64,000 nt of DNA from an archaeon (GTDB lineage Archaea > AGJL01 > Methanococci > Methanococcales > Methanocaldococcaceae). Under the pieces are notes generated by a model that saw only the letters and a program-made list of their open reading frames with translations, did not search any database and had not been told where the DNA came from. Position numbers and translations under genes: made by a program. Where the stretch lies: NCBI GenBank assembly GCA_024278985.1, contig JAJRSC010000030.1:1-64000 (forward strand), in the 5' to 3' direction. This document shows, piece by piece, positions 1 to 64,000 of the stretch. Positions within the stretch are counted from its first letter, which is position 1. Every line of letters begins with the position of its first letter.

Positions 1-130
1 AGCTAAAATCTTTTAAAAATCTCGATAATTCATTACATCCAAATATTTAAAATAATTAAAATACGCGACCCTTAGAAAATTGATAAAAATCCTTAAAATC
101 GAAAAATAACCGATTAAATTCCTCTAAACT
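1..130 (-). CRISPR. Probable distal part of a Methanocaldococcus CRISPR leader (long-repeat element); array would lie left of the window
   Basis: Minus strand reads ...caattttctaagggtcgcgtattttaattattttaaatatttgg...aattatcgagatttttaaaa, resembling from memory the M. jannaschii leader TTTCTAAGGGT...TTTAGAATATTT...AATTATTTGAATTTTTGAAAA; no repeats in the window. Confidence 0.45.
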
Positions 131-253
131 AAAAATAAAAAGTTTTTAGCGTGATAAATGTTATCCAAATATAAAAAGGTATAAATATAATATTAAAAAA
201 TAATAAACTTTAAATATATCTCACTGTAATATTTTTATTCTATAGGGATAAAG

Positions 254-889
254 ATGTATGATAAATTGGAGATAATTGAAAGAGCAATATTGTTAAATCC
301 AAGGTATATTCAAGTTTTTAGAGAAAAGTTAAGAATTACCCAGTTAAAATTAGCTAAAGAGAGTGGTATTAGTCAATCTCATTTAAGTATGTTAGAAAAA
401 AACAAAAGAAAACCTACAAAGTTAATTGCAGCAGCAATAACTTACGGTTTATTAAAATGTTATTATGAAAGAGATAAGGATATTTATAAGCTTTTAGATA
501 CCCTATCATTATTAAAATTTGAGGATTCCCTAATTGAATTTATTTATGATATTATTAAGAACAATAATAAAAAATATATAAGGTATCTTGGAGAGAAAAA
601 ATATATTCTATTGACTAAGAAATCATTAATAGATGAATTAACAAATAGAATAAAAGTAATTGAATTAAAAAATATAGAGATTTCAAGAGGAAAAATTATT
701 GGCTATGGTAAATATTTTGATGAGAAAGATGTTAATATTGTTTTAGATTGTTCAGATATTAGAAGATTAGAAAAAAAATTCATGGAAAAATATAATAAAA
801 AAATAATAATTCAAGCATTTCCAAAAGATGAAGTACCTCCTATATACAACTATAATAATAATGATTGTTTAATTATCCATTGTTGGTGA
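254..889 (+). CDS. XRE/Cro-type HTH transcriptional regulator heading the eha operon
   Basis: [24 protein letters not shown] motif; 6 bp upstream of ehaA. Confidence 0.8.
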
Positions 890-895
890 GCTATA

Positions 896-1138
896 ATGAT
901 GATGTTTGTTATATCCTCTCTTGTTTCTATGATTGTAGCATTTTTTTTAAGATTACCCTTATATCCAAAATCAAAATATTCATTTGAATCAACAGTTATT
1001 TTTCCAACACCTATTTTAGGAGCTGGAATTTATATAATATTTAAATATTTATTTTTTAATGGAATTGAAATTGCTATTTTTTCAGGAATTTTAGGAGGAT
1101 TATTTTCATATTATTCAAATAGAATTTTTGGGGAGTAA
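896..1138 (+). CDS. ehaA: Energy-converting hydrogenase A subunit A
   Basis: Hydrophobic, SFESTVIFPTP motif, operon position. Confidence 0.8.
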   Translation: MMMFVISSLVSMIVAFFLRLPLYPKSKYSFESTVIFPTPILGAGIYIIFKYLFFNGIEIAIFSGILGGLFSYYSNRIFGE

Positions 1139-1141
1139 AAT

Positions 1142-1618
1142 ATGGAAATATTAAATATTCTTATATGTTGGGTTATTTGTTGGTTAAATTTTGTTATTAT
1201 TGATACATTTTTTGGCTTACCAGAAAAACCAGGGGTTAGAGGGGCTAAAGTTATAGGTGAAAAAATAAAAAAAATTGGTGGAGATTTAAATGGAGGTTAC
1301 TTTATGGGAAATATTGTTTGTTCTCCAGATGCTTCTGCTGGAACTCTATTAGCTTCAATTATGTATTATTTAATGGGAGTTGATGGAGGAATATTAGCAA
1401 GTTTTTTTGTTTGGATAGGGAATAGGTTATGTGCTGACCCAGGATATGCAGGAACTTTAGGAGCATTATCAATAACCTTAATTATTTATCTTTTATCACC
1501 TTTTATATCCCCAAAGTACTTTATTGTTGGGATGGTTTTAGCAATATTTACAATTCAAGGGTTTGAACATAGATATGCCTCTAAACTTTTAGGAGAAATA
1601 TACAGGAGGTTGTTATGA
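1142..1618 (+). CDS. ehaB: Eha subunit B
   Basis: [37 protein letters not shown]. Confidence 0.85.
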
Positions 1619-1857
1619 TAAATGAAATTCTTGGAGGGATTGCAGTATTAATGATTATAAGAATTTTTTTAGAGAGGAGTAGGGCAAGAAAGTTGGTTTA
1701 TTTATGCTGTTTAAATTTTGCCTTTTCAGCCTTAATTGCTTTATATGTAAAATATCCTGCTGGGGGGATATTAGCAATTGTTTATTTTATCTTTTCAACA
1801 ATAACATCAAATGCTATAGCAAGTAGTTTAGAAAAGATATATGAATTAGAGGGTTAG
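1615..1857 (+). CDS. ehaC: Eha subunit C
   Basis: Small membrane protein [13 protein letters not shown]; order. Confidence 0.75.
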
Positions 1858-1870
1858 AATGTAGATAATT

Positions 1871-2098
1871 TTGTTAGTATCTGTCCTCTGTTGTATTCTT
1901 GGAGGAATTGGAGTAATACTTCATACAAATGTTATAAATAAATTAATAATGTTGTCCTTAATGGAAACAGGAATTATTGGATTTATTGCCTATTACTATT
2001 ATTTAGATGTAGCAATTTTAATGGCTATTTGTAGCCCAATATCCAATATTATTATCTTATTAGGATACATAAAATATTTAGAACTAAAAAAAGGTTAG
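1871..2098 (+). CDS. ehaD: Eha subunit D
   Basis: Small membrane protein, YLDVA motif; order. Confidence 0.7.
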   Translation: MLVSVLCCILGGIGVILHTNVINKLIMLSLMETGIIGFIAYYYYLDVAILMAICSPISNIIILLGYIKYLELKKG

Positions 2099-2101
2099 AT
2101 T

Positions 2102-2341
2102 ATGATTTCTTTATATGTTGGGTTAATTTTATTGTTAATTGGATGTATTGGGGCATTATTTGGTCCTAAGGTAGATAATATAATGATTAGGTTATTGAAT
2201 ATAGAGGTTTCAGCTGTTGGAGTTATGTTAATATTTCTAAGTTTTGATGAAACTTTAGCATTAATGACTTACATAGCAATAAATGCTCCTCTAACATATG
2301 TTCTTGTTAGAACTATTATTAAATTGGAGGGTAAAAAATGA
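2102..2341 (+). CDS. ehaE: Eha subunit E
   Basis: RLLNIEV...DETLAL motif; order. Confidence 0.75.
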
Positions 2342-2775
2342 TTGGAAAAATTTGGAATTACTTATCAAAACCAGAACTTGTTCCAAGATTATTTGCCATA
2401 ACTTTGGCAATTGTTTTTATTTTTGGATTATTTTGGCCTATATATAAAGATAATAATCAACTCTATCCTAAACCAGAGTATCATTCTCAAGCATTAAAAA
2501 CTCCACTGGCTCCTTATGATAGAAGTATTGTAAAAGCTCAATATCCTCAATATCTTCCAGATCTTGGAAAAATAACCTCTTATTTAACTCCAATAGCTAT
2601 ATTTATTAAAGATAGGACTTTATTCTTTGGAACCACTATAGTCTCAACACCTGGAGGAATATTGGATGAAATTCTCTACTATACTAGAGGAATGGATACT
2701 GTGTTAGAGAGTTCTATACTTTTAGTAGCTTTTATAATATTCACATGGTTGTATTGGAATAGGGAGAGGGATTGA
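2338..2775 (+). CDS. ehaF: Eha subunit F
   Basis: [24 protein letters not shown] motif. Confidence 0.8.
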
Positions 2776-3386
2776 GTATGTTCTATGAAACTGTTATTAT
2801 AAGTTTTATTGTTGGAATTTTATCTCTATTTGCTATAGGTGTTCAAAAAAATAATTTACATGCTTTAATATTAACTGATTTGTTGGAATGTTCTTTATTA
2901 TGTATTATTGCAGCTGTAGGGACAGATTTAGCAGAAGCTTTAATATTACCAGGATTAGTTGTAAGTATGGCAGAAATTTTAGCTATTGCTGAGGTTTTGG
3001 TTGTAAGAGAAAAAGTTAGAGGGAAGAAGTTAAATGACTTTAAAATAAACTTTGATTTAGAAATTTTAAGGACCTCTCCACTATTTATATCTATAATATT
3101 AGTTATTTATGGTGCAATATTATCAGGATTTACTGGTGGGGCAGTTATTGCATCTGGTTTATTATATTACTTCTTCTGTAAGAGAGTTTTAGGGGAGAAT
3201 ATTATAAATAGAGTTAAATGGGTTGGTATTTGTGGATTTTCAGGAATTGCTTGGAGTTTATGGATTGTTGGATTTTTAGGTTTCTATTTATTTCCTAAGT
3301 ACTGGTTAGTTTTCCTACTATTTGCAGGCTTAGGGTTAGTAATTAAAGTATGCTCTAAACTTGGATTGTTGGGGATGGCAGAATGA
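2772..3386 (+). CDS. ehaG: Eha subunit G
   Basis: [22 protein letters not shown] motifs. Confidence 0.8.
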
Positions 3387-4027
3387 TAGATGGGGGAATA
3401 TTTGGAATAGTTCCATTTGGAGATATAATATTTAAATACTCAATGTTTTCAACTATAGGGTTTGTTATAGCAATTACCTTTACAATATTAGTTTATTTAA
3501 CAAAGCCAGAAAAACAGTTAGAAGCCCAAAAATTTGGAGAAGATAAATTAATAGATATTCCATTACATGAGTTAAAAAATAGGAGATATATGGCAATAGT
3601 TTGTGGAATAGCAACTGCTGGAGCCATGCTAACACAAGATATTTTTGATTTTGCATTATTCTTAACTTTAGTAGGAATAGCAAATATTGGAATAGTTTCA
3701 GCAGTTAAAAGGGAACATGTTTTAAATGCTTCATTTCAGTATGGATTAACTTCTATTATAGCAACTTTACCATTATTTGGAGCATCAGCATTAATTTTAG
3801 CAAAAACAGGAACTTTATCAATATTGGAGTTACATCATTTAAATAAAAATTTATTATTTGAGAAAATCCTTTATGGCTTAGGAATGGCAGGGGAGACTGG
3901 AGTAGCTCCATATTATGCAGCTAAGGCAGAGATGTTTAGGGCTCCAGGAAGTCCATATATTTTAATGATACATCTTTCTTCATTGTTGTTAATTGTTAGA
4001 ACTGTTGAGATTTTATTAACAATATAA
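3383..4027 (+). CDS. ehaH: Eha subunit H (antiporter-like membrane subunit)
   Basis: [22 protein letters not shown] motif. Confidence 0.8.
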
Positions 4028-4041
4028 AATAGGAGATAATT

Positions 4042-4242
4042 ATGGACATTGAAAAAAAAGTAGGAATAGTTTGTTTAATTATTGGGATGCTATCATTTAT
4101 TCTAATGTTTATAACTAATGGATTAATTAGTTATTTATTTTATATTCTCTTTGTTCCAAATATTTTATATGGAGTAGGAATATTCATAGTCCCTAAAACA
4201 AGAAGGAAAAAATTAGGAAAGATACCATTCAGGGGGTATTAG
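4042..4242 (+). CDS. ehaI: Eha subunit I
   Basis: Small membrane protein ending IPFRGY; order. Confidence 0.7.
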   Translation: MDIEKKVGIVCLIIGMLSFILMFITNGLISYLFYILFVPNILYGVGIFIVPKTRRKKLGKIPFRGY

Positions 4243-4243
4243 T

Positions 4244-5113
4244 ATGGATTTTAATGAATTTTTTTATCTAATAAATTTAACAGTATATGCATTTCTTATT
4301 GGTTCTTTACTTTTAGGATTACATAGGAAAATAATGGCCAAAATTCAACTTAGACCAGGTCCTCCAATAATTCAGTATTTACTCCATACATTAAAATTTT
4401 ACTTTAAAGAGATAACTTTTCCAATTACAGCTGGGAATCCATTATATATATTTATGCCTATACTTCAGATTATTGTATGGCTTTCAGCTTTAATATTGGC
4501 TGTTAAATTAGAAAGTTCTTTATTAATTATTATTGGGTTATATGTTCTTCAAAAGATTGTTGAACATGGTTGTGGATTATCTTCTGGTTCTCCTTATGGA
4601 AAGTTAGGAGGGGTTAGAAGTGTATTTTCAGCTGCAGCTGAAATACCATTATTTGCAGTAGTTTCTACTGTTTATATAGTAACAAACTCATTAATAATTT
4701 CTGATATTGTTAGTTATCAACAAATTCATGGACCTCTTATTTTGAAATTACCAATATCAGCATTTGCCTTTTTTATTCTCTTAGTTTCAAAAGCTCCAAA
4801 TAGTCCATTTGGAATAGTAAAAGGAAAAGATATAGTTTCTGGATATTTAACAGAGCATTTTGGTTTATTGGCAGGATTAATATATATAGGAGATGCAATT
4901 GCCTATTTTGTATTATTATGGTTATTTATTGCTATATTCTTAGGAATATCCAATATTTTTTTAGCATTGCCATTTATGATATTAATAACTTTTATTATAT
5001 CAATAATTAATGGCCTTACTCCACTATTAGCCCCTCATCATTCTGTTATGCTACAAATAACTATTGCTATAGTTGTCCTCTTAGATTTACTCCATAGGGT
5101 GATATTCTTATGA
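4244..5113 (+). CDS. ehaJ: Eha subunit J (NuoH/complex I subunit 1 family)
   Basis: RKIMAKIQLRPGPP, SPYGKLGGVR, GYLTEH motifs. Confidence 0.9.
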   Translation: MDFNEFFYLINLTVYAFLIGSLLLGLHRKIMAKIQLRPGPPIIQYLLHTLKFYFKEITFPITAGNPLYIFMPILQIIVWLSALILAVKLESSLLIIIGLYVLQKIVEHGCGLSSGSPYGKLGGVRSVFSAAAEIPLFAVVSTVYIVTNSLIISDIVSYQQIHGPLILKLPISAFAFFILLVSKAPNSPFGIVKGKDIVSGYLTEHFGLLAGLIYIGDAIAYFVLLWLFIAIFLGISNIFLALPFMILITFIISIINGLTPLLAPHHSVMLQITIAIVVLLDLLHRVIFL

Positions 5114-5349
5114 ATAAATATATAAATTATATATTAATTGTTTGTTTTGTAGCAATTATCTACACATTATTAATAAATTTTTTACAAAAACCAATAGTAC
5201 TGGCAATATTATCATTTATAATATTAACAATCTTGGCATACTTACTAAACTTTGAACATTTTGCAAAGAAATATAAACAAATAGAAGGAATTTGTGCATT
5301 TTTTGTATTAATTATTTTTGCTTATGCCTTATATTACTTATTTAGGTGA
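5110..5349 (+). CDS. ehaK: Eha subunit K
   Basis: Small hydrophobic ORF at expected position. Confidence 0.6.
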
Positions 5350-5353
5350 AAGA

Positions 5354-5647
5354 ATGGACTTATTTTATTTTAATTTAACAATTATATCATTTATATTTGG
5401 TAATTTTGTTGGATTGGAGTATAGTTATAGATATCCACCATATCATGAGAAAAGAATTGATAAATTTGCTTTAATATCATCAATTTTAGGAGGATTTCTA
5501 TTATTAACTCCTTTATATATTATAGGAGCATTTTTTATTGGTTTTCCTTTAGGAATGAGGTCAGGATATGGTAGAATTGAATTTCTTATTGGACTTTCTA
5601 TTTTTGTTATTTTATACTTAATTAGGTGGTGGTATGTTACCGGATAA
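5354..5647 (+). CDS. ehaL: Eha subunit L
   Basis: [16 protein letters not shown]; ATG 5354 follows GGTGA RBS. Confidence 0.75.
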
Positions 5648-6038
5648 AGAATATCTTAAAAATTCTCTTCAACAGAAAAGAAACATTATCTTAGATAACA
5701 GATATTTAATGGACTATGTATTTATTCCTATATCCAAAAAATTAGAGATTGATGTTAATGAATTAATAGATATATTTCTTAAACATTATGATGAAGCTGA
5801 TTTATATGAACTAACTGCTTATGTAGAACAGGCAAGAATGGCATGTTTAGGAAGAAAGGTAGATATTGATTTAGGTCTTTGTTGGTTAGCAGATTTTTTA
5901 AAATTGATTAGTAGGAAAGAAGCAGACCAAATAAGAAAGGAAGTAGTTGAATTACATTTACTATATAAAAAACCCTATAAAGAGGCCTTAAAAATAGGAA
6001 AAGAAAAATTAAAAAGTTTATTGGTGAATAAAAAATGA
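5634..6038 (+). CDS. ehaM: Eha subunit M
   Basis: [20 protein letters not shown] motif. Confidence 0.8.
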
Positions 6039-6469
6039 TTAAAAAATTTGTTAGGAAAAGAAGTATTCATTTATGTGTTGTTAATACTGGGGGTTGTAAT
6101 GGTTGTGATGTTGAAATTGTTTCCTGCTTAGCTCCAAGATATGATATAGAGCAGTATGGAATTTATGTTCATAACAATCCAAGAGAGGCAGATATCTTAG
6201 TTATTTCTGGTCCTACAACACTACCGTGGATAGACAGGGTTAAAGAGCTATATGAAAAAGTTCCAGAGCCAAAAATAGTTGTTGCAGTTGGAGCTTGTGC
6301 ATTAAGTGGAGGGATATTTAAGGAGGGGCATGTTTTGGGAGGTATTGAAAAAATAATTCCTGTAGATGTCAAAATTCCAGGATGTCCTCCAAGACCCTCT
6401 GAGATTATTGAAGGAATTTTAAAATCTGTTCATTTATTAGCAGAAAAAGAGAAAAGGCTGAAAAAATGA
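6035..6469 (+). CDS. ehaN: Eha small hydrogenase subunit (NuoB-like)
   Basis: [25 protein letters not shown]. Confidence 0.92.
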
Positions 6470-7587
6470 CTACTGTCCCAATAGGACCAATACATCCAAT
6501 ATTTAAAGAACCATTAAGGATAAAATTAGTTTTAGATGGTGAGAGACCAATAGATGCAGAAATAGAAATGGGATATGTTCATAGAGGGATAGAGAAAATT
6601 ATGGAAGGAAAACATGTTCATAAGGGGCTATATTTAGCAGAGAGAGTTTGTGGTATTTGTTCATATGTTCAATCATTTACATTTATTGAATGTGTAGAAA
6701 AAATTTCTAAAATAGAAATTCCTGAAAAAGCAAAATATCTAAGAATATTAACATGTGAGTTGGAGAGAATACATAGTCATCTTTTAATTATTGCAATGTA
6801 TTGCCTTTCAATAGAACATGAAACATTAGGAATGTGGATTTTAAATTCTAGAGAAAGAATAATGGATTTATTGGAAATGATTACAGGAAATAGAATAAAT
6901 ACTGGATATAATATTTTAGGGGGAGTTAGAAAAGATATTGACAAAGAAATGATAACTAAAATTTACAATGTTTTGGATAAATTTGAAGATGAAATAAAAA
7001 CAATAAGAGAAGCATTTGAAACAGCTCCATTAGTAAAATTAAGAAGCAGAGATATTGGAATCTTAAAATATTTTGACATAATGAAAACAAGAGCTGTAGG
7101 ACCTGTAGCAAGAGCTTCAGGATTGGAGAATAGTGATGTAAGATTAAGATACAAATATTATAAAGAATTAAAAACCTATAAACCAGTTAGTAGAAAAGAA
7201 GGAGATAATTTTGCAAGAAATATAGTTAGATTTGATGAGATAGAGATTTGTATAAAAATGATTAGGGAAGTTTTAGAACTCTATCAAGAAGTTGGAGGGC
7301 CAATAAGAGAAAAATGTGAAATTAAAGGAGGAGAAGGAGAAAATAGATTTGAAGCTCATAGGGGAGAACTTACATATAAAATGGAATTAACTAATCATGG
7401 ATTTATTAAGAGAATTATGATTAGAACTCCAACAACTATGAATTTAGCAGCATATAGATATATGCTAAAAACATGTCCAACAGTTGCAGATGCTGTTGCT
7501 ACATATGTATCTATTGACCCCTGTATTTCCTGTACTGAAAAAACTTTGTATATTGTTGAAGATGGAAAAATTAAATATATTTGGTGA
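6466..7587 (+). CDS. ehaO: Eha large [NiFe] hydrogenase subunit
   Basis: ERVCGIC and DPCISC Ni-binding motifs, GPIHP start. Confidence 0.95.
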
Positions 7588-7592
7588 ATTTT

Positions 7593-8789
7593 ATGGCATC
7601 TCCACTTTGGTATCTTTATATTATTAAAGAAAAGATAAAAAATATTATTGACGCTAAACCTAATAAATCTTCATACATTCCACCAGATAGATATAGAAAA
7701 GTACCTCCAATACTTAAATACCCAAAAAAATGTATATCTTGTGAAGCATGTAAAGAGAGTTGTCCAGCATTTGCTATAGAAATGTACTATAATAATGAAT
7801 ATAAAAAGAACTTACCCAATATAGATGTTGATTCATGTATTTCCTGTGCTAATTGTGTTGAGGCCTGTCCAACAGGAGTTTTAGAGATAGATAAACATAG
7901 ATTAGAAACAGAGGGCTTATTTTTTTATATTCCTAAGTCTCACACTTTAATGATAGATGGAGAGAAATGTGTTCTTTGTGGGCAATGTAAGGAAGTATGC
8001 CCTATAGATATAATAATTGAAAAGCCAGATACATATTTTATTGAAGTTTCTAAATGTATATCATGTAAAGAATGTTATAAAACTTGTCCTGTAGGGGCAA
8101 TAATAATATTAGATGAAAAAACTCATAAAGAAAAAATTAATAGATTTTTTGAATTAAAATTAAAAAAATCCTTTGGAGAATTAGATATCTCAGAAAAAAT
8201 AAACAAGATTCCACATATTTCTAAATATATATGTATAAAATGTGGAAATTGTAAAGAAATATGTCCTGGAGAGATTGATTTAAATAATTACAAAGTTGTT
8301 AATTGTTTATATTGTGGGTATTGTTTAGAAGTTTGTCCCACAGGAGCTATAAGAACAGAGGTTAAAATTGAGGCAAAAAATAAAGAAGAAACCTATTATA
8401 TTAATGAAGACCAATGTATTGGATGTAGAATTTGTTATAAAGTCTGTAAAGTTAATGCAATAGAGATTAGTAAAGAGATTAAAATACCGTATATTATTCC
8501 AGATAAATGTGTAACTTGTGGATTATGTGCTAAAAAATGTCCTGTTGATGCTATAACTAAGGTTAAAAAAGAAGTTGCTGAGAAAACAGTTAAGAAGAGA
8601 ATTATTGAAAATAAAATTATTGAAATTATTGAAAATGACATTAAAGAATACACCAAAAAATATGGGTTAGTTAAGGATTATTTAGAAAATATTTTAAAGA
8701 ATAAGATTTTAGAAGAATTAAAAAAATATGTTATGGAGGAAACTAAAAAAATAATGGGGGAGAATGGGGATAAAAGAAAAAATAACTGA
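7593..8789 (+). CDS. Eha-associated polyferredoxin (8 CxxCxxCxxxC motifs)
   Basis: Eight 4Fe-4S motifs; ATG 7593 after GGTGA. Confidence 0.9.
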   Translation: MASPLWYLYIIKEKIKNIIDAKPNKSSYIPPDRYRKVPPILKYPKKCISCEACKESCPAFAIEMYYNNEYKKNLPNIDVDSCISCANCVEACPTGVLEIDKHRLETEGLFFYIPKSHTLMIDGEKCVLCGQCKEVCPIDIIIEKPDTYFIEVSKCISCKECYKTCPVGAIIILDEKTHKEKINRFFELKLKKSFGELDISEKINKIPHISKYICIKCGNCKEICPGEIDLNNYKVVNCLYCGYCLEVCPTGAIRTEVKIEAKNKEETYYINEDQCIGCRICYKVCKVNAIEISKEIKIPYIIPDKCVTCGLCAKKCPVDAITKVKKEVAEKTVKKRIIENKIIEIIENDIKEYTKKYGLVKDYLENILKNKILEELKKYVMEETKKIMGENGDKRKNN

Positions 8790-9240
8790 AATATTAAATT
8801 TAAAAGATAACATATCATACAAATTTAATATTAAAAAGAATATTGAGTATATTGAAGTTACTGATGATTGTATAGGTTGTGGATTGTGTAAAGAAGTATG
8901 TCCTGTTAATGCAATATTTGGAAATGTTGTTGTTAAAATAGATAAAGAAAAATGTGTTATATGTGGAAAATGTGTAAAAGTTTGTCCAGTTGATGCTATA
9001 GTTTTAATAAGAGTTCATGGAGAAATAACTGACAATTTAAAAATTAAAGTTTTAAAAGATTTTAAAAATATAAATGTTAAAAAAAACTTATGTATTGGCT
9101 GCTTAATATGTCTTAAAAATTGTCCTTTTAAAGCAATATATAAAGAGAATGATGAAAAAATAAATATAAATAAAAATTTATGTACTTTATGTGGATTATG
9201 TAGCAGAATCTGCCCAATAAAAGCAATAATTTTAGAGTAG
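8764..9240 (+). CDS. Polyferredoxin (4 CxxCxxCxxxC motifs)
   Basis: Four 4Fe-4S motifs. Confidence 0.9.
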   Translation: MGIKEKITEILNLKDNISYKFNIKKNIEYIEVTDDCIGCGLCKEVCPVNAIFGNVVVKIDKEKCVICGKCVKVCPVDAIVLIRVHGEITDNLKIKVLKDFKNINVKKNLCIGCLICLKNCPFKAIYKENDEKININKNLCTLCGLCSRICPIKAIILE

Positions 9241-9247
9241 AGAAAAT

Positions 9248-9946
9248 ATGAAAAATTGGATAGATATTAATAGATTAGAGAAGGAAGAAGATATAAAACT
9301 ATTCAAATCATTACATTGGAAAGGATTTGTTTATTGTCAATATGATGAAGAATTTAGCAAAGAAAAATATAGTAACATTAAAAATATTGGAGAAAGTTTA
9401 GGCTTAAAAGTGTATAGTGGAGTGAAGATTAGAGCTGATAACATAAAAAAATTAAGAAAAAAAGTTAAAAAATTTAGGAATAAATGTCATATTATCCTTA
9501 TTGAAGGTGGAGATTTAAAAATAAATAGGGCAAGTGTTGAAATGCATGATGTAGATATTCTTTCAACTCCAGAGTTAAATAGAATTGACAGTGGATTAGA
9601 CCATGTTTTAACAAGATTGGCGAGTGAGCATAGAGTTGCTATAGAACTAAATTTTAATTATCTTTTAAATAAAGATGGCTATGAGAGAGCAAGGCAGTTA
9701 ATATTTTTTAGAAGAAATTTAATGTTGGCTAAAAAATATAAAACTCCTGTTGTTATAGGTAGTTATTCAACAAATAAATACAATATTAAAAGTCCATATG
9801 ATTTAAGAGCTTTTTTAAATACTTTGGTAGAAAAGGAATATGCAAAGGAAATTATGAATACTCTTTATAAAATTTGTGAATATAGGGAATATTTAATGAA
9901 TAAAAATGTTGTTAAGTATGGTGTTGAAATTATTGAATCTAAATAA
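9248..9946 (+). CDS. rnp3: RNase P protein component 3 (Rpp30)
   Basis: GGDLKINRA, VDILS, GLDHVL, VAIELNF. Confidence 0.9.
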   Translation: MKNWIDINRLEKEEDIKLFKSLHWKGFVYCQYDEEFSKEKYSNIKNIGESLGLKVYSGVKIRADNIKKLRKKVKKFRNKCHIILIEGGDLKINRASVEMHDVDILSTPELNRIDSGLDHVLTRLASEHRVAIELNFNYLLNKDGYERARQLIFFRRNLMLAKKYKTPVVIGSYSTNKYNIKSPYDLRAFLNTLVEKEYAKEIMNTLYKICEYREYLMNKNVVKYGVEIIESK

Positions 9947-10014
9947 ATAGATTAAAAAGGTATTTATATTAATTTTTCAGTTTTAATTTTAGGACTTTAA
10001 AAGTCCTTTATAGT

Positions 10015-10133
10015 TATTGTCCTGAGCTTAACAGCTCGGGACTGGTTTATGACTTAAATGGAGCTTAGTTATCCCTAACCTCCTGGGGATAGCTAAGTGA
10101 TGAAATTTAAGGAAACCAATAGGAGAGACAATA
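10015..10133 (+). ncRNA. Structured K-turn RNA (rps6e leader or stand-alone sRNA)
   Basis: Hairpin 10019-10042; nested stems tggttt/aaacca, cttaaat/atttaag, cttagttatccc/gggatagctaag with GGA and GAT-GAA K-turn. Confidence 0.7.
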
Positions 10134-10162
10134 TAATAAAAAAAACTATTTTAGGTGAGATT

Positions 10163-10549
10163 ATGCCAACTGCAAAATTTGTAGTAGCAGACCCTAAAAC
10201 AGGAAGATGCTACCAAATAGAAGCAGATAACACTCCATTAGTAGGGAAAAAAATAGGAGATGAATTTGATGGAGGAATTTTAGGATTATCAGGATATAAA
10301 TTAGTTATAACTGGAGGAACAGATGACAGTGGATTTCCAATGAGACCAGATATTCACGGTCCAAGAAAAGTAAGAGTTTTATTAAGTTCTCCACCAGGAT
10401 TCCATCCAAGAAGAAAAGGAGAAAGAAGAAGAAAAACAGTAAGAGGAAATACTATATCCTCTGATATAGTTCAAATAAACTGTAAAGTAGTAAAATATGG
10501 AGAAAAATCTATTCCTGAATTGTTAGGGTTAGAGGAGAAAAAAGAATAA
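10163..10549 (+). CDS. rps6e: 30S ribosomal protein S6e
   Basis: [25 protein letters not shown]; start MPTAKF after AGGTGA. Confidence 0.95.
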
Positions 10550-10552
10550 GAA

Positions 10553-10996
10553 TTATTCAATATTAATTCCTCTTTTCTTGGAAGTTTCTGCTTTAGGTAA
10601 TGTTATATATAAAACTCCATTTTCATATTTTGCTGTAGCATTTTCTTCTTTAACAACTGCTGGAAGTTTTATATTTCTATATATTTCTTCTTCTTCAGGG
10701 ATTTCAGAGTATATAATTCTTTCACTTTCAGTAACCATTAATGGAGACCTTTTAGCTCTTATTTCAACAGTATCCCCAACTGCATTAACAATGATATCCT
10801 CTTTATTTACTCCTGGAAGCCATGCAATAATTTTTATATGGTCATCTCCTTCAATTATTGATAATGGCATAAATCCTTGCCCTGATATTTGAATTCCAAA
10901 GGAGCTTTGCATACTTAATGTTCCACTCATTGGCATACTAAAGAACTCTTTAAACATTCTATCAAATAATGAGTCAAATGGGTCTCTTCCAAACAT
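10553..10996 (-). CDS. hsp20: Small heat shock protein Hsp16.5/Hsp20
   Basis: [19 protein letters not shown], IxI tail; alpha-crystallin domain. Confidence 0.95.
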
Positions 10997-11023
10997 TCTT
11001 AACCACCTTTAATTTTTTACTAA

Positions 11024-11057
11024 TAAATTATGTGTTAGTAGTTCTATAAATAGTTTT
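11024..11057 (-). promoter_or_regulatory. TATA box plus conserved downstream element, candidate heat-shock operator of hsp20
   Basis: 27/34 identical to 60316-60349 upstream of cdc48, at near-identical distance from the ATG. Confidence 0.65.
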
Positions 11058-11102
11058 CTATAATATATCATTCCATATATTAAAATAGATTGAGGTAGAA
11101 AT

Positions 11103-12299
11103 ATGATTAAAAAATTATTTATAAATGAAAATATATTTGTTCTTTGGCTAACCACATTTACGACTATGTTAGGAATTGGGTTAATAGCCCCAATAATGTC
11201 AATATATGCAAAAACATTAGGAGCAAGTAATTTAGAAGTAGGGTTAATTTTTGGAAGTTTTGCTTTGGCAAGAACTATAGCACAAATACCTATTGGTTAT
11301 CTTTCGGATATTTATGGAAAAAAGATTTTTATAGTTATAGGAACTTTTTTTTGTTCAGTTTTTACAACATTGTATGCATTTGTTAATTCTATTTTTATGT
11401 TGGTATTGATAAGAATGCTTAATGGTGCTTTTTCATCATTTATTACTCCAGTTGCTGGGGCATATATCTCATTAATTGCACCAAAAAATAAATTAGGAGA
11501 ATATATGGGAATCTTTGGCAGTTCTATATCTTTAGGTTTTGCCTTTGGACCATTAATTGGTGGATTTTTAGCTCAATATATAAATATGAGAGCACCATTT
11601 TATTTTTGTGGAATAATAACATTTATAGCATTTTTGATATGTCTATTTAAATTAAAAAATGTTTATGTTAAAAATGATGAAGTTATATATATAAATAAAT
11701 TAATAATATTTCAAAAAAAGAATATATCAAAAAAGAAATTTAATTTAAAATATCTAAAAGATAAAAATTTTTTAATAGGGTTTATTTTAAATTTATTTTA
11801 TACCTTTAACTTAGCTGGAATTATGAGCTATTTTGCAATTTATGCCTCAAAATACATATCATTATTTTTAGTAGGATTTTTAATATCCTACACAAATTTT
11901 TTATCAGGAATTTTACAAAAAATTTTTGGGAGAATGTATGATAAGGTTGGAAATATATTAATCCTTATAAGTGTTGTTTTAATTTCTTTAGGGATATATA
12001 GTTTATCCTTTAGTAAAACTTTGGCATTGATGTTTTTTTCAATAACTTTAATATCTATTGGTGGAGCAATATTTTCTCCATCTATTAATGCATTAACAAT
12101 GAAAAATATACCTTATGAAAAAAAAGGTATGGCAATGGGATTATTTACAACCAGTTTAAATATTGGCATATTTTTAGGTGCTGTTATATTAGGCTTTGTT
12201 GCTGATAAAATTGGATTGGCAAACATGTATAAAGACACAGCAATCTTTTTTATGATTATTGGGATAACTGGCTATATTTTTATTAAAAAAATAAGGTAG
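11103..12299 (+). CDS. MFS transporter
   Basis: GYLSDIYGKK motif A, about 12 TM segments. Confidence 0.9.
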   Translation: MIKKLFINENIFVLWLTTFTTMLGIGLIAPIMSIYAKTLGASNLEVGLIFGSFALARTIAQIPIGYLSDIYGKKIFIVIGTFFCSVFTTLYAFVNSIFMLVLIRMLNGAFSSFITPVAGAYISLIAPKNKLGEYMGIFGSSISLGFAFGPLIGGFLAQYINMRAPFYFCGIITFIAFLICLFKLKNVYVKNDEVIYINKLIIFQKKNISKKKFNLKYLKDKNFLIGFILNLFYTFNLAGIMSYFAIYASKYISLFLVGFLISYTNFLSGILQKIFGRMYDKVGNILILISVVLISLGIYSLSFSKTLALMFFSITLISIGGAIFSPSINALTMKNIPYEKKGMAMGLFTTSLNIGIFLGAVILGFVADKIGLANMYKDTAIFFMIIGITGYIFIKKIR

Positions 12300-12305
12300 G
12301 ATAAG

Positions 12306-13397
12306 ATGATAAATATTATTTTAGGAACAAGGCCTGAAATAATTAAACTCTCTCCAATAATAAGGAAATTAGAAGAGAAAAATATAGATTTTAAAATAAT
12401 ACATACAAACCAGCATTATTCTAAAAATATGGATAAAATATTTTTTGAAGAACTTAACTTACCTAATCCTGACTATAATTTAAATATTGGCTCTGGAAAT
12501 CATGGAGAGCAGACTGGGAAAATGTTAATAAATATAGAGAAAGTTCTTTTAAAAGAACATCCTGATATTGTTATGGTTCAGGGGGATACAAATACAGTTT
12601 TAGCAGGAGCTTTAACAGCAAGTAAGTTAAAAATTAAAGTTGCCCATGTTGAAGCAGGATTAAGAAGTTTTGATAAAAGCATGCCAGAGGAGATAAATAG
12701 AACTCTAACAGACCATATAAGTGATTATTTATTTGCACCAACAGAAAATGCAAAAAATAATTTATTAAGAGAAGGAATTAAAGAAAATAAAATTTATGTT
12801 GTTGGGAATACCATAGTAGATGCCACTTTAGAAAATTTAAAAATTGCAGAGAATAATGATAAGGCAATATCGTTTTTTAATAGTATTGCTGATGAAGATT
12901 ATTTTTTACTAACTTTACATAGGGCTGAAAATGTTGATAATAAAGAAAGATTATTTAAAATAATAAAGAATATCTTAGATATAACTAAAATTTATGACTA
13001 TAAAATTATTTTTCCTATACATCCAAGGACTAAAAAAAGACTTTTAGAGTTTAATTTATATGATAGACTTAAAAATAACAAAAAAATAAAAATTATTGAA
13101 CCTGTTGGATATTTAAAATTCTTACTTTTAGAAAAAAATGCTTCATTAATATTAACTGACAGTGGAGGAGTTCAAGAAGAAGCATGTATTTTAAGAGTAC
13201 CATGTATAACATTAAGAGATAATACAGAAAGACCTGAAACTGTTGAAGTTGGAGCAAATATTTTAGTTGGAGATAATAAAGATAAATTAATTAAATCTAT
13301 TGATATAATGCTCTCAAAAAAAAGGTTATGGAATAATCCTTTTGGAGACGGAAAAAGTGGAGAGAAAATTATAAATATAGTATTTGATATTAGATAG
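12306..13397 (+). CDS. wecB: UDP-N-acetylglucosamine 2-epimerase
   Basis: GTRPEIIK, HVEAGLRS, DSGGVQEE. Confidence 0.95.
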   Translation: MINIILGTRPEIIKLSPIIRKLEEKNIDFKIIHTNQHYSKNMDKIFFEELNLPNPDYNLNIGSGNHGEQTGKMLINIEKVLLKEHPDIVMVQGDTNTVLAGALTASKLKIKVAHVEAGLRSFDKSMPEEINRTLTDHISDYLFAPTENAKNNLLREGIKENKIYVVGNTIVDATLENLKIAENNDKAISFFNSIADEDYFLLTLHRAENVDNKERLFKIIKNILDITKIYDYKIIFPIHPRTKKRLLEFNLYDRLKNNKKIKIIEPVGYLKFLLLEKNASLILTDSGGVQEEACILRVPCITLRDNTERPETVEVGANILVGDNKDKLIKSIDIMLSKKRLWNNPFGDGKSGEKIINIVFDIR

Positions 13398-13580
13398 AAT
13401 ATAATTATTACAATAAAAGAAAATTGGGTAAAAATAAGTAATAATAGAATATAAATAATTATTCAAATCATAAGTTATATATAGGATTATAATTTATGAT
13501 AAAATTCATTATGAAAATAATATTAAGGGTTATCAATGTTAATAATTATTTATTATTTTCATATTGTGAAGGGGTTATAA

Positions 13581-14276
13581 ATGGTCAGTGCAATGAAATT
13601 AATAGAGATGTTAAAGATTATTGATAACAGAGCTAAATATATGGGTATTAAGCTAACAATGATAAAAAATCTTTTAGAAAAATATAAAGATAACAAAGAA
13701 CTTTTAAAAGAGGTTTTAAAATTAACTGAAGGGACTAAACTACATGAATTAATTTTAGAGGCTTATCCACCATTGGAGGAGCTAAAAAAGGAATTAATGG
13801 AGGAAACATACAAAATGCAAATACAAAGTACTACATCTCCTCATGCTCCTACACAAATAGAAGAACAAATTTATGGATTTGTAGGAACACCAACATTAAT
13901 AGGGTTTATAAAGGAATATTTAAGAAAATATTATTTTGGTAGTCAATTAAAAAAAATTTTTTATGATTTAGGAAAACATTATGCAAATGCTGTTAATATT
14001 AGAAATTATGATGAACTAAAAAATTTTATGGAAAAAGAATTTGGACCAACTACTATAGAAATGTCTGAACCATTAGTAATTACTGTTAAAAACAATAAAG
14101 AAGCTTTAAATTATAAAAGTCCTGAACCAGTATGTTATATAACATCTGGGTTTTTAGCAGGTTGTTTGGAAAATATTGCAAATAAGAAATTTATTATTGA
14201 AGTTGATGAAAGTAAATGTATTGCCAAAGGAGACCCTTATTGTGTTTTTATTGTTAAGAAATCAAGAATTATTTAA
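13581..14276 (+). CDS. V4R domain protein
   Basis: CYITSGFLAG...ESKCIAKGDPYCVF. Confidence 0.85.
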   Translation: MVSAMKLIEMLKIIDNRAKYMGIKLTMIKNLLEKYKDNKELLKEVLKLTEGTKLHELILEAYPPLEELKKELMEETYKMQIQSTTSPHAPTQIEEQIYGFVGTPTLIGFIKEYLRKYYFGSQLKKIFYDLGKHYANAVNIRNYDELKNFMEKEFGPTTIEMSEPLVITVKNNKEALNYKSPEPVCYITSGFLAGCLENIANKKFIIEVDESKCIAKGDPYCVFIVKKSRII

Positions 14277-14393
14277 TATAACTAACTTTTCTATTTTATA
14301 AACTCATAAATACTATAAATAATATTATTACTCTTGTTTATTTTCTAATGAGTCTATTATAAATCATAATTTTATATATAAAAATATATTCTG

Positions 14394-16202
14394 GTGATAT
14401 ATTTGGAGGTAAGAGAGATATTTAAAATTATTCCAGAACTTGAACAAATATTTTCACAAAATAAAGACTTAGAGGTTGTAAGAAAAGAACTTTATACAAC
14501 ATTAAAAGAAAAAGAGTATGAGATAAGAAACAATAAAAAGTTTGAGAATGAGATTGATAGATGGTTATCTCTTTATGCTTTAAATGTATTCTTAAATATC
14601 ATATCTAAACAAAATGAAGAATTAGCAGGTTTTAGTACTTTAGAAATATTACTTAAAGCATATCATAATGAAATTTCTGTTTCTGATGCTTTTTTAGAAG
14701 AATTTAAACATCTTTTTTTAGCAATAAATGGAGAAGCTTGCTATTCAATGGGATTCTTAGGTGAAAAATTAAAAAAAAGAGGATTAAAATTTATTGATTT
14801 TACAAAACTTAAAGGTAGAGATGCAGGAAAGGCAAGAAGTGATTTTTTAGATAATGTTTATTATGTAATGAAAGATTATTTAAAAAAATATCCATCTGGT
14901 TTAGATGAAAAAATAATTATGAAAAGAGAAGAAAACAGAAATAAAATTTTAGAATTTTTTGGGGTAAATATAGAAGATTGGTATGATTATAGATGGCAAT
15001 TTAAAAATATAATCTGTGGAATAAAAGGATTAAAAATTTTACAAGAAATGAGAGAAGAGATTGGGTTATATTTATCAGATGAAGAACTTGAAAATATAGA
15101 GTTAGCAGTTAAAAACAAAATACCCTTTGCAATAACTCCATATTATTTGCATTTATTTGATTTTGATGGAAAAGAAGACTTACCAATAAGAAAACAAGTA
15201 ATACCAACCAGACATTATATAATGGAAATGATAAAAAACAAGGATAAAAGAAATATAGTATTCGATTATATGGGTGAGCATGATACTACACCAGAGGAGT
15301 TAATAACAAGAAGATATGTAACCATTGCTATAGTGAAACCTTATGAATCCTGTCCTCAGATTTGTGTCTATTGTCAAAGAAATTGGTTAGTTAAAGATTT
15401 TGATGAGTCAGCATTTGCAGGTTGGGATAAGATAGAGAAGGCATTAAAATGGTTTGAAGAACATGAATCTATGTTAGAGATTTTAATAACTGGTGGAGAC
15501 CCATTTTCACTAAGTGATTCTACAATAAAGAAAATATTAGATAGAATTAGAAATATTGAGCATGTCATTGGGGTAAGATTTGGAACAAGAAGTTTATTAA
15601 CTGTTCCTATGAGAATAACTGACAGCTTAGTAGAGATTTTAAAAGATTTTAAAGAAGATAAGAGTTTAATGATTTCAACACATGCAGAAAGTTGTTATGA
15701 AATTACTCCAGATGTTAAAAGGGCTGTAAAAAAACTTTCAGGAATTCCTATTTATAACCAGCATGTATTTCATAGGTATGTTAGCAGAAGATTTGAAAAT
15801 GTAGCTTTGAGAATAGCTTTAAAAAAGGTTGGTATAATTCCATATTATTCTTTCTATCCTAAAGGTAAATATGAGCATAAAGATTACCTTATCCCAATAG
15901 CAAGAATCTGCCAAGAAGTTAAAGAAGAGGCAAGACTACTTCCAGGAAGTTTTAGAACTGATGAACCAATATTTAATGTGCCAAAACTTGGAAAAGTTCA
16001 TTTAAGAAGTTGGCAAGATAGAGAGTTAATTGCTATAAAAGAAAATGGTAGTAGAATTTATTTAATTCATCCATGGGAAAAAGGAATTTATCCAACTAAA
16101 TCATATATCTATGAAGATGTGCCAATATTAGAATATTTAAAAAATATGAAAGAAATAGGAGAAGATATTAATGAGTATAAAACTATATGGTATTATTATT
16201 AA
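14394..16202 (+). CDS. KamA-family radical SAM aminomutase, long form
   Basis: CPQICVYC, DYRWQ, ITPYY, ILITGGDP, PKLGK. Confidence 0.88.
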   Translation: MIYLEVREIFKIIPELEQIFSQNKDLEVVRKELYTTLKEKEYEIRNNKKFENEIDRWLSLYALNVFLNIISKQNEELAGFSTLEILLKAYHNEISVSDAFLEEFKHLFLAINGEACYSMGFLGEKLKKRGLKFIDFTKLKGRDAGKARSDFLDNVYYVMKDYLKKYPSGLDEKIIMKREENRNKILEFFGVNIEDWYDYRWQFKNIICGIKGLKILQEMREEIGLYLSDEELENIELAVKNKIPFAITPYYLHLFDFDGKEDLPIRKQVIPTRHYIMEMIKNKDKRNIVFDYMGEHDTTPEELITRRYVTIAIVKPYESCPQICVYCQRNWLVKDFDESAFAGWDKIEKALKWFEEHESMLEILITGGDPFSLSDSTIKKILDRIRNIEHVIGVRFGTRSLLTVPMRITDSLVEILKDFKEDKSLMISTHAESCYEITPDVKRAVKKLSGIPIYNQHVFHRYVSRRFENVALRIALKKVGIIPYYSFYPKGKYEHKDYLIPIARICQEVKEEARLLPGSFRTDEPIFNVPKLGKVHLRSWQDRELIAIKENGSRIYLIHPWEKGIYPTKSYIYEDVPILEYLKNMKEIGEDINEYKTIWYYY

Positions 16203-16220
16203 CTTAAAAGAGGGATATTT

Positions 16221-16622
16221 ATGATATCTGGATACTTAGTTAGAGATGTAATGACAAAGGGAGTTATTGAGGTTCCTTTAGAAACAACTATTAAGGAAAT
16301 TATTGAAATAATGGATAAATATAATGTCTCTTCTGTTATAGTTTCTGATGGAGAACAATTTTGGGGTGTTGTAACTGATACAGACATCTTAAAAAATTAT
16401 CATAATTTAGAAAAAACAGCAGAGGAAATAATGACCCCAAAACTTATAACTGTTAATCCAGATACTCCCTTAGAAAAGGCTATTGAGACAATGGTAGAGA
16501 ATAGAATTCATCATATATATGTAAAATCATCATGTGAGGAAAGAGTTATAGGTGTGTTAAGTTCAAGAGATATAATAAAATTATTTTCAAAACTAATAAA
16601 AGAAAGGCATTTGGAGGAGTAA
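16221..16622 (+). CDS. CBS domain pair protein
   Basis: VRDVMT, GVVTDTD, GVLSSRD. Confidence 0.9.
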
Positions 16623-16624
16623 TT

Positions 16625-17200
16625 ATGAAACTTTTTAAATATCCAGGGAAAGAGAATACAGATGAAACTCTTAAAATAGCTGTTGAAAGAGCTAAGAAAG
16701 GTGATATAAAAAGTATTGTTGTAGCATCATCAAGAGGAGAAACAGCAAAAAAATTGCTTGATTTATTAAAAAAAGAAAATTTAAATTTAAATGTAGTGGT
16801 TGTTACTTATCATCAAGGTTTTTATGGGGAAGATATTATTTCTATGCCTAAAGAGGTTGAAGAGGAACTTATAAAAAAAGGTGCTAAAGTATTTAGAGGA
16901 ACACATGCATTAAGTGGTGTAGAAAGAGGAATATCTAATAAGTTAGGTGGCTATGGACCTGTTCAGGTTATAGCAGAAACATTAAGAACTTTTGGTCAGG
17001 GAGTTAAAGTTTGTTATGAGATAACAATTATGGCATGTGATGCTGGTTTAATAAAGGCAAAAGAGGAAGTAATTGCTATAGGTGGGACAAGTAGAGGGGC
17101 AGATACTGCTATGGTTATTAAACCAGCAAATATGAACACATTCTTTAATATAGAGGCAAGAGAAATATTATGTATGCCAAGATATAAAAAGAAACAATAA
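16625..17200 (+). CDS. Pyruvate kinase C-terminal-like alpha/beta protein (COG1751-like)
   Basis: [33 protein letters not shown]. Confidence 0.8.
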
Positions 17201-17218
17201 AAAAAAGAGGAGATTTAG

Positions 17219-18250
17219 ATGTTATCAAAAATTAAAAATTCATTGAATTCATTAAGAGGAATAACAGAGAAAAAATTAGAAAAGAAAGATGGAACAAAAT
17301 ATATTATGTTTGGAGGTAAGGGGGGAGTTGGAAAAACAACAATGAGTGCAGCAACAGGTGTTTATTTAGCAGATAAAGGATATAAAACAGTTATTGTATC
17401 AACAGACCCTGCACATTCTTTAAGAGACATATTTGAACAAGAATTTGGACATGAACCTACAAAAGTTAAAGGATTTGATAATTTATATGTTGTTGAAATA
17501 GACCCTGAAAAGGCAATGGAAGAATATAAAGAAAAGTTAAAGGCTCAAATTGAAGATAATCCCATGCTTGGTGAATTATTAGAGGAACAACTTGAAATGG
17601 CTGCTCTATCTCCAGGAACTGATGAATCTGCAGCTTTTGATACTTTTTTAAAATATATGGAAAATAATGAGTTTGATGTTGTTATATTTGATACTGCTCC
17701 AACTGGACATACTTTAAGATTTTTAGGAATGCCAGAAATTATGGATAAGTATATGACAAGATTAATTAAAATTAAAAAACAGATGAGTGGCTTTATGAAA
17801 ATGATGAAAAGATTTTTACCATTTGGAGGAAATGATGATGATATTGATTATGATAAGATGCTTAAAGACCTTGAAGAGATGAAACAGAGAATTGTTAAAG
17901 CAAGAAAGATATTACAAGACCCTGAAAGGACAGCATTTAGATTGGTTGTTATTCCTGAGGAGATGAGTATCTTAGAAAGTGAAAGAGCAATGAAAGCTCT
18001 ACAAAAATATGGAATACCAATAGATGCAGTTATTGTAAATCAGTTAATTCCTGAAAATGTTCAATGTGAGTTTTGTAGAGCAAGAAGAAACTTACAATTA
18101 AAGAGATTAGAAGAAATTAAGGAGAAATTTGGAGATAAAGTTATTGCTTATGTTCCTCTTTTAAAAACAGAGGCAAGAGGAGTAGAAACATTAAGAGAGA
18201 TAGCAAATATATTATATGGAGAAAATAAAAATGAAAATCAAAATCTTTAA
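17219..18250 (+). CDS. ArsA/Get3-family ATPase
   Basis: [26 protein letters not shown]. Confidence 0.92.
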
Positions 18251-18298
18251 ATACACATAAAAATAAAAATTTATTATATAATTTGTTATGGTGAAGAT

Positions 18299-18613
18299 AT
18301 GAAAGATAAAGTATTTTATGGAGAAGGAATGAAAGTAGTTAAAGAATTAAAACCAGAGCTTTATGAGATTCTTGCAAAATTAAATGATGAAGTATATTCT
18401 GGGAAAGTTTTAGATTATAAAACCTTAAAATTGGTTGCTATAGCAATAGTTGCATCAAGATGTGATGAAAAAGCAACTGAAAAACAAATGTTAAGTGCTA
18501 TAAAAGAACTTGGAATTACTAAAGATGAAATAATGGATGTATTAGGAATTGTTTTATTAACCTCTGGAATGCCTGCATATGTTAAGGCAATGAAAATATT
18601 AAATAAATTATAA
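18299..18613 (+). CDS. Carboxymuconolactone decarboxylase/AhpD family protein
   Basis: LDYKTLKLVAIAI...GITKDEI...SGMPA. Confidence 0.8.
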   Translation: MKDKVFYGEGMKVVKELKPELYEILAKLNDEVYSGKVLDYKTLKLVAIAIVASRCDEKATEKQMLSAIKELGITKDEIMDVLGIVLLTSGMPAYVKAMKILNKL

Positions 18614-18668
18614 AATCTTTTTTTATTATTTATTTTCATTAATCATATATTTAAATTTGTGGTGGAAG

Positions 18669-19472
18669 ATGTATATATTTAAAATAGCATATGATGGGAG
18701 ATACTCTTTTCAGCAGCAACCACATAAAGAAACTGTTTGTGATAAAATTTTAGAAGTTTTTTCTGATATATTAAAAGAAAGGAAGATTATTTATAGTGGT
18801 GGAAGGACTGATAAAGGAGTATCTGCCTTAGGGAATTTTGTAGTTCTAAATTTAAAAGAGGAGCCTAATATAAGATATCTAAATTATAAATTAAAAGATT
18901 ATGGAATATGGATTTTAGGTTTTAAAGAGATTGAAAACATTCCAGAGGTAAAATATAGACACTACAGGTATATCCTACCAAATATAAATTACAATGTAGA
19001 AAATATTAGATTAGCAGCTAAGAAGTTTATAGGTAAAAAGAGTTTTCATAATTTTTCAAAAAAAGATAGAACTAAAAATAAAAGCCCTATAAGAGAAATA
19101 TACAGTATTGATATTAAAGAAAATAGTTTCTTTTTGACAATTGATATTATTGGAAAAAGTTTTTTATGGCAAATGGTTAGGAAAATTGTAGGTGCTTTAC
19201 ATTTAGTTGGTAAGGAAATTAAAGAAGTTGAATGGATAGATAAATTATTTAAAACTAATTATAAAGAAGGAGCTCCAACTATGCCAGCAGAGGGGTTAAT
19301 ATTGGTTGAAGCAAAAACAGATATTCAATATAATTATGATAAATACATAATTAATAAATTTAAACATCACTGGGAAAAAGAGTTTTACTATAAAGTTATG
19401 AAAGTTGGAATTAGTAAAACAGTTTTAGAGTTGTGCCCCGGGGGAGCAGAGGAAACTCATCGCGCCGGATAG
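18669..19472 (+). CDS. truA: tRNA pseudouridine(38-40) synthase
   Basis: KIAYDG, GRTDKGVSA, FLWQMVR; tail encoded over an antisense sRNA. Confidence 0.93.
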   Translation: MYIFKIAYDGRYSFQQQPHKETVCDKILEVFSDILKERKIIYSGGRTDKGVSALGNFVVLNLKEEPNIRYLNYKLKDYGIWILGFKEIENIPEVKYRHYRYILPNINYNVENIRLAAKKFIGKKSFHNFSKKDRTKNKSPIREIYSIDIKENSFFLTIDIIGKSFLWQMVRKIVGALHLVGKEIKEVEWIDKLFKTNYKEGAPTMPAEGLILVEAKTDIQYNYDKYIINKFKHHWEKEFYYKVMKVGISKTVLELCPGGAEETHRAG

Positions 19473-19498
19473 CTCGTTCCCCTCGGTTACCCGGGGCA
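19429..19498 (-). ncRNA. Single-hairpin box H/ACA guide RNA
   Basis: gccccggg-taaccg-aggggaac-GA-gc...gc-gat-GA-gtttcctc-tgctcc-cccggggc-ACA: 8-bp basal stem, pocket, K-turn, ACA 14 nt after upper stem. Confidence 0.88.
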
Positions 19499-19554
19499 TA
19501 GGTTTTATATATTATTTATTTTAAAAAATAATTTAAAAATTTTATGGTGATATC

Positions 19555-20202
19555 TTGCAGAGAGTTAGCCCTACAAGGATGGAACTCCTAAAATTAAAGA
19601 ATAAAATAAAATTAGCTGAAAAAGGACATAAATTATTAAAACAAAAAAGAGATGCTCTTATAATGGAATTCTTTCAAATAATTGACTTAGCAAGTGACTT
19701 AAGAGATAAAGTTGAGAAAAAGTTGGAAGAGGCATATAAAGATTTAATATTAGCAGAATTAACAATGGGTAGCTTAGTAGTTAAGGAGATTTCTTTAGCT
19801 GCTAAAAATGATAATTTAAAAGTGGATATGGATACTAAAAATATTATGGGTGTTACTGTTCCTACTTTTGAAATTTATAATGTTAAAAGAAAATTTGGGG
19901 AAAGGGGATACTCTCCTTATGGAGTTAATGCTAAAGTAGATGAAGCTGCTAAGAAGTTTGAGGAGGCTTTAGAATTAATAACAGAACTTGCTGAAATTGA
20001 AACTTCTATAAAGTTGTTAGCTGAGGAAATTATTAAAACTAAGAGAAGAGTAAATGCCTTAGAGTATGTTATAATCCCAAGATTAAAATCTCTTAAAAAA
20101 TATATATCTATGAGATTAGATGAAATGGAAAGAGAAAACTTCTTCAGATTAAAACTTATAAAATCAAGATTAGAGAAAAAAGAAGCAGGAGAAGAATTTT
20201 AA
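19555..20202 (+). CDS. atpD: A/V-type ATP synthase subunit D
   Basis: [28 protein letters not shown]. Confidence 0.95.
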
Positions 20203-20205
20203 AAT

Positions 20206-20592
20206 GTGATTGTTATGTTTAGAGTATTATGTAGATTAAAAGAGATTCATGTTAGAGAAGAAGAATTAAAACATAAAGTAGAGATTTCTGGGGAGGGTTA
20301 TATAGTCCCTATAATTGCTGATGAAGATATTAAAATAAAGAAAAATGAAGTATATCCAGTAAGAATTAAAAAAATTAATATCCCTCCAAAGGCCATGATT
20401 TTAATATGTCCATATGCAAAAAATAGACATGGGCATGTTATTGCCGTTGGAGAAGAAATTCCTTTACCTTTAGATGTAGAAAGATGTTTAGATATTGCTA
20501 CTTTTTTAGCAGTGTTAGATGGAGAAATAAAAAAAGGGGATGTTTTGGCCTCTCTTATAATACTCCCTGCAAAATCAGTTAATAAATTATAA
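20206..20592 (+). CDS. DUF22-like hypothetical protein
   Basis: PIIADED, IKKINIP, HGHVIAV, DGEIKKGD. Confidence 0.6.
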   Translation: MIVMFRVLCRLKEIHVREEELKHKVEISGEGYIVPIIADEDIKIKKNEVYPVRIKKINIPPKAMILICPYAKNRHGHVIAVGEEIPLPLDVERCLDIATFLAVLDGEIKKGDVLASLIILPAKSVNKL

Positions 20593-21384
20593 TTATTTAT
20601 TTTGGGTGTCTATAACTGTATACCCTATTCTATATTTTTCAAGATTTTTAATTATCCTCTCTGCCATTTTTCCAGTTACAAATATAACTACATTAGTACC
20701 TCTTTTTATTGCATTGACAACCCCAGTATTTACTCCAAACCTTATTTCAGGAGTATAATTTAATTTTTTAGCAACTACATAACCTACAGTTCCCATAGTG
20801 GCAACTACATAGTTATCAAGATTTTTAAGATTTTCTTTAATAAGGTTATAATCTACCTTTTTAGAACCACCCTCTATTTCAGGAGGTAGTTTAAAAATTA
20901 TAACTCTACATTCAGGAATTTCAATAATTCCAGATAATTGATGAATAGCCACATCTTCCCCTTTTTTTCCACCAACTAAAACCTTTCCTTTTGCAGATGT
21001 AATTTTATTCTTTGTAGCCCAAACATTTCCCCTATACATATATAAATAAACTTCATCTCCTTCATTTAAATCTTCAGAGGCAATAGCAGGCCATACATCT
21101 TTATATCTATAAAGTGAAGCTCTAATATCTTTAATATAATTGTTTAGTTCATCTACCCAAATTTTAAGTTTCTTAACACCCTTCTCAGTAACAAAGTATT
21201 CTCCTCTTCCTTTACTACATAAATATCCTTCTTTTATCAAATTTCTTATATGCTCTGAAACTGCTTGAACAGTTATACCCAAACTATCAGCTATTTCTTT
21301 CTGCTTTATATGAGGTTGATGATTTAAAATTTCTGCTAATACTTGTAATTCTGTTATATTTCTCTTTTTCAATGATATCACCAA
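20593..21384 (-). CDS. Winged-HTH transcriptional regulator (COG1497-like)
   Basis: QKEIADSLGITVQAVSEHIRNL. Confidence 0.8.
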   Translation of the reverse strand: MVISLKKRNITELQVLAEILNHQPHIKQKEIADSLGITVQAVSEHIRNLIKEGYLCSKGRGEYFVTEKGVKKLKIWVDELNNYIKDIRASLYRYKDVWPAIASEDLNEGDEVYLYMYRGNVWATKNKITSAKGKVLVGGKKGEDVAIHQLSGIIEIPECRVIIFKLPPEIEGGSKKVDYNLIKENLKNLDNYVVATMGTVGYVVAKKLNYTPEIRFGVNTGVVNAIKRGTNVVIFVTGKMAERIIKNLEKYRIGYTVIDTQNK

Positions 21385-21430
21385 AATTTTTAAAATATAT
21401 TGAATATTATGTATTATTTAATTATTTAGG

Positions 21431-22684
21431 GTGATATATATAAGAGCATTATTAGTTTTAAGAAAAGACTCAAAAAGAGATAAAAAAAGTATTGAAGAAT
21501 TAAAAGAATTAGCTGAAGTATTATATGATGTTGAAGATGTAATAATACAAGTTAGAAAACCAGACCCAAAATATCAGATTGGTGAAGGATTAGCTGAAAG
21601 AATTAGTAAGATTGTTAAAGAGAAAGAAATAGATATTGTCATAGTTGGGAATGAATTATCTCCCTCTCAAAAATACAACTTAGCCAAAAAATTTGGTGTT
21701 GAGGTTATTGATAAAATTGAGTTAGTTTTAAGAATATTTAATAAACATGCTAATACAAATGAAGCAAAACTACAGGTAAGATTGGCAGAATTGCAGTATG
21801 AACTACCAAGAGCTAAGGAAAAAGTTAGATTGGCTAAAATGGGAGAACAACCTGGATTTGGGGGATATGGAGATTATGAAGTTGAAAAATATTATCAAAA
21901 GGTAAAAAGAGAAATCTCTACCATTAAAAGAAAACTTAAAAAACTAAAAGAACATAGAAAAATTTTAAGAAAAAAAAGAGAAAAATATGACTCAGTTGGG
22001 TTAATAGGATATACAAATGCAGGAAAAACATCCCTACTAAATGCATTATGTGGTGAAAGTAAGGAGGCAAAACAACAAGTATTTACAACACTAACAACTA
22101 TAACAAGGAAAATAAGGGGTATTAAAAGAAAGGTTCTATTAACTGATACTGTTGGATTTATGGATGATTTACCTCCATTTATGATAGAAGCGTTTTTATC
22201 AACAATTGAAGAAAGTGCTAATAGTGATTTAATATTATTGGTTGTTGATGCCTCAGAAGATATTGAAGAAATAGAAAGAAAATTAAAAGTTAATCATGAT
22301 ATATTAAGGAAAATAAACTGTAAATCTACAATAATAACAGTATTAAATAAAGTAGATAAAATAACTAATGAGAAAAAAGAAGAAATTTTAAATGAGTTAG
22401 AAAGATATATAATAAATCCTATTTTTGTATCAGCAAAGACTGGAGAAAATATTGAATTATTAAAAGATATGATTTTAGAACACCTGAATTTATCAATAGG
22501 AACAATAGAAACTGATAATCCAAAACTTATATCATACCTATATGAAAATACAGAAATTTTGGAAGATATTGAGGATAATAATAAACATATTATAACATTT
22601 AGGGCTAAAGAGAAAGATGTTAATAGAATTTTAACTATACATAAAAATAAAGAGTTAGATAAAACAAGAATTAAGATAAAATAA
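21431..22684 (+). CDS. hflX: GTPase HflX
   Basis: EAKLQVRLA, GYTNAGKTS, DTVGF, NKVD. Confidence 0.95.
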   Translation: MIYIRALLVLRKDSKRDKKSIEELKELAEVLYDVEDVIIQVRKPDPKYQIGEGLAERISKIVKEKEIDIVIVGNELSPSQKYNLAKKFGVEVIDKIELVLRIFNKHANTNEAKLQVRLAELQYELPRAKEKVRLAKMGEQPGFGGYGDYEVEKYYQKVKREISTIKRKLKKLKEHRKILRKKREKYDSVGLIGYTNAGKTSLLNALCGESKEAKQQVFTTLTTITRKIRGIKRKVLLTDTVGFMDDLPPFMIEAFLSTIEESANSDLILLVVDASEDIEEIERKLKVNHDILRKINCKSTIITVLNKVDKITNEKKEEILNELERYIINPIFVSAKTGENIELLKDMILEHLNLSIGTIETDNPKLISYLYENTEILEDIEDNNKHIITFRAKEKDVNRILTIHKNKELDKTRIKIK

Positions 22685-22698
22685 AGGAGAGATATATT

Positions 22699-23823
22699 AT
22701 GAACACTTATGGAGATATGTTTAGAGTAACTGTTTTTGGAGAAAGTCATGGAAAAGCTGTTGGTGCAGTTGTTGATGGATGTCCTGCTAATTTACCATTA
22801 TCTGAAGAAGATATTCAGAAAGAACTTAATAGAAGAAAACCAGGACAATCAATATATACAACTCCAAGAAAGGAGGAGGATAAAGTAGAGATATTGTCAG
22901 GAATATTTGATGGTAAAACTACTGGTGCTCCTATATGTGGAATTGTTTATAATAAAGGACATAGAAGTAAGGACTATGAAAAAATAAAAGATTTGGCAAG
23001 ACCTGGCCATGCAGATTTAACTTATAAATTAAAGTATAAAAACTATGATTATAGAGGTGGAGGTAGGGCAAGTGGAAGAATAACAATAGGTCATGTTATA
23101 GGTGGAGCAATTGCCAAGAAACTTTTAAGTTACACATTTAACATAAAAATTATAGGATATACTATAAAAATTGGTAAAATTGAAGGGGATTTTAGCTATT
23201 ATAAAAATCCAGATATTTTTGAAAATGAAAAAAGTTTAGAAAGTTTAATAGAAAATATTGAAAATAATCCACTAAGATGTCCCTCACTAAATGCCTATGA
23301 AATGGAAGAATATCTTAAAGAAATAATTTCTCAAAAGGATAGTGTTGGGGGAATTGTTGAGATTGTTGCTTTAAATGTTCCTATAGGAGTAGGAAATCCT
23401 ATTTTCAATAAATTAAATGGAGAATTGGCAAGGGGATTAATGAGCATAAATGCAGTTAAAGGTGTTGAGATAGGCGTAGGTTTTAAAGCAGCTGAGTTAT
23501 TAGGTAGTGAAATGAATGATGAAATATATTTTGATGACTCAAAAAATATAAAATTTTATTCAAACAATGCAGGAGGTATATTAGGAGGAATCTCTACTGG
23601 ACAGCCAATAGTTATGAGAATAGCAGTTAAACCAACTCCTTCAATTGGAAAAAAACAAAGGACTATTAATTTAAAAACTTTTGAAAATGTGGAGATTGAA
23701 ATAGAAGGAAGACATGACCCAACAATTGTTCCAAGAATTGTCCCTGTTGCTGAGGCTATGGTGGCTATAACATTAGCTGATTTAATGATAAAATCTGGTT
23801 TTATACATCCCTGTAGATTGTGA
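22699..23823 (+). CDS. aroC: Chorismate synthase
   Basis: GESHG, RPGHAD, RGGGRASGR, KPTPS, GRHDP. Confidence 0.97.
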   Translation: MNTYGDMFRVTVFGESHGKAVGAVVDGCPANLPLSEEDIQKELNRRKPGQSIYTTPRKEEDKVEILSGIFDGKTTGAPICGIVYNKGHRSKDYEKIKDLARPGHADLTYKLKYKNYDYRGGGRASGRITIGHVIGGAIAKKLLSYTFNIKIIGYTIKIGKIEGDFSYYKNPDIFENEKSLESLIENIENNPLRCPSLNAYEMEEYLKEIISQKDSVGGIVEIVALNVPIGVGNPIFNKLNGELARGLMSINAVKGVEIGVGFKAAELLGSEMNDEIYFDDSKNIKFYSNNAGGILGGISTGQPIVMRIAVKPTPSIGKKQRTINLKTFENVEIEIEGRHDPTIVPRIVPVAEAMVAITLADLMIKSGFIHPCRL

Positions 23824-24578
23824 TATTAATGATACTTTTAATGGGAGGAACTAAGGACAGTAAAATTATAGGAGAAAAACTTAAAGAAAAATTTAAGAAT
23901 TTAGATATTATATATACTTCAACCACCAACTATGGAGCAAAATTATCAAAAAATTTTGCAGATAAGATTATTAGCAAACCTTTAGATAGGAATGAGTTGG
24001 AAGAAGTTATATTAAAAAATAATATAAAAATATTAATTGATGCAACCCATCCATTTGCAATAAATGCAAGTAAGAATGCTATAGAAGTATGTAAAAAATT
24101 AAACATTGAATATGTAAGGTATGAAAGAAAAGAGGAAAAAATAATAAATGATAATATAATTTATGTTGATAGTTTTGATAAAGCTTTTTACATAGCAAAA
24201 AATTACAAAAGAATTTTTTTTATGGCTGGAATTAAAAATTTAAAAAAGGCTGTTGATATTTTAGGAGATAAAGTAGTTGTAAGAGTTCTCCCTATCTCTG
24301 TTAATGAGGCACTAAAATATCTTCCTCAGGAGAATATTGTAGCAATGTATGGAACTTTTTCTAAAGAACTTAATAGGGCATTAATAAAGGATTATAACTG
24401 TGATGTTATAATAACAAAAGAAAGTGGAGATACTGGAGGATTCAAAGAGAAGGTTTTAGGTGCTTTAGAGGCTGGTGCAAAGGTTATAGTTGTTGAAAGG
24501 CCAAAATTAAATTATCCTATAGTATTTAATGACATTGAAGAGCTAATAAAATATGTTGGGAGAAAATTATGCCAATAG
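23820..24578 (+). CDS. cobK: Cobalt-precorrin-6A reductase
   Basis: MGGT, DATHPFA, TKESG, VERP. Confidence 0.92.
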
Positions 24579-25083
24579 TTGGAATTTTAGATGGAGATAG
24601 AGTTTTAATTTTTGATAAAAATGGGATTAATAAGTTGCATTCAAGAGGTTATGGATGTTTAGAGGATAAGTTTTTAGTATTATCTTTAATTGAGGCATTA
24701 TTTTTGGTAGATTTAGGTTGGTTGGAAGTAAAGTATAAAAATAAAACTCTATCTTTTGAAGAGTTATATAATTACTCCCAAAATTTTGAGAAAAAAATAT
24801 GTTTAAAATTCTTAGTTTATAAGGATTTAAGAAAAAGGGGCTACATTGTAAAAACAGGATTAAAGTATGGAGCTGATTTTAGAGTTTATGATAGAGGAGC
24901 AAACATAGAAAAAGAACATTCAATTTACTTAGTTAAAGTATTTAATGAAGATAGTAGTATATATATTAATGAACTTACTGGATTTGTTAGAGTTGCTCAT
25001 TCAGTTAAAAAAAGTTGTTAATTGCTATTGTAGATAGTGATGGAGATGTTGTTTATTATGATATGAGTTATAAAAGGCCATAA
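24569..25083 (+). CDS. endA: tRNA splicing endonuclease with apparent frameshift at A7 run 25007-25013
   Basis: [16 protein letters not shown]; C-terminus [23 protein letters not shown] continues in -1 frame to TAA 25081-25083. Confidence 0.88.
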
Positions 25084-25102
25084 TAAAAATAGAGGTGGAA
25101 TA

Positions 25103-26128
25103 TTGATATTAACCCCTGAAAATGAGAAGAATCTTATAGTAGATATATTAAAAAAATTTGATGTTCCTGAAGAAGATGCAAATATAGTTGCCGATGTAAT
25201 TGTTGATGCTGATTTAAAAGGATTTCATTCTCATGGTATTGGTAGATTTCCTCAGTATATTAAGGCGTTAAGATTGGGGAATATTAATCCTAAACCAAAT
25301 ATTAAAGTTATTAAAGATAACTATGCATCTGCAGTTATTGATGGAGATTTAGGTTTTGGTCAAGTTGTGGGAGTTAAAGCTATGGATTTGGCAATTGAAA
25401 AAGCTAAAAAATATGGAATTGCAGGAGTAGCAACTGTAAATTCTAATCATTTTGGTATAGCTGGATACTATGCAGAAAGAGCAATGGATAATGATATGGT
25501 AGGAATAGTTATAACCAACACTGAACCAGCAATGGCACCCTTTGGTGGAAAAAAGAAAATTTTAGGGACTAATCCAATAGCCATTGCCTTTAAAGGAAAT
25601 AGGTATAAATTTTCTTTAGATATGGCAACTTCTTCAATTGCCAGGGGAAAGATATTAGAGGCTGCAAGAAAAAAAATACCTATTCCTGAAGGTTGTGCAG
25701 TAGATAAAGATGGAAATCCTACAACAGACCCAATAAAAGCATTAGAAGGTTGCATACTTCCATTTGGAGGCCCTAAAGGATATGCTTTAGCTTTGGCAAT
25801 TGAAATGCTCTCTGCAATTGGTGGGGCTGAAGTAGGGAGTAAAGTTAAAGGAACAGCAACAGCTGAAGATAGATGTACAAAAGGAGATTTATTTATAGTT
25901 ATAAATCCAGAGTTTTATATGGGTAAGGAAGAATTTAAAAAGAAAGTTGATGAATTAATGGAAGAGGTAAAGTCAGCTGGAGAAAATGTTTTAATTCCTG
26001 GAGAAATTGAAGAAAAAAATAAAGAAAAAAATAAATCTGGGATATTAATTGATATAGAACTATATAACAATTTAAAAGAAATATGTGATAGTTTAGGATT
26101 GAATATAGATAATTATATTAAAAAGTGA
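25103..26128 (+). CDS. comC: L-sulfolactate dehydrogenase (Ldh_2 family)
   Basis: SHGIGR, NHFG, GTNPIA, DMATS, GGPKGY. Confidence 0.88.
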   Translation: MILTPENEKNLIVDILKKFDVPEEDANIVADVIVDADLKGFHSHGIGRFPQYIKALRLGNINPKPNIKVIKDNYASAVIDGDLGFGQVVGVKAMDLAIEKAKKYGIAGVATVNSNHFGIAGYYAERAMDNDMVGIVITNTEPAMAPFGGKKKILGTNPIAIAFKGNRYKFSLDMATSSIARGKILEAARKKIPIPEGCAVDKDGNPTTDPIKALEGCILPFGGPKGYALALAIEMLSAIGGAEVGSKVKGTATAEDRCTKGDLFIVINPEFYMGKEEFKKKVDELMEEVKSAGENVLIPGEIEEKNKEKNKSGILIDIELYNNLKEICDSLGLNIDNYIKK

Positions 26129-26134
26129 ATATTT

Positions 26135-26914
26135 ATGCTAAATAAAAGAGGAGGATATGTTTTTACATTAGAGGCATTGATTGTTTCTTTACTATTTTTA
26201 ACAGCTTTTTATATTGTATATGATTCAAGTAATTACAACTTTGTGACATCTATGGAAATGAAAAAAGATACTGAAAAGTATCATAAAGCTCTTTTAATAA
26301 TAGATTATTTTATAAAAAAATATCAATTTCCAGGAAGTTATAATGAGGATTATATGCAAAATTTTGCCAACTATATAAAGTTAAAAAGTTTTGATCCAAT
26401 AAACAACTTTTCCAATGAAACTGTTTATTTTATTGTTCAAAATAGTAGTTATGACTACTACTATCCCAACAATATAACTAATTTAAAAACTCTTTATATA
26501 AAAAATATTGTCATTTATTCAAACACTTATAATAATATCTCACATCCAAATATAAATTATGAAAATAGAATATCATTTAAAGAAACACTATATATTCCAA
26601 AAATAACTGGAATAACATATGGTAATAGTGTTACTCTATATGGTGAAGAAGGAGCTAAAATATTTTTTAAATTTAATGGAACTATAAAATCAATAAATAT
26701 AAGTGCTCCTGCAGTATTGTCAATTAATGGATATCTCTACAAAGTTACAAATGACACAAATATAACTCCTCTTATATATACAAATGACATAAATGAGATT
26801 GATATTTTAAACTGTTCAAATGTAATAAAGATAACTCTAACAACTGAAAATAATTCTAAATTTTATTATGTAACATTTGTTCCAAGGACAATTATATTTT
26901 ATGTGAGATTATGA
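26135..26914 (+). CDS. Hypothetical surface protein with class III-like signal peptide
   Basis: KRGGYVFTLEAL plus hydrophobic stretch; Asn-rich. Confidence 0.6.
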   Translation: MLNKRGGYVFTLEALIVSLLFLTAFYIVYDSSNYNFVTSMEMKKDTEKYHKALLIIDYFIKKYQFPGSYNEDYMQNFANYIKLKSFDPINNFSNETVYFIVQNSSYDYYYPNNITNLKTLYIKNIVIYSNTYNNISHPNINYENRISFKETLYIPKITGITYGNSVTLYGEEGAKIFFKFNGTIKSINISAPAVLSINGYLYKVTNDTNITPLIYTNDINEIDILNCSNVIKITLTTENNSKFYYVTFVPRTIIFYVRL

Positions 26915-27420
26915 TTAACACTATTGATTTATTTTTAGGAATAACTATTTTATTAGTTGGGTTTAGTTATTGGACAATTACATTGGTAGAGCATAATCAA
27001 AATTATTATTCTGTTGTTAAAGAAGATTATAAATTAACCAAAGCAATAAACACTATGAAATATTTAGCTGAAAATGGAATATTAGACAATACAGTACTTT
27101 TATACTATTTAAATAAAGATATGGCTAAAAATTATTTAGAAAAAAATATAAATTTGTCCAATTATATGGTTGTTATTGATGGAAATGTTTTAATTAACCA
27201 TTCATATAATGGAGGAAATACTTATGTTATTGCTATAGTAACATTAAATAAAACTGAAGGATGGTATGTTATTTATGGAAATGATAATTTAAAGATATCA
27301 GAAGATAGATACCTAAGTTTTGAAGAGGCATATAATTCATACAAAACTTATAAAACAGATATGCCTGTTTATTTAGTTAGAAATATTTCATCTTCAAGAG
27401 TAGAGTTATATGTTGGGTAA
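26911..27420 (+). CDS. Hypothetical membrane-anchored protein
   Basis: N-terminal TIDLFLGITILLVG hydrophobic helix; coupled to previous ORF. Confidence 0.55.
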   Translation: MINTIDLFLGITILLVGFSYWTITLVEHNQNYYSVVKEDYKLTKAINTMKYLAENGILDNTVLLYYLNKDMAKNYLEKNINLSNYMVVIDGNVLINHSYNGGNTYVIAIVTLNKTEGWYVIYGNDNLKISEDRYLSFEEAYNSYKTYKTDMPVYLVRNISSSRVELYVG

Positions 27421-27426
27421 TGAAGT

Positions 27427-28008
27427 ATGAAAGTGCTTATTATTGATAATATTGATTCTTTTGTTTGGAATTTAGTTCAGTATGTTGGAACTTTGGGGCA
27501 TAAGGTTAAGATAGTTGATAATAAAATAACATTAAATGAGATTAAAAAGATAAATCCTGATAAGATTATAATAAGTCCTGGACCAAAAACACCAAAAGAT
27601 GCAGGAAATTGTATAAAGATTATTCAGGAAATTGAAATTCCTATATTAGGAGTTTGCTTAGGGCATCAGTGTATTGTTGAAGCCTTTGATGGAGAAGTTG
27701 GAAGAGCTAAAAGAGTAGTTCATGGAAAAGCATCATTAATAGAGCATGATAATGAGGGAATCTATAAAAATATTCCAAATCCATTTTATGGTGCAAGGTA
27801 TCACTCTTTAGTAGCCAAAAAAATAAGTAAAGAACTTAAAATAACTGCAAAGAGTTTAGATGATAATTATATTATGGGAGTTAGACATAAAAAATTACCA
27901 ATTGAAGGAGTTCAGTTTCATCCTGAGAGTATTATAACAGAATCAGAAAAATTAAAATTTCCAGATTTAGGATTAAAAATTATTGATAATTTTTTAAAAA
28001 ATTATTAG
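27427..28008 (+). CDS. trpG: Anthranilate synthase component II
   Basis: IDNIDSF, SPGP, GVCLGHQ, RYHSL, QFHPES. Confidence 0.92.
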   Translation: MKVLIIDNIDSFVWNLVQYVGTLGHKVKIVDNKITLNEIKKINPDKIIISPGPKTPKDAGNCIKIIQEIEIPILGVCLGHQCIVEAFDGEVGRAKRVVHGKASLIEHDNEGIYKNIPNPFYGARYHSLVAKKISKELKITAKSLDDNYIMGVRHKKLPIEGVQFHPESIITESEKLKFPDLGLKIIDNFLKNY

Positions 28009-29060
28009 GTTGTTGAACTTTCTGAGTCATTATATAATTCATCTCCAATATTTACCTCTTCCTCAAATCCTTTACTATTTTTAAGTGTTTCTATTCTAAA
28101 CATATAAGATTTATACCAAATTTCTTCAGGTTTTTTCTTTATAGGTGCTAATCTCCAAGCTCTTGTTTCTTCTTCATATCCCCAGTTTATATAGTGATTA
28201 AAGTTTCTAATAATATCTGTTATAACTACATTAAAATCATTTAATAATATTTTTTGTATTTCTCTCCACTTGTCAAGAGAACTCTCTCTTCTTGTTATTC
28301 TAAAGTATCCTGCTTTTCTTTCCCCTTTTAGAGAGGATATACCTCTACCTATAAATGTTTTTATGGCATATACAGTTTCTGGTGGGTCAGTTATGAATGT
28401 ATCAAATGCCTTACTATATTTGTTAGGAAGTGGTTTTCTTAAATCTAATGTAATTATTTCTATATTCTTATAGTTTAATCTTTCAGCAGTTTCTTTAATA
28501 AAGTTCATGAGTTCCTCATCAATATCTACAGCAACTATTCTTTTTGGGAGGTTTGTTAGCATTAAGGCAATACTTGTTAAGTCATCATCTCCTAAAACTA
28601 AAACATCCTTGTTAAATAAATCTCCTCTTGAATGCATTAATGCAACTCTTGCCAAGGTACATTCAGGAGTAACAAAACCCTGGTCAAATTCATGCTTTGG
28701 TAAAGGCCTATTTTTTGTTATTTCTTTAAATTCTTTTAAAATGTTTTCAAATGGTTTTATACTAACTCCTCTACCTTCACAACATTCACAAATAAAATCT
28801 TCTCTTTTTCCAATATTATACTTTTTAACAAAATCTAAACCTTTATTGGTTAAAGTAATGCCATTATCATTGATATTAACTAATCCCTCTTCTTCTAAAA
28901 CTCTTATGATTTCTGCAACCAATGGCAATGGTTCCTCACTGTAATCAACTATTTTCCAAAAATCTGATGTTGTTAAGATAGATGATAATACATTTTCTAT
29001 ACTTCTTTCATATACGGGAATATCTATTCTGTTTAAAACTTTTTCTAAGATTATTTCCAT
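28005..29060 (-). CDS. bpsA: N4-bis(aminopropyl)spermidine synthase (branched polyamine synthase)
   Basis: FDQGFVT, LGDDDLTS, TDPPET. Confidence 0.9.
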   Translation of the reverse strand: MEIILEKVLNRIDIPVYERSIENVLSSILTTSDFWKIVDYSEEPLPLVAEIIRVLEEEGLVNINDNGITLTNKGLDFVKKYNIGKREDFICECCEGRGVSIKPFENILKEFKEITKNRPLPKHEFDQGFVTPECTLARVALMHSRGDLFNKDVLVLGDDDLTSIALMLTNLPKRIVAVDIDEELMNFIKETAERLNYKNIEIITLDLRKPLPNKYSKAFDTFITDPPETVYAIKTFIGRGISSLKGERKAGYFRITRRESSLDKWREIQKILLNDFNVVITDIIRNFNHYINWGYEEETRAWRLAPIKKKPEEIWYKSYMFRIETLKNSKGFEEEVNIGDELYNDSESSTT

Positions 29061-29537
29061 TTATCTCACCCTTGTTTTATATACTGCTTTTTGTCCTAAT
29101 CCTTCATATAGGATAACCTCTATTTCTTCAATATTATCATATATTTTTAGTTTTTCTTTTAATTCATTGGCAATATAAATAGCTAAATCTTCAGCAGATG
29201 TTGAGGGGATTGGAAGTAAGATAACATCCTCAACAGGAATTAAATATTCCTTTTCTTTATATTTAAAAAATATAGATTTGTCTCTTATCTCATAGTATAT
29301 ATCATTTTTTAATTTTGGGAGGATTAGTTTATGGTCCAGTTTTTTACATATTTCTTTAGCGATTTTTTTTATTATTTTAAAATCACATAGAAAGTCATTT
29401 TTTTTATAACCATATAATTTAACATCTAAATAATAAGTATGTCCATGAATACATCCACAAGTTTCATGGCCAAAAACAATATGAGATGAAGAAAATTTAA
29501 TATTTGAATAAAGACCATTAATTTCAATTATTATCAT
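29061..29537 (-). CDS. queD: 6-carboxy-tetrahydropterin synthase / PTPS family
   Basis: FSSSH, CGCIHGHTY, LDHK, TSAEDLA. Confidence 0.85.
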   Translation of the reverse strand: MIIIEINGLYSNIKFSSSHIVFGHETCGCIHGHTYYLDVKLYGYKKNDFLCDFKIIKKIAKEICKKLDHKLILPKLKNDIYYEIRDKSIFFKYKEKEYLIPVEDVILLPIPSTSAEDLAIYIANELKEKLKIYDNIEEIEVILYEGLGQKAVYKTRVR

Positions 29538-30022
29538 TTTTTTACCCCTTTATATGTCCTAAAATAATTTATTAATCCTCCAGCATCTAAAATTTTTCTT
29601 TCAATTCCTTTAGGAACTGTACATTTTATAGTTTTATTATCTATTTTAATAACTTCTTTCTCAAGATCTATCTCTACAATATCCCCATCTTTAATTTCAT
29701 CTGTATCTGCTATTATAGGATAGAGAGCATTATTTATAGCATTTCTATAAAAAATTCTTGCAAAACTTTTGGCTACAACTACAGGAATTCCAAGATATTT
29801 TATAGCTAATACTGCCTGTTCTCTACTACTCCCACAACCAAAATTTTCCCCTGCTACTAAAATATCTCCTTTTTTTACTCTCTTAGAAAATTCAGTGTCT
29901 ATTCCATACATACAATATTTTGCTAACTCATAGGGATTTGTTGTCCTTAAATAAGGTCCTGGAATTATGGCATCAGTATCAATATCATCTCCAAATTTAT
30001 GGACTTTACCTTTAAAAATAAT
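29534..30022 (-). CDS. hacB: Homoaconitase/isopropylmalate isomerase small subunit; apparent ATT start
   Basis: In-frame upstream extension [26 protein letters not shown]; NFGCGSSRE; YLRT loop typical of HacB. Confidence 0.85.
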
Positions 30023-30080
30023 ATTATCACCTATTTAAATACTAAAAGATGTTAATAATTAAATAAAAAAGTAAAAAAAT

Positions 30081-30467
30081 TTATTCTTTGATTAAAACAG
30101 CATTAACTGTTCCATCTTGTCCAGGTCTTGAAGTGACTTTAGCTAAACCTAATTCTGTCTCAATAATTGCCCCTTTAGTAATAATATTTCTTCTAATATA
30201 GTGTATATTTGCACTGTTTTCTTTGACTGTTAATATTTTAACCTTTTTACATGTGTTTGTTTCTGGGTCTAAAACATTAGCAAAATCTGTTCTTACAACT
30301 TTAACTTTTAAGTTACCTCCTCTTGTTCTAACTTTTTTTAATTTAAAGTTATCAGAAACATGTGTTTCTATTGGTTCTCTACCCATTTCATATTTTCTTT
30401 TTTTTCTTGCCTTTTTATACAATCCTCCTGTTGGTTTTCTTCTACTTCTACCTTGCCATACAGACAT
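30081..30467 (-). CDS. rps8e: 30S ribosomal protein S8e
   Basis: [21 protein letters not shown]. Confidence 0.97.
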
Positions 30468-30591
30468 GTTTTAACACCTCTAAGATTTTATATATAAAAG
30501 TAAAATTTTAATATTTATAACAGCTTATAAAAACTTAACTATTATTTATATTGAATATATAAATTAATATTATTATAATTATATTTGTTAA

Positions 30592-31098
30592 TTATTGTTT
30601 CTCTTCATTATCTTTCATTTTAAAATCTTCGTTTATTATTATAACAACATCAGCAATTTTTTTTAAAGCTGTTGAAAATCCTGGTTCTGCTCCAATAATA
30701 ATAATTTTTTTTCCTTTTTCCTTTGCTTTTCTTATTGCAGGAAGAAAATCTGCATCTCTTGTAACATAAACAATAGTATCAATATTAGGGTTAAAAACTA
30801 ATTCTGTAGCATCTACTGCCATCTCTACATCAACATCTCCTGCTGAAATTCTTGGTTCAAATCCTTGATTTATAACTGCCTCTATTAATTTGTCTGATGC
30901 ATATTGATTTAAATATACTCTTCCTATAACTATATCCCCATATTCTTTAAGAACTTCCCTAATTTTATCTAAATTAATATTAAATTCCTTTCTTAACATA
31001 TTAGGACCATCAATTAAAAGTGCTATTTTATGATGTCCTCTTTTTCTTTTAGCTTTTTCATATATTTTAGTTGTTAAACTTTCCAATTTTTTCCACAT
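30592..31098 (-). CDS. NYN domain protein (TIGR00288-like)
   Basis: [20 protein letters not shown]. Confidence 0.88.
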
Positions 31099-31256
31099 CT
31101 TTTCACCAAAATTAAATATAAAGCTTTCTATAAAGATAAATATTTTTAATATTCAATATTTTAAGTATTCAAACAGCTCCTTATGTTACATCTTACAAAA
31201 TTAAAAATAGATATATCAACAAAGAAATAATAAATAATTATTATAGGTGATATTTA

Positions 31257-31547
31257 ATGAAATGTCCTTATTGTGGAGGAGATTGCATAAATAAAATGAT
31301 AGTAGAAATATATTTACAATCAGTTAAAAAGTATCTTAAGTATTCAAAAAATGAAAGTGTTGGGACTAATAACCCCACTGCTGGAGAAGTTGGAGAATGT
31401 AAAGAAACAGGAGGTAGAATATATTTATGTCCCTACTGTCAAAAACCTTTTAAAGCACCTTTCCTTAAAGATGGTAAGGGAAGTTTTAAATGTCCAAATT
31501 GTGGAAAAAAACTTTCTGTACCAGTAACAAATAAATTATTCTGTTAA
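31257..31547 (+). CDS. Small Cys-rich zinc-ribbon protein
   Basis: Three CPxC motifs; GGTGA RBS. Confidence 0.75.
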   Translation: MKCPYCGGDCINKMIVEIYLQSVKKYLKYSKNESVGTNNPTAGEVGECKETGGRIYLCPYCQKPFKAPFLKDGKGSFKCPNCGKKLSVPVTNKLFC

Positions 31548-32479
31548 AAATCTTCTTCTTGAATTTCATCTAATTTATAATCAAAATTATTATTTAAGAA
31601 CATTTTAAATTCTTCAACTGTATATATTGGTTTATTATATCTTATATAATCATCCAATACTATCCTTGGACAGGCAACAATAATATAACAATCAACATTA
31701 TAGTAAAGATATTCTGGAGATATATCATTCATTTCAATTAATATATAATTAATGTTGCTATCTCTAAGTAAGTTTTTTATTTCATTAAATTTTTTAATTC
31801 TTCTTTGTCCTGGTTTTGTTGATATAACTATTCCAACCTTTTTAGGAGGATTTAAAAATAACTTACTAACTATTGAAATTCTTTTTTTTATAAATTTTTT
31901 ACTTTCTTCAGTCTCTATTTTATCAAATTTATAACTAATTGGGTTATATATAAAAATATCTTTTTTATACTTATATGATAAAAGTAGTGGATGAAACCTT
32001 CCAGTCCCAACAAATAGAATATTTTTTCTATTTTCTAAGTTTGCTCTACATCCTAAGACAATCTTAGGATTAAATTCTTTTAAGATTTTTTTATACTGAA
32101 CTGTTGTTGCTATTTCAACATTATCATTAACTTTAATAAATTCATAAATATCTTTTTTTATCCTTTGTTCTTCCTCTCTACTAAATATTTGATATGCAGG
32201 AATAAAAAGTACATTATTATATTCTATATATGGAAGTGGTTCATGTCCATAATGGACTAATAAATCATATTCAATATTTGGAATATCACATGCTCCAAAG
32301 CATGAATTTCCATAAATAAAAATATCTATATCTAACAATTCTCCAATTTCTTCAGCTTCTTTTTCAACATCTAACTTTAAACCTTCAGGAGCCTGAAAAA
32401 TAATTTTTGGATTTTTTTTAGTTTTTAGGATGGTTTTAATTTTATTGATAACTTTCTCTCTCTCTAAATCAAATTTCAT
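31544..32479 (-). CDS. dph2: Diphthamide biosynthesis enzyme Dph2
   Basis: QAPEGL, CFGACD, LGC, GRFH, ACPR. Confidence 0.92.
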
Positions 32480-33170
32480 AAATATTCGACCTTATGAATT
32501 CCCTTAAGTCTCTTAATGTTCCAAAATTTAGTAAACCATATTCAGATATGGCTATAACTTCACTATTTAAAAATTCATTTTTTATTATTGGAGATGTTGG
32601 AGAGTTGTTAATTAAATCATTCCCAGGAGAAAGTGGGTTAAAGGCAGGTAAGACAATATAATTTTTATTGATTAAATAAATGGGTAATTTTATTATTGCT
32701 CCTACATCATCTCTAAGTTTTATAGAAGGATGTTCATGAGATATTATAAAATTCTCTCCTTTTATATGTTTATGTCCATGAGCTATAATATAGTTATTCA
32801 ATTTATAGTAATCTAAAATTTCGATATCTTTAGGGAATAGAGAGTCATGATTTCCTTTAATTAAAATTAATTCTACATACTCATTAATCTCACTTATAAA
32901 CTCTTTTAGTAGTTTTATCTCATTTGGATATGGTTTAAAGTTATGTTTTATATCTCCATTAATAATCAATTTTTTTATATTGTACTTATTAATTAAATTA
33001 ATAATATCCCTAACTACTTTATTTTTATGTATAATTGGAAAATTAGCCCCACCTTCTCCAAAATGAATATCAAACCCTATATGTATATCTCCAATAATTC
33101 CAATATCTTTATAAATAACAACTTTATCAGGAGTTAATGTAAATTTATTTATTTTTATTATCTATTCCAT
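32469..33170 (-). CDS. Metallophosphoesterase (calcineurin-like) with in-frame TAG at codon 3
   Basis: ATG GAA TAG then open frame with GDIHIG, NGD, GNHD, HGH, HEHP. Confidence 0.8.
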
Positions 33171-33337
33171 AATTATCTATTTTGAAATTTTTAAATTAAA
33201 TATTTATTGAATTATATAATTTCTAAAATTTTAACCTTAATATAACAATAGTTTTTTATTTACATTTTGAGCATATCATAATTTATTATTAATATAATTA
33301 TCTTAAACTATAAAAGAATAATTTAGGAGGAGATTAA

Positions 33338-34546
33338 ATGATTAAACAGAAATGTATTGAATGTGGTAAAGAGTATAATGTTGATGAAATTGTCTATAAC
33401 TGTGAATGTGGAGGATTGTTAGAAATTGTTTATGATTTAGAAAATTTAGAAGTTAGTAGAGAAACATTTAAAAACAGAGAGTTTGGTGTTTGGAGATATA
33501 AAGAATTTTTACCTGTTAAAGATGAAAATAAAATAATATCCTTAAAGGAAGGAAATACACCACTTTATAGATGTAAAAATTTAGAGGAAATTTTTGGTGT
33601 TAAGGAGCTTTATGTAAAGCATGAAGGGGCTAATCCAACAGGTAGTTTTAAAGATAGAGGAATGACTGTAGGGGTTAGTTTAGCAAATACTTTAAATATA
33701 AAGTCAGTTGGCTGTGCATCAACAGGAAATACTTCAGCATCCTTAGCAGCCTACTCTGCAAAGGCAGGGATGAACTGTATAGTTCTACTACCAGAGGGTA
33801 AGGTTGCTTTGGGAAAATTAGCTCAGGCAATGTTTTATGGTGCTAAGGTTTTGGAGGTTATGGGTAATTTTGATTATGCCTTAGAAATGGTTAGAGAATT
33901 GGCAAATAAAAAGTATGTTTATCTTTTAAATTCTGTTAATCCATTTAGATTAGAAGGACAAAAAACTATTGGTTTTGAGATAGCAGAACAACTAAATTGG
34001 GATGTACCTGATAGGGTTATTGTTCCAGTTGGAAATGCTGGGAATATATCAGCAATATGGAAAGGATTTAAAGAATTTTATAAAACTGGATTAATTGATT
34101 CTCTCCCAAAAATGACAGGGATACAGGCAGAAGGAGCTAATCCAATAGTAAGAGCATTTAAAAAAGGTAAGGAGGATATTGAACCATATCCAAATCCTGA
34201 GACAGTTGCTACTGCAATTAGAATAGGTAATCCAGTAAATGCAAAAAAAGCACTTAGAGCAATTTATGAATCTAAGGGATATGCTGAAGATGTAAGTGAT
34301 GAAGAAATTTTAAATGCTCAAAAATTATTAGCAAGGAAAGAGGGAATATTTGTAGAACCAGCTTCTGCTTCATCAATTGCTGGATTAAAAAAACTCTTAG
34401 AAGAGGGAATAATTGATAAAGATGAAAAAATAGTTTGTATAACAACTGGACATGGATTAAAAGACCCTGATGCTGCTATAAGAGCATGTGAAAAACCAAT
34501 AAAAGTTAAAAATATTGATGATATATTAAAAATAATCTCCAATTAA
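33338..34546 (+). CDS. thrC: Threonine synthase
   Basis: NPTGSFKDRG, ASTGNT, PVGNAGN, TGHGLKD. Confidence 0.96.
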   Translation: MIKQKCIECGKEYNVDEIVYNCECGGLLEIVYDLENLEVSRETFKNREFGVWRYKEFLPVKDENKIISLKEGNTPLYRCKNLEEIFGVKELYVKHEGANPTGSFKDRGMTVGVSLANTLNIKSVGCASTGNTSASLAAYSAKAGMNCIVLLPEGKVALGKLAQAMFYGAKVLEVMGNFDYALEMVRELANKKYVYLLNSVNPFRLEGQKTIGFEIAEQLNWDVPDRVIVPVGNAGNISAIWKGFKEFYKTGLIDSLPKMTGIQAEGANPIVRAFKKGKEDIEPYPNPETVATAIRIGNPVNAKKALRAIYESKGYAEDVSDEEILNAQKLLARKEGIFVEPASASSIAGLKKLLEEGIIDKDEKIVCITTGHGLKDPDAAIRACEKPIKVKNIDDILKIISN

Positions 34547-34696
34547 TTAAAATATTTATTCATTTATTTTAATATAAATATGTATGAATAACTTATATAC
34601 TTCGACACTCATAAAATTATAATTGTGTTTTTTGAGGATGAGCATACGAATGCTTTTTATGATTAATATTAAAATCGTTTTTTATGGTGAATTTTT

Positions 34697-35707
34697 ATGA
34701 GATTTTATAATCGTGAAAGAGAGTTAAATTACCTAAAAACTTACTGTCAGTTAGAACCTAATTCTATTTTATTTGTTTATGGACCAAAATCTTCTGGGAA
34801 ATCAACAGTAATGAGAAGAGTTATTAAGGAGTTAGATGGTAGTAATGTAGTGTTTTTCTATTATAACCTAAGAAAGTATGCTACATATAGCAAGGAGGAG
34901 TTTTTAAGGATATTTTTTGAAAAGTCTGATAAAAAGTATCTATTAAATAAATTAGAACTTAACTTGGGAGTTTGTAAGTTTGGGATTGAAGAAAATTTTG
35001 ATTTTAATAGCTTATATTTAAATGATGTTTTTGCTAAAATAAATGAAAGTATAAATGCAGTTGTTGAAGAGGGAAAAAAACCAGTTTTAATAATAGATGA
35101 ACTGCAAAAGTTAAAGAATATTTACTTTAACAGTGGCAAGTCATTGTTAAATGAGTTATTTAATTTATTTGTATCTCTAACAAAAATGGAACACCTTTGT
35201 CATGTTATTTGTTTAACTTCTGACACTCTATTTATTGAGGAAATTCATAGAAATTCTACTTTAGAAAATGCTTCTAAGTATTATTTAATTGATTGGTTAC
35301 GGAAAGAGAGTATTAAAAGAATTTTAAAAGAAGAGGGTTTTAATGAAAAAGAAATAGATTATTGCTTAAACTATCTATCACTACCTTATGAAATAGTTGA
35401 TTTGATTGAAAATAAAAAACTTGGCTTGTCTGTTGAAGAGACTATAAGGCAGTGGATTAATATTGAGGCAGATAAGTTAAAGTACATAATTGATACTTCC
35501 AATTTAAATGAAGATGAAATTTATAACATCCTTTCTAAATTAAAGGACAATATAAAGGTTGACTATAAAAAAGAAGTTAAAAAAGAAGAGATGAAATATA
35601 TAAAATTTCTAATTGAGAGAGAGGTTTTATTCTATGATGTCGTAAATGGAATTATAAAACCTACATCACTAAAAAAGTGGTATGCTATAAAGGAAATTTT
35701 AGAGTAA
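34697..35707 (+). CDS. Archaeal (Methanocaldococcus-expanded) P-loop ATPase
   Basis: FYNREREL, GPKSSGKS, IIDELQ. Confidence 0.9.
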   Translation: MRFYNRERELNYLKTYCQLEPNSILFVYGPKSSGKSTVMRRVIKELDGSNVVFFYYNLRKYATYSKEEFLRIFFEKSDKKYLLNKLELNLGVCKFGIEENFDFNSLYLNDVFAKINESINAVVEEGKKPVLIIDELQKLKNIYFNSGKSLLNELFNLFVSLTKMEHLCHVICLTSDTLFIEEIHRNSTLENASKYYLIDWLRKESIKRILKEEGFNEKEIDYCLNYLSLPYEIVDLIENKKLGLSVEETIRQWINIEADKLKYIIDTSNLNEDEIYNILSKLKDNIKVDYKKEVKKEEMKYIKFLIEREVLFYDVVNGIIKPTSLKKWYAIKEILE

Positions 35708-35998
35708 ATTATTTTACTTTTCTAATTTATTTTCTAATAGATAACTTATTTAGATTTTGAAATTAATAGTTATAAGGTTGGCTGTGGGATTTATAATATT
35801 TTGAGAATTGAAATCATATATTTAGAACCATAATAAACTTAAAGCAACATAAAATAAAGATAAAAACAAAAAAGCAAATTAAATTTTTTAATATTGATTA
35901 TTAAAATTATTAATCAGATAATATAACCATAAATTTTTAATAGTTTGCTACAAAATTATTTTTAGTTCTTAAGTTTTGTTTTATAAAAAGTGAGTAAA

Positions 35999-36301
35999 AT
36001 GCATAAAGAGCAATTAATGAGATTACATCAGTTTTTTGTTTATGTTATTAAGGAACTGATAGATGATGATTTTAAAAATTCTGAGGAATGTAAAAGATTG
36101 TTATATCTTTATGAAAAGTTGGATGTTAAGCCTCATCATATACATAGATTAAAATGTGAGCAAAAAACTGCTATCTTTATACTATCCACATGTCTGGCTA
36201 AGTTTTTATATAAAAAGATGGATATCCCTAAAAATTTACCTGAAAAATTTGAAGAAAATGCTTTAAAACATTTAAGAGCCTGCAGAAAAGATATTGAGTG
36301 A
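35999..36301 (+). CDS. UPF0058 family protein
   Basis: [17 protein letters not shown] motif. Confidence 0.8.
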
Positions 36302-36305
36302 AAAA

Positions 36306-37229
36306 ATGAATCCTAAGGAATTTATTGAGGAAAAGGTTGAAGAACTAAAAAAAGAAATTGGAAATAGAAAGGCAATAATTGCCCTTAGTGGAGGAGTAGA
36401 TAGTTCTGTTGCAGCAATATTAACAAGTTTAGCAATTGGAGATAATTTAACTGCTGTCTTTGTTGATACTGGCTTAATGAGAAAAGGAGAAAGAGAAGAA
36501 GTTGAAAAAGCATTTAAAGATAGGTTAAATTTAATTGTTGTAGATGCTAAAGATAGATTCTTAAATGCATTAAAAGGAGTAAAAGACCCAGAAGAAAAAA
36601 GAAAAATTATAGGAAAATTATTTATTGATGTATTTGAAGAAGTTGCCAAAAAAATAGGGGCTGAGGTTTTAGTTCAGGGAACTATTGCTCCAGATTGGAT
36701 AGAAACAGAGGGTAAAATTAAGAGCCATCATAATATTGCTCTGCCATCAGGGATGGTTTTGGAAGTTGTTGAGCCATTAAGAGAACTTTATAAGGATGAG
36801 GTTAGATTAGTTGCTAAAGAGTTAAATTTACCAGATAGCATTGTTTATAGACAACCATTTCCAGGGCCTGGTTTGGCAGTAAGAGTTTTAGGAGAAGTTA
36901 CAGAAGAAAAATTAAATATTTGTAGAGAAGCAAATGCTATAGTTGAGGAAGAGGTTAAAAAATCAGGATTAGATAAAGAATTATGGCAATACTTTGCAGC
37001 AGTTTTAGATTGTAAAGCAACAGGAGTTAAGGGAGATGAAAGAGAATATAACTGGATAGTTGCTATAAGAATGGTTAAATCACTTGATGCCATGACTGCA
37101 GATGTTCCAGAGATTCCTTTTGAACTTTTAAAAAGAATTAGTAAAAGAATAACATCAGAAGTTCCTAATGTTGCAAGAGTAGTATTTGATATAACTGATA
37201 AACCTCCAGCAACTATTGAGTTTGAATAG
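36306..37229 (+). CDS. guaAB: GMP synthase ATP-pyrophosphatase subunit B
   Basis: [28 protein letters not shown]. Confidence 0.96.
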
Positions 37230-37584
37230 TATTTTTTTCTTTTCTTTTCTCTTTTTTTTCTCTAATATATGGAAATCTATATACTTTACCACATTCTAAG
37301 CAAGTATATACAACATGAGGGTATCTTTTACTTTTTACTCTAACCCTTAAATTTTTTCCAGGAATCCAAAAAGTTAAACATTTTTTACAAAATCTTCTCT
37401 TCCATTTTTTTGGCATTTTTAACCTAACTTTCATTGCAATTCTTCTTGCTAAATATACATATCTTTTAACTCTCTCCCAATTTCCTTTTTCTGCTTCTTC
37501 TTTAGCTAAATTCATTAATCTATCAATTCTCTCAAGTGCGATTTTTTTTATTTTTTTTTCAAGCTTGTTTTTCATAATAATCAT
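37213..37584 (-). CDS. rnp4: RNase P protein component 4 (Rpp21)
   Basis: IALERI, RRFCKKC, TCLECG, RFPY. Confidence 0.92.
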
Positions 37585-37654
37585 TGTTATTTACAACTAT
37601 AAACACTAAACATTTATAATAGTTTATATTATTTTATAATGTAAAACATTATTA

Positions 37655-38599
37655 ATGTTAGAGGAGATAACAATGATAAAGGACCAAGACAATAACGAAA
37701 ATGAATTTAATAATGTTGTTGATGAAATACTTAATATTTTTTATAATATTAATAAAATAGTTGATTTATATAAATTAACATATGAATATATAAGAAACTC
37801 AAAATATTGTGAATTACATACCATTAACATAGAAGTTATTAAAAGATTAGATACTAAAAAAATACCTGATCTACTAAAATATATAATTATTAATTATTAT
37901 TTATATTTTGTATCTCTATTTATGAATTTAGGACTTCTTGATAAGTGTTTAGAGATACTTACTTACTTATATAATAAATTTCCAGAGGACATTACAGTTT
38001 TATATGTTTCAGGTTATTTATTAAAAAAATTAGGTCAGTATGAAAGGGTAATAGAAATATTTAATAAGATAATAGAAAAGTTTCCTAAATCATATTTGGC
38101 TAAATTTGAATTAGCTGAAATATACTATAACATTGGTAATTATGATAATGCATATAAATTATTCAAGGAATGTATTGAATTCAATGATAATGATATTGAG
38201 AGTCTAAAATATTGTGGGAGTATATGTTTCAGAAAAGGAAAGTATAGAGATGCTTTAGAATACTTTAAAAGAGCTTATGAAATAAATAGTAAGGACTCAA
38301 CAGTCTTATATTATTTAGTAGATATATTAATGATTTTAGGGAAAATTAAAGAGGCTAAAAGATATATAAAGGAAATTTTAAAACTTTCTTCAGAAGACCC
38401 TAAATTATATGTTATCTCTGGAACTATATACAACAAATTAGGAGAATATAAAAAAGCTATAATATGTTTTGATAAAGCTATTGAACTATTTCCTTTCTTA
38501 AGTGAAGCATGGTATGGTAAAGGTATAGCATTGGAAAAACTTGGTAGAGTTGAGGAAGCTATTGAATGCTTTAATAGAGCTACATCTCTACTTGAGTAA
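37655..38599 (+). CDS. Tetratricopeptide repeat protein
   Basis: Repeated TPR motifs e.g. [22 protein letters not shown]. Confidence 0.85.
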
Positions 38600-39769
38600 T
38601 TTAGTTCTATAATATAACATATCCTGTAAGCCATGATACTTAACCATTCCTGCGAGTTCTTTTTGGTCAATATCTTTCTCATCAAAAGAAACCATTTCTT
38701 TGTTATATAATGAATATTTACTATCTCTTGCTACTACTCTAACACTTCCACCAAATAACTTAACTTTTACAGTACCACAAACTCTTTCCTGTGTTTTATC
38801 AATAAATGCATCTAAATCTTCTTTTAAAGCACTAAACCATAGTCCTTTATAGATAAGTTCCCCATATAGAGAATCAACAATTTCCTTAAATCTTAACTCA
38901 TCTCTTGTTAAAACTAACTGCTCTAAAGCTTTATGAGCTGTTATTAATAATACAGCTCCAGGGCATTCATAGTTTTCTCTTGATTTTAATCCAATAATTC
39001 TATCTTCTATTATATCAATTCTTCCAACTCCATGTTTTCCAGCAATTTCATTTGCTTTTTTTATTAATTCAACGGGATTTAATTCTTCTCCATTAATTGC
39101 AACAGGAACACCATTATCAAAGGTTATTTCTACTATTTCCTCCTCTTTATCTTCAGCTGGGTTTTTTGTCCAGCTATATATTTCTTCTGGAGGTATAAAA
39201 TCAGGATTTTCTAATTCATCTCCTTCTATACTTCTACCCCATAAGTTTTCATCAATACTATATTTTTTACTCTCTGTTGGTATTGGAATACCTTTTTTCT
39301 TTGCATATTCTATTTCTTCCTTTCTTGTTAAGTTTAAATCTCTTATTGGTGCAATTATCTTTATATCAGGTGCTTTTATTCTTATGGTTGTTTCAAATCT
39401 AAATTGGTCGTTACCTTTTCCAGTACAACCATGTGCAATTGCTTCAGCATTTTCTTTTTTGGCAATTTCAACAACTTTATCTGCTATTAATGGCCTTGCC
39501 AAAGCTGTTGATAGAGGATATCCTTCATACATAGCATTTGCTTTTATAGCCCTAAATATATAATCTTTAACAAATTCTTCCTTGGCATCTATGGTATAAT
39601 GCTTTAAAACTCCTAAGTTTTTTGCCTTTTCCTCAACTTCTTTGAGTTCTTCTTTTGATAATCCAACATCTACACATACAGAGATAACTTTATAGCCCAT
39701 ATCTTCTAACAACTTTAAACAGCAACTTGTATCCAATCCTCCAGAATATGCTAAAACTGCCTTTTTCAT
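38588..39769 (-). CDS. argG: Argininosuccinate synthase
   Basis: [28 protein letters not shown]. Confidence 0.97.
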
Positions 39770-39770
39770 A

Positions 39771-41339
39771 TCACTCCCTCCAAAAATCATTATAAAATAA
39801 TTCAAAATCTTGATTATACTTCTTACCTATTTTTAAAGCTATCTCTGCCTTAGCTAACTCTCTTCCAAAATATGCAGCATGTCCTAAACTGTTAATTAAA
39901 TTTAATCTTATTGCTGTATCATATATCTCTTTTGCAGTTTTTCCTTTAATAATTAACTTTGGTTCTCTTCTTTTAAAATATATTGCAACTATTTCCTTAT
40001 TTTCTCTATCAATTTCTATTTTAAAGCTTCCAGAATCTAACAAAGTTTTTTTATTCTCTTCAGCTTTGATAATTGGAATATTTATATATTTCTTATAAGT
40101 TGTTTCTTCATCAAATTTTTTATCCTTGTAGTTTATCAAATTATAACCCAAATCTTTAGGTAAGGATTTTCTTTTTTTAGCCAAAAACATCATTTTACTT
40201 GCTATTTTTAACTCTTTTATGGAAAATTTACATTTTGAACTTGCTTCAGGTGTAAAAAGAATATTGGCATTAACTTCCATAGCAATAGCTGTTAATAGTG
40301 CATTTACTCCATTACTATCAGCATCAAACAACTCACTAACATTTCCTACACCAAAAAATGTTGGAATATTTGTTTCCTCTTTAAATATCTTATATGCCAT
40401 TACACTATCTATAAATTTAAACTCATTATTTATGGGCTCTAAAATAAGGTCACCAACAACTTTTTCAACACCATTATCTATAAGATAGTTACACAACCTT
40501 TTTAATGATGCTACTCTATCCTCAATGGTTGAGGGAACATAATTATTTTTATAGTTTGTTGGTAAGGCTACAACAGCAGTATCAGAATCTTTTAAAAGAG
40601 TTAATAACTCCTCTACATTCCCAAAATCCACACTTAAAATTAAATCAGCCAATCCTATACCTTCCTTTAACTCTTTAGGGTTTAATGTGTCTATACTTAT
40701 TGGTAAATCAGTTATGTCCTTAGCAAATTTTATAAGTTCTTTTATTTTATCACTATTATCTTCTCCTGATATCATTCCTAAGTCAATCATATCTGCTCCA
40801 CTTTCCTCATAATAGATAATTCTTTTTTCTAATTCTTTTTTAGTAAGATAAGGAACTCCTGCAATCTCTCCCAAAATTCTCATAGGAAAGTTATCTCCTA
40901 TTTTAATTTTACCTATTTTAAATTTTTCTTTACCTAACTCAGATTTTTTTATTTCCTCTTCATTTCTTTTTTTAATTAAATCAAATAAAATAACATCTGC
41001 TGGCAGTATGGTAGATAACTGAACATTTTTAATATTCTCCAATAAAACAGGTAAATCAGAGACATCTTTAGTTGATTTATAGCATTTTATATTTGCTCTC
41101 TCTTCAACAACCTTTAAGTCTCCTCTGACTAATCCAGTCACTAATATAAAGTCATATATATTATGTAACTTATTGTTTAATTTTTCTTCCAATTTTTTAA
41201 TTTCCTTAATAATTAAATTTGGTGTTAAAAAAGCAGCTATCAATATATTTGCAACATGAACATCAACAAAATTAAAATTTTTAACAGCATCCTTAACTTT
41301 TTTCTCTGCTAACTTGCCAGTTATTATTAAAATTTTCAT
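39771..41339 (-). CDS. Dihydropteroate synthase-like protein (pterin-binding domain)
   Basis: [30 protein letters not shown]. Confidence 0.85.
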
Positions 41340-41346
41340 AGTAATC

Positions 41347-43374
41347 CTATTTAAATATATGGATAAATTTATTATAGTTCTCTTTAGAGATATTTTTAAG
41401 AATATTCTTTATTAATTCTCTTTCATCATTTGAAAAATATTCATATTTAAGAGCTAAAATATATATAAAATCCTCTAATAGGTTAGGGTATTTTTTACTT
41501 AAATAATTAAATATTTCTAAAACTGACTTTTTATTTTCTGAATTTAAAAATTTCTCAAATTTATATATTGTTTCTGGTTCATTATTAATTATTTTCTCAA
41601 TAATTTTTAATATTATGTCTTTATCCCCATATTTTAATTCAATAATTAGAGTTGGTAAAAAAATAGATGATGGGCACAATTCCAATAATTTTAATGCCTT
41701 TCTTCTTAACATTTTTGAATTTGTTGATATTATATCAACAATCTTAGGCATTATTAATTTAATATCTTCATCACTTAACAAACCTAATTTATAAAACTCT
41801 AATATACAATCAATTAAAGCTAAATATGAATGATAACCAATAGCTAAATTTAAAATTTCTCCAATTTTATCAACTCTTTTTAATTGGGTATAAATTCTTA
41901 TCTTATTTGCATTTAAAATATCTGAATCTTCAATTTTAATAATATCCAATATTTTTATAATCTCTTCAATATCTTCCTCATCTAAATTTTTAATAATCTT
42001 TGATATATAATAAATTAGCTCCCAATTTGTTTTTAGAGAAGAGATAAATTTTTTCTTGTCAATTAAATTAATGTTTTTTTCTCCAATATATGACATTGTT
42101 ATATATAGCTCATAACCTAATTTCTGAGATATATTTAAAGATTCATAATGAATATTATCATCTAAACATATGTTTGCAATAATTTCCTCAATAATTCTCA
42201 TTGCTATTTTACATTTTCTTATCTCCTCTTCCATCATTAATAAATGTTTAAAGCCACCCATAAATTTTTCTTCTTCTAATTTGTTCATTAAGTTTAGTAG
42301 TTTTTTATGTTCATCTAATAAAATATCAATTATATCCTTGCTTGCTACTTCTTTTAATATTCTTAGAGATGATATTTTTAAACTTAAATTCTGTCCTTTT
42401 AAATATTTCAATACTTTATTTTTGATATAATCTTTTAGGTCTCTATCTTTAGACATTTTTTTTAGTTCTCTTATAGCTGAGGTTTTTGCCTTACCATATC
42501 CAAAAATTAAAAATTTAAATAGTAAATCAGCTTTCTTTTCACTGTTATCCATCAAACTAACTAACTTTACCCCTACAAATTGCTTATTTTCTGTTTGATT
42601 ATATAAGAAGTTCTTTAAAAATTCTTTATTATAAAATTCTTCTGGAAATTTAATATTTTCCCTAATAACAATATTTAATGCCTTTTTTTCATTAAACTCA
42701 AAAAGATTTTTAAGTTCTTCTATATCTATACTAACATTAACATCTAAAATATTAAACAATTTTTTAATATTTTTATATATTTTGATATTTTCCTCTCCTA
42801 AAAGAATAGGGTGTAAATTTTTTTTAATAATGTTTTTATCTAAATAATCAATATATCTAATCAATAGTTCAATAGCAATATCTCTATCCATCACATCATT
42901 GCTATATAACTTCTCTAATAATTTGAATGTTGTCAATTTTTTATAATTTATACAAATATTTTTAAATGAAGTATCAAAATCTCCAAATAGTGACTCAAAT
43001 GCTCTATAATATATATTATCTTTTTTTAAATTTTTTAAATAAATAGGAAGTGCCTCATTATAATATCTTTGAAAACATTTAATAATTGCATCATCCTCAC
43101 ATTCAGAGTTTGTTAAAATTTTTAAAATAGATATAGATTCTTTTTTTATTATTTTTCTATGATTAAGTCCCTTTACAATATATTTAATATATCTTTCTTG
43201 AATATCTTTATTTAATCTTTTTAAAAGAATTAAAGCCCTTCTATAATCTTCCTCATTTTTTGAGGTTAAATATTTTTTTAAGTATTCAACATATTTAGGA
43301 TTTTTATTTATTATTCTTGCCAATTTTAGATATTTTCCAGAGTATAGTAGAGATTGAAATTCATATTCATCCAT
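41347..43374 (-). CDS. Large HEAT/ARM-repeat-like hypothetical protein
   Basis: Helical repeats (RRALILL, RRKALKLL); start MDEYEF. Confidence 0.6.
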   Translation of the reverse strand: MDEYEFQSLLYSGKYLKLARIINKNPKYVEYLKKYLTSKNEEDYRRALILLKRLNKDIQERYIKYIVKGLNHRKIIKKESISILKILTNSECEDDAIIKCFQRYYNEALPIYLKNLKKDNIYYRAFESLFGDFDTSFKNICINYKKLTTFKLLEKLYSNDVMDRDIAIELLIRYIDYLDKNIIKKNLHPILLGEENIKIYKNIKKLFNILDVNVSIDIEELKNLFEFNEKKALNIVIRENIKFPEEFYNKEFLKNFLYNQTENKQFVGVKLVSLMDNSEKKADLLFKFLIFGYGKAKTSAIRELKKMSKDRDLKDYIKNKVLKYLKGQNLSLKISSLRILKEVASKDIIDILLDEHKKLLNLMNKLEEEKFMGGFKHLLMMEEEIRKCKIAMRIIEEIIANICLDDNIHYESLNISQKLGYELYITMSYIGEKNINLIDKKKFISSLKTNWELIYYISKIIKNLDEEDIEEIIKILDIIKIEDSDILNANKIRIYTQLKRVDKIGEILNLAIGYHSYLALIDCILEFYKLGLLSDEDIKLIMPKIVDIISTNSKMLRRKALKLLELCPSSIFLPTLIIELKYGDKDIILKIIEKIINNEPETIYKFEKFLNSENKKSVLEIFNYLSKKYPNLLEDFIYILALKYEYFSNDERELIKNILKNISKENYNKFIHIFK

Positions 43375-43375
43375 A

Positions 43376-44707
43376 CTATCCCAAAGAATATATATATTTA
43401 TTTTTATAAAATTTCTCATTAATTAATCCACAAAAAACTAACTTATAAAGTTCATTATAAAACTCTTTTGTTGTAATTCCACAATCTTTAGCAATTTCTA
43501 AAAATCTACCTTTTCCTTCAATTTCCTTAAATTCTTTTAATATTCTATATAATTCACTATTAATATTACTCTCAATTTCATCAAATATTAATTTTTTTAT
43601 TTTTTCTTTTTCTATCTCTCTAATATTCTCCTTTGGTACATAAATAGAAACTTTCCATAACTTTTTTTCTGCTAAGTTCAAACTCTCTGAAAGTGGAGAA
43701 ATTGAATCAATCTTTTCAACTTTGTTATTTAATAACACAAATACATTATGCTCTTCTATTTTTGGAATTGGAAAAATATCTATAAATATATCAAATCCAT
43801 AAATCTCTTTAAGTTTATTTTCAATCTGTAACACATGATTATCATCTAAGTTTATAAAAAGCCATCTTTCTTTTGGAGACAAATCATAGTATTGAAAGAA
43901 GAATTTTCTTTTATATAAAATTCTTTTATCTAAAAGTTTCATTATATAGTTTTCTCTATTTCTTAAAAAAGAAATTAAATCTACATCATCCATTTTTGAT
44001 AACTCCCCTATCTTTAAATTTTTGTTTAAAATTTCATAACTTACGGCTCTTTTAAGCATGGTATTGGCAATTCTAACAGTTTTATGCATATACACTGCTG
44101 AATACATCTGATGCCTTGCAACTAATAGAGATTCAATTGCTTGAATCCCTTTATTTAATATTCCTATTCTTTTCTTACCTCCAAACTCAATAATTGTTAA
44201 ACTTCTTAAAATCCTTGGAATATCTATTAACCCATATGCTGTTCCTGTGTGATAAGAATCCCTTAGAAGATAATCCATTCTATCAGCATCTACATCACCA
44301 GAGATAATATTACTTTCTAAAACTTTCCCAGAGATAACTCTAACTATTTCCTTTGATGAGAAATTTGGAATATTTAATTTTTTTATTATTTTTTTACCTA
44401 TTTTTTCATGGTTATAGTTAAAAATCTCTAAGGTATGAGAAAAAGGAGGATGACCTATATCATGCAAAAGTCCAGCAATCTTACATAAATCTTTATCAAG
44501 TTCTAATTTTTCAGCCATTTTTTCAGATAAAAACATGGTTCCTAAAGAATGCTCAAATCTTGTATGGTTAGCAGAAGGATAAATAAGATTAGCTAATCCC
44601 AACTGTTTAACATTTCTTAATCTTTGGAATTCTTCAGTATCTATAATTTCTAAAATATTCTCATCAAAATAAATATCCTTATGTATTGAGTCTCTTATTA
44701 CTTTCAT
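43376..44707 (-). CDS. HD-domain phosphohydrolase (SAMHD1/dNTPase-like)
   Basis: RLRNVKQLG, HTRFEHSLG, LLHDIGH, DADRMDY. Confidence 0.9.
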   Translation of the reverse strand: MKVIRDSIHKDIYFDENILEIIDTEEFQRLRNVKQLGLANLIYPSANHTRFEHSLGTMFLSEKMAEKLELDKDLCKIAGLLHDIGHPPFSHTLEIFNYNHEKIGKKIIKKLNIPNFSSKEIVRVISGKVLESNIISGDVDADRMDYLLRDSYHTGTAYGLIDIPRILRSLTIIEFGGKKRIGILNKGIQAIESLLVARHQMYSAVYMHKTVRIANTMLKRAVSYEILNKNLKIGELSKMDDVDLISFLRNRENYIMKLLDKRILYKRKFFFQYYDLSPKERWLFINLDDNHVLQIENKLKEIYGFDIFIDIFPIPKIEEHNVFVLLNNKVEKIDSISPLSESLNLAEKKLWKVSIYVPKENIREIEKEKIKKLIFDEIESNINSELYRILKEFKEIEGKGRFLEIAKDCGITTKEFYNELYKLVFCGLINEKFYKNKYIYSLG

Positions 44708-44767
44708 TATATCAAATTATTTATAGTAAAACCAAAAAATAAAAGCTTTATGATTAAAAAAGATTAA

Positions 44768-44986
44768 TTAAATTATCTTTAAGTTTATCTCTCTAATACA
44801 TTTCATTATTTTATTAAGTTTTTCTTCTAATGTTTTAGCTCTTTCATAATCATTTAAATCTGCCACACTACTTAATTCTTTAATATTTTTTACATTATAT
44901 TTTTTAAATATTTCATTTAATTCTTTTTCAATTTCTTCTCTTTCTTCCTCAAGTACTTTCTTTAATATTCTTGGAGTAACTGCCAT
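44768..44986 (-). CDS. Small hypothetical protein
   Basis: 72 aa charged helical ORF overlapping trpD end. Confidence 0.6.
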
Positions 44987-45977
44987 AAAAATCCCTTAAT
45001 TTTTCTAATTGTTTATATGCCTTTCCACTATCAATTGATTTATTTGCAAGTTTAATACCCTCATCTACATCCTTAGCAACTCCACAAATATATAATGCAA
45101 AACCTGCATTTAAAACAACAATATCTCTTTTAGCTCCTTCCTCTCCTTTAAGAATATTTAATATAATTTTAGCATTTTCTTTTGCATCTCCTCCTCTAAT
45201 GTCTTCTATATTAACCCTTTCAAATCCAAAATCCTCCGGCTCAATATAATAACTTATAATTTCTCCATCTTCTTTTAATTCTGATATCTTTGTTTTTCCT
45301 GTTGTTGTTATCTCATCCAATCCTGAGCCATGAACTACCAATGCCCTATTTAAATTAAGATTTTTTAATACATTTGCTAATTTTTCAGTCAATTCTTCAT
45401 TATAAACTCCTAAAAGTTGATAATTAGCATTTGCTGGATTTGTTAAGGGACCAAGAATATTAAAAACAGTTCTTATTCCTAACTCTTTCCTTATAGGAGC
45501 TACATTTTTCATGGCTTTATGATAGATAGGAGCAAATAAAAAACCAATGTTTATTTCTTCAATACTTTTTTTAACAACTTCTGGAGGAACATCTAAGTTA
45601 ATTCCTAAAGCTTCTAATACATCAGCACTTCCACTTTTGCTACTTACTGCTCTATTTCCATGCTTAGCCACTGGAACATATGGAGAAACTACAAAAGCTA
45701 CTGCTGTACTAATATTAAAAGTTCCTAATTTATCTCCTCCAGTTCCACAGGTGTCTAAAAGTTTTTCAACATTTGGATATATTTTTAGAGATTTCTCTCT
45801 CATAACCTCAGCAAAAGCTGTTATTTCTTCAACACTTTCCCCTTTCATTCTTAAGGCTGTTAAAATAGCTGAAACCTTAATTGGAGAAATTTTACCATCC
45901 ATTATATTATACATTAACTCTTTTGCTTCACTTTTATTTAAATTGTTAAAATTTATTAGTTTTTCTATTATATCCAT
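44949..45977 (-). CDS. trpD: Anthranilate phosphoribosyltransferase
   Basis: [21 protein letters not shown]. Confidence 0.96.
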
Positions 45978-46136
45978 GGTTATCCTCTTTAATTACTTTA
46001 ATGCTGATTAGTGTAAATTTTATATTATAGAACCAAAAAAATAAAATAGTTTTTGAGTTAAATATTTAGATAATAATAACCACACTTAAAAAAATTACTA
46101 CTTGTTAATAGTTTAAATACTTTATGTATAGCCCAT

Positions 46137-46285
46137 GGAACTGTCAAGTTAACAATTTTAACCAGGTTGTAGAACATTATGAAGAGCTAATTACAGATTC
46201 TTAGAAATTCTAAATCTAATCCTTGCAAAGCCCACAGATACATCTCTTAATCGATATATTAATAAAAATTTAACTTGATTATCTC
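46137..46285 (-). mobile_element. IS6-family remnant / MITE-like deletion derivative
   Basis: End ggaactgtcaagttaa (46137-46152) and imperfect inverted copy ttaacttgattatctc (46270-46285); minus strand carries frameshifted ESVIS..FIMFYN/WLKLLT* like archaeal IS6 transposase C-termini. Confidence 0.6.
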
Positions 46286-46305
46286 GGATTGCGATATAAT
46301 TAAAT

Positions 46306-47427
46306 TTAAATCATCTCAATAAATGCCTCTAATCTTGTTTTTAACTGTTCTCTATCACTTTCAGAGTAATCAGTTTCAATTCTTATAATTGGAATTCCTT
46401 CCTCTTTTAATGCTTCCTCTACTTTAGTACCTTCAATATTAAATGTATGACAGCATTGTAATGTGTAATAAACCACTCCATCAACATCTAACTCTTTAAC
46501 TAATCTCTTTATATTCTCTATTCTTTCATCATTCTTAAATCTACATGCACATGGAATTTTAAAGTATCTTTTTGCTATATCCTCTATACTATAACCTTCA
46601 ACAAAGTTTTCAAAGAATCTTGTTCCTGTACAGCTCTCTTCTCCAACAACAACTCCTCCAACTTCTTCAACGAGTTCAACAATCTTAGTATTTCCAGCAA
46701 CCATAGGACAACCAGTTATTAAAATTCTCTTTCCTTCAAATCCTTCTCCTTTCTTAACTCTCTCTTCCAACTCTTTAATTAAATCCTCTAAAACTTCTAT
46801 TGTGTCATCAATATCCAATAAATAAGCAAATTGGAATAATTTTAAAACATCTAATCCTTTAATTGGGACTGGTTTATTTTTTCTTAATTCATAAAGCTTA
46901 TAAAATAACTCTCTAAGTTTATTTACTTTATCTACAGCATCTTTTAATTTTTCTTCAGTTATTTTATTTCCTGTTTCTTTTTCAACTAATTCCTTTAACT
47001 TTTCAACTTCTTTAATCCAAATTTTTAAAGAATCTTCATCTTTCATATGTGGTAAATGCATAATATGCATTGGTACTAATCTTTCCATCAATTCAAACAT
47101 CTTTTTCTTTCCTTCACATGTTGTTTCTCCAATAACTATATCTGATGCCTCAAAATAAGGGCAAGATTTTGCCTTCTTAAACCCATAGGATGATTTTATT
47201 AAAGGACATAGATTTCTTGGTAAATCCTCTTCTGCTATTGGAATTGTATCATTTTTTCCACCACACAAACCAACTGGAATTGCATTTGCTGCTAAAATAA
47301 TCTCTATTGGAACATAAGCACAGAACATTCCAAAAACTTTTCTTCCTTCTTCTTTTTGTTTGTAGAGTTGTTCTTTTCTATTGGCAAATTTTTGCATCAA
47401 TTTTTCTATTGCCTTTAATTGCATCAT
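46306..47427 (-). CDS. 2-hydroxyacyl-CoA dehydratase family, double-cubane-cluster reductase type
   Basis: [41 protein letters not shown]. Confidence 0.85.
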
Positions 47428-47590
47428 ATCACCATTCTATTTAGTTATTAGATTTTTTAATATATATTGTATATTCTTTAAAATAACATTAAAAACAGTA
47501 TTATTAATTTTTTAAAAATTTTACCTTCAATTTTTATAATATCCTCTGTTAAAAACTAAATTTTAATACTTAAAAATAAATAAAAATAAA

Positions 47591-48322
47591 TTACACTAAT
47601 ATAGCTCCAACACAGCAAACAATTTGCGGTTCTTCTGGTATTAAGAGTTTTTTATTTAATTTTTTTTCAAACATTTCTACTAAAACTTTATTTTTAGCAA
47701 CTCCTCCACTAAATACTATATTTTGTAGTTTAAGCTTATTTACCATAGGGATAATTCTATTTATTATACTATCATAAACTCCCATTAAAATATCTTCTTT
47801 TGGAATCTTTTTAGACAATAGGCTTATTATTTCACTTTCAGCAAAAACAGCACACATTGATGATATTTTGGCAATATTATCTGATTTATATTTGTTTATC
47901 TCATTTTTATTAATTTTTAAAATATCCAAAGCTTTTTCTAAGAATTTTCCAGTTCCTGCAGCACATTTATCTGATAGAATAAAATCAACAACTTTTCCAT
48001 CTTTATTTATCTTTAAAACCTTTGTATCCTGTCCTCCAATATCTACAACTCCATCTGCATCATTAAAAAAATATCTTGCCCCTTTTCCTAAGGCAATAAC
48101 TTCTGGGACTACTTTATCAGCAAAACTAATTTTATGTCTCCCGTATCCAGTTGCTATAATTTTATCTATTGGATATTTTTGCTCAATCTCTTTAACCATT
48201 TTTAATAAAATATCTTCTTCAATAACAACTCCAATATCTTTAACTTTATACCAAACTATTCTGTCATCTTCCATTAAAACCATTTTTGTTGTTGTAGAGC
48301 CAACATCTATTCCTAAAATCAT
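47591..48322 (-). CDS. BadF/BcrA-type ATP-dependent activator (archerase)
   Basis: GIDVGSTTTK, ATGYGR, DIGGQDTK, CAAGTG, CAVFAESE. Confidence 0.92.
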   Translation of the reverse strand: MILGIDVGSTTTKMVLMEDDRIVWYKVKDIGVVIEEDILLKMVKEIEQKYPIDKIIATGYGRHKISFADKVVPEVIALGKGARYFFNDADGVVDIGGQDTKVLKINKDGKVVDFILSDKCAAGTGKFLEKALDILKINKNEINKYKSDNIAKISSMCAVFAESEIISLLSKKIPKEDILMGVYDSIINRIIPMVNKLKLQNIVFSGGVAKNKVLVEMFEKKLNKKLLIPEEPQIVCCVGAILV

Positions 48323-48491
48323 AATTACCATCTTCTTTAAAGTTTTTATAAATGCTTTGCAATCTATTTATCATCAAAAAATAGTAATATTCGGATTTTA
48401 AAATTAATGGGGATATTATTTTATTGTATCGAATATTTAAGCTACAAAAAGGGGAATATCGTTTATAAGACAATTAAAAAGTACATTTAAT

Positions 48492-48938
48492 TTAAAATTC
48501 TTTTTTCTTAGAGATTACTTTAACACTTTCAACTGGAAGAGTTATAGGAATTGGAACAGCTGCATTTTCTAATTCAACAGTAACCTCTTCCTTATTTTTA
48601 TCAACTCTTATAATTTTTGCTCTTTCTCCTTTAAATGGTCCAGCAATAATTTCCACAATATAGCCCTTTTCTAAGTCATCTATTATTTTTCTTGGTGATA
48701 AAATTTGTTCTAATTCATCAATTGATATAACTCCTGGAAGGACTTTTCTTATTCTTGGAATACCTTTAATTAATTCCTTTACATCACTTTCTGATTCAGC
48801 TTCAATAATTAAATATCCTTTAAGTGTTTCAGTTGCTAAAATAGAATAAATATTTAAATCTTCTTTTTCAGCTTTATTTGCCAATATTTGGGCTAAATTT
48901 TTTTCCTGTCCTGACATTGTTTTAACTGCATATATCAT
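48492..48938 (-). CDS. spt5: Transcription elongation factor Spt5/NusG
   Basis: GQEK, KGYLIIEA, KOW IIAGPFKGERAKI. Confidence 0.93.
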   Translation of the reverse strand: MIYAVKTMSGQEKNLAQILANKAEKEDLNIYSILATETLKGYLIIEAESESDVKELIKGIPRIRKVLPGVISIDELEQILSPRKIIDDLEKGYIVEIIAGPFKGERAKIIRVDKNKEEVTVELENAAVPIPITLPVESVKVISKKKEF

Positions 48939-48941
48939 AGT

Positions 48942-49142
48942 TTATCCCTTTAAAATATTCTTAATATATGTTGCTGGAACATGGATTATATAGCCAATAA
49001 CTCCCAATATTGTTATTCCTAAGGCAGTTACTTTGGCAACTGCAAGATATTCATCTAAAGTAGGTTTTTTTAAAACTAACCAAACTCTTTTACATTCTTC
49101 AATAAATTCTTTAAATTCCTCTATTTTTTTGTTTATGTCCAT
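48942..49142 (-). CDS. secE: Protein translocase SecE / Sec61 gamma
   Basis: RVWLVLKKPT, TM helix; ftsZ-secE-spt5 order. Confidence 0.92.
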   Translation of the reverse strand: MDINKKIEEFKEFIEECKRVWLVLKKPTLDEYLAVAKVTALGITILGVIGYIIHVPATYIKNILKG

Positions 49143-49146
49143 GTTA

Positions 49147-50241
49147 TCACAATTTTGGTATTCCTATATCTTTAATTATTCTTTTTCTTTGTAATCCAGT
49201 CTCTTTTATTTCAACTCTTGATTGAACTCCTGTAACAACTAATAAAACTCTTACAGTGTCCTCTAAACTGTCATCTGTTGTAGCTCCCCAAATAATTGTT
49301 GCCTCAGGGTCTAATCTTGAGGAAACAGTTTCAACTACTTCTCTGGATTCTTCTAATGTTAAATTCTCTGGTCCCATAACATGAATTAATGCTCCTTTTG
49401 CCCCATCAATATCAACATCTAATAAAGGAGATTTTAATGCCTGATTTATTGCTTCTTTAGCTCTTTTCTCTCCTTCTCCTTCTCCAATACCAATCATTGC
49501 CAAGCCTCCATTAGACATAACTGCCTTAACATCTGCAAAATCAACATTAATAAGCCCTGTTTTGGTGATAAGTTCAACTAATCCTTTAACAGAGTTTATA
49601 AGTACTTCATCAGCTACTTTAAAAGCAGTTTTTAATGGCATTTTAGGAACTATTTCAAATAATTTCTCATTAGGAATTACAACTAAAGTGTCTGTATGTT
49701 CTTGTAATTTTTTTAAACCTTCAATTGCATTTTTCATTCTAACTTTACCTTCCATTTCAAAGGGTAAGGTAACAACTGCAACAGTTAATGCTCCTATTTT
49801 TTTAGCAATTTCAGCAACAACTGGAGCAGAACCTGTTCCAGTCCCTCCTCCTAAACCACAGGTAATAAAGACCATATCAGAATCTTGTATGGCTGCTTTT
49901 ATCTCCTCAGCACTTTCTTTTGCAGCTTCTTCTCCAATTTTAGGATTACCTCCAGCTCCTAAACCTCTTGTTAATTTCTTACCTATTAATATCTTTTTAT
50001 CTGCTTTAGTTCTTAAAAGTTGTTGAGCATCAGTATTTATTGCTATAGTTGTAGCTCCTTCAATACCTTCTGTTTTTAACCTTGTTATTGTATTGTTTCC
50101 AGCTCCTCCACATCCAACTACGGAAATTCTTGCTTTTGTTTGCTCTAAATACTCCAATAACTCTTTATCCTCTGGAGATAATTCAAAATTATCAATATTA
50201 TCAATATTTTCCTCTTCTAAAATTTTTTCCAAGAATTTCAT
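49147..50241 (-). CDS. ftsZ: Cell division protein FtsZ
   Basis: GGGTGTG tubulin signature, NVDFAD. Confidence 0.97.
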   Translation of the reverse strand: MKFLEKILEEENIDNIDNFELSPEDKELLEYLEQTKARISVVGCGGAGNNTITRLKTEGIEGATTIAINTDAQQLLRTKADKKILIGKKLTRGLGAGGNPKIGEEAAKESAEEIKAAIQDSDMVFITCGLGGGTGTGSAPVVAEIAKKIGALTVAVVTLPFEMEGKVRMKNAIEGLKKLQEHTDTLVVIPNEKLFEIVPKMPLKTAFKVADEVLINSVKGLVELITKTGLINVDFADVKAVMSNGGLAMIGIGEGEGEKRAKEAINQALKSPLLDVDIDGAKGALIHVMGPENLTLEESREVVETVSSRLDPEATIIWGATTDDSLEDTVRVLLVVTGVQSRVEIKETGLQRKRIIKDIGIPKL

Positions 50242-50354
50242 TTAATATCCACCTACATTATAATAAATTTTATTTAACTTGGTTTTTAATATTACATATG
50301 TTATATATAAAAATGTTATTGATATCAAAAAATTAAAAATGGGATTGGAATAGC

Positions 50355-50921
50355 ATGAAAAAAAAGGTTGTTGTGTGTATAACAGGAGCCTCTGGAGTGA
50401 TTTATGCTAAAAGATTGTTAGAAGTCCTAAAAAATAATGTTAATGTTAGCTTGATAATATCCAATTCAGCTAAAAAAATTATTACAGAAGAGTTAAATAT
50501 TGATTGGAGAGAACTTAAAAAATTAGCAGATAACTACTATGAAAATAATGATTTTTTTTCTCCATTGGCATCAGGTTCAAATAAGTTTTATGCTGTTGTT
50601 GTTATACCTTGCTCTATGAAAACACTTTCTGCTATAGCAAATGGATACTCATCAAATTTAATAGTAAGAGTTTGTGATATTGCTCTAAAAGAAAGAAGAA
50701 AACTAATTTTATTGCCAAGAGAAATGCCTTTAAATAGCATACATTTAGAAAATATGTTAAAATTATCTAATTTAGGGGCAATAATAATGCCACCATGTCC
50801 TGCTTTTTACTATAAACCAAAAAATTTGGATGATATTATTAATTTTATTGTAGGCAGAATTTTGGATATTTTAGAAATTGAAAATAATTTATTTAAAAGA
50901 TGGAATAAAGAAGAGGGATAA
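50355..50921 (+). CDS. ubiX: Flavin prenyltransferase
   Basis: TGASG, ASGS, PCSMKTL, LKERR, REMP, PAFY. Confidence 0.92.
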
Positions 50922-50922
50922 T

Positions 50923-52266
50923 ATGCTTGATAAATTAGGAGAAAATCTTAATAAAGCCATAAATAGAATTAAAAATGCTGTATTTGTAGATAAAAAACTA
51001 ATTAAAGAAGTTGTTAGAGATATTCAGAGGGCTTTACTTCAGGCAGATGTAAATGTAAAACTTGTTTTAAAAATTAGTAAAGAAATTGAAAGGAGAGCAT
51101 TGGAGGAAGAAGTTCCTAAAGGATTATCAAAAAAAGAACATATAATAAAAATTGTTTATGAGGAATTGGTTAAACTGTTAGGTGAAGAAGCAAAAAAATT
51201 AGAAATTGACCCTAAAAAAAGAAATGTTTTTATGTTGGTTGGAATTCAAGGAAGTGGTAAAACTACAACTGCTGCAAAGTTGGCAAGATATATAAAAAAG
51301 CAAGGTTTAAGACCTGCTTTAATAGCTGCAGATACTTATAGACCAGCGGCATATGAACAACTAAAACAATTGGCAGAGAAGATACAAGTACCCATTTATG
51401 GGGATAGAACAAAAACTCCTGAGGAGATTGTTAAAGAAGGATTAAAAAAGTTTGAAAATGTAGATGTTGTTATTATTGATACAGCTGGAAGACATAAAGA
51501 AGAAAAAGGCTTATTGGAAGAGATGAAGAGAATTAAAGAGATAGCTAACCCTGATGAGATTATACTTGTTATTGATGGAACTATTGGACAACAGGCAAAA
51601 ACTCAGGCAAAAGCTTTTAAAGAGGCTGTTGGAGAAATAGGTAGTATAATAGTTACTAAACTTGATGGTTCTGCTAAGGGAGGAGGAGCTTTAAGTGCAG
51701 TTGCAGAAACAGGGGCTCCTATAAAGTTTATTGGTATTGGGGAAAAAATAGATGACTTAGAGCCATTTGACCCTAAAAAGTTTATTTCAAGAATCTTAGG
51801 ATTGGGGGATATTGATACATTACTAAAAAAAGCAGAGGAAATAGTAGATGAGAAGACAGAGGAAAGTATTGAGGCAATAATGAAAGGTAAATATACTTTA
51901 AATGAATTACTTGCCCAATTGGAAGCTATTGAAAATATGGGGTCAATGAAAAAAATATTGAGTATGATTCCTGGACTGAGTGGAATGCCTAAAGAACTGT
52001 CTAATTTAACAGAATCAAAGATAAAGAGATATAAAGTTATTATAAACTCTATGACTTTAGAGGAAAGAGAAAACCCAAAAATAATAAAAGCATCAAGAAT
52101 TAGAAGAATAGCAAGAGGGTCTGGAAGTAAAGAAGAAGAAGTTAAAGAAGTTTTAAGATATTATGAAACAACAAGAAGAGCCATAGACCAACTAAGAAAG
52201 GGTAAGATGTTAAGAATTGGAGGACCATTAGGACAGATATTAAGACAGTTAATGTTTAAAGAGTAA
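50923..52266 (+). CDS. srp54: Signal recognition particle protein Srp54
   Basis: [22 protein letters not shown] domain. Confidence 0.96.
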
Positions 52267-53373
52267 CTCCCAGCATATTCTTTTTTCTAATTCTACAGCA
52301 GGCTGATTAAAGGCATTAATATTAAAGAGTTCTCCCATAAATCCAATTTGATACATGTAAAAGTAGAGTAAGGAACCAAGTTCTTTTTCATTTATCTCAT
52401 CCAAAACTATTTTTACATTAGGAACATTTTTTAATGTTAAAGATTTCTCTGTTGCCAACTGTTCAGTTAAAATAACTTCTGAAAGTTTAAACTTCTTATT
52501 ATTAAATTCTATCTCAAAATCATCTCTATATTTTTTAACTGTTAAAAAAGTTATTACTTTATCTTTTTTTCCATCTAAATATAGCTGTAAAAGGGAATGC
52601 TGGTCTTTTGCACCTATAGAAAACATTGGAGTAATTCCTTCTCCACATTTTCCTAAACTTTCTCCCACCAATTGCTTATACCATTCTCCAAAATAAGATA
52701 ATGCTTCATAATAACTAAATAATACTGATATTGTTTTATTGTCTTTATAGTGAAGATAATGAATAACACCATTTATAACTGCTGGATTATCTTTTTTTCT
52801 ACAAATTTTATCCATTTCTCTTGCTCCTTTTAATATTTTATTAATATCAACACCCAAAGCAGATAGAGGGGCTAATCCAACATTTGTTAAAACTGAAAAT
52901 CTTCCAGGGACATTTTTAGGAATATTTAAGATAGGATAATTATTTTTTATAGCAATTTCTTTTAATTTTCCTCCATTAGTAATAAATATAAAATTTTTAG
53001 AGTTTGTCTTTTCCTTTAAAAGGTTATAGTTTATGATGGTCTCTAAGGTATTTCCTGATTTACTAACAATAAAAATTAAAGTATCTTTATCAATATTTTC
53101 AATTATTTTCCTGCACTTTTCTGGGTCTATGTTATCTAAAAAATAGCCATTTTTTAAATTTAAAGAGTAGTATAATGTTTCAGTTCCTAATATAGAGCCA
53201 CCCATTCCAACAACAATAACCTTATCAGCAGAAAAATCATATTTATAATCTTTATAAATTGCCTCCCTAAATCCAACAATCCCCTTACTTAACTTCTCCT
53301 CAAAATTTTTAAAATATGGAGAATAGTTAAAATTATCGATATTGACCATAGAGTTATCATAATTATACTCCAT
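52249..53373 (-). CDS. pgi: Glucose-6-phosphate isomerase
   Basis: GMGGS, SKSG, GRFSV, ESLGK, QPAVE. Confidence 0.92.
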
Positions 53374-53529
53374 ATTATTCTCCCCACGATATAATAGTAA
53401 GATTATTTTTCTATATATTCTTTATTTAAATATTATAAACTTATTTTCTATATTAAATAAGAAAACTTTTATAACATAATTCTTAGTTTAAGTTTATTTT
53501 AGACATTAATAATAGTTGGAGGGATAATA

Positions 53530-54864
53530 ATGAAAGTGCTATTAATTGGAGGAGGAGGAAGAGAAAGTGCTATAGCACATGCATTAAAAAAAGATGATAA
53601 TGTAGAGTTATATACATTACTGAAAAATAAAAATCCTGGAATAACAAGATTATCAGAAGAGATATGTTTAGCAAGTGAAACAGATTTAAACAGTGTTGAA
53701 AATTTTGCCAAAAAAATAAAACCTGATTTAGCAGTTATAGGACCTGAGGCCCCATTATAGAAAGGAGTAGTTGATTTATTGGAAGGGTTAGGAATACCAA
53801 CTGTTGGACCAAATAAAGAAGCTGCAAAAATTGAAACTAATAAGGCATTTATGAGAAATTTATTTGCAAAATACAATATAAAGGGTTCTTTAACATATAA
53901 ATTTTTTGATGAATATTCTGAGGAATTGGAAAGTTTTATAGATGAACTTACTGAAAAAGGTATAAAAGTTGTAGTTAAACCAGTTGGATTAACCGGAGGT
54001 AAGGGAGTTAAAGTAGTTGGAGAACAATTAAAAGATAATGAAGAAGCAAAAAAATATGCTAAGGAAATATTTGAGAGTGGATTGGGAGGAGGTAGAGTTT
54101 TAATTGAGGAAAAACTTGAAGGAGTTGAATTTACTTTACATGGATTTGTTGATAAAGAGCATATAAAATTTACTCCATTTGTCCAAGACCATCCTCATGC
54201 ATATGAAGGGGATAAAGGGCCAATAACTGGAGGAATGGGTTCATACTCCTGTCCAACTCATGACTTACCATTTTTAACTGAGGAAGATATTAGAGTTTCT
54301 AAGGAAATAATGGAAGAGACAGTTAAGGCATTAAAAAAAGAAGTTGGAGGTTATAAAGGAATATTGTATGGTCAGTTTATGCTAACAAAAGAGGGGCCTA
54401 AAATTATTGAATATAATGCAAGATTTGGAGACCCTGAGTCAATGAATATATTGGCTATACTAAGAAGTAGTTTCTTAGATATATGTAAGGGAATAGTTGA
54501 AGGTAATTTAAATAATGTTAATGTAGAATTTGACAAAAAAGCAACTGTCTGTAAGTATGTTGTTCCTATGGGATACCCTGAAAATCCTGTTAGAGGAAAA
54601 GAAATATATGTAGATGAAGAAAAAATTAAAAATGTTGGGGCAATATTACACTATGCAGCTGTAAATGAAGAAGATGGAAAATTAATTATGACAGGTTCAA
54701 GGGCAGTAGCTGTTGTTGGTGTTGCTGATAATATAGAAGATGCTGAAAAAATAGCAGAAGAAGCAACTAAATTTATAAATGGACAAGTATATCATAGAAG
54801 TGATATTGGTAAAAAGGAATTAATAAAGAAAAGAATTGAAATAATGAAAAAATTAAGGGGATAA
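53530..54864 (+). CDS. purD: Phosphoribosylamine-glycine ligase with in-frame TAG at 53758-53760
   Basis: GGGGRE...GPEAPL*KGVVDLL continues in frame to [18 protein letters not shown]. Confidence 0.9.
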
Positions 54865-54867
54865 ATC

Positions 54868-56073
54868 TTGATTTATGCAGTTATAACTCCTTTTGGAATT
54901 TTTGGAAGTGAAACGGAATATATTGATAACTTTGAAGATTTTAAATATAGAAAATTAATAAAAGAAGAAGATATTCCAGAGTTTTTATATAGAGTTAGAA
55001 CTCAGCCACATAAAATAATTGAAGAAATAAAAGATTGGGGAGATGTAAGATTAGAAATATTTAGTTCAGAGCCATTTTATAATGGAAAATATATAAGAGA
55101 AAATTTATTCAGAATTGGGAAGGAGTTAGGATATTTTAAAGATTATAATGATTTTATAAATAAAATGCATTATTGGAACTCAGAATTAACAAAAAGATTA
55201 ATGAAAAGTTATTCTGAACAAAAAGATAAAATAATTATTCAAGTTGCTGAAGCAATTTCTGATTTAGATAAGGTTTTAAATCTTCTCTCAGAAAGATTGA
55301 GAGAATGGTATTCTCTACATTTCCCTGAATTAGATTCCGCAGTAAGTAAGCATGAAACTTATGTTAATTTAGTATCTGAATTAAAAGAAAGAAAAAGTTT
55401 TACTAAAGAGGAGTTAAAAACTAAAGTTCCAAAAAAATTGGCAGAAAAATTGGAAAGTTTAGCCAAAAGTTCAATGGGAGGAGAGTTTGAGAGTTATGAT
55501 ATTGAAGCAGTTTCTAAGTTTGCAAAGGAAATAAAACATCTTTATGAAATTAGAAAGGATTTATATGATTATTTAGATAAACTTATGGAAGAAGAAGCTC
55601 CTAATCTTAAAAAGATTGCTGGAACAAGTTTAGGAGCTAAACTAATAGGATTAGCAGGAGGATTGGAAAAATTATCTAAAATGCCTGCCTCAACCATACA
55701 AGTTTTAGGTGCTGAAAAGGCATTGTTTGCCCATCTTAGAAAAGGTTCTCCTCCTCCAAAACATGGAATTATTTATAATCATCCATTAATATTAAACTCT
55801 CCTAAGTGGCAAAGAGGAAAGATAGCAAGAGCATTGGCATGTAAATTGGCTATTGCAGCAAGAGGTGATTTTAATAAGGATTATATTGCTGATGAACTAT
55901 ATGAGAAATTATTAAAAAGAGTTGAAGAAATTAAAAGAAAATATCCAAACCCTCCAAAAAAGAAGAAAAAAGAGAAAAAAGAAAAAAGGAGTAAAAAAGA
56001 TAAAAAGAAGAAATTTAAAAAGAGTAAAAAAGATAAAAAAAGAAAAGTTATTGGAAAAACTGGGAAAAAATGA
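54868..56073 (+). CDS. nop5: Box C/D sRNP protein Nop5
   Basis: [26 protein letters not shown], Lys-rich tail. Confidence 0.95.
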
Positions 56074-57176
56074 CTTATAAAGAAATTTTTAAAGAGTTGG
56101 AAGAGTATAGAAAGATGGACTTAAAATATGAAGATGGAAAAATATTTTCTTCTATGTGCACTAAACCACTTCCAATAACAAAAAAGATTGTTGAGTTGTT
56201 CTTAGAAACAAACTTAGGAGACCCAGGATTGTTTAGAGGGACTGCAATATTAGAAAAAAAAGCAATTTAACTTTTAGGAAAGTTCTTAAATAATCCTAAA
56301 TCTTTTGGGAATGTTGTCAGTGGAGGAACTGAAGCAAATTTAATGGCTTTAAAGGTTATAAAAAAAATGAAAGGTAGGAATATTATATTACCAAAAACTG
56401 CCCATTTTTCTTTTGAAAAAGGTAAAGAAATGATGGACTTAAATTTAATTTATGCCCCAATAAAAAAAGATTATACTGTAGATGAGAAATTTATTAAGGA
56501 CTTTGTAGAAGATAATAAGGTAGATGCTATTATAGGAATAGCTGGAACTACAGAATTTGGGACTATTGATAATATAAAATATCTCTCAAAAATATCAAAG
56601 GATAACAATATCTATCTTCATGTAGATGCTGCTTTTGGAGGTTTTGTTATACCCTTCTTAGATAAAAATATAAAGTTTGACTTTTCTTTAAATATTGATT
56701 CTATAACAATAGATGGCCATAAAATGGGATTATGTCCTATACCTTGTGGAGGAATATTATTTAAATCTGAAGATTATAAAAAATTTTTAGAGGTTGAAGC
56801 ATTTTATTTAACAGAGGATAAACAAACTACTATATTAGGAACAAGAGTAGGATATGGTGCTGTTTCTTTATATGTTATATTAAAATACTTTTTAAATGAA
56901 GTGGAAAAAAATGTTAAAAAATGTGTAAATAATACCTTTTATTTATATAAAAAATTAAAAGAGAATAGTTATAAACCTTTAATTAAACCAGTTATGAATA
57001 TAATAAATATTGAAGATGAAAACTATAAAGAAACATGTTTAAAACTAAGAGAAAAAGGTTATTATGTATCAATATGTAAAAATGCCAATGCCTTAAGATT
57101 AGTTATTATGCCCCATATAGAGAGAGAACATATTGATAATTTTATAGATATTTTAAATAGTATAAAGAAAAGTTAG
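56070..57176 (+). CDS. mfnA: L-tyrosine/L-aspartate decarboxylase with in-frame TAA at 56268-56270
   Basis: [40 protein letters not shown] in one frame. Confidence 0.88.
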
Positions 57177-57187
57177 AGGGGTAAAAT

Positions 57188-57481
57188 ATGTTAGGAATCA
57201 GAAGAATAGTTTTAGATATATTAAAACCTCATGAGCCAAAAATAACAGATATGGCTCTGAGATTGACAGCACTGAGTAATGTAGATGGGGTTAATATAAC
57301 TGTTTATGAAATAGATAAAGAGACAGAAAATGTTAAGGTTACTATCGAAGGGAAAAATTTGGATTTTTATGAGATTCAACAAATAGTTGAAGAACTTGGA
57401 GGAACAATACATAGTATTGATGAAGTTGTTGCTGGAAAAAAAATAATTGAAGAAGTAAAAACCCCTCAAGATAGACATTAG
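57188..57481 (+). CDS. DUF211 family protein
   Basis: IRRIVLDILKPH, GGTIHSIDEV. Confidence 0.85.
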   Translation: MLGIRRIVLDILKPHEPKITDMALRLTALSNVDGVNITVYEIDKETENVKVTIEGKNLDFYEIQQIVEELGGTIHSIDEVVAGKKIIEEVKTPQDRH

Positions 57482-57596
57482 AAAAGCAATATTTTTTATC
57501 TTTTTTTAAAGTTAAAAGTTTAAAAAACTAAGAAAATAATAAAACTACCTATATTAAAGTAAAAAAATATTTAAAGTGTTAGATTACTTCTTTACT

Positions 57597-60296
<2,700 letters not shown>

Positions 60297-60315
60297 CTAA
60301 AATAAACTTTTTAAT

Positions 60316-60349
60316 TAAATTATGATTTTGGAGTTCTATATAAATTTTT
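60316..60349 (-). promoter_or_regulatory. TATA box plus conserved element, candidate heat-shock operator of cdc48
   Basis: 27/34 identity with 11024-11057. Confidence 0.65.
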
Positions 60350-60451
60350 TGATTATGTGATAATTTTATGAACATCCACTCAAATAATTAAAATATGCTA
60401 TACATATTATTTTTTTAAATTTCATAACATATAATATTATCTACAATATTA

Positions 60452-61738
60452 TTAAATAATTTCATTTAGTTTTTCTAATACTCTTAAAATATCTTCTTCT
60501 TTTACTCCAATAGCAGCATTAACAACAAGATAATCATAAGGATATTCTCCTAAATAACATGTTCCAAACTTATCTTTTCTATTTACACCTCTTGGACCTG
60601 TTATTCTTAAATTGTATAATTTTCCTGCTACATCAATAGGATTTTTTACAGTTATAGCAGAGGAAATTGGATTTTCAACATTTAAAACTTTTTCTCCTTT
60701 TTTCTTTGCTATCTCATTTAAACCATCATCTAAAATCTTTTTACATTTTTTTTGTGTTTTCATTAGGTTAATATAATTTTTAAATCCAAGATATAAAAGA
60801 GATATAAGTATATTTGCTATTGGATTAGCAGAAGCTCTTCCTGGATATGATAGAGATATCTCTTTTAAGAATTCCTCATTTTTTGTATATATAATTCCTC
60901 CACCTATTGGAGTAAAAAGATTTTTATCTGATGAGCTAATAATTGCATCAACTCTATATTTTAGAGATTTTTTTAGTTTTTCAATATAGTAAAAGTTTTG
61001 CAGAGCATAGGCAGCATTAATAATATGTGGAATATCTTTTTCCTCACATATTTTAGATATCTCAACAATATTATCTGATTCTCTTGGAGGGAAGAATGTT
61101 AAAGTAGATAAAACAACTGGATTTTTTTCTTTATCTATAGCTTTTTCAATATCTTCAACTGGAACATAAACTTTATCTCCATCTAATACTGTCTCCACCA
61201 ATCTCATCCTTAAACCTATAAAAGATGTAGCCTTTATAGGACTTTTATGAGCAGCATAAGGATAAATAACAGAATCCACTTTATACCTCTTTCTTGCAGC
61301 AGATAAAGCTAAACCAATACTCATACCAGTAGCAATAGGTGTTGCTATAGCTTTAACTTTTAATCCAAGTTTTTTTAAAAAACTTTCTAAAATTTGGTTT
61401 GTTAATTTATACATTATACTGGCTCCTGGTGCCTTTGGTTGAGGGTCTATTAAGTTACCACTCCTACCAACTCCATGGCAAAAATTAAAAACACTCTCTT
61501 TTTGTATTCTTGTTAAAACTCTTGCCTCTCTTTCTCCAATTTGAATAACATTAGGGTCTTTATCAGTATCCATAAATGATAATATTCTTAATAAAAATTG
61601 AATATGTTCCTCACTTATTCCCTCTTCAGGGATAGTTCTCTGCTCTAATATGTTATTTATTATTTTTATATTCTCATTTAAAGATATTTTTCCTCTTTTT
61701 TCCATATTTTTAGGTAGAAAATTGTTTATATTTATCAT
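60452..61738 (-). CDS. spcS: O-phosphoseryl-tRNA(Sec) selenium transferase (SepSecS)
   Basis: GEREAR, HGVGRSG, QPKAPG, HKSP, SSDKN, YPGRAS. Confidence 0.95.
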   Translation of the reverse strand: MININNFLPKNMEKRGKISLNENIKIINNILEQRTIPEEGISEEHIQFLLRILSFMDTDKDPNVIQIGEREARVLTRIQKESVFNFCHGVGRSGNLIDPQPKAPGASIMYKLTNQILESFLKKLGLKVKAIATPIATGMSIGLALSAARKRYKVDSVIYPYAAHKSPIKATSFIGLRMRLVETVLDGDKVYVPVEDIEKAIDKEKNPVVLSTLTFFPPRESDNIVEISKICEEKDIPHIINAAYALQNFYYIEKLKKSLKYRVDAIISSSDKNLFTPIGGGIIYTKNEEFLKEISLSYPGRASANPIANILISLLYLGFKNYINLMKTQKKCKKILDDGLNEIAKKKGEKVLNVENPISSAITVKNPIDVAGKLYNLRITGPRGVNRKDKFGTCYLGEYPYDYLVVNAAIGVKEEDILRVLEKLNEII

Positions 61739-61886
61739 TAATAACCTCCCTCAAAGTTAAATATTGATTTTTTAATTTTATCCACATCTTATATATTAAA
61801 ATATCAGATAGTTGTTAATAGAAATGACACATACATAAACTTTATATATAACAAACCTATATTATTTTTCATTAGTAGGTGAAAAA

Positions 61887-62174
61887 ATGAGAAATGTAAA
61901 GATATCTGATGAAGCAAAAAAATATATTTTAGATAAAATAAGCAAGGTAAAAAAAGACACTTTAATAATAACATTTGAAGGTTTCGGTTGAGCTGGACCA
62001 AGGTTTGGGATTGTTTTATCAGACCCAACTGATAAGGATAAACTAATCTATGATAAAGAATTTAAATTATACCTTGACCCTATTGCTTCTCAATGGTTAA
62101 AAGATGTAGAAATAACCTTAAAAAGGAGCTTATTTGGAAGATATTTAAAAATAAAAGGTTCAAGTGAGTGCTAA
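61887..62174 (+). CDS. HesB-like selenoprotein, 95 aa, Sec at codon 35 (TGA 61989-61991)
   Basis: AGGTGA RBS; MRNVKISDEAKKYI...FEGFG-U-AGPRFGI...KGSSEC*; SECIS immediately 3'. Confidence 0.92.
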
Positions 62175-62204
62175 CCAGGAACCCAATATTTGGGACTGGT
62201 TAGC
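62170..62204 (+). promoter_or_regulatory. Archaeal SECIS element
   Basis: gctaaccag-GAA-ccca-atatt-tggg-A-ctggttagc: 9-bp stem, GAA/A loop, three C-G pairs. Confidence 0.92.
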
Positions 62205-63171
62205 GTTTTTTCTTCCACATTTTTGGATATAAATTTCTTTCCATTATAACTCTTTCAACATCTACTGCTATACCTTTATCATTTTCCAAAATTTCTTTTG
62301 TACTCATTAATGCCTTACCAATTGCAACAGCCTCTCCTTTTAAGGTTTCTACAACAACCAAATCATTTTTATTTATATCATTACTTAGCTTAGATATTCC
62401 CTTAACATAAACATCAGCTCCATGACAAATAGCATTAACTGCAGAATCTTTAACTACTATTTTTTTTAAATGTCTTAATCCATATTCTAAAGGCTTTATA
62501 ACTCTTCTAAGTTCCTCCTCATCATTATCTTCTTTCCAAAATATATATGCATCTAATAAATCCTGTAAATAAACAGCATCTTTTTCTGTAAAACATCCAC
62601 TTTTAATTCTTCTTAATTCTTGCATATGGGCGGATGTTCCTAAAGCCTCTCCTATATCTTCACATAATTTTCTTATATATGTCCCTGACTGACATCTAAC
62701 TTTAAATAAAACATCTTTTCCATCTTTTTCTAATAATTCAATATTGTGTATTTTTCTTATTCTCAATCTTTTTTTAACAGCAGATTTTAAAGGAGGTCTT
62801 TGATAAATTTTTCCTGTAAATTCCTTAAAGATTTTTTTTATATTCTCTTCATCAGTATCTCTATGTAAATGCATTAAACAAATATATTCCTTTGGAGGAA
62901 TATGCCAGGTTTGTATTGTTTTAGTAGCATTTTCTAAGGCAATTGGTAAAACTCCAGTAACTTTTGGGTCAAGTGTTCCACCATGTCCAGCTTTTTCTAA
63001 ATTTAATATTTTTTTTACCCAAGAACTAACTTCATGAGATGTTGGACCTCTTGGTTTATCTATAACTACTACACCATATTTAATATATTTATCAATTGGT
63101 CTCTCTTCTGGTTTGTATCCATAATTAGGATTAGTTTCAGCTTCTTCTTTTGTTATTAACAAAAATTTCAC
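62200..63171 (-). CDS. cbf5: H/ACA RNA-guided pseudouridine synthase Cbf5
   Basis: DKPRGPTSHEV, GHGGTLDP, SGTYIR, PUA domain. Confidence 0.96.
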   Translation of the reverse strand: MKFLLITKEEAETNPNYGYKPEERPIDKYIKYGVVVIDKPRGPTSHEVSSWVKKILNLEKAGHGGTLDPKVTGVLPIALENATKTIQTWHIPPKEYICLMHLHRDTDEENIKKIFKEFTGKIYQRPPLKSAVKKRLRIRKIHNIELLEKDGKDVLFKVRCQSGTYIRKLCEDIGEALGTSAHMQELRRIKSGCFTEKDAVYLQDLLDAYIFWKEDNDEEELRRVIKPLEYGLRHLKKIVVKDSAVNAICHGADVYVKGISKLSNDINKNDLVVVETLKGEAVAIGKALMSTKEILENDKGIAVDVERVIMERNLYPKMWKKKR

Positions 63172-63347
63172 CTTCCTTTACTTCCTTTATTGGCTACTTT
63201 TAATACTCTATAAAATCCACTCACTACACCAATTAAAAAAAATACTACTATCCAAATATTATTATTGGTATATTGAGCTATAATATACCCAACAATTAAA
63301 CCAATAACAATACTACCAAACATTTCAAATGCTACATCTTTTAACAT
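63168..63347 (-). CDS. Small two-TM protein (AtpZ/AtpI-like), 59 aa, not in ORF track
   Basis: MLKDVAFEMFGSIVIGLIVGYII...IWIVVFFLIGVVSGFYRVLK; TGA overlaps cbf5 GTG. Confidence 0.65.
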   Translation of the reverse strand: MLKDVAFEMFGSIVIGLIVGYIIAQYTNNNIWIVVFFLIGVVSGFYRVLKVANKGSKGR

Positions 63348-63359
63348 ACAAGTGAAATT

Positions 63360-64000
63360 ATGATTGAGGAGATTATTAAATATTGCTCTAACCCATATTT
63401 AAATAAAGAGTTTGCCTTAGCATATAAAAAAAAGTTATTTTATTCTGTAAAGCAGTTGGATGGTAATGTTAAGGTTGTTTTACCATTTATATTTAAAAAT
63501 AAAAACTTTACAAAATTAGAAAACTATAAAGAAGGAATTGAAGGAGCTACTCAGAGAGTTATAGAACTTATAAAAGAGGAAATTATTAAAAAGAAAAGAT
63601 TTTTACCTTTGGCAGGGTATTTTGGAAAAAGATATCAGGCATTGTATGAACCTTTAACAGTTGTAAATTGTGATTTAAATATTGGTTATGATTTATGGAG
63701 AGCTGATAAATATAACTACATAGAAAAAGATAGAATATATTTAATATTAAGAATGATTTATCCAATAAAAGACCCAAAGGAAATATCTAAACTAATAGAT
63801 AATCTAAGTTATGAACTTGCTGATTTTATAGATAAGATAGATATAAATATATTAATTAATGAAGCAAAGAATATTATTAATCAAAAATATTTAAGAGAGA
63901 ACTTAAAGAATTTTGGATTAGTATGTTTTATAGGTAATAACTCAAGGCCTGCAAGGAAATACACAGAGGTAAGAAGACACTACAGGATTGCAGGACCTAA
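63360..64000 (+). CDS. 5' part of a hypothetical protein, possibly ABC-class ATPase N-terminal domain; runs off window
   Basis: Open frame MIEEIIKYC...QKYLRENLKNFGLVCFIGNNSRPAR to the window end. Confidence 0.6.
   Translation, partial: MIEEIIKYCSNPYLNKEFALAYKKKLFYSVKQLDGNVKVVLPFIFKNKNFTKLENYKEGIEGATQRVIELIKEEIIKKKRFLPLAGYFGKRYQALYEPLTVVNCDLNIGYDLWRADKYNYIEKDRIYLILRMIYPIKDPKEISKLIDNLSYELADFIDKIDINILINEAKNIINQKYLRENLKNFGLVCFIGNNSRPARKYTEVRRHYRIAGP

Follow-up and report, generated by a model that had tools for sequence, protein, structure and literature searches.

The stretch of DNA ahead of rps6e, the gene of ribosomal protein S6e, in the archaeal contig JAJRSC010000030.1 (GCA_024278985.1) raises the question of what the structured RNA predicted there is, a leader of the rps6e message or a small RNA in its own right. 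The DNA analysed is a 64,000-nt window of this contig, hereafter the window, and its genome is labelled G000. The original prediction had described one K-turn within a nested arm, and had hesitated between an L7Ae-sensing leader for S6e and an atypical H/ACA-like sRNA. The features on which it was built, namely a TATA-like box, the hairpins, the nested arm, an ACA and a complementarity between tattgtc and gacaata, are indeed found in the sequence where it had located them. With modest confidence, we favour the reading in which the rps6e transcript of Methanocaldococcus and Methanotorris begins with this structured element, as a cis-acting leader that would couple S6e output to free L7Ae.

Fold and conservation of the element

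A structured RNA of ~120 bases occupies 10011-10134 on the + strand, upstream of rps6e, and its core (10014-10134) is made up of hairpin P2, a double-K-turn arm, a long distal helix with a C-rich loop, and a G-rich tail (Table 1). The minimum free energy (MFE) of the element on the + strand is -54.8 kcal/mol (z = -6.4), none of 200 shuffled sequences folding as well, while the minus strand folds more weakly (-41.5, z = -4.5) and the G-U pairs are compatible with the + strand only. A scan for sigma-70 promoters and terminators, which is not applicable to archaea, merely re-found the two hairpins.

Table 1. Features of the element and its surroundings, in window positions (NC, non-canonical; MFE, minimum free energy).
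Feature	Position	Strand	Basis or remark
Candidate promoter, BRE/TATA-like AAAGGTATTTATATTAA	9956-9972	+	Sequence; pattern match at 9956-9968
7-bp hairpin, window-specific, outside the family core	9991-10007	+	MFE fold
5' single strand YUAUU (UUAUU in the window)	10014-10018	+	Nearly invariant in the alignment
Hairpin P2 with TAAC loop, 10 bp in the window	10019-10042	+	MFE fold, covariation
K-turn 1 C helix, 5' strand UGGUU (partner 10114-10118)	10043-10047	+	MFE fold, covariation
K-turn 1 bulged strand: 3-nt loop UAU (10048-10050) and G(1b)A(2b) (10051-10052)	10048-10052	+	
Shared NC helix, 5' strand CUUAAAU, pairs with 10105-10111	10053-10059	+	Covariation
K-turn 2 non-bulged strand G(3n)G(2n)A(1n)	10060-10062	+	
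K-turn 2 C helix and apical loop: 15-bp stem 10063-10077/10084-10098, C-rich loop ACCUCC 10078-10083	10063-10098	+	
K-turn 2 bulged strand: loop GAU (10099-10101) and G(1b)A(2b)A(3b) (10102-10104)	10099-10104	+	
Shared NC helix, 3' strand AUUUAAG	10105-10111	+	Covariation
K-turn 1 non-bulged strand G(2n)A(1n)	10112-10113	+	
C helix of K-turn 1, 3' strand AACCA	10114-10118	+	MFE fold, covariation
G-rich 3' tail AUAGGAGAGACAAUAU	10119-10134	+	Contains ACA 10128-10130 and AGGAG 10121-10125
CUAUUUU tract between element and Shine-Dalgarno	10146-10152	+	Candidate archaeal oligo-U termination/pause signal, presumed function
AGGUGA, which we take to be the Shine-Dalgarno-like sequence of rps6e	10153-10158	+	Sequence
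rps6e (ribosomal protein S6e)	10163-10549	+	Pfam PF01092, E = 6.2e-47

Homologues were gathered by retrieval anchored on rps6e and then with a covariance model, and the regions upstream of rps6e show covariation in 19 genomes, so that the expected conservation of the pairing in relatives is borne out. In the alignment of these 19 sequences, 93.8% of cells are paired and 20 of the 30 pairs show compensatory changes, counts that come from only ~8 lineages and are biased towards the model's own structure, to which the alignment was fitted; the same level of pairing was reached by none of 500 shuffles, and slid controls pair at 55% at most. Helix 1, that is P2, has 11 pairs, five of them with changes on both sides and 98.6% of cells paired; its lower stem (GUCCUGA/UYGGGAC) is kept in sequence and its upper stem covaries, and a U.G next to a G.U (pairs 14-36 and 15-35) occurs in 15 of the 19 sequences. 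The C helix of K-turn 1 (helix 2) is 98.2% paired with a double change in one of three pairs, the NC helix (helix 3) is 96.5% paired with five of six modelled pairs changed on both sides, and the C helix of K-turn 2 (helices 4 and 5) shows double changes in nine of ten pairs, its apical loop being C-rich in all 19 sequences. At 65-80 C the AU-rich NC helix of the window is predicted to be open while P2 and both C helices persist, which suggests that folding at growth temperature depends on protein.

By its sequence, the arm appears to consist of two L7Ae-type K-turns placed head-to-head on opposite strands and having one NC helix in common. The nested arm and its K-turn were correctly recognized in the original prediction, including the GAU bulge and the three G.A pairs formed by 10102-10104 against 10060-10062, but the upper stem has 15 bp in the MFE fold instead of about 12, and the supposed lower stem (tggtt/aacca) turns out to be the C helix of a second K-turn. 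Both turns combine a 3-nt loop, tandem G.A/A.G pairs, and C and NC helices, as judged by sequence and covariation. All 19 sequences have NAU-GA on the bulged strand of each turn; on the opposite strand, K-turn 1 has GA in 17 of 19 (AA in G010, irregular in G013) and K-turn 2 has NGA in 17 of 19 (UAA in G002 and, by eye, CAA in G013). Position 3b of K-turn 2 is A in 18 of 19 sequences, and the two turns differ at 3b.3n, where one has A.G while C-G or U.U prevails in its counterpart. Counting the G.A pairs, 11 (16/19) or 12 (3/19) stacked pairs separate the two 3-nt loops. Two L7Ae-family genes are present in the window's genome, and L7Ae is a likely ligand of these K-turns, to judge from their motifs. 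A genome-wide regular-expression descriptor for double K-turns recovers the element and is too loose, with 174 matches against 74-96 in shuffled sequences.

Contacts of the tail are proposed with more caution. Its AGGAG is complementary to CUCCU at 10080-10084 in the loop, and contiguous complementarity of 3-6 bp between loop and tail exists in 19 of 19 sequences; nevertheless, such a pseudoknot gained no statistical support from permutation across lineages (p = 0.13, nine representatives), and its pairing energy is matched by 0.6-37% of per-sequence shuffles, so that the contact is put forward purely as a hypothesis. The 5' UUAUU could possibly form a short closing helix with AAUAG (10118-10122), for which covariation gave no support, with A.A or A.G mismatches in G001, G008, G014, G028 and G019 and a single compensatory case, G003, noted by eye. 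For UUGUCCU on the 5' side as another partner of the tail, compensatory and mismatching cases are mixed, again by eye, and this pairing is not established. Both the ACA and the gacaata stem, the latter proposed in the original prediction to compete with the first hairpin, are confined to the window and its nearest relative, G008 (2/19), the other homologues reading GGGUGAAA, GGGGGAUA and similar at the ACA position. Likewise, the 7-bp hairpin at 9991-10007 exists in the window and is absent from all 18 homologues.

Distribution, linkage to rps6e and start of the transcript

Among 40 genomes of the order searched with the covariance model, one strong match per genome (59-134 bits) was found in all 17 of the same genus and in both genomes of a second genus, the two being Methanocaldococcus and Methanotorris; the other 21 gave no convincing match, and all remaining matches score 20 bits or less. 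No second copy was found in the window's own genome. Across 31 rps6e loci from other archaea no upstream match to the model was obtained beyond one of 9.7 bits (E = 0.76) in the distant locus L129, and the best matches among the 31 loci, of 16.5 and 15.8 bits, both lie downstream of rps6e. BLAST of the element against 41 relatives matched G008 alone (E = 1.9e-28), apart from A-rich noise. As to public sequencing runs, no RNA run was listed with the sequence, and four DNA runs were, each with a 0.07 share of sampled words.

All 19 copies lie upstream of rps6e and on its strand, even though the neighbour further upstream varies (Rpp30 is found there at one of 19 loci, only in G000). The distance from the end of the model to the start codon is 12 nt in G002, 29-30 nt in G008, G000 and G013, 84-152 nt in 14 genomes and 390 nt in G019, the element thus ending 12-30 nt 5' of the start codon in four lineages. 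A run of at least four T separates element and gene in 18 of 19 sequences, and CT[AG]TTTT, as read by eye, in 16 of 19. In the 13 long-spacer genomes of the same genus a conserved U-tract is located 11-39 nt past the model end; the spacer beyond it is AT-rich and includes a TATA-like stretch. Homologues of rps6e start at the ATG at 10163, and the GTG at 10097 in the list of open reading frames is an extension by the ORF caller that runs across the RNA; the element thus explains the spurious N-terminal extension that ORF callers give to S6e.

The start of the transcript is best described in M. jannaschii. According to the accessible part of the report of Zhang, Li & Olsen 2009 (PMC2699501), 5'-RACE of MJ1260 (S6e) with primers inside the gene found a single transcription start site (TSS) at 1202056, which gives a UTR of 227 nt; its promoter is scored at 13.38. 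The model match in this genome (G009) starts at 1202056, exactly at the published TSS, and directly upstream of it the promoter and TSS strings given in the paper recur letter for letter. The same text, as far as it is accessible, equates the region upstream of MJ1260 with an experimentally found, unnamed ncRNA ('data not shown') with a stable predicted structure, and gives for it no fold, K-turns, family or function. This 5'-UTR/ncRNA is the orthologous RNA, in the same place before rps6e, and differs from the window copy in its spacer (105 against 30 nt past the model end) and in lacking the 5' hairpin and the lineage-specific ACA that the window adds. Relatives share a strong conserved promoter ~22 nt upstream of the first base of the element. 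The window has two TATA-like stretches, between which the choice of the one in use is presumptive: the AAAGGTATTTATATTAA promoter would put the transcription start near 9993, 5' of the window-specific hairpin. The promoter pattern scan yielded 414 matches against 348 expected, the AT-rich DNA making it uninformative.

The absence of a named family, as originally proposed, agrees with the Rfam cmscan, in which nothing rose above noise over 9900-10250 at either the gathering threshold or E <= 10. HgcC (RF00062) was considered and rejected as an identity for the RNA, as it maps elsewhere in G009, has no match in G000 and, by eye, has a fold without a double K-turn. Literature searches found neither the fold nor the function described, although the Li 2007 thesis, Klein 2002 and Schattner 2002, which lie outside that search, may name or size this RNA. 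This RNA represents an unannotated family and a candidate for an Rfam entry.

A probable leader of rps6e and the alternatives

The leader reading, already contemplated in the original prediction, draws on three observations: (i) the linkage to rps6e in 19 of 19 copies, (ii) the spacing of 12-30 nt in four lineages, and (iii) the MJ1260 TSS on the first base of the element. Two copies of L7Ae would bind the arm and fold it back into a horseshoe-like shape, and the L7Ae-bound arm would form a stable RNP at the 5' end of every rps6e message. S6e output would then be tied to free L7Ae and hence to the demand of ribosome and sRNP assembly, the element acting on read-through or processing at the downstream conserved U-tract. 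The separate small RNA reported in M. jannaschii would be set free by termination or processing there. In short-spacer species, that of the window included, ribosome access could be affected as well; as a general mechanism simple occlusion of the ribosome site cannot serve, since most species have 84-390 nt between the element and the start codon. What is shown are the conservation, the fold, the K-turn motifs, the rps6e linkage and the published TSS, whereas L7Ae binding, its stoichiometry, the three-dimensional shape and any regulation are inferred; K-turns point to L7Ae, yet nothing links L7Ae functionally to S6e. Against a leader speaks, furthermore, the TATA-like stretch past the U-tract in long-spacer species, possibly a separate rps6e promoter, which would make the element of those species an sRNA gene of its own.

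That last observation opens the way to the best-surviving alternative, which we regard as unlikely on balance: a stable sRNP that acts in trans and independently of rps6e, its RNA descended from a box C/D sRNA whose guide function was lost, with its own strong promoter and its end at the U-tract, rps6e being transcribed by read-through and the role of the RNA (for example in ribosome biogenesis or as an L7Ae buffer) being unrelated to S6e translation. The ncRNA found experimentally in M. jannaschii and the high promoter score (13.38) fit it (accessible part of PMC2699501), as does the statement, in what is accessible of a screen from the same laboratory (PMC2602779), that presumed ncRNA promoters are among the strongest TBP/TFB binders. 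The U-tract and following TATA-like stretch of the 13 long-spacer genomes, the preservation of P2 and 5' strand sequence beyond the needs of pairing, the topologically kept box order C, D', C', D and the weak match of the model to C/D-like sRNAs point the same way. On the contrary, the 12-30 nt before the start codon in G002, G000, G008 and G013 are too short for a second promoter, so that the RNA must be an mRNA leader there; the only TSS reported for MJ1260 is the first base of the element; and the strict linkage to rps6e despite changing upstream neighbours argues for a connection in cis. Neither was a conserved single-stranded antisense segment found in the element, its complementarity to rRNA (16S and a partial 23S) being limited to chance matches of 7-9 nt.

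A more specific form of the leader reading must be considered doubtful. It pictures a natural 'horseshoe' RNP in which two L7Ae clamp the double K-turn and the C-rich loop is brought onto the G-rich tail, this protein-dependent fold setting the balance between a stop at the CUNUUUU tract and entry into rps6e. If true, archaea would have a new kind of attenuator for ribosomal proteins, with one such protein, L7Ae, sensing the demand for assembly and adjusting how much of another, S6e, is made.

It is improbable that the element is instead an autoregulatory site for S6e itself, mimicking rRNA like the leaders of L1 and other ribosomal proteins and using the K-turns as architecture only. Autoregulation by ribosomal proteins is known in Methanococcales and counts in its favour, together with the exclusive linkage to rps6e and the sequence-conserved P2, which with its U.G next to G.U might be recognized by a protein. 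In Pyrococcus abyssi, too, rps6e has been noted to have long 5'UTRs (accessible part of PMC3849170). It is opposed by the most conserved motifs being textbook L7Ae-type K-turns, by the absence of the element upstream of rps6e in the 21 other genomes of the order and at the 31 distant loci, and by a blastn-short comparison with the genome's own 16S and a partial 23S contig, covering primary sequence only, that returned just 7-9-nt words (E >= 1.1).

Two guide functions are scarcely credible. The box C/D consensus has C as RUGAUGA, D as CUGA, and internal C'/D' boxes. A functional methylation guide could invoke box-C-like bulged strands (AUGAUGA in many homologues) and a motif order that fits C, D', C', D, but its 'spacers' are 6-7 nt long and paired to each other, with compensatory changes in five of six modelled pairs, the D/D' positions read NGA or GA and never CUGA among the aligned rows, and no C/D family matched in Rfam. 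The atypical H/ACA-like pseudouridylation guide, suggested by a K-turn within a hairpin arm, by the window's ACA 16 nt past that arm and by a genome that does use H/ACA RNAs (Pab160 match at 19432-19497), is equally hard to sustain. An archaeal H/ACA sRNA carries an ACA (ANA) box some 14-16 nt 3' of its pseudouridylation pocket, an internal loop flanked by a lower and an upper stem and lying beneath a K-turn or K-loop. Across the family, such a guide is refuted by the rarity of the ACA and by a covarying fold whose sole internal loops are the two K-turns, leaving no internal-loop pocket. In Rfam, no archaeal H/ACA family matched at E <= 10, and the sole H/ACA-type row, from a snoRNA model of nematodes, lay on the other strand with 17.4 bits against an 80-bit cut-off.

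Comparison with known systems

L7Ae-bound K-turns are organising elements of ribosomes, of C/D and H/ACA RNPs and of RNase P, and L7Ae represses its own mRNA through a K-turn in the leader. Archaeal box C/D sRNAs resemble the element in their L7Ae-type K-turns, in the box-C-like RUGA on the bulged strand (AUGA is kept on both bulged strands here) and in two motifs ordered C, D', C', D. They carry single-stranded guides of ~10-12 nt, CUGA at D/D' and a short D'-C' loop, whereas the element has a helix of 30-40 nt in place of that loop and adds a conserved 5' hairpin and 3' tail.

The autoregulatory l7ae 5'UTR likewise places a GAU loop and tandem G.A pairs in a ribosomal-protein mRNA leader (accessible part of PMC5539422; PMC6298567). 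The GAU-GA K-turn of the S. acidocaldarius l7ae 5'UTR is bound by L7Ae experimentally, as stated in the accessible part of Daume et al. 2017 (PMC5539422), and repression through this single K-turn, which sits beside the Shine-Dalgarno of L7Ae's own gene, was shown by EMSA and reporters (same part of PMC5539422; Huang et al. 2019, PMC6298567). By contrast, the present element, known from its sequence, has two K-turns, a large conserved fold and a different gene, rps6e, often with a distant Shine-Dalgarno; if the leader reading is true, L7Ae-linked control would reach a second ribosomal-protein gene. The sRkB/sRkC of Pyrococcus abyssi (Phok et al. 2011, PMC3124441) is also a 5'-UTR-associated ncRNA with two K-turns, more than one L7Ae being bound in EMSA and footprinting; by its description it is set apart, with no apparent similarity in sequence or to the model, and its K-turns reside in two different stems (P1 and P4) of an RNA of 216 nt at another gene.

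Another double K-turn is that of helix P12 of archaeal RNase P RNA (Lai et al. 2017, PMC5499556), in which two adjacent L7Ae sites also fold back a long helix, in the same organisms. There the two turns overlap head-to-tail, the same 3 bp serving KT2 as NC helix and KT3 as C helix (PMC5499556), while in the element, which is not RNase P RNA, the NC sides face each other over 6-7 Watson-Crick pairs with the loops on opposite strands. The authors of that study explicitly ask that fold-back modules be looked for in further RNAs (PMC5499556). The present RNA is compact and well defined; 19 sequences of it are available, the positions to mutate are clear, and its genus has long been studied biochemically.

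A further likeness is the engineered Kt-7 'two-k-turn unit', which crystallises as a horseshoe with its loops on opposite strands and 10 bp apart (PDB 4CS1; Huang & Lilley 2016, accessible part of PMC5058347). As described there, head-to-head K-turns are joined via a common NC helix and the two C helices are the termini in the crystal, the unit being synthetic, self-complementary and symmetric. The element differs from it in its 11-12 bp, its non-identical K-turns and its unequal arms, of which one ends in a loop while its partner runs into a junction, and the arms may be rotated as a result of that spacing. No natural head-to-head double K-turn sharing one helix was found described in the searchable literature, and the element would be a natural case of an architecture otherwise known, within that literature, only in engineered RNA (PMC5058347).

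Locus, fold and distribution of the element

The region at 9991-10133 lies between the RNase P p30 gene and rps6e, the latter being followed by an Hsp20 gene on the opposite strand, and its G+C content (35-43%) is higher than that of the very AT-rich genome (~20-30% per 60-nt window). All features described in the original prediction were found in the sequence at their positions. The + strand folds with a minimum free energy (MFE) of -54.8 kcal/mol (z = -6.4, as good a value being reached by 0 of 200 shuffles), more strongly than the minus strand (z = -4.5), and the stem G-U pairs are compatible with the + strand only. Directly 5' of the conserved element, the window carries an extra 7-bp hairpin (AGGACUU/AAGUCCU), absent in all 18 homologues, which the best BRE/TATA match would put at the extreme 5' end of the transcript. 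A GTG start in the ORF list would lengthen S6e by 22 residues read from the RNA's 3' half; as homologues begin with the ATG at 10163, this extension is an annotation trap.

Features of the window around the element
Feature	Position	Strand	Remark
RNase P p30 gene	9248-9946		PF01876
Best BRE/TATA match	9956-9972		
Hairpin unit	9991-10007	+	MFE fold
Hairpin unit	10019-10042	+	MFE fold
Long arm	10043-10118	+	MFE fold
Kt1 helix	10043-47/10114-18	+	UGGUU/AACCA
Kt1 loop	10048-50	+	UAU
Kt1 G.A pairs	G10051.A10113, A10052.G10112	+	
Kt2 loop	10099-10101	+	GAU
Kt2 G.A pairs	G10102.A10062, A10103.G10061, A10104.G10060	+	
GTG-started S6e extension	10097-10162		
rps6e	10163-10549		PF01092
Pab160 H/ACA sRNA match	19432-19497	-	52 bits

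Comparison with Rfam agreed with the earlier view of a K-turn RNA without a named family: at gathering thresholds the sole match in the 64-kb window was Pab160 (gathering score 47.4), with none at the element, at E <= 10 the element region gave four rows, every one far under its cut-off, and Rfam 15 holds no model for it.

BLAST returned a single close homologue (79% identity over 144 nt), in the nearest relative, Methanocaldococcus indicus, whose S6e is 92% identical, and no second copy was found in the own genome. Upstream DNA was then fetched for rps6e, located in 39 of 41 genomes, and in all genomes of the same genus the element was present there. Eighteen copies went into a covariance model which, applied to the order's 40 genomes, gave exactly one strong match (59-134 bits) in each of the 17 Methanocaldococcus genomes, the window's own included, and one in each of the two genomes of a second genus, presumably Methanotorris; all remaining matches scored <= 20 bits. 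No convincing copy appeared in the three other genera (13, 7 and 1 genomes), nor any upstream match at 31 rps6e loci of other archaea.

A conserved structure with two K-turns

Pairing was held in the relatives, with covariation. In a model-based alignment of 19 copies from roughly eight lineages, fitted to the model's own structure, standard pairs occupy 93.8% of cells and both partners change at 20 of the 30 pairs; the observed covariation was reached by none of 500 shuffles, and a shift of the 3' partners by a single column lowers pairing to about 55%. The fold comprises hairpin P2, with a sequence-conserved lower stem (GUCCUGA/UYGGGAC, U.G beside G.U in most copies), a short helix C1, helix NC of 6-7 bp (5/6 modelled pairs covarying), a long distal helix C2 capped by a C-rich loop, and a G-rich 3' tail.

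The single K-turn originally described (Kt2) was confirmed, and what had been read as a plain lower stem (tggttt/aaacca with an 'atga' loop) is a second one, Kt1. The bulged strand reads NAU-GA in 19/19 sequences at both turns, and the opposing GA is kept in 17/19 at each; the exceptions have A at position 2n of the non-bulged strand, at Kt1 alone in G010, at Kt2 alone in G002 (locus L086) and at both in G013 (L091), giving A.A instead of A.G. This parallel change in one species hints at co-variation with its binding protein. The two turns occupy opposite strands, turn their non-canonical sides towards each other and have helix NC in common; 11 stacked pairs, G.A included, separate the loops in 16/19 copies (12 in the window, M. 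indicus and G013). It is almost certain that the element is a genuine RNA, conserved and structured, and that it contains two K-turn motifs.

The window's NC helix, nearly all A-U, is predicted open at 65-80 °C, while the remaining helices persist. Such behaviour agrees with folding that depends on protein, which is what PMC6298567 leads one to expect of a K-turn with a regulatory role.

Complementarity between C2 loop and 3' tail occurs in all 19 copies, as CUCCU/AGGAG (window), CCCUUU/AAAGGG (M. indicus), CUCCC/GGGAG (G028 and G019) or ACCC/GGGU (M. jannaschii group). Since C-richness is a general trait of the loop and G-richness one of the tail, and permutation across lineages gives p = 0.13, their contact is offered only as a hypothesis. 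A short closing helix YUAU/AUAG and, alternatively, tail pairing with the P2 5' strand are candidates of the same standing.

Leader position and proposed action

Zhang, Li and Olsen mapped transcription start sites in M. jannaschii (PMC2699501), and their supplement lists a single site, 1202056, for which it gives a UTR of 227 nt and a high promoter score. The model match in that genome (G009) begins exactly there, with the published promoter and start-site strings verbatim upstream; transcripts reaching rps6e therefore begin at the first base of the element, which, being already documented in M. jannaschii, is not a new RNA. In the literature searched no fold, family, K-turn or function was found for it, to which Li's thesis, Klein 2002, Schattner 2002 and the PMC2602779 supplements may add.

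From model end to start codon there are 12 nt in G002, 29-30 nt in M. indicus, the window and G013, 84-152 nt in 14 genomes and 390 nt in G019. The four short spacers give no space for another promoter, so that in these genomes the element can only be the leader of rps6e. On its upstream side no gene is conserved (Rpp30 only in the window, 1/19 loci). The predicted leader position has support from the published start site and these short spacers; long-spacer genomes, with a TATA-like stretch after a T run, possibly have a second promoter. Runs of at least four T lie between element and rps6e in 18/19 genomes, usually CU(A/G)UUUU (16/19, read by eye), where partial termination could yield a discrete sRNA. 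In G019 (L090, about 1630-2020), ~300 extra nt separate the element from U-tract and rps6e, with G+C-rich hairpins such as CCACUGCAACCUUCGGUUGCAGGG; this stretch may represent an insertion of a second structured RNA, or a mobile element.

Element-less rps6e upstream regions of the three other genera (L053-L071) have in common AAAAGTATAAAAATAAT, which resembles a strong promoter; after it come a leader start that is conserved (AGAYGGG..AAUUURGRAAA) and AT-rich leaders of 100-200 nt. Since a similar promoter precedes the element in both genomes of the second genus, an origin within an ancestral long rps6e leader is suggested.

We rate the element as a leader RNA with K-turns of the L7Ae type, two of which form a natural double K-turn in head-to-head arrangement. 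Given the motif identity with proven L7Ae sites and the presence of L7Ae-family genes, it quite probably binds L7Ae, likely in two copies. Action in cis on rps6e is plausible at slightly under even chances; most spacers being long, occlusion of the ribosome site cannot be a general mechanism; candidates would be regulation at the U-tract, of read-through or of processing, and 5'-end protection. Less likely, yet the foremost rival, is a trans-acting, C/D-derived sRNP. Weak matches (17-20 bits) in four element-less genomes (L092-L095 in G030, G038, G024 and G025) resemble box C/D sRNAs, L094 reading GAUGA...GAUGAA..CUGAUGA, which underlines a possible C/D-like ancestry. An S6e autoregulatory mimic is improbable, a crude test having found no rRNA similarity, and the atypical H/ACA-like sRNA of the original prediction falls away almost entirely (ACA in 2/19 copies, no pocket).

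Each of the two L7Ae-family genes in the own genome is preceded (L143 1405-1478; L144 1459-1500) by a short hairpin that is rich in G+C and has CUCC in its loop, followed after about 10-15 nt by AAUGA(A/G)(A)GGAGG, including the SD, to which CCCUCC of the hairpin is complementary. The two genes may share this leader design, and these are perhaps L7Ae/L30e autoregulatory sites.

Comparison with known K-turn architectures

The element resembles box C/D sRNAs in its topological order C, D', C', D, but its spacers are only 6-7 nt and paired with each other, which excludes C/D guide function, a reading with scarcely any probability left. The double K-turn of RNase P P12 (PMC5499556), where one turn uses as its NC helix the 3-bp C helix of its successor, was rejected as a counterpart, since it overlaps NC with C helix and the element shares one NC helix. 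The engineered two-k-turn unit of Huang and Lilley (PMC5058347) forms a horseshoe in the crystal and is likewise head-to-head, with loops on opposite strands and turns joined via NC helices, its loops being 10 bp apart versus 11-12 stacked pairs in the element. A horseshoe-like shape would return the C2 apical loop towards the junction and the 3' tail.
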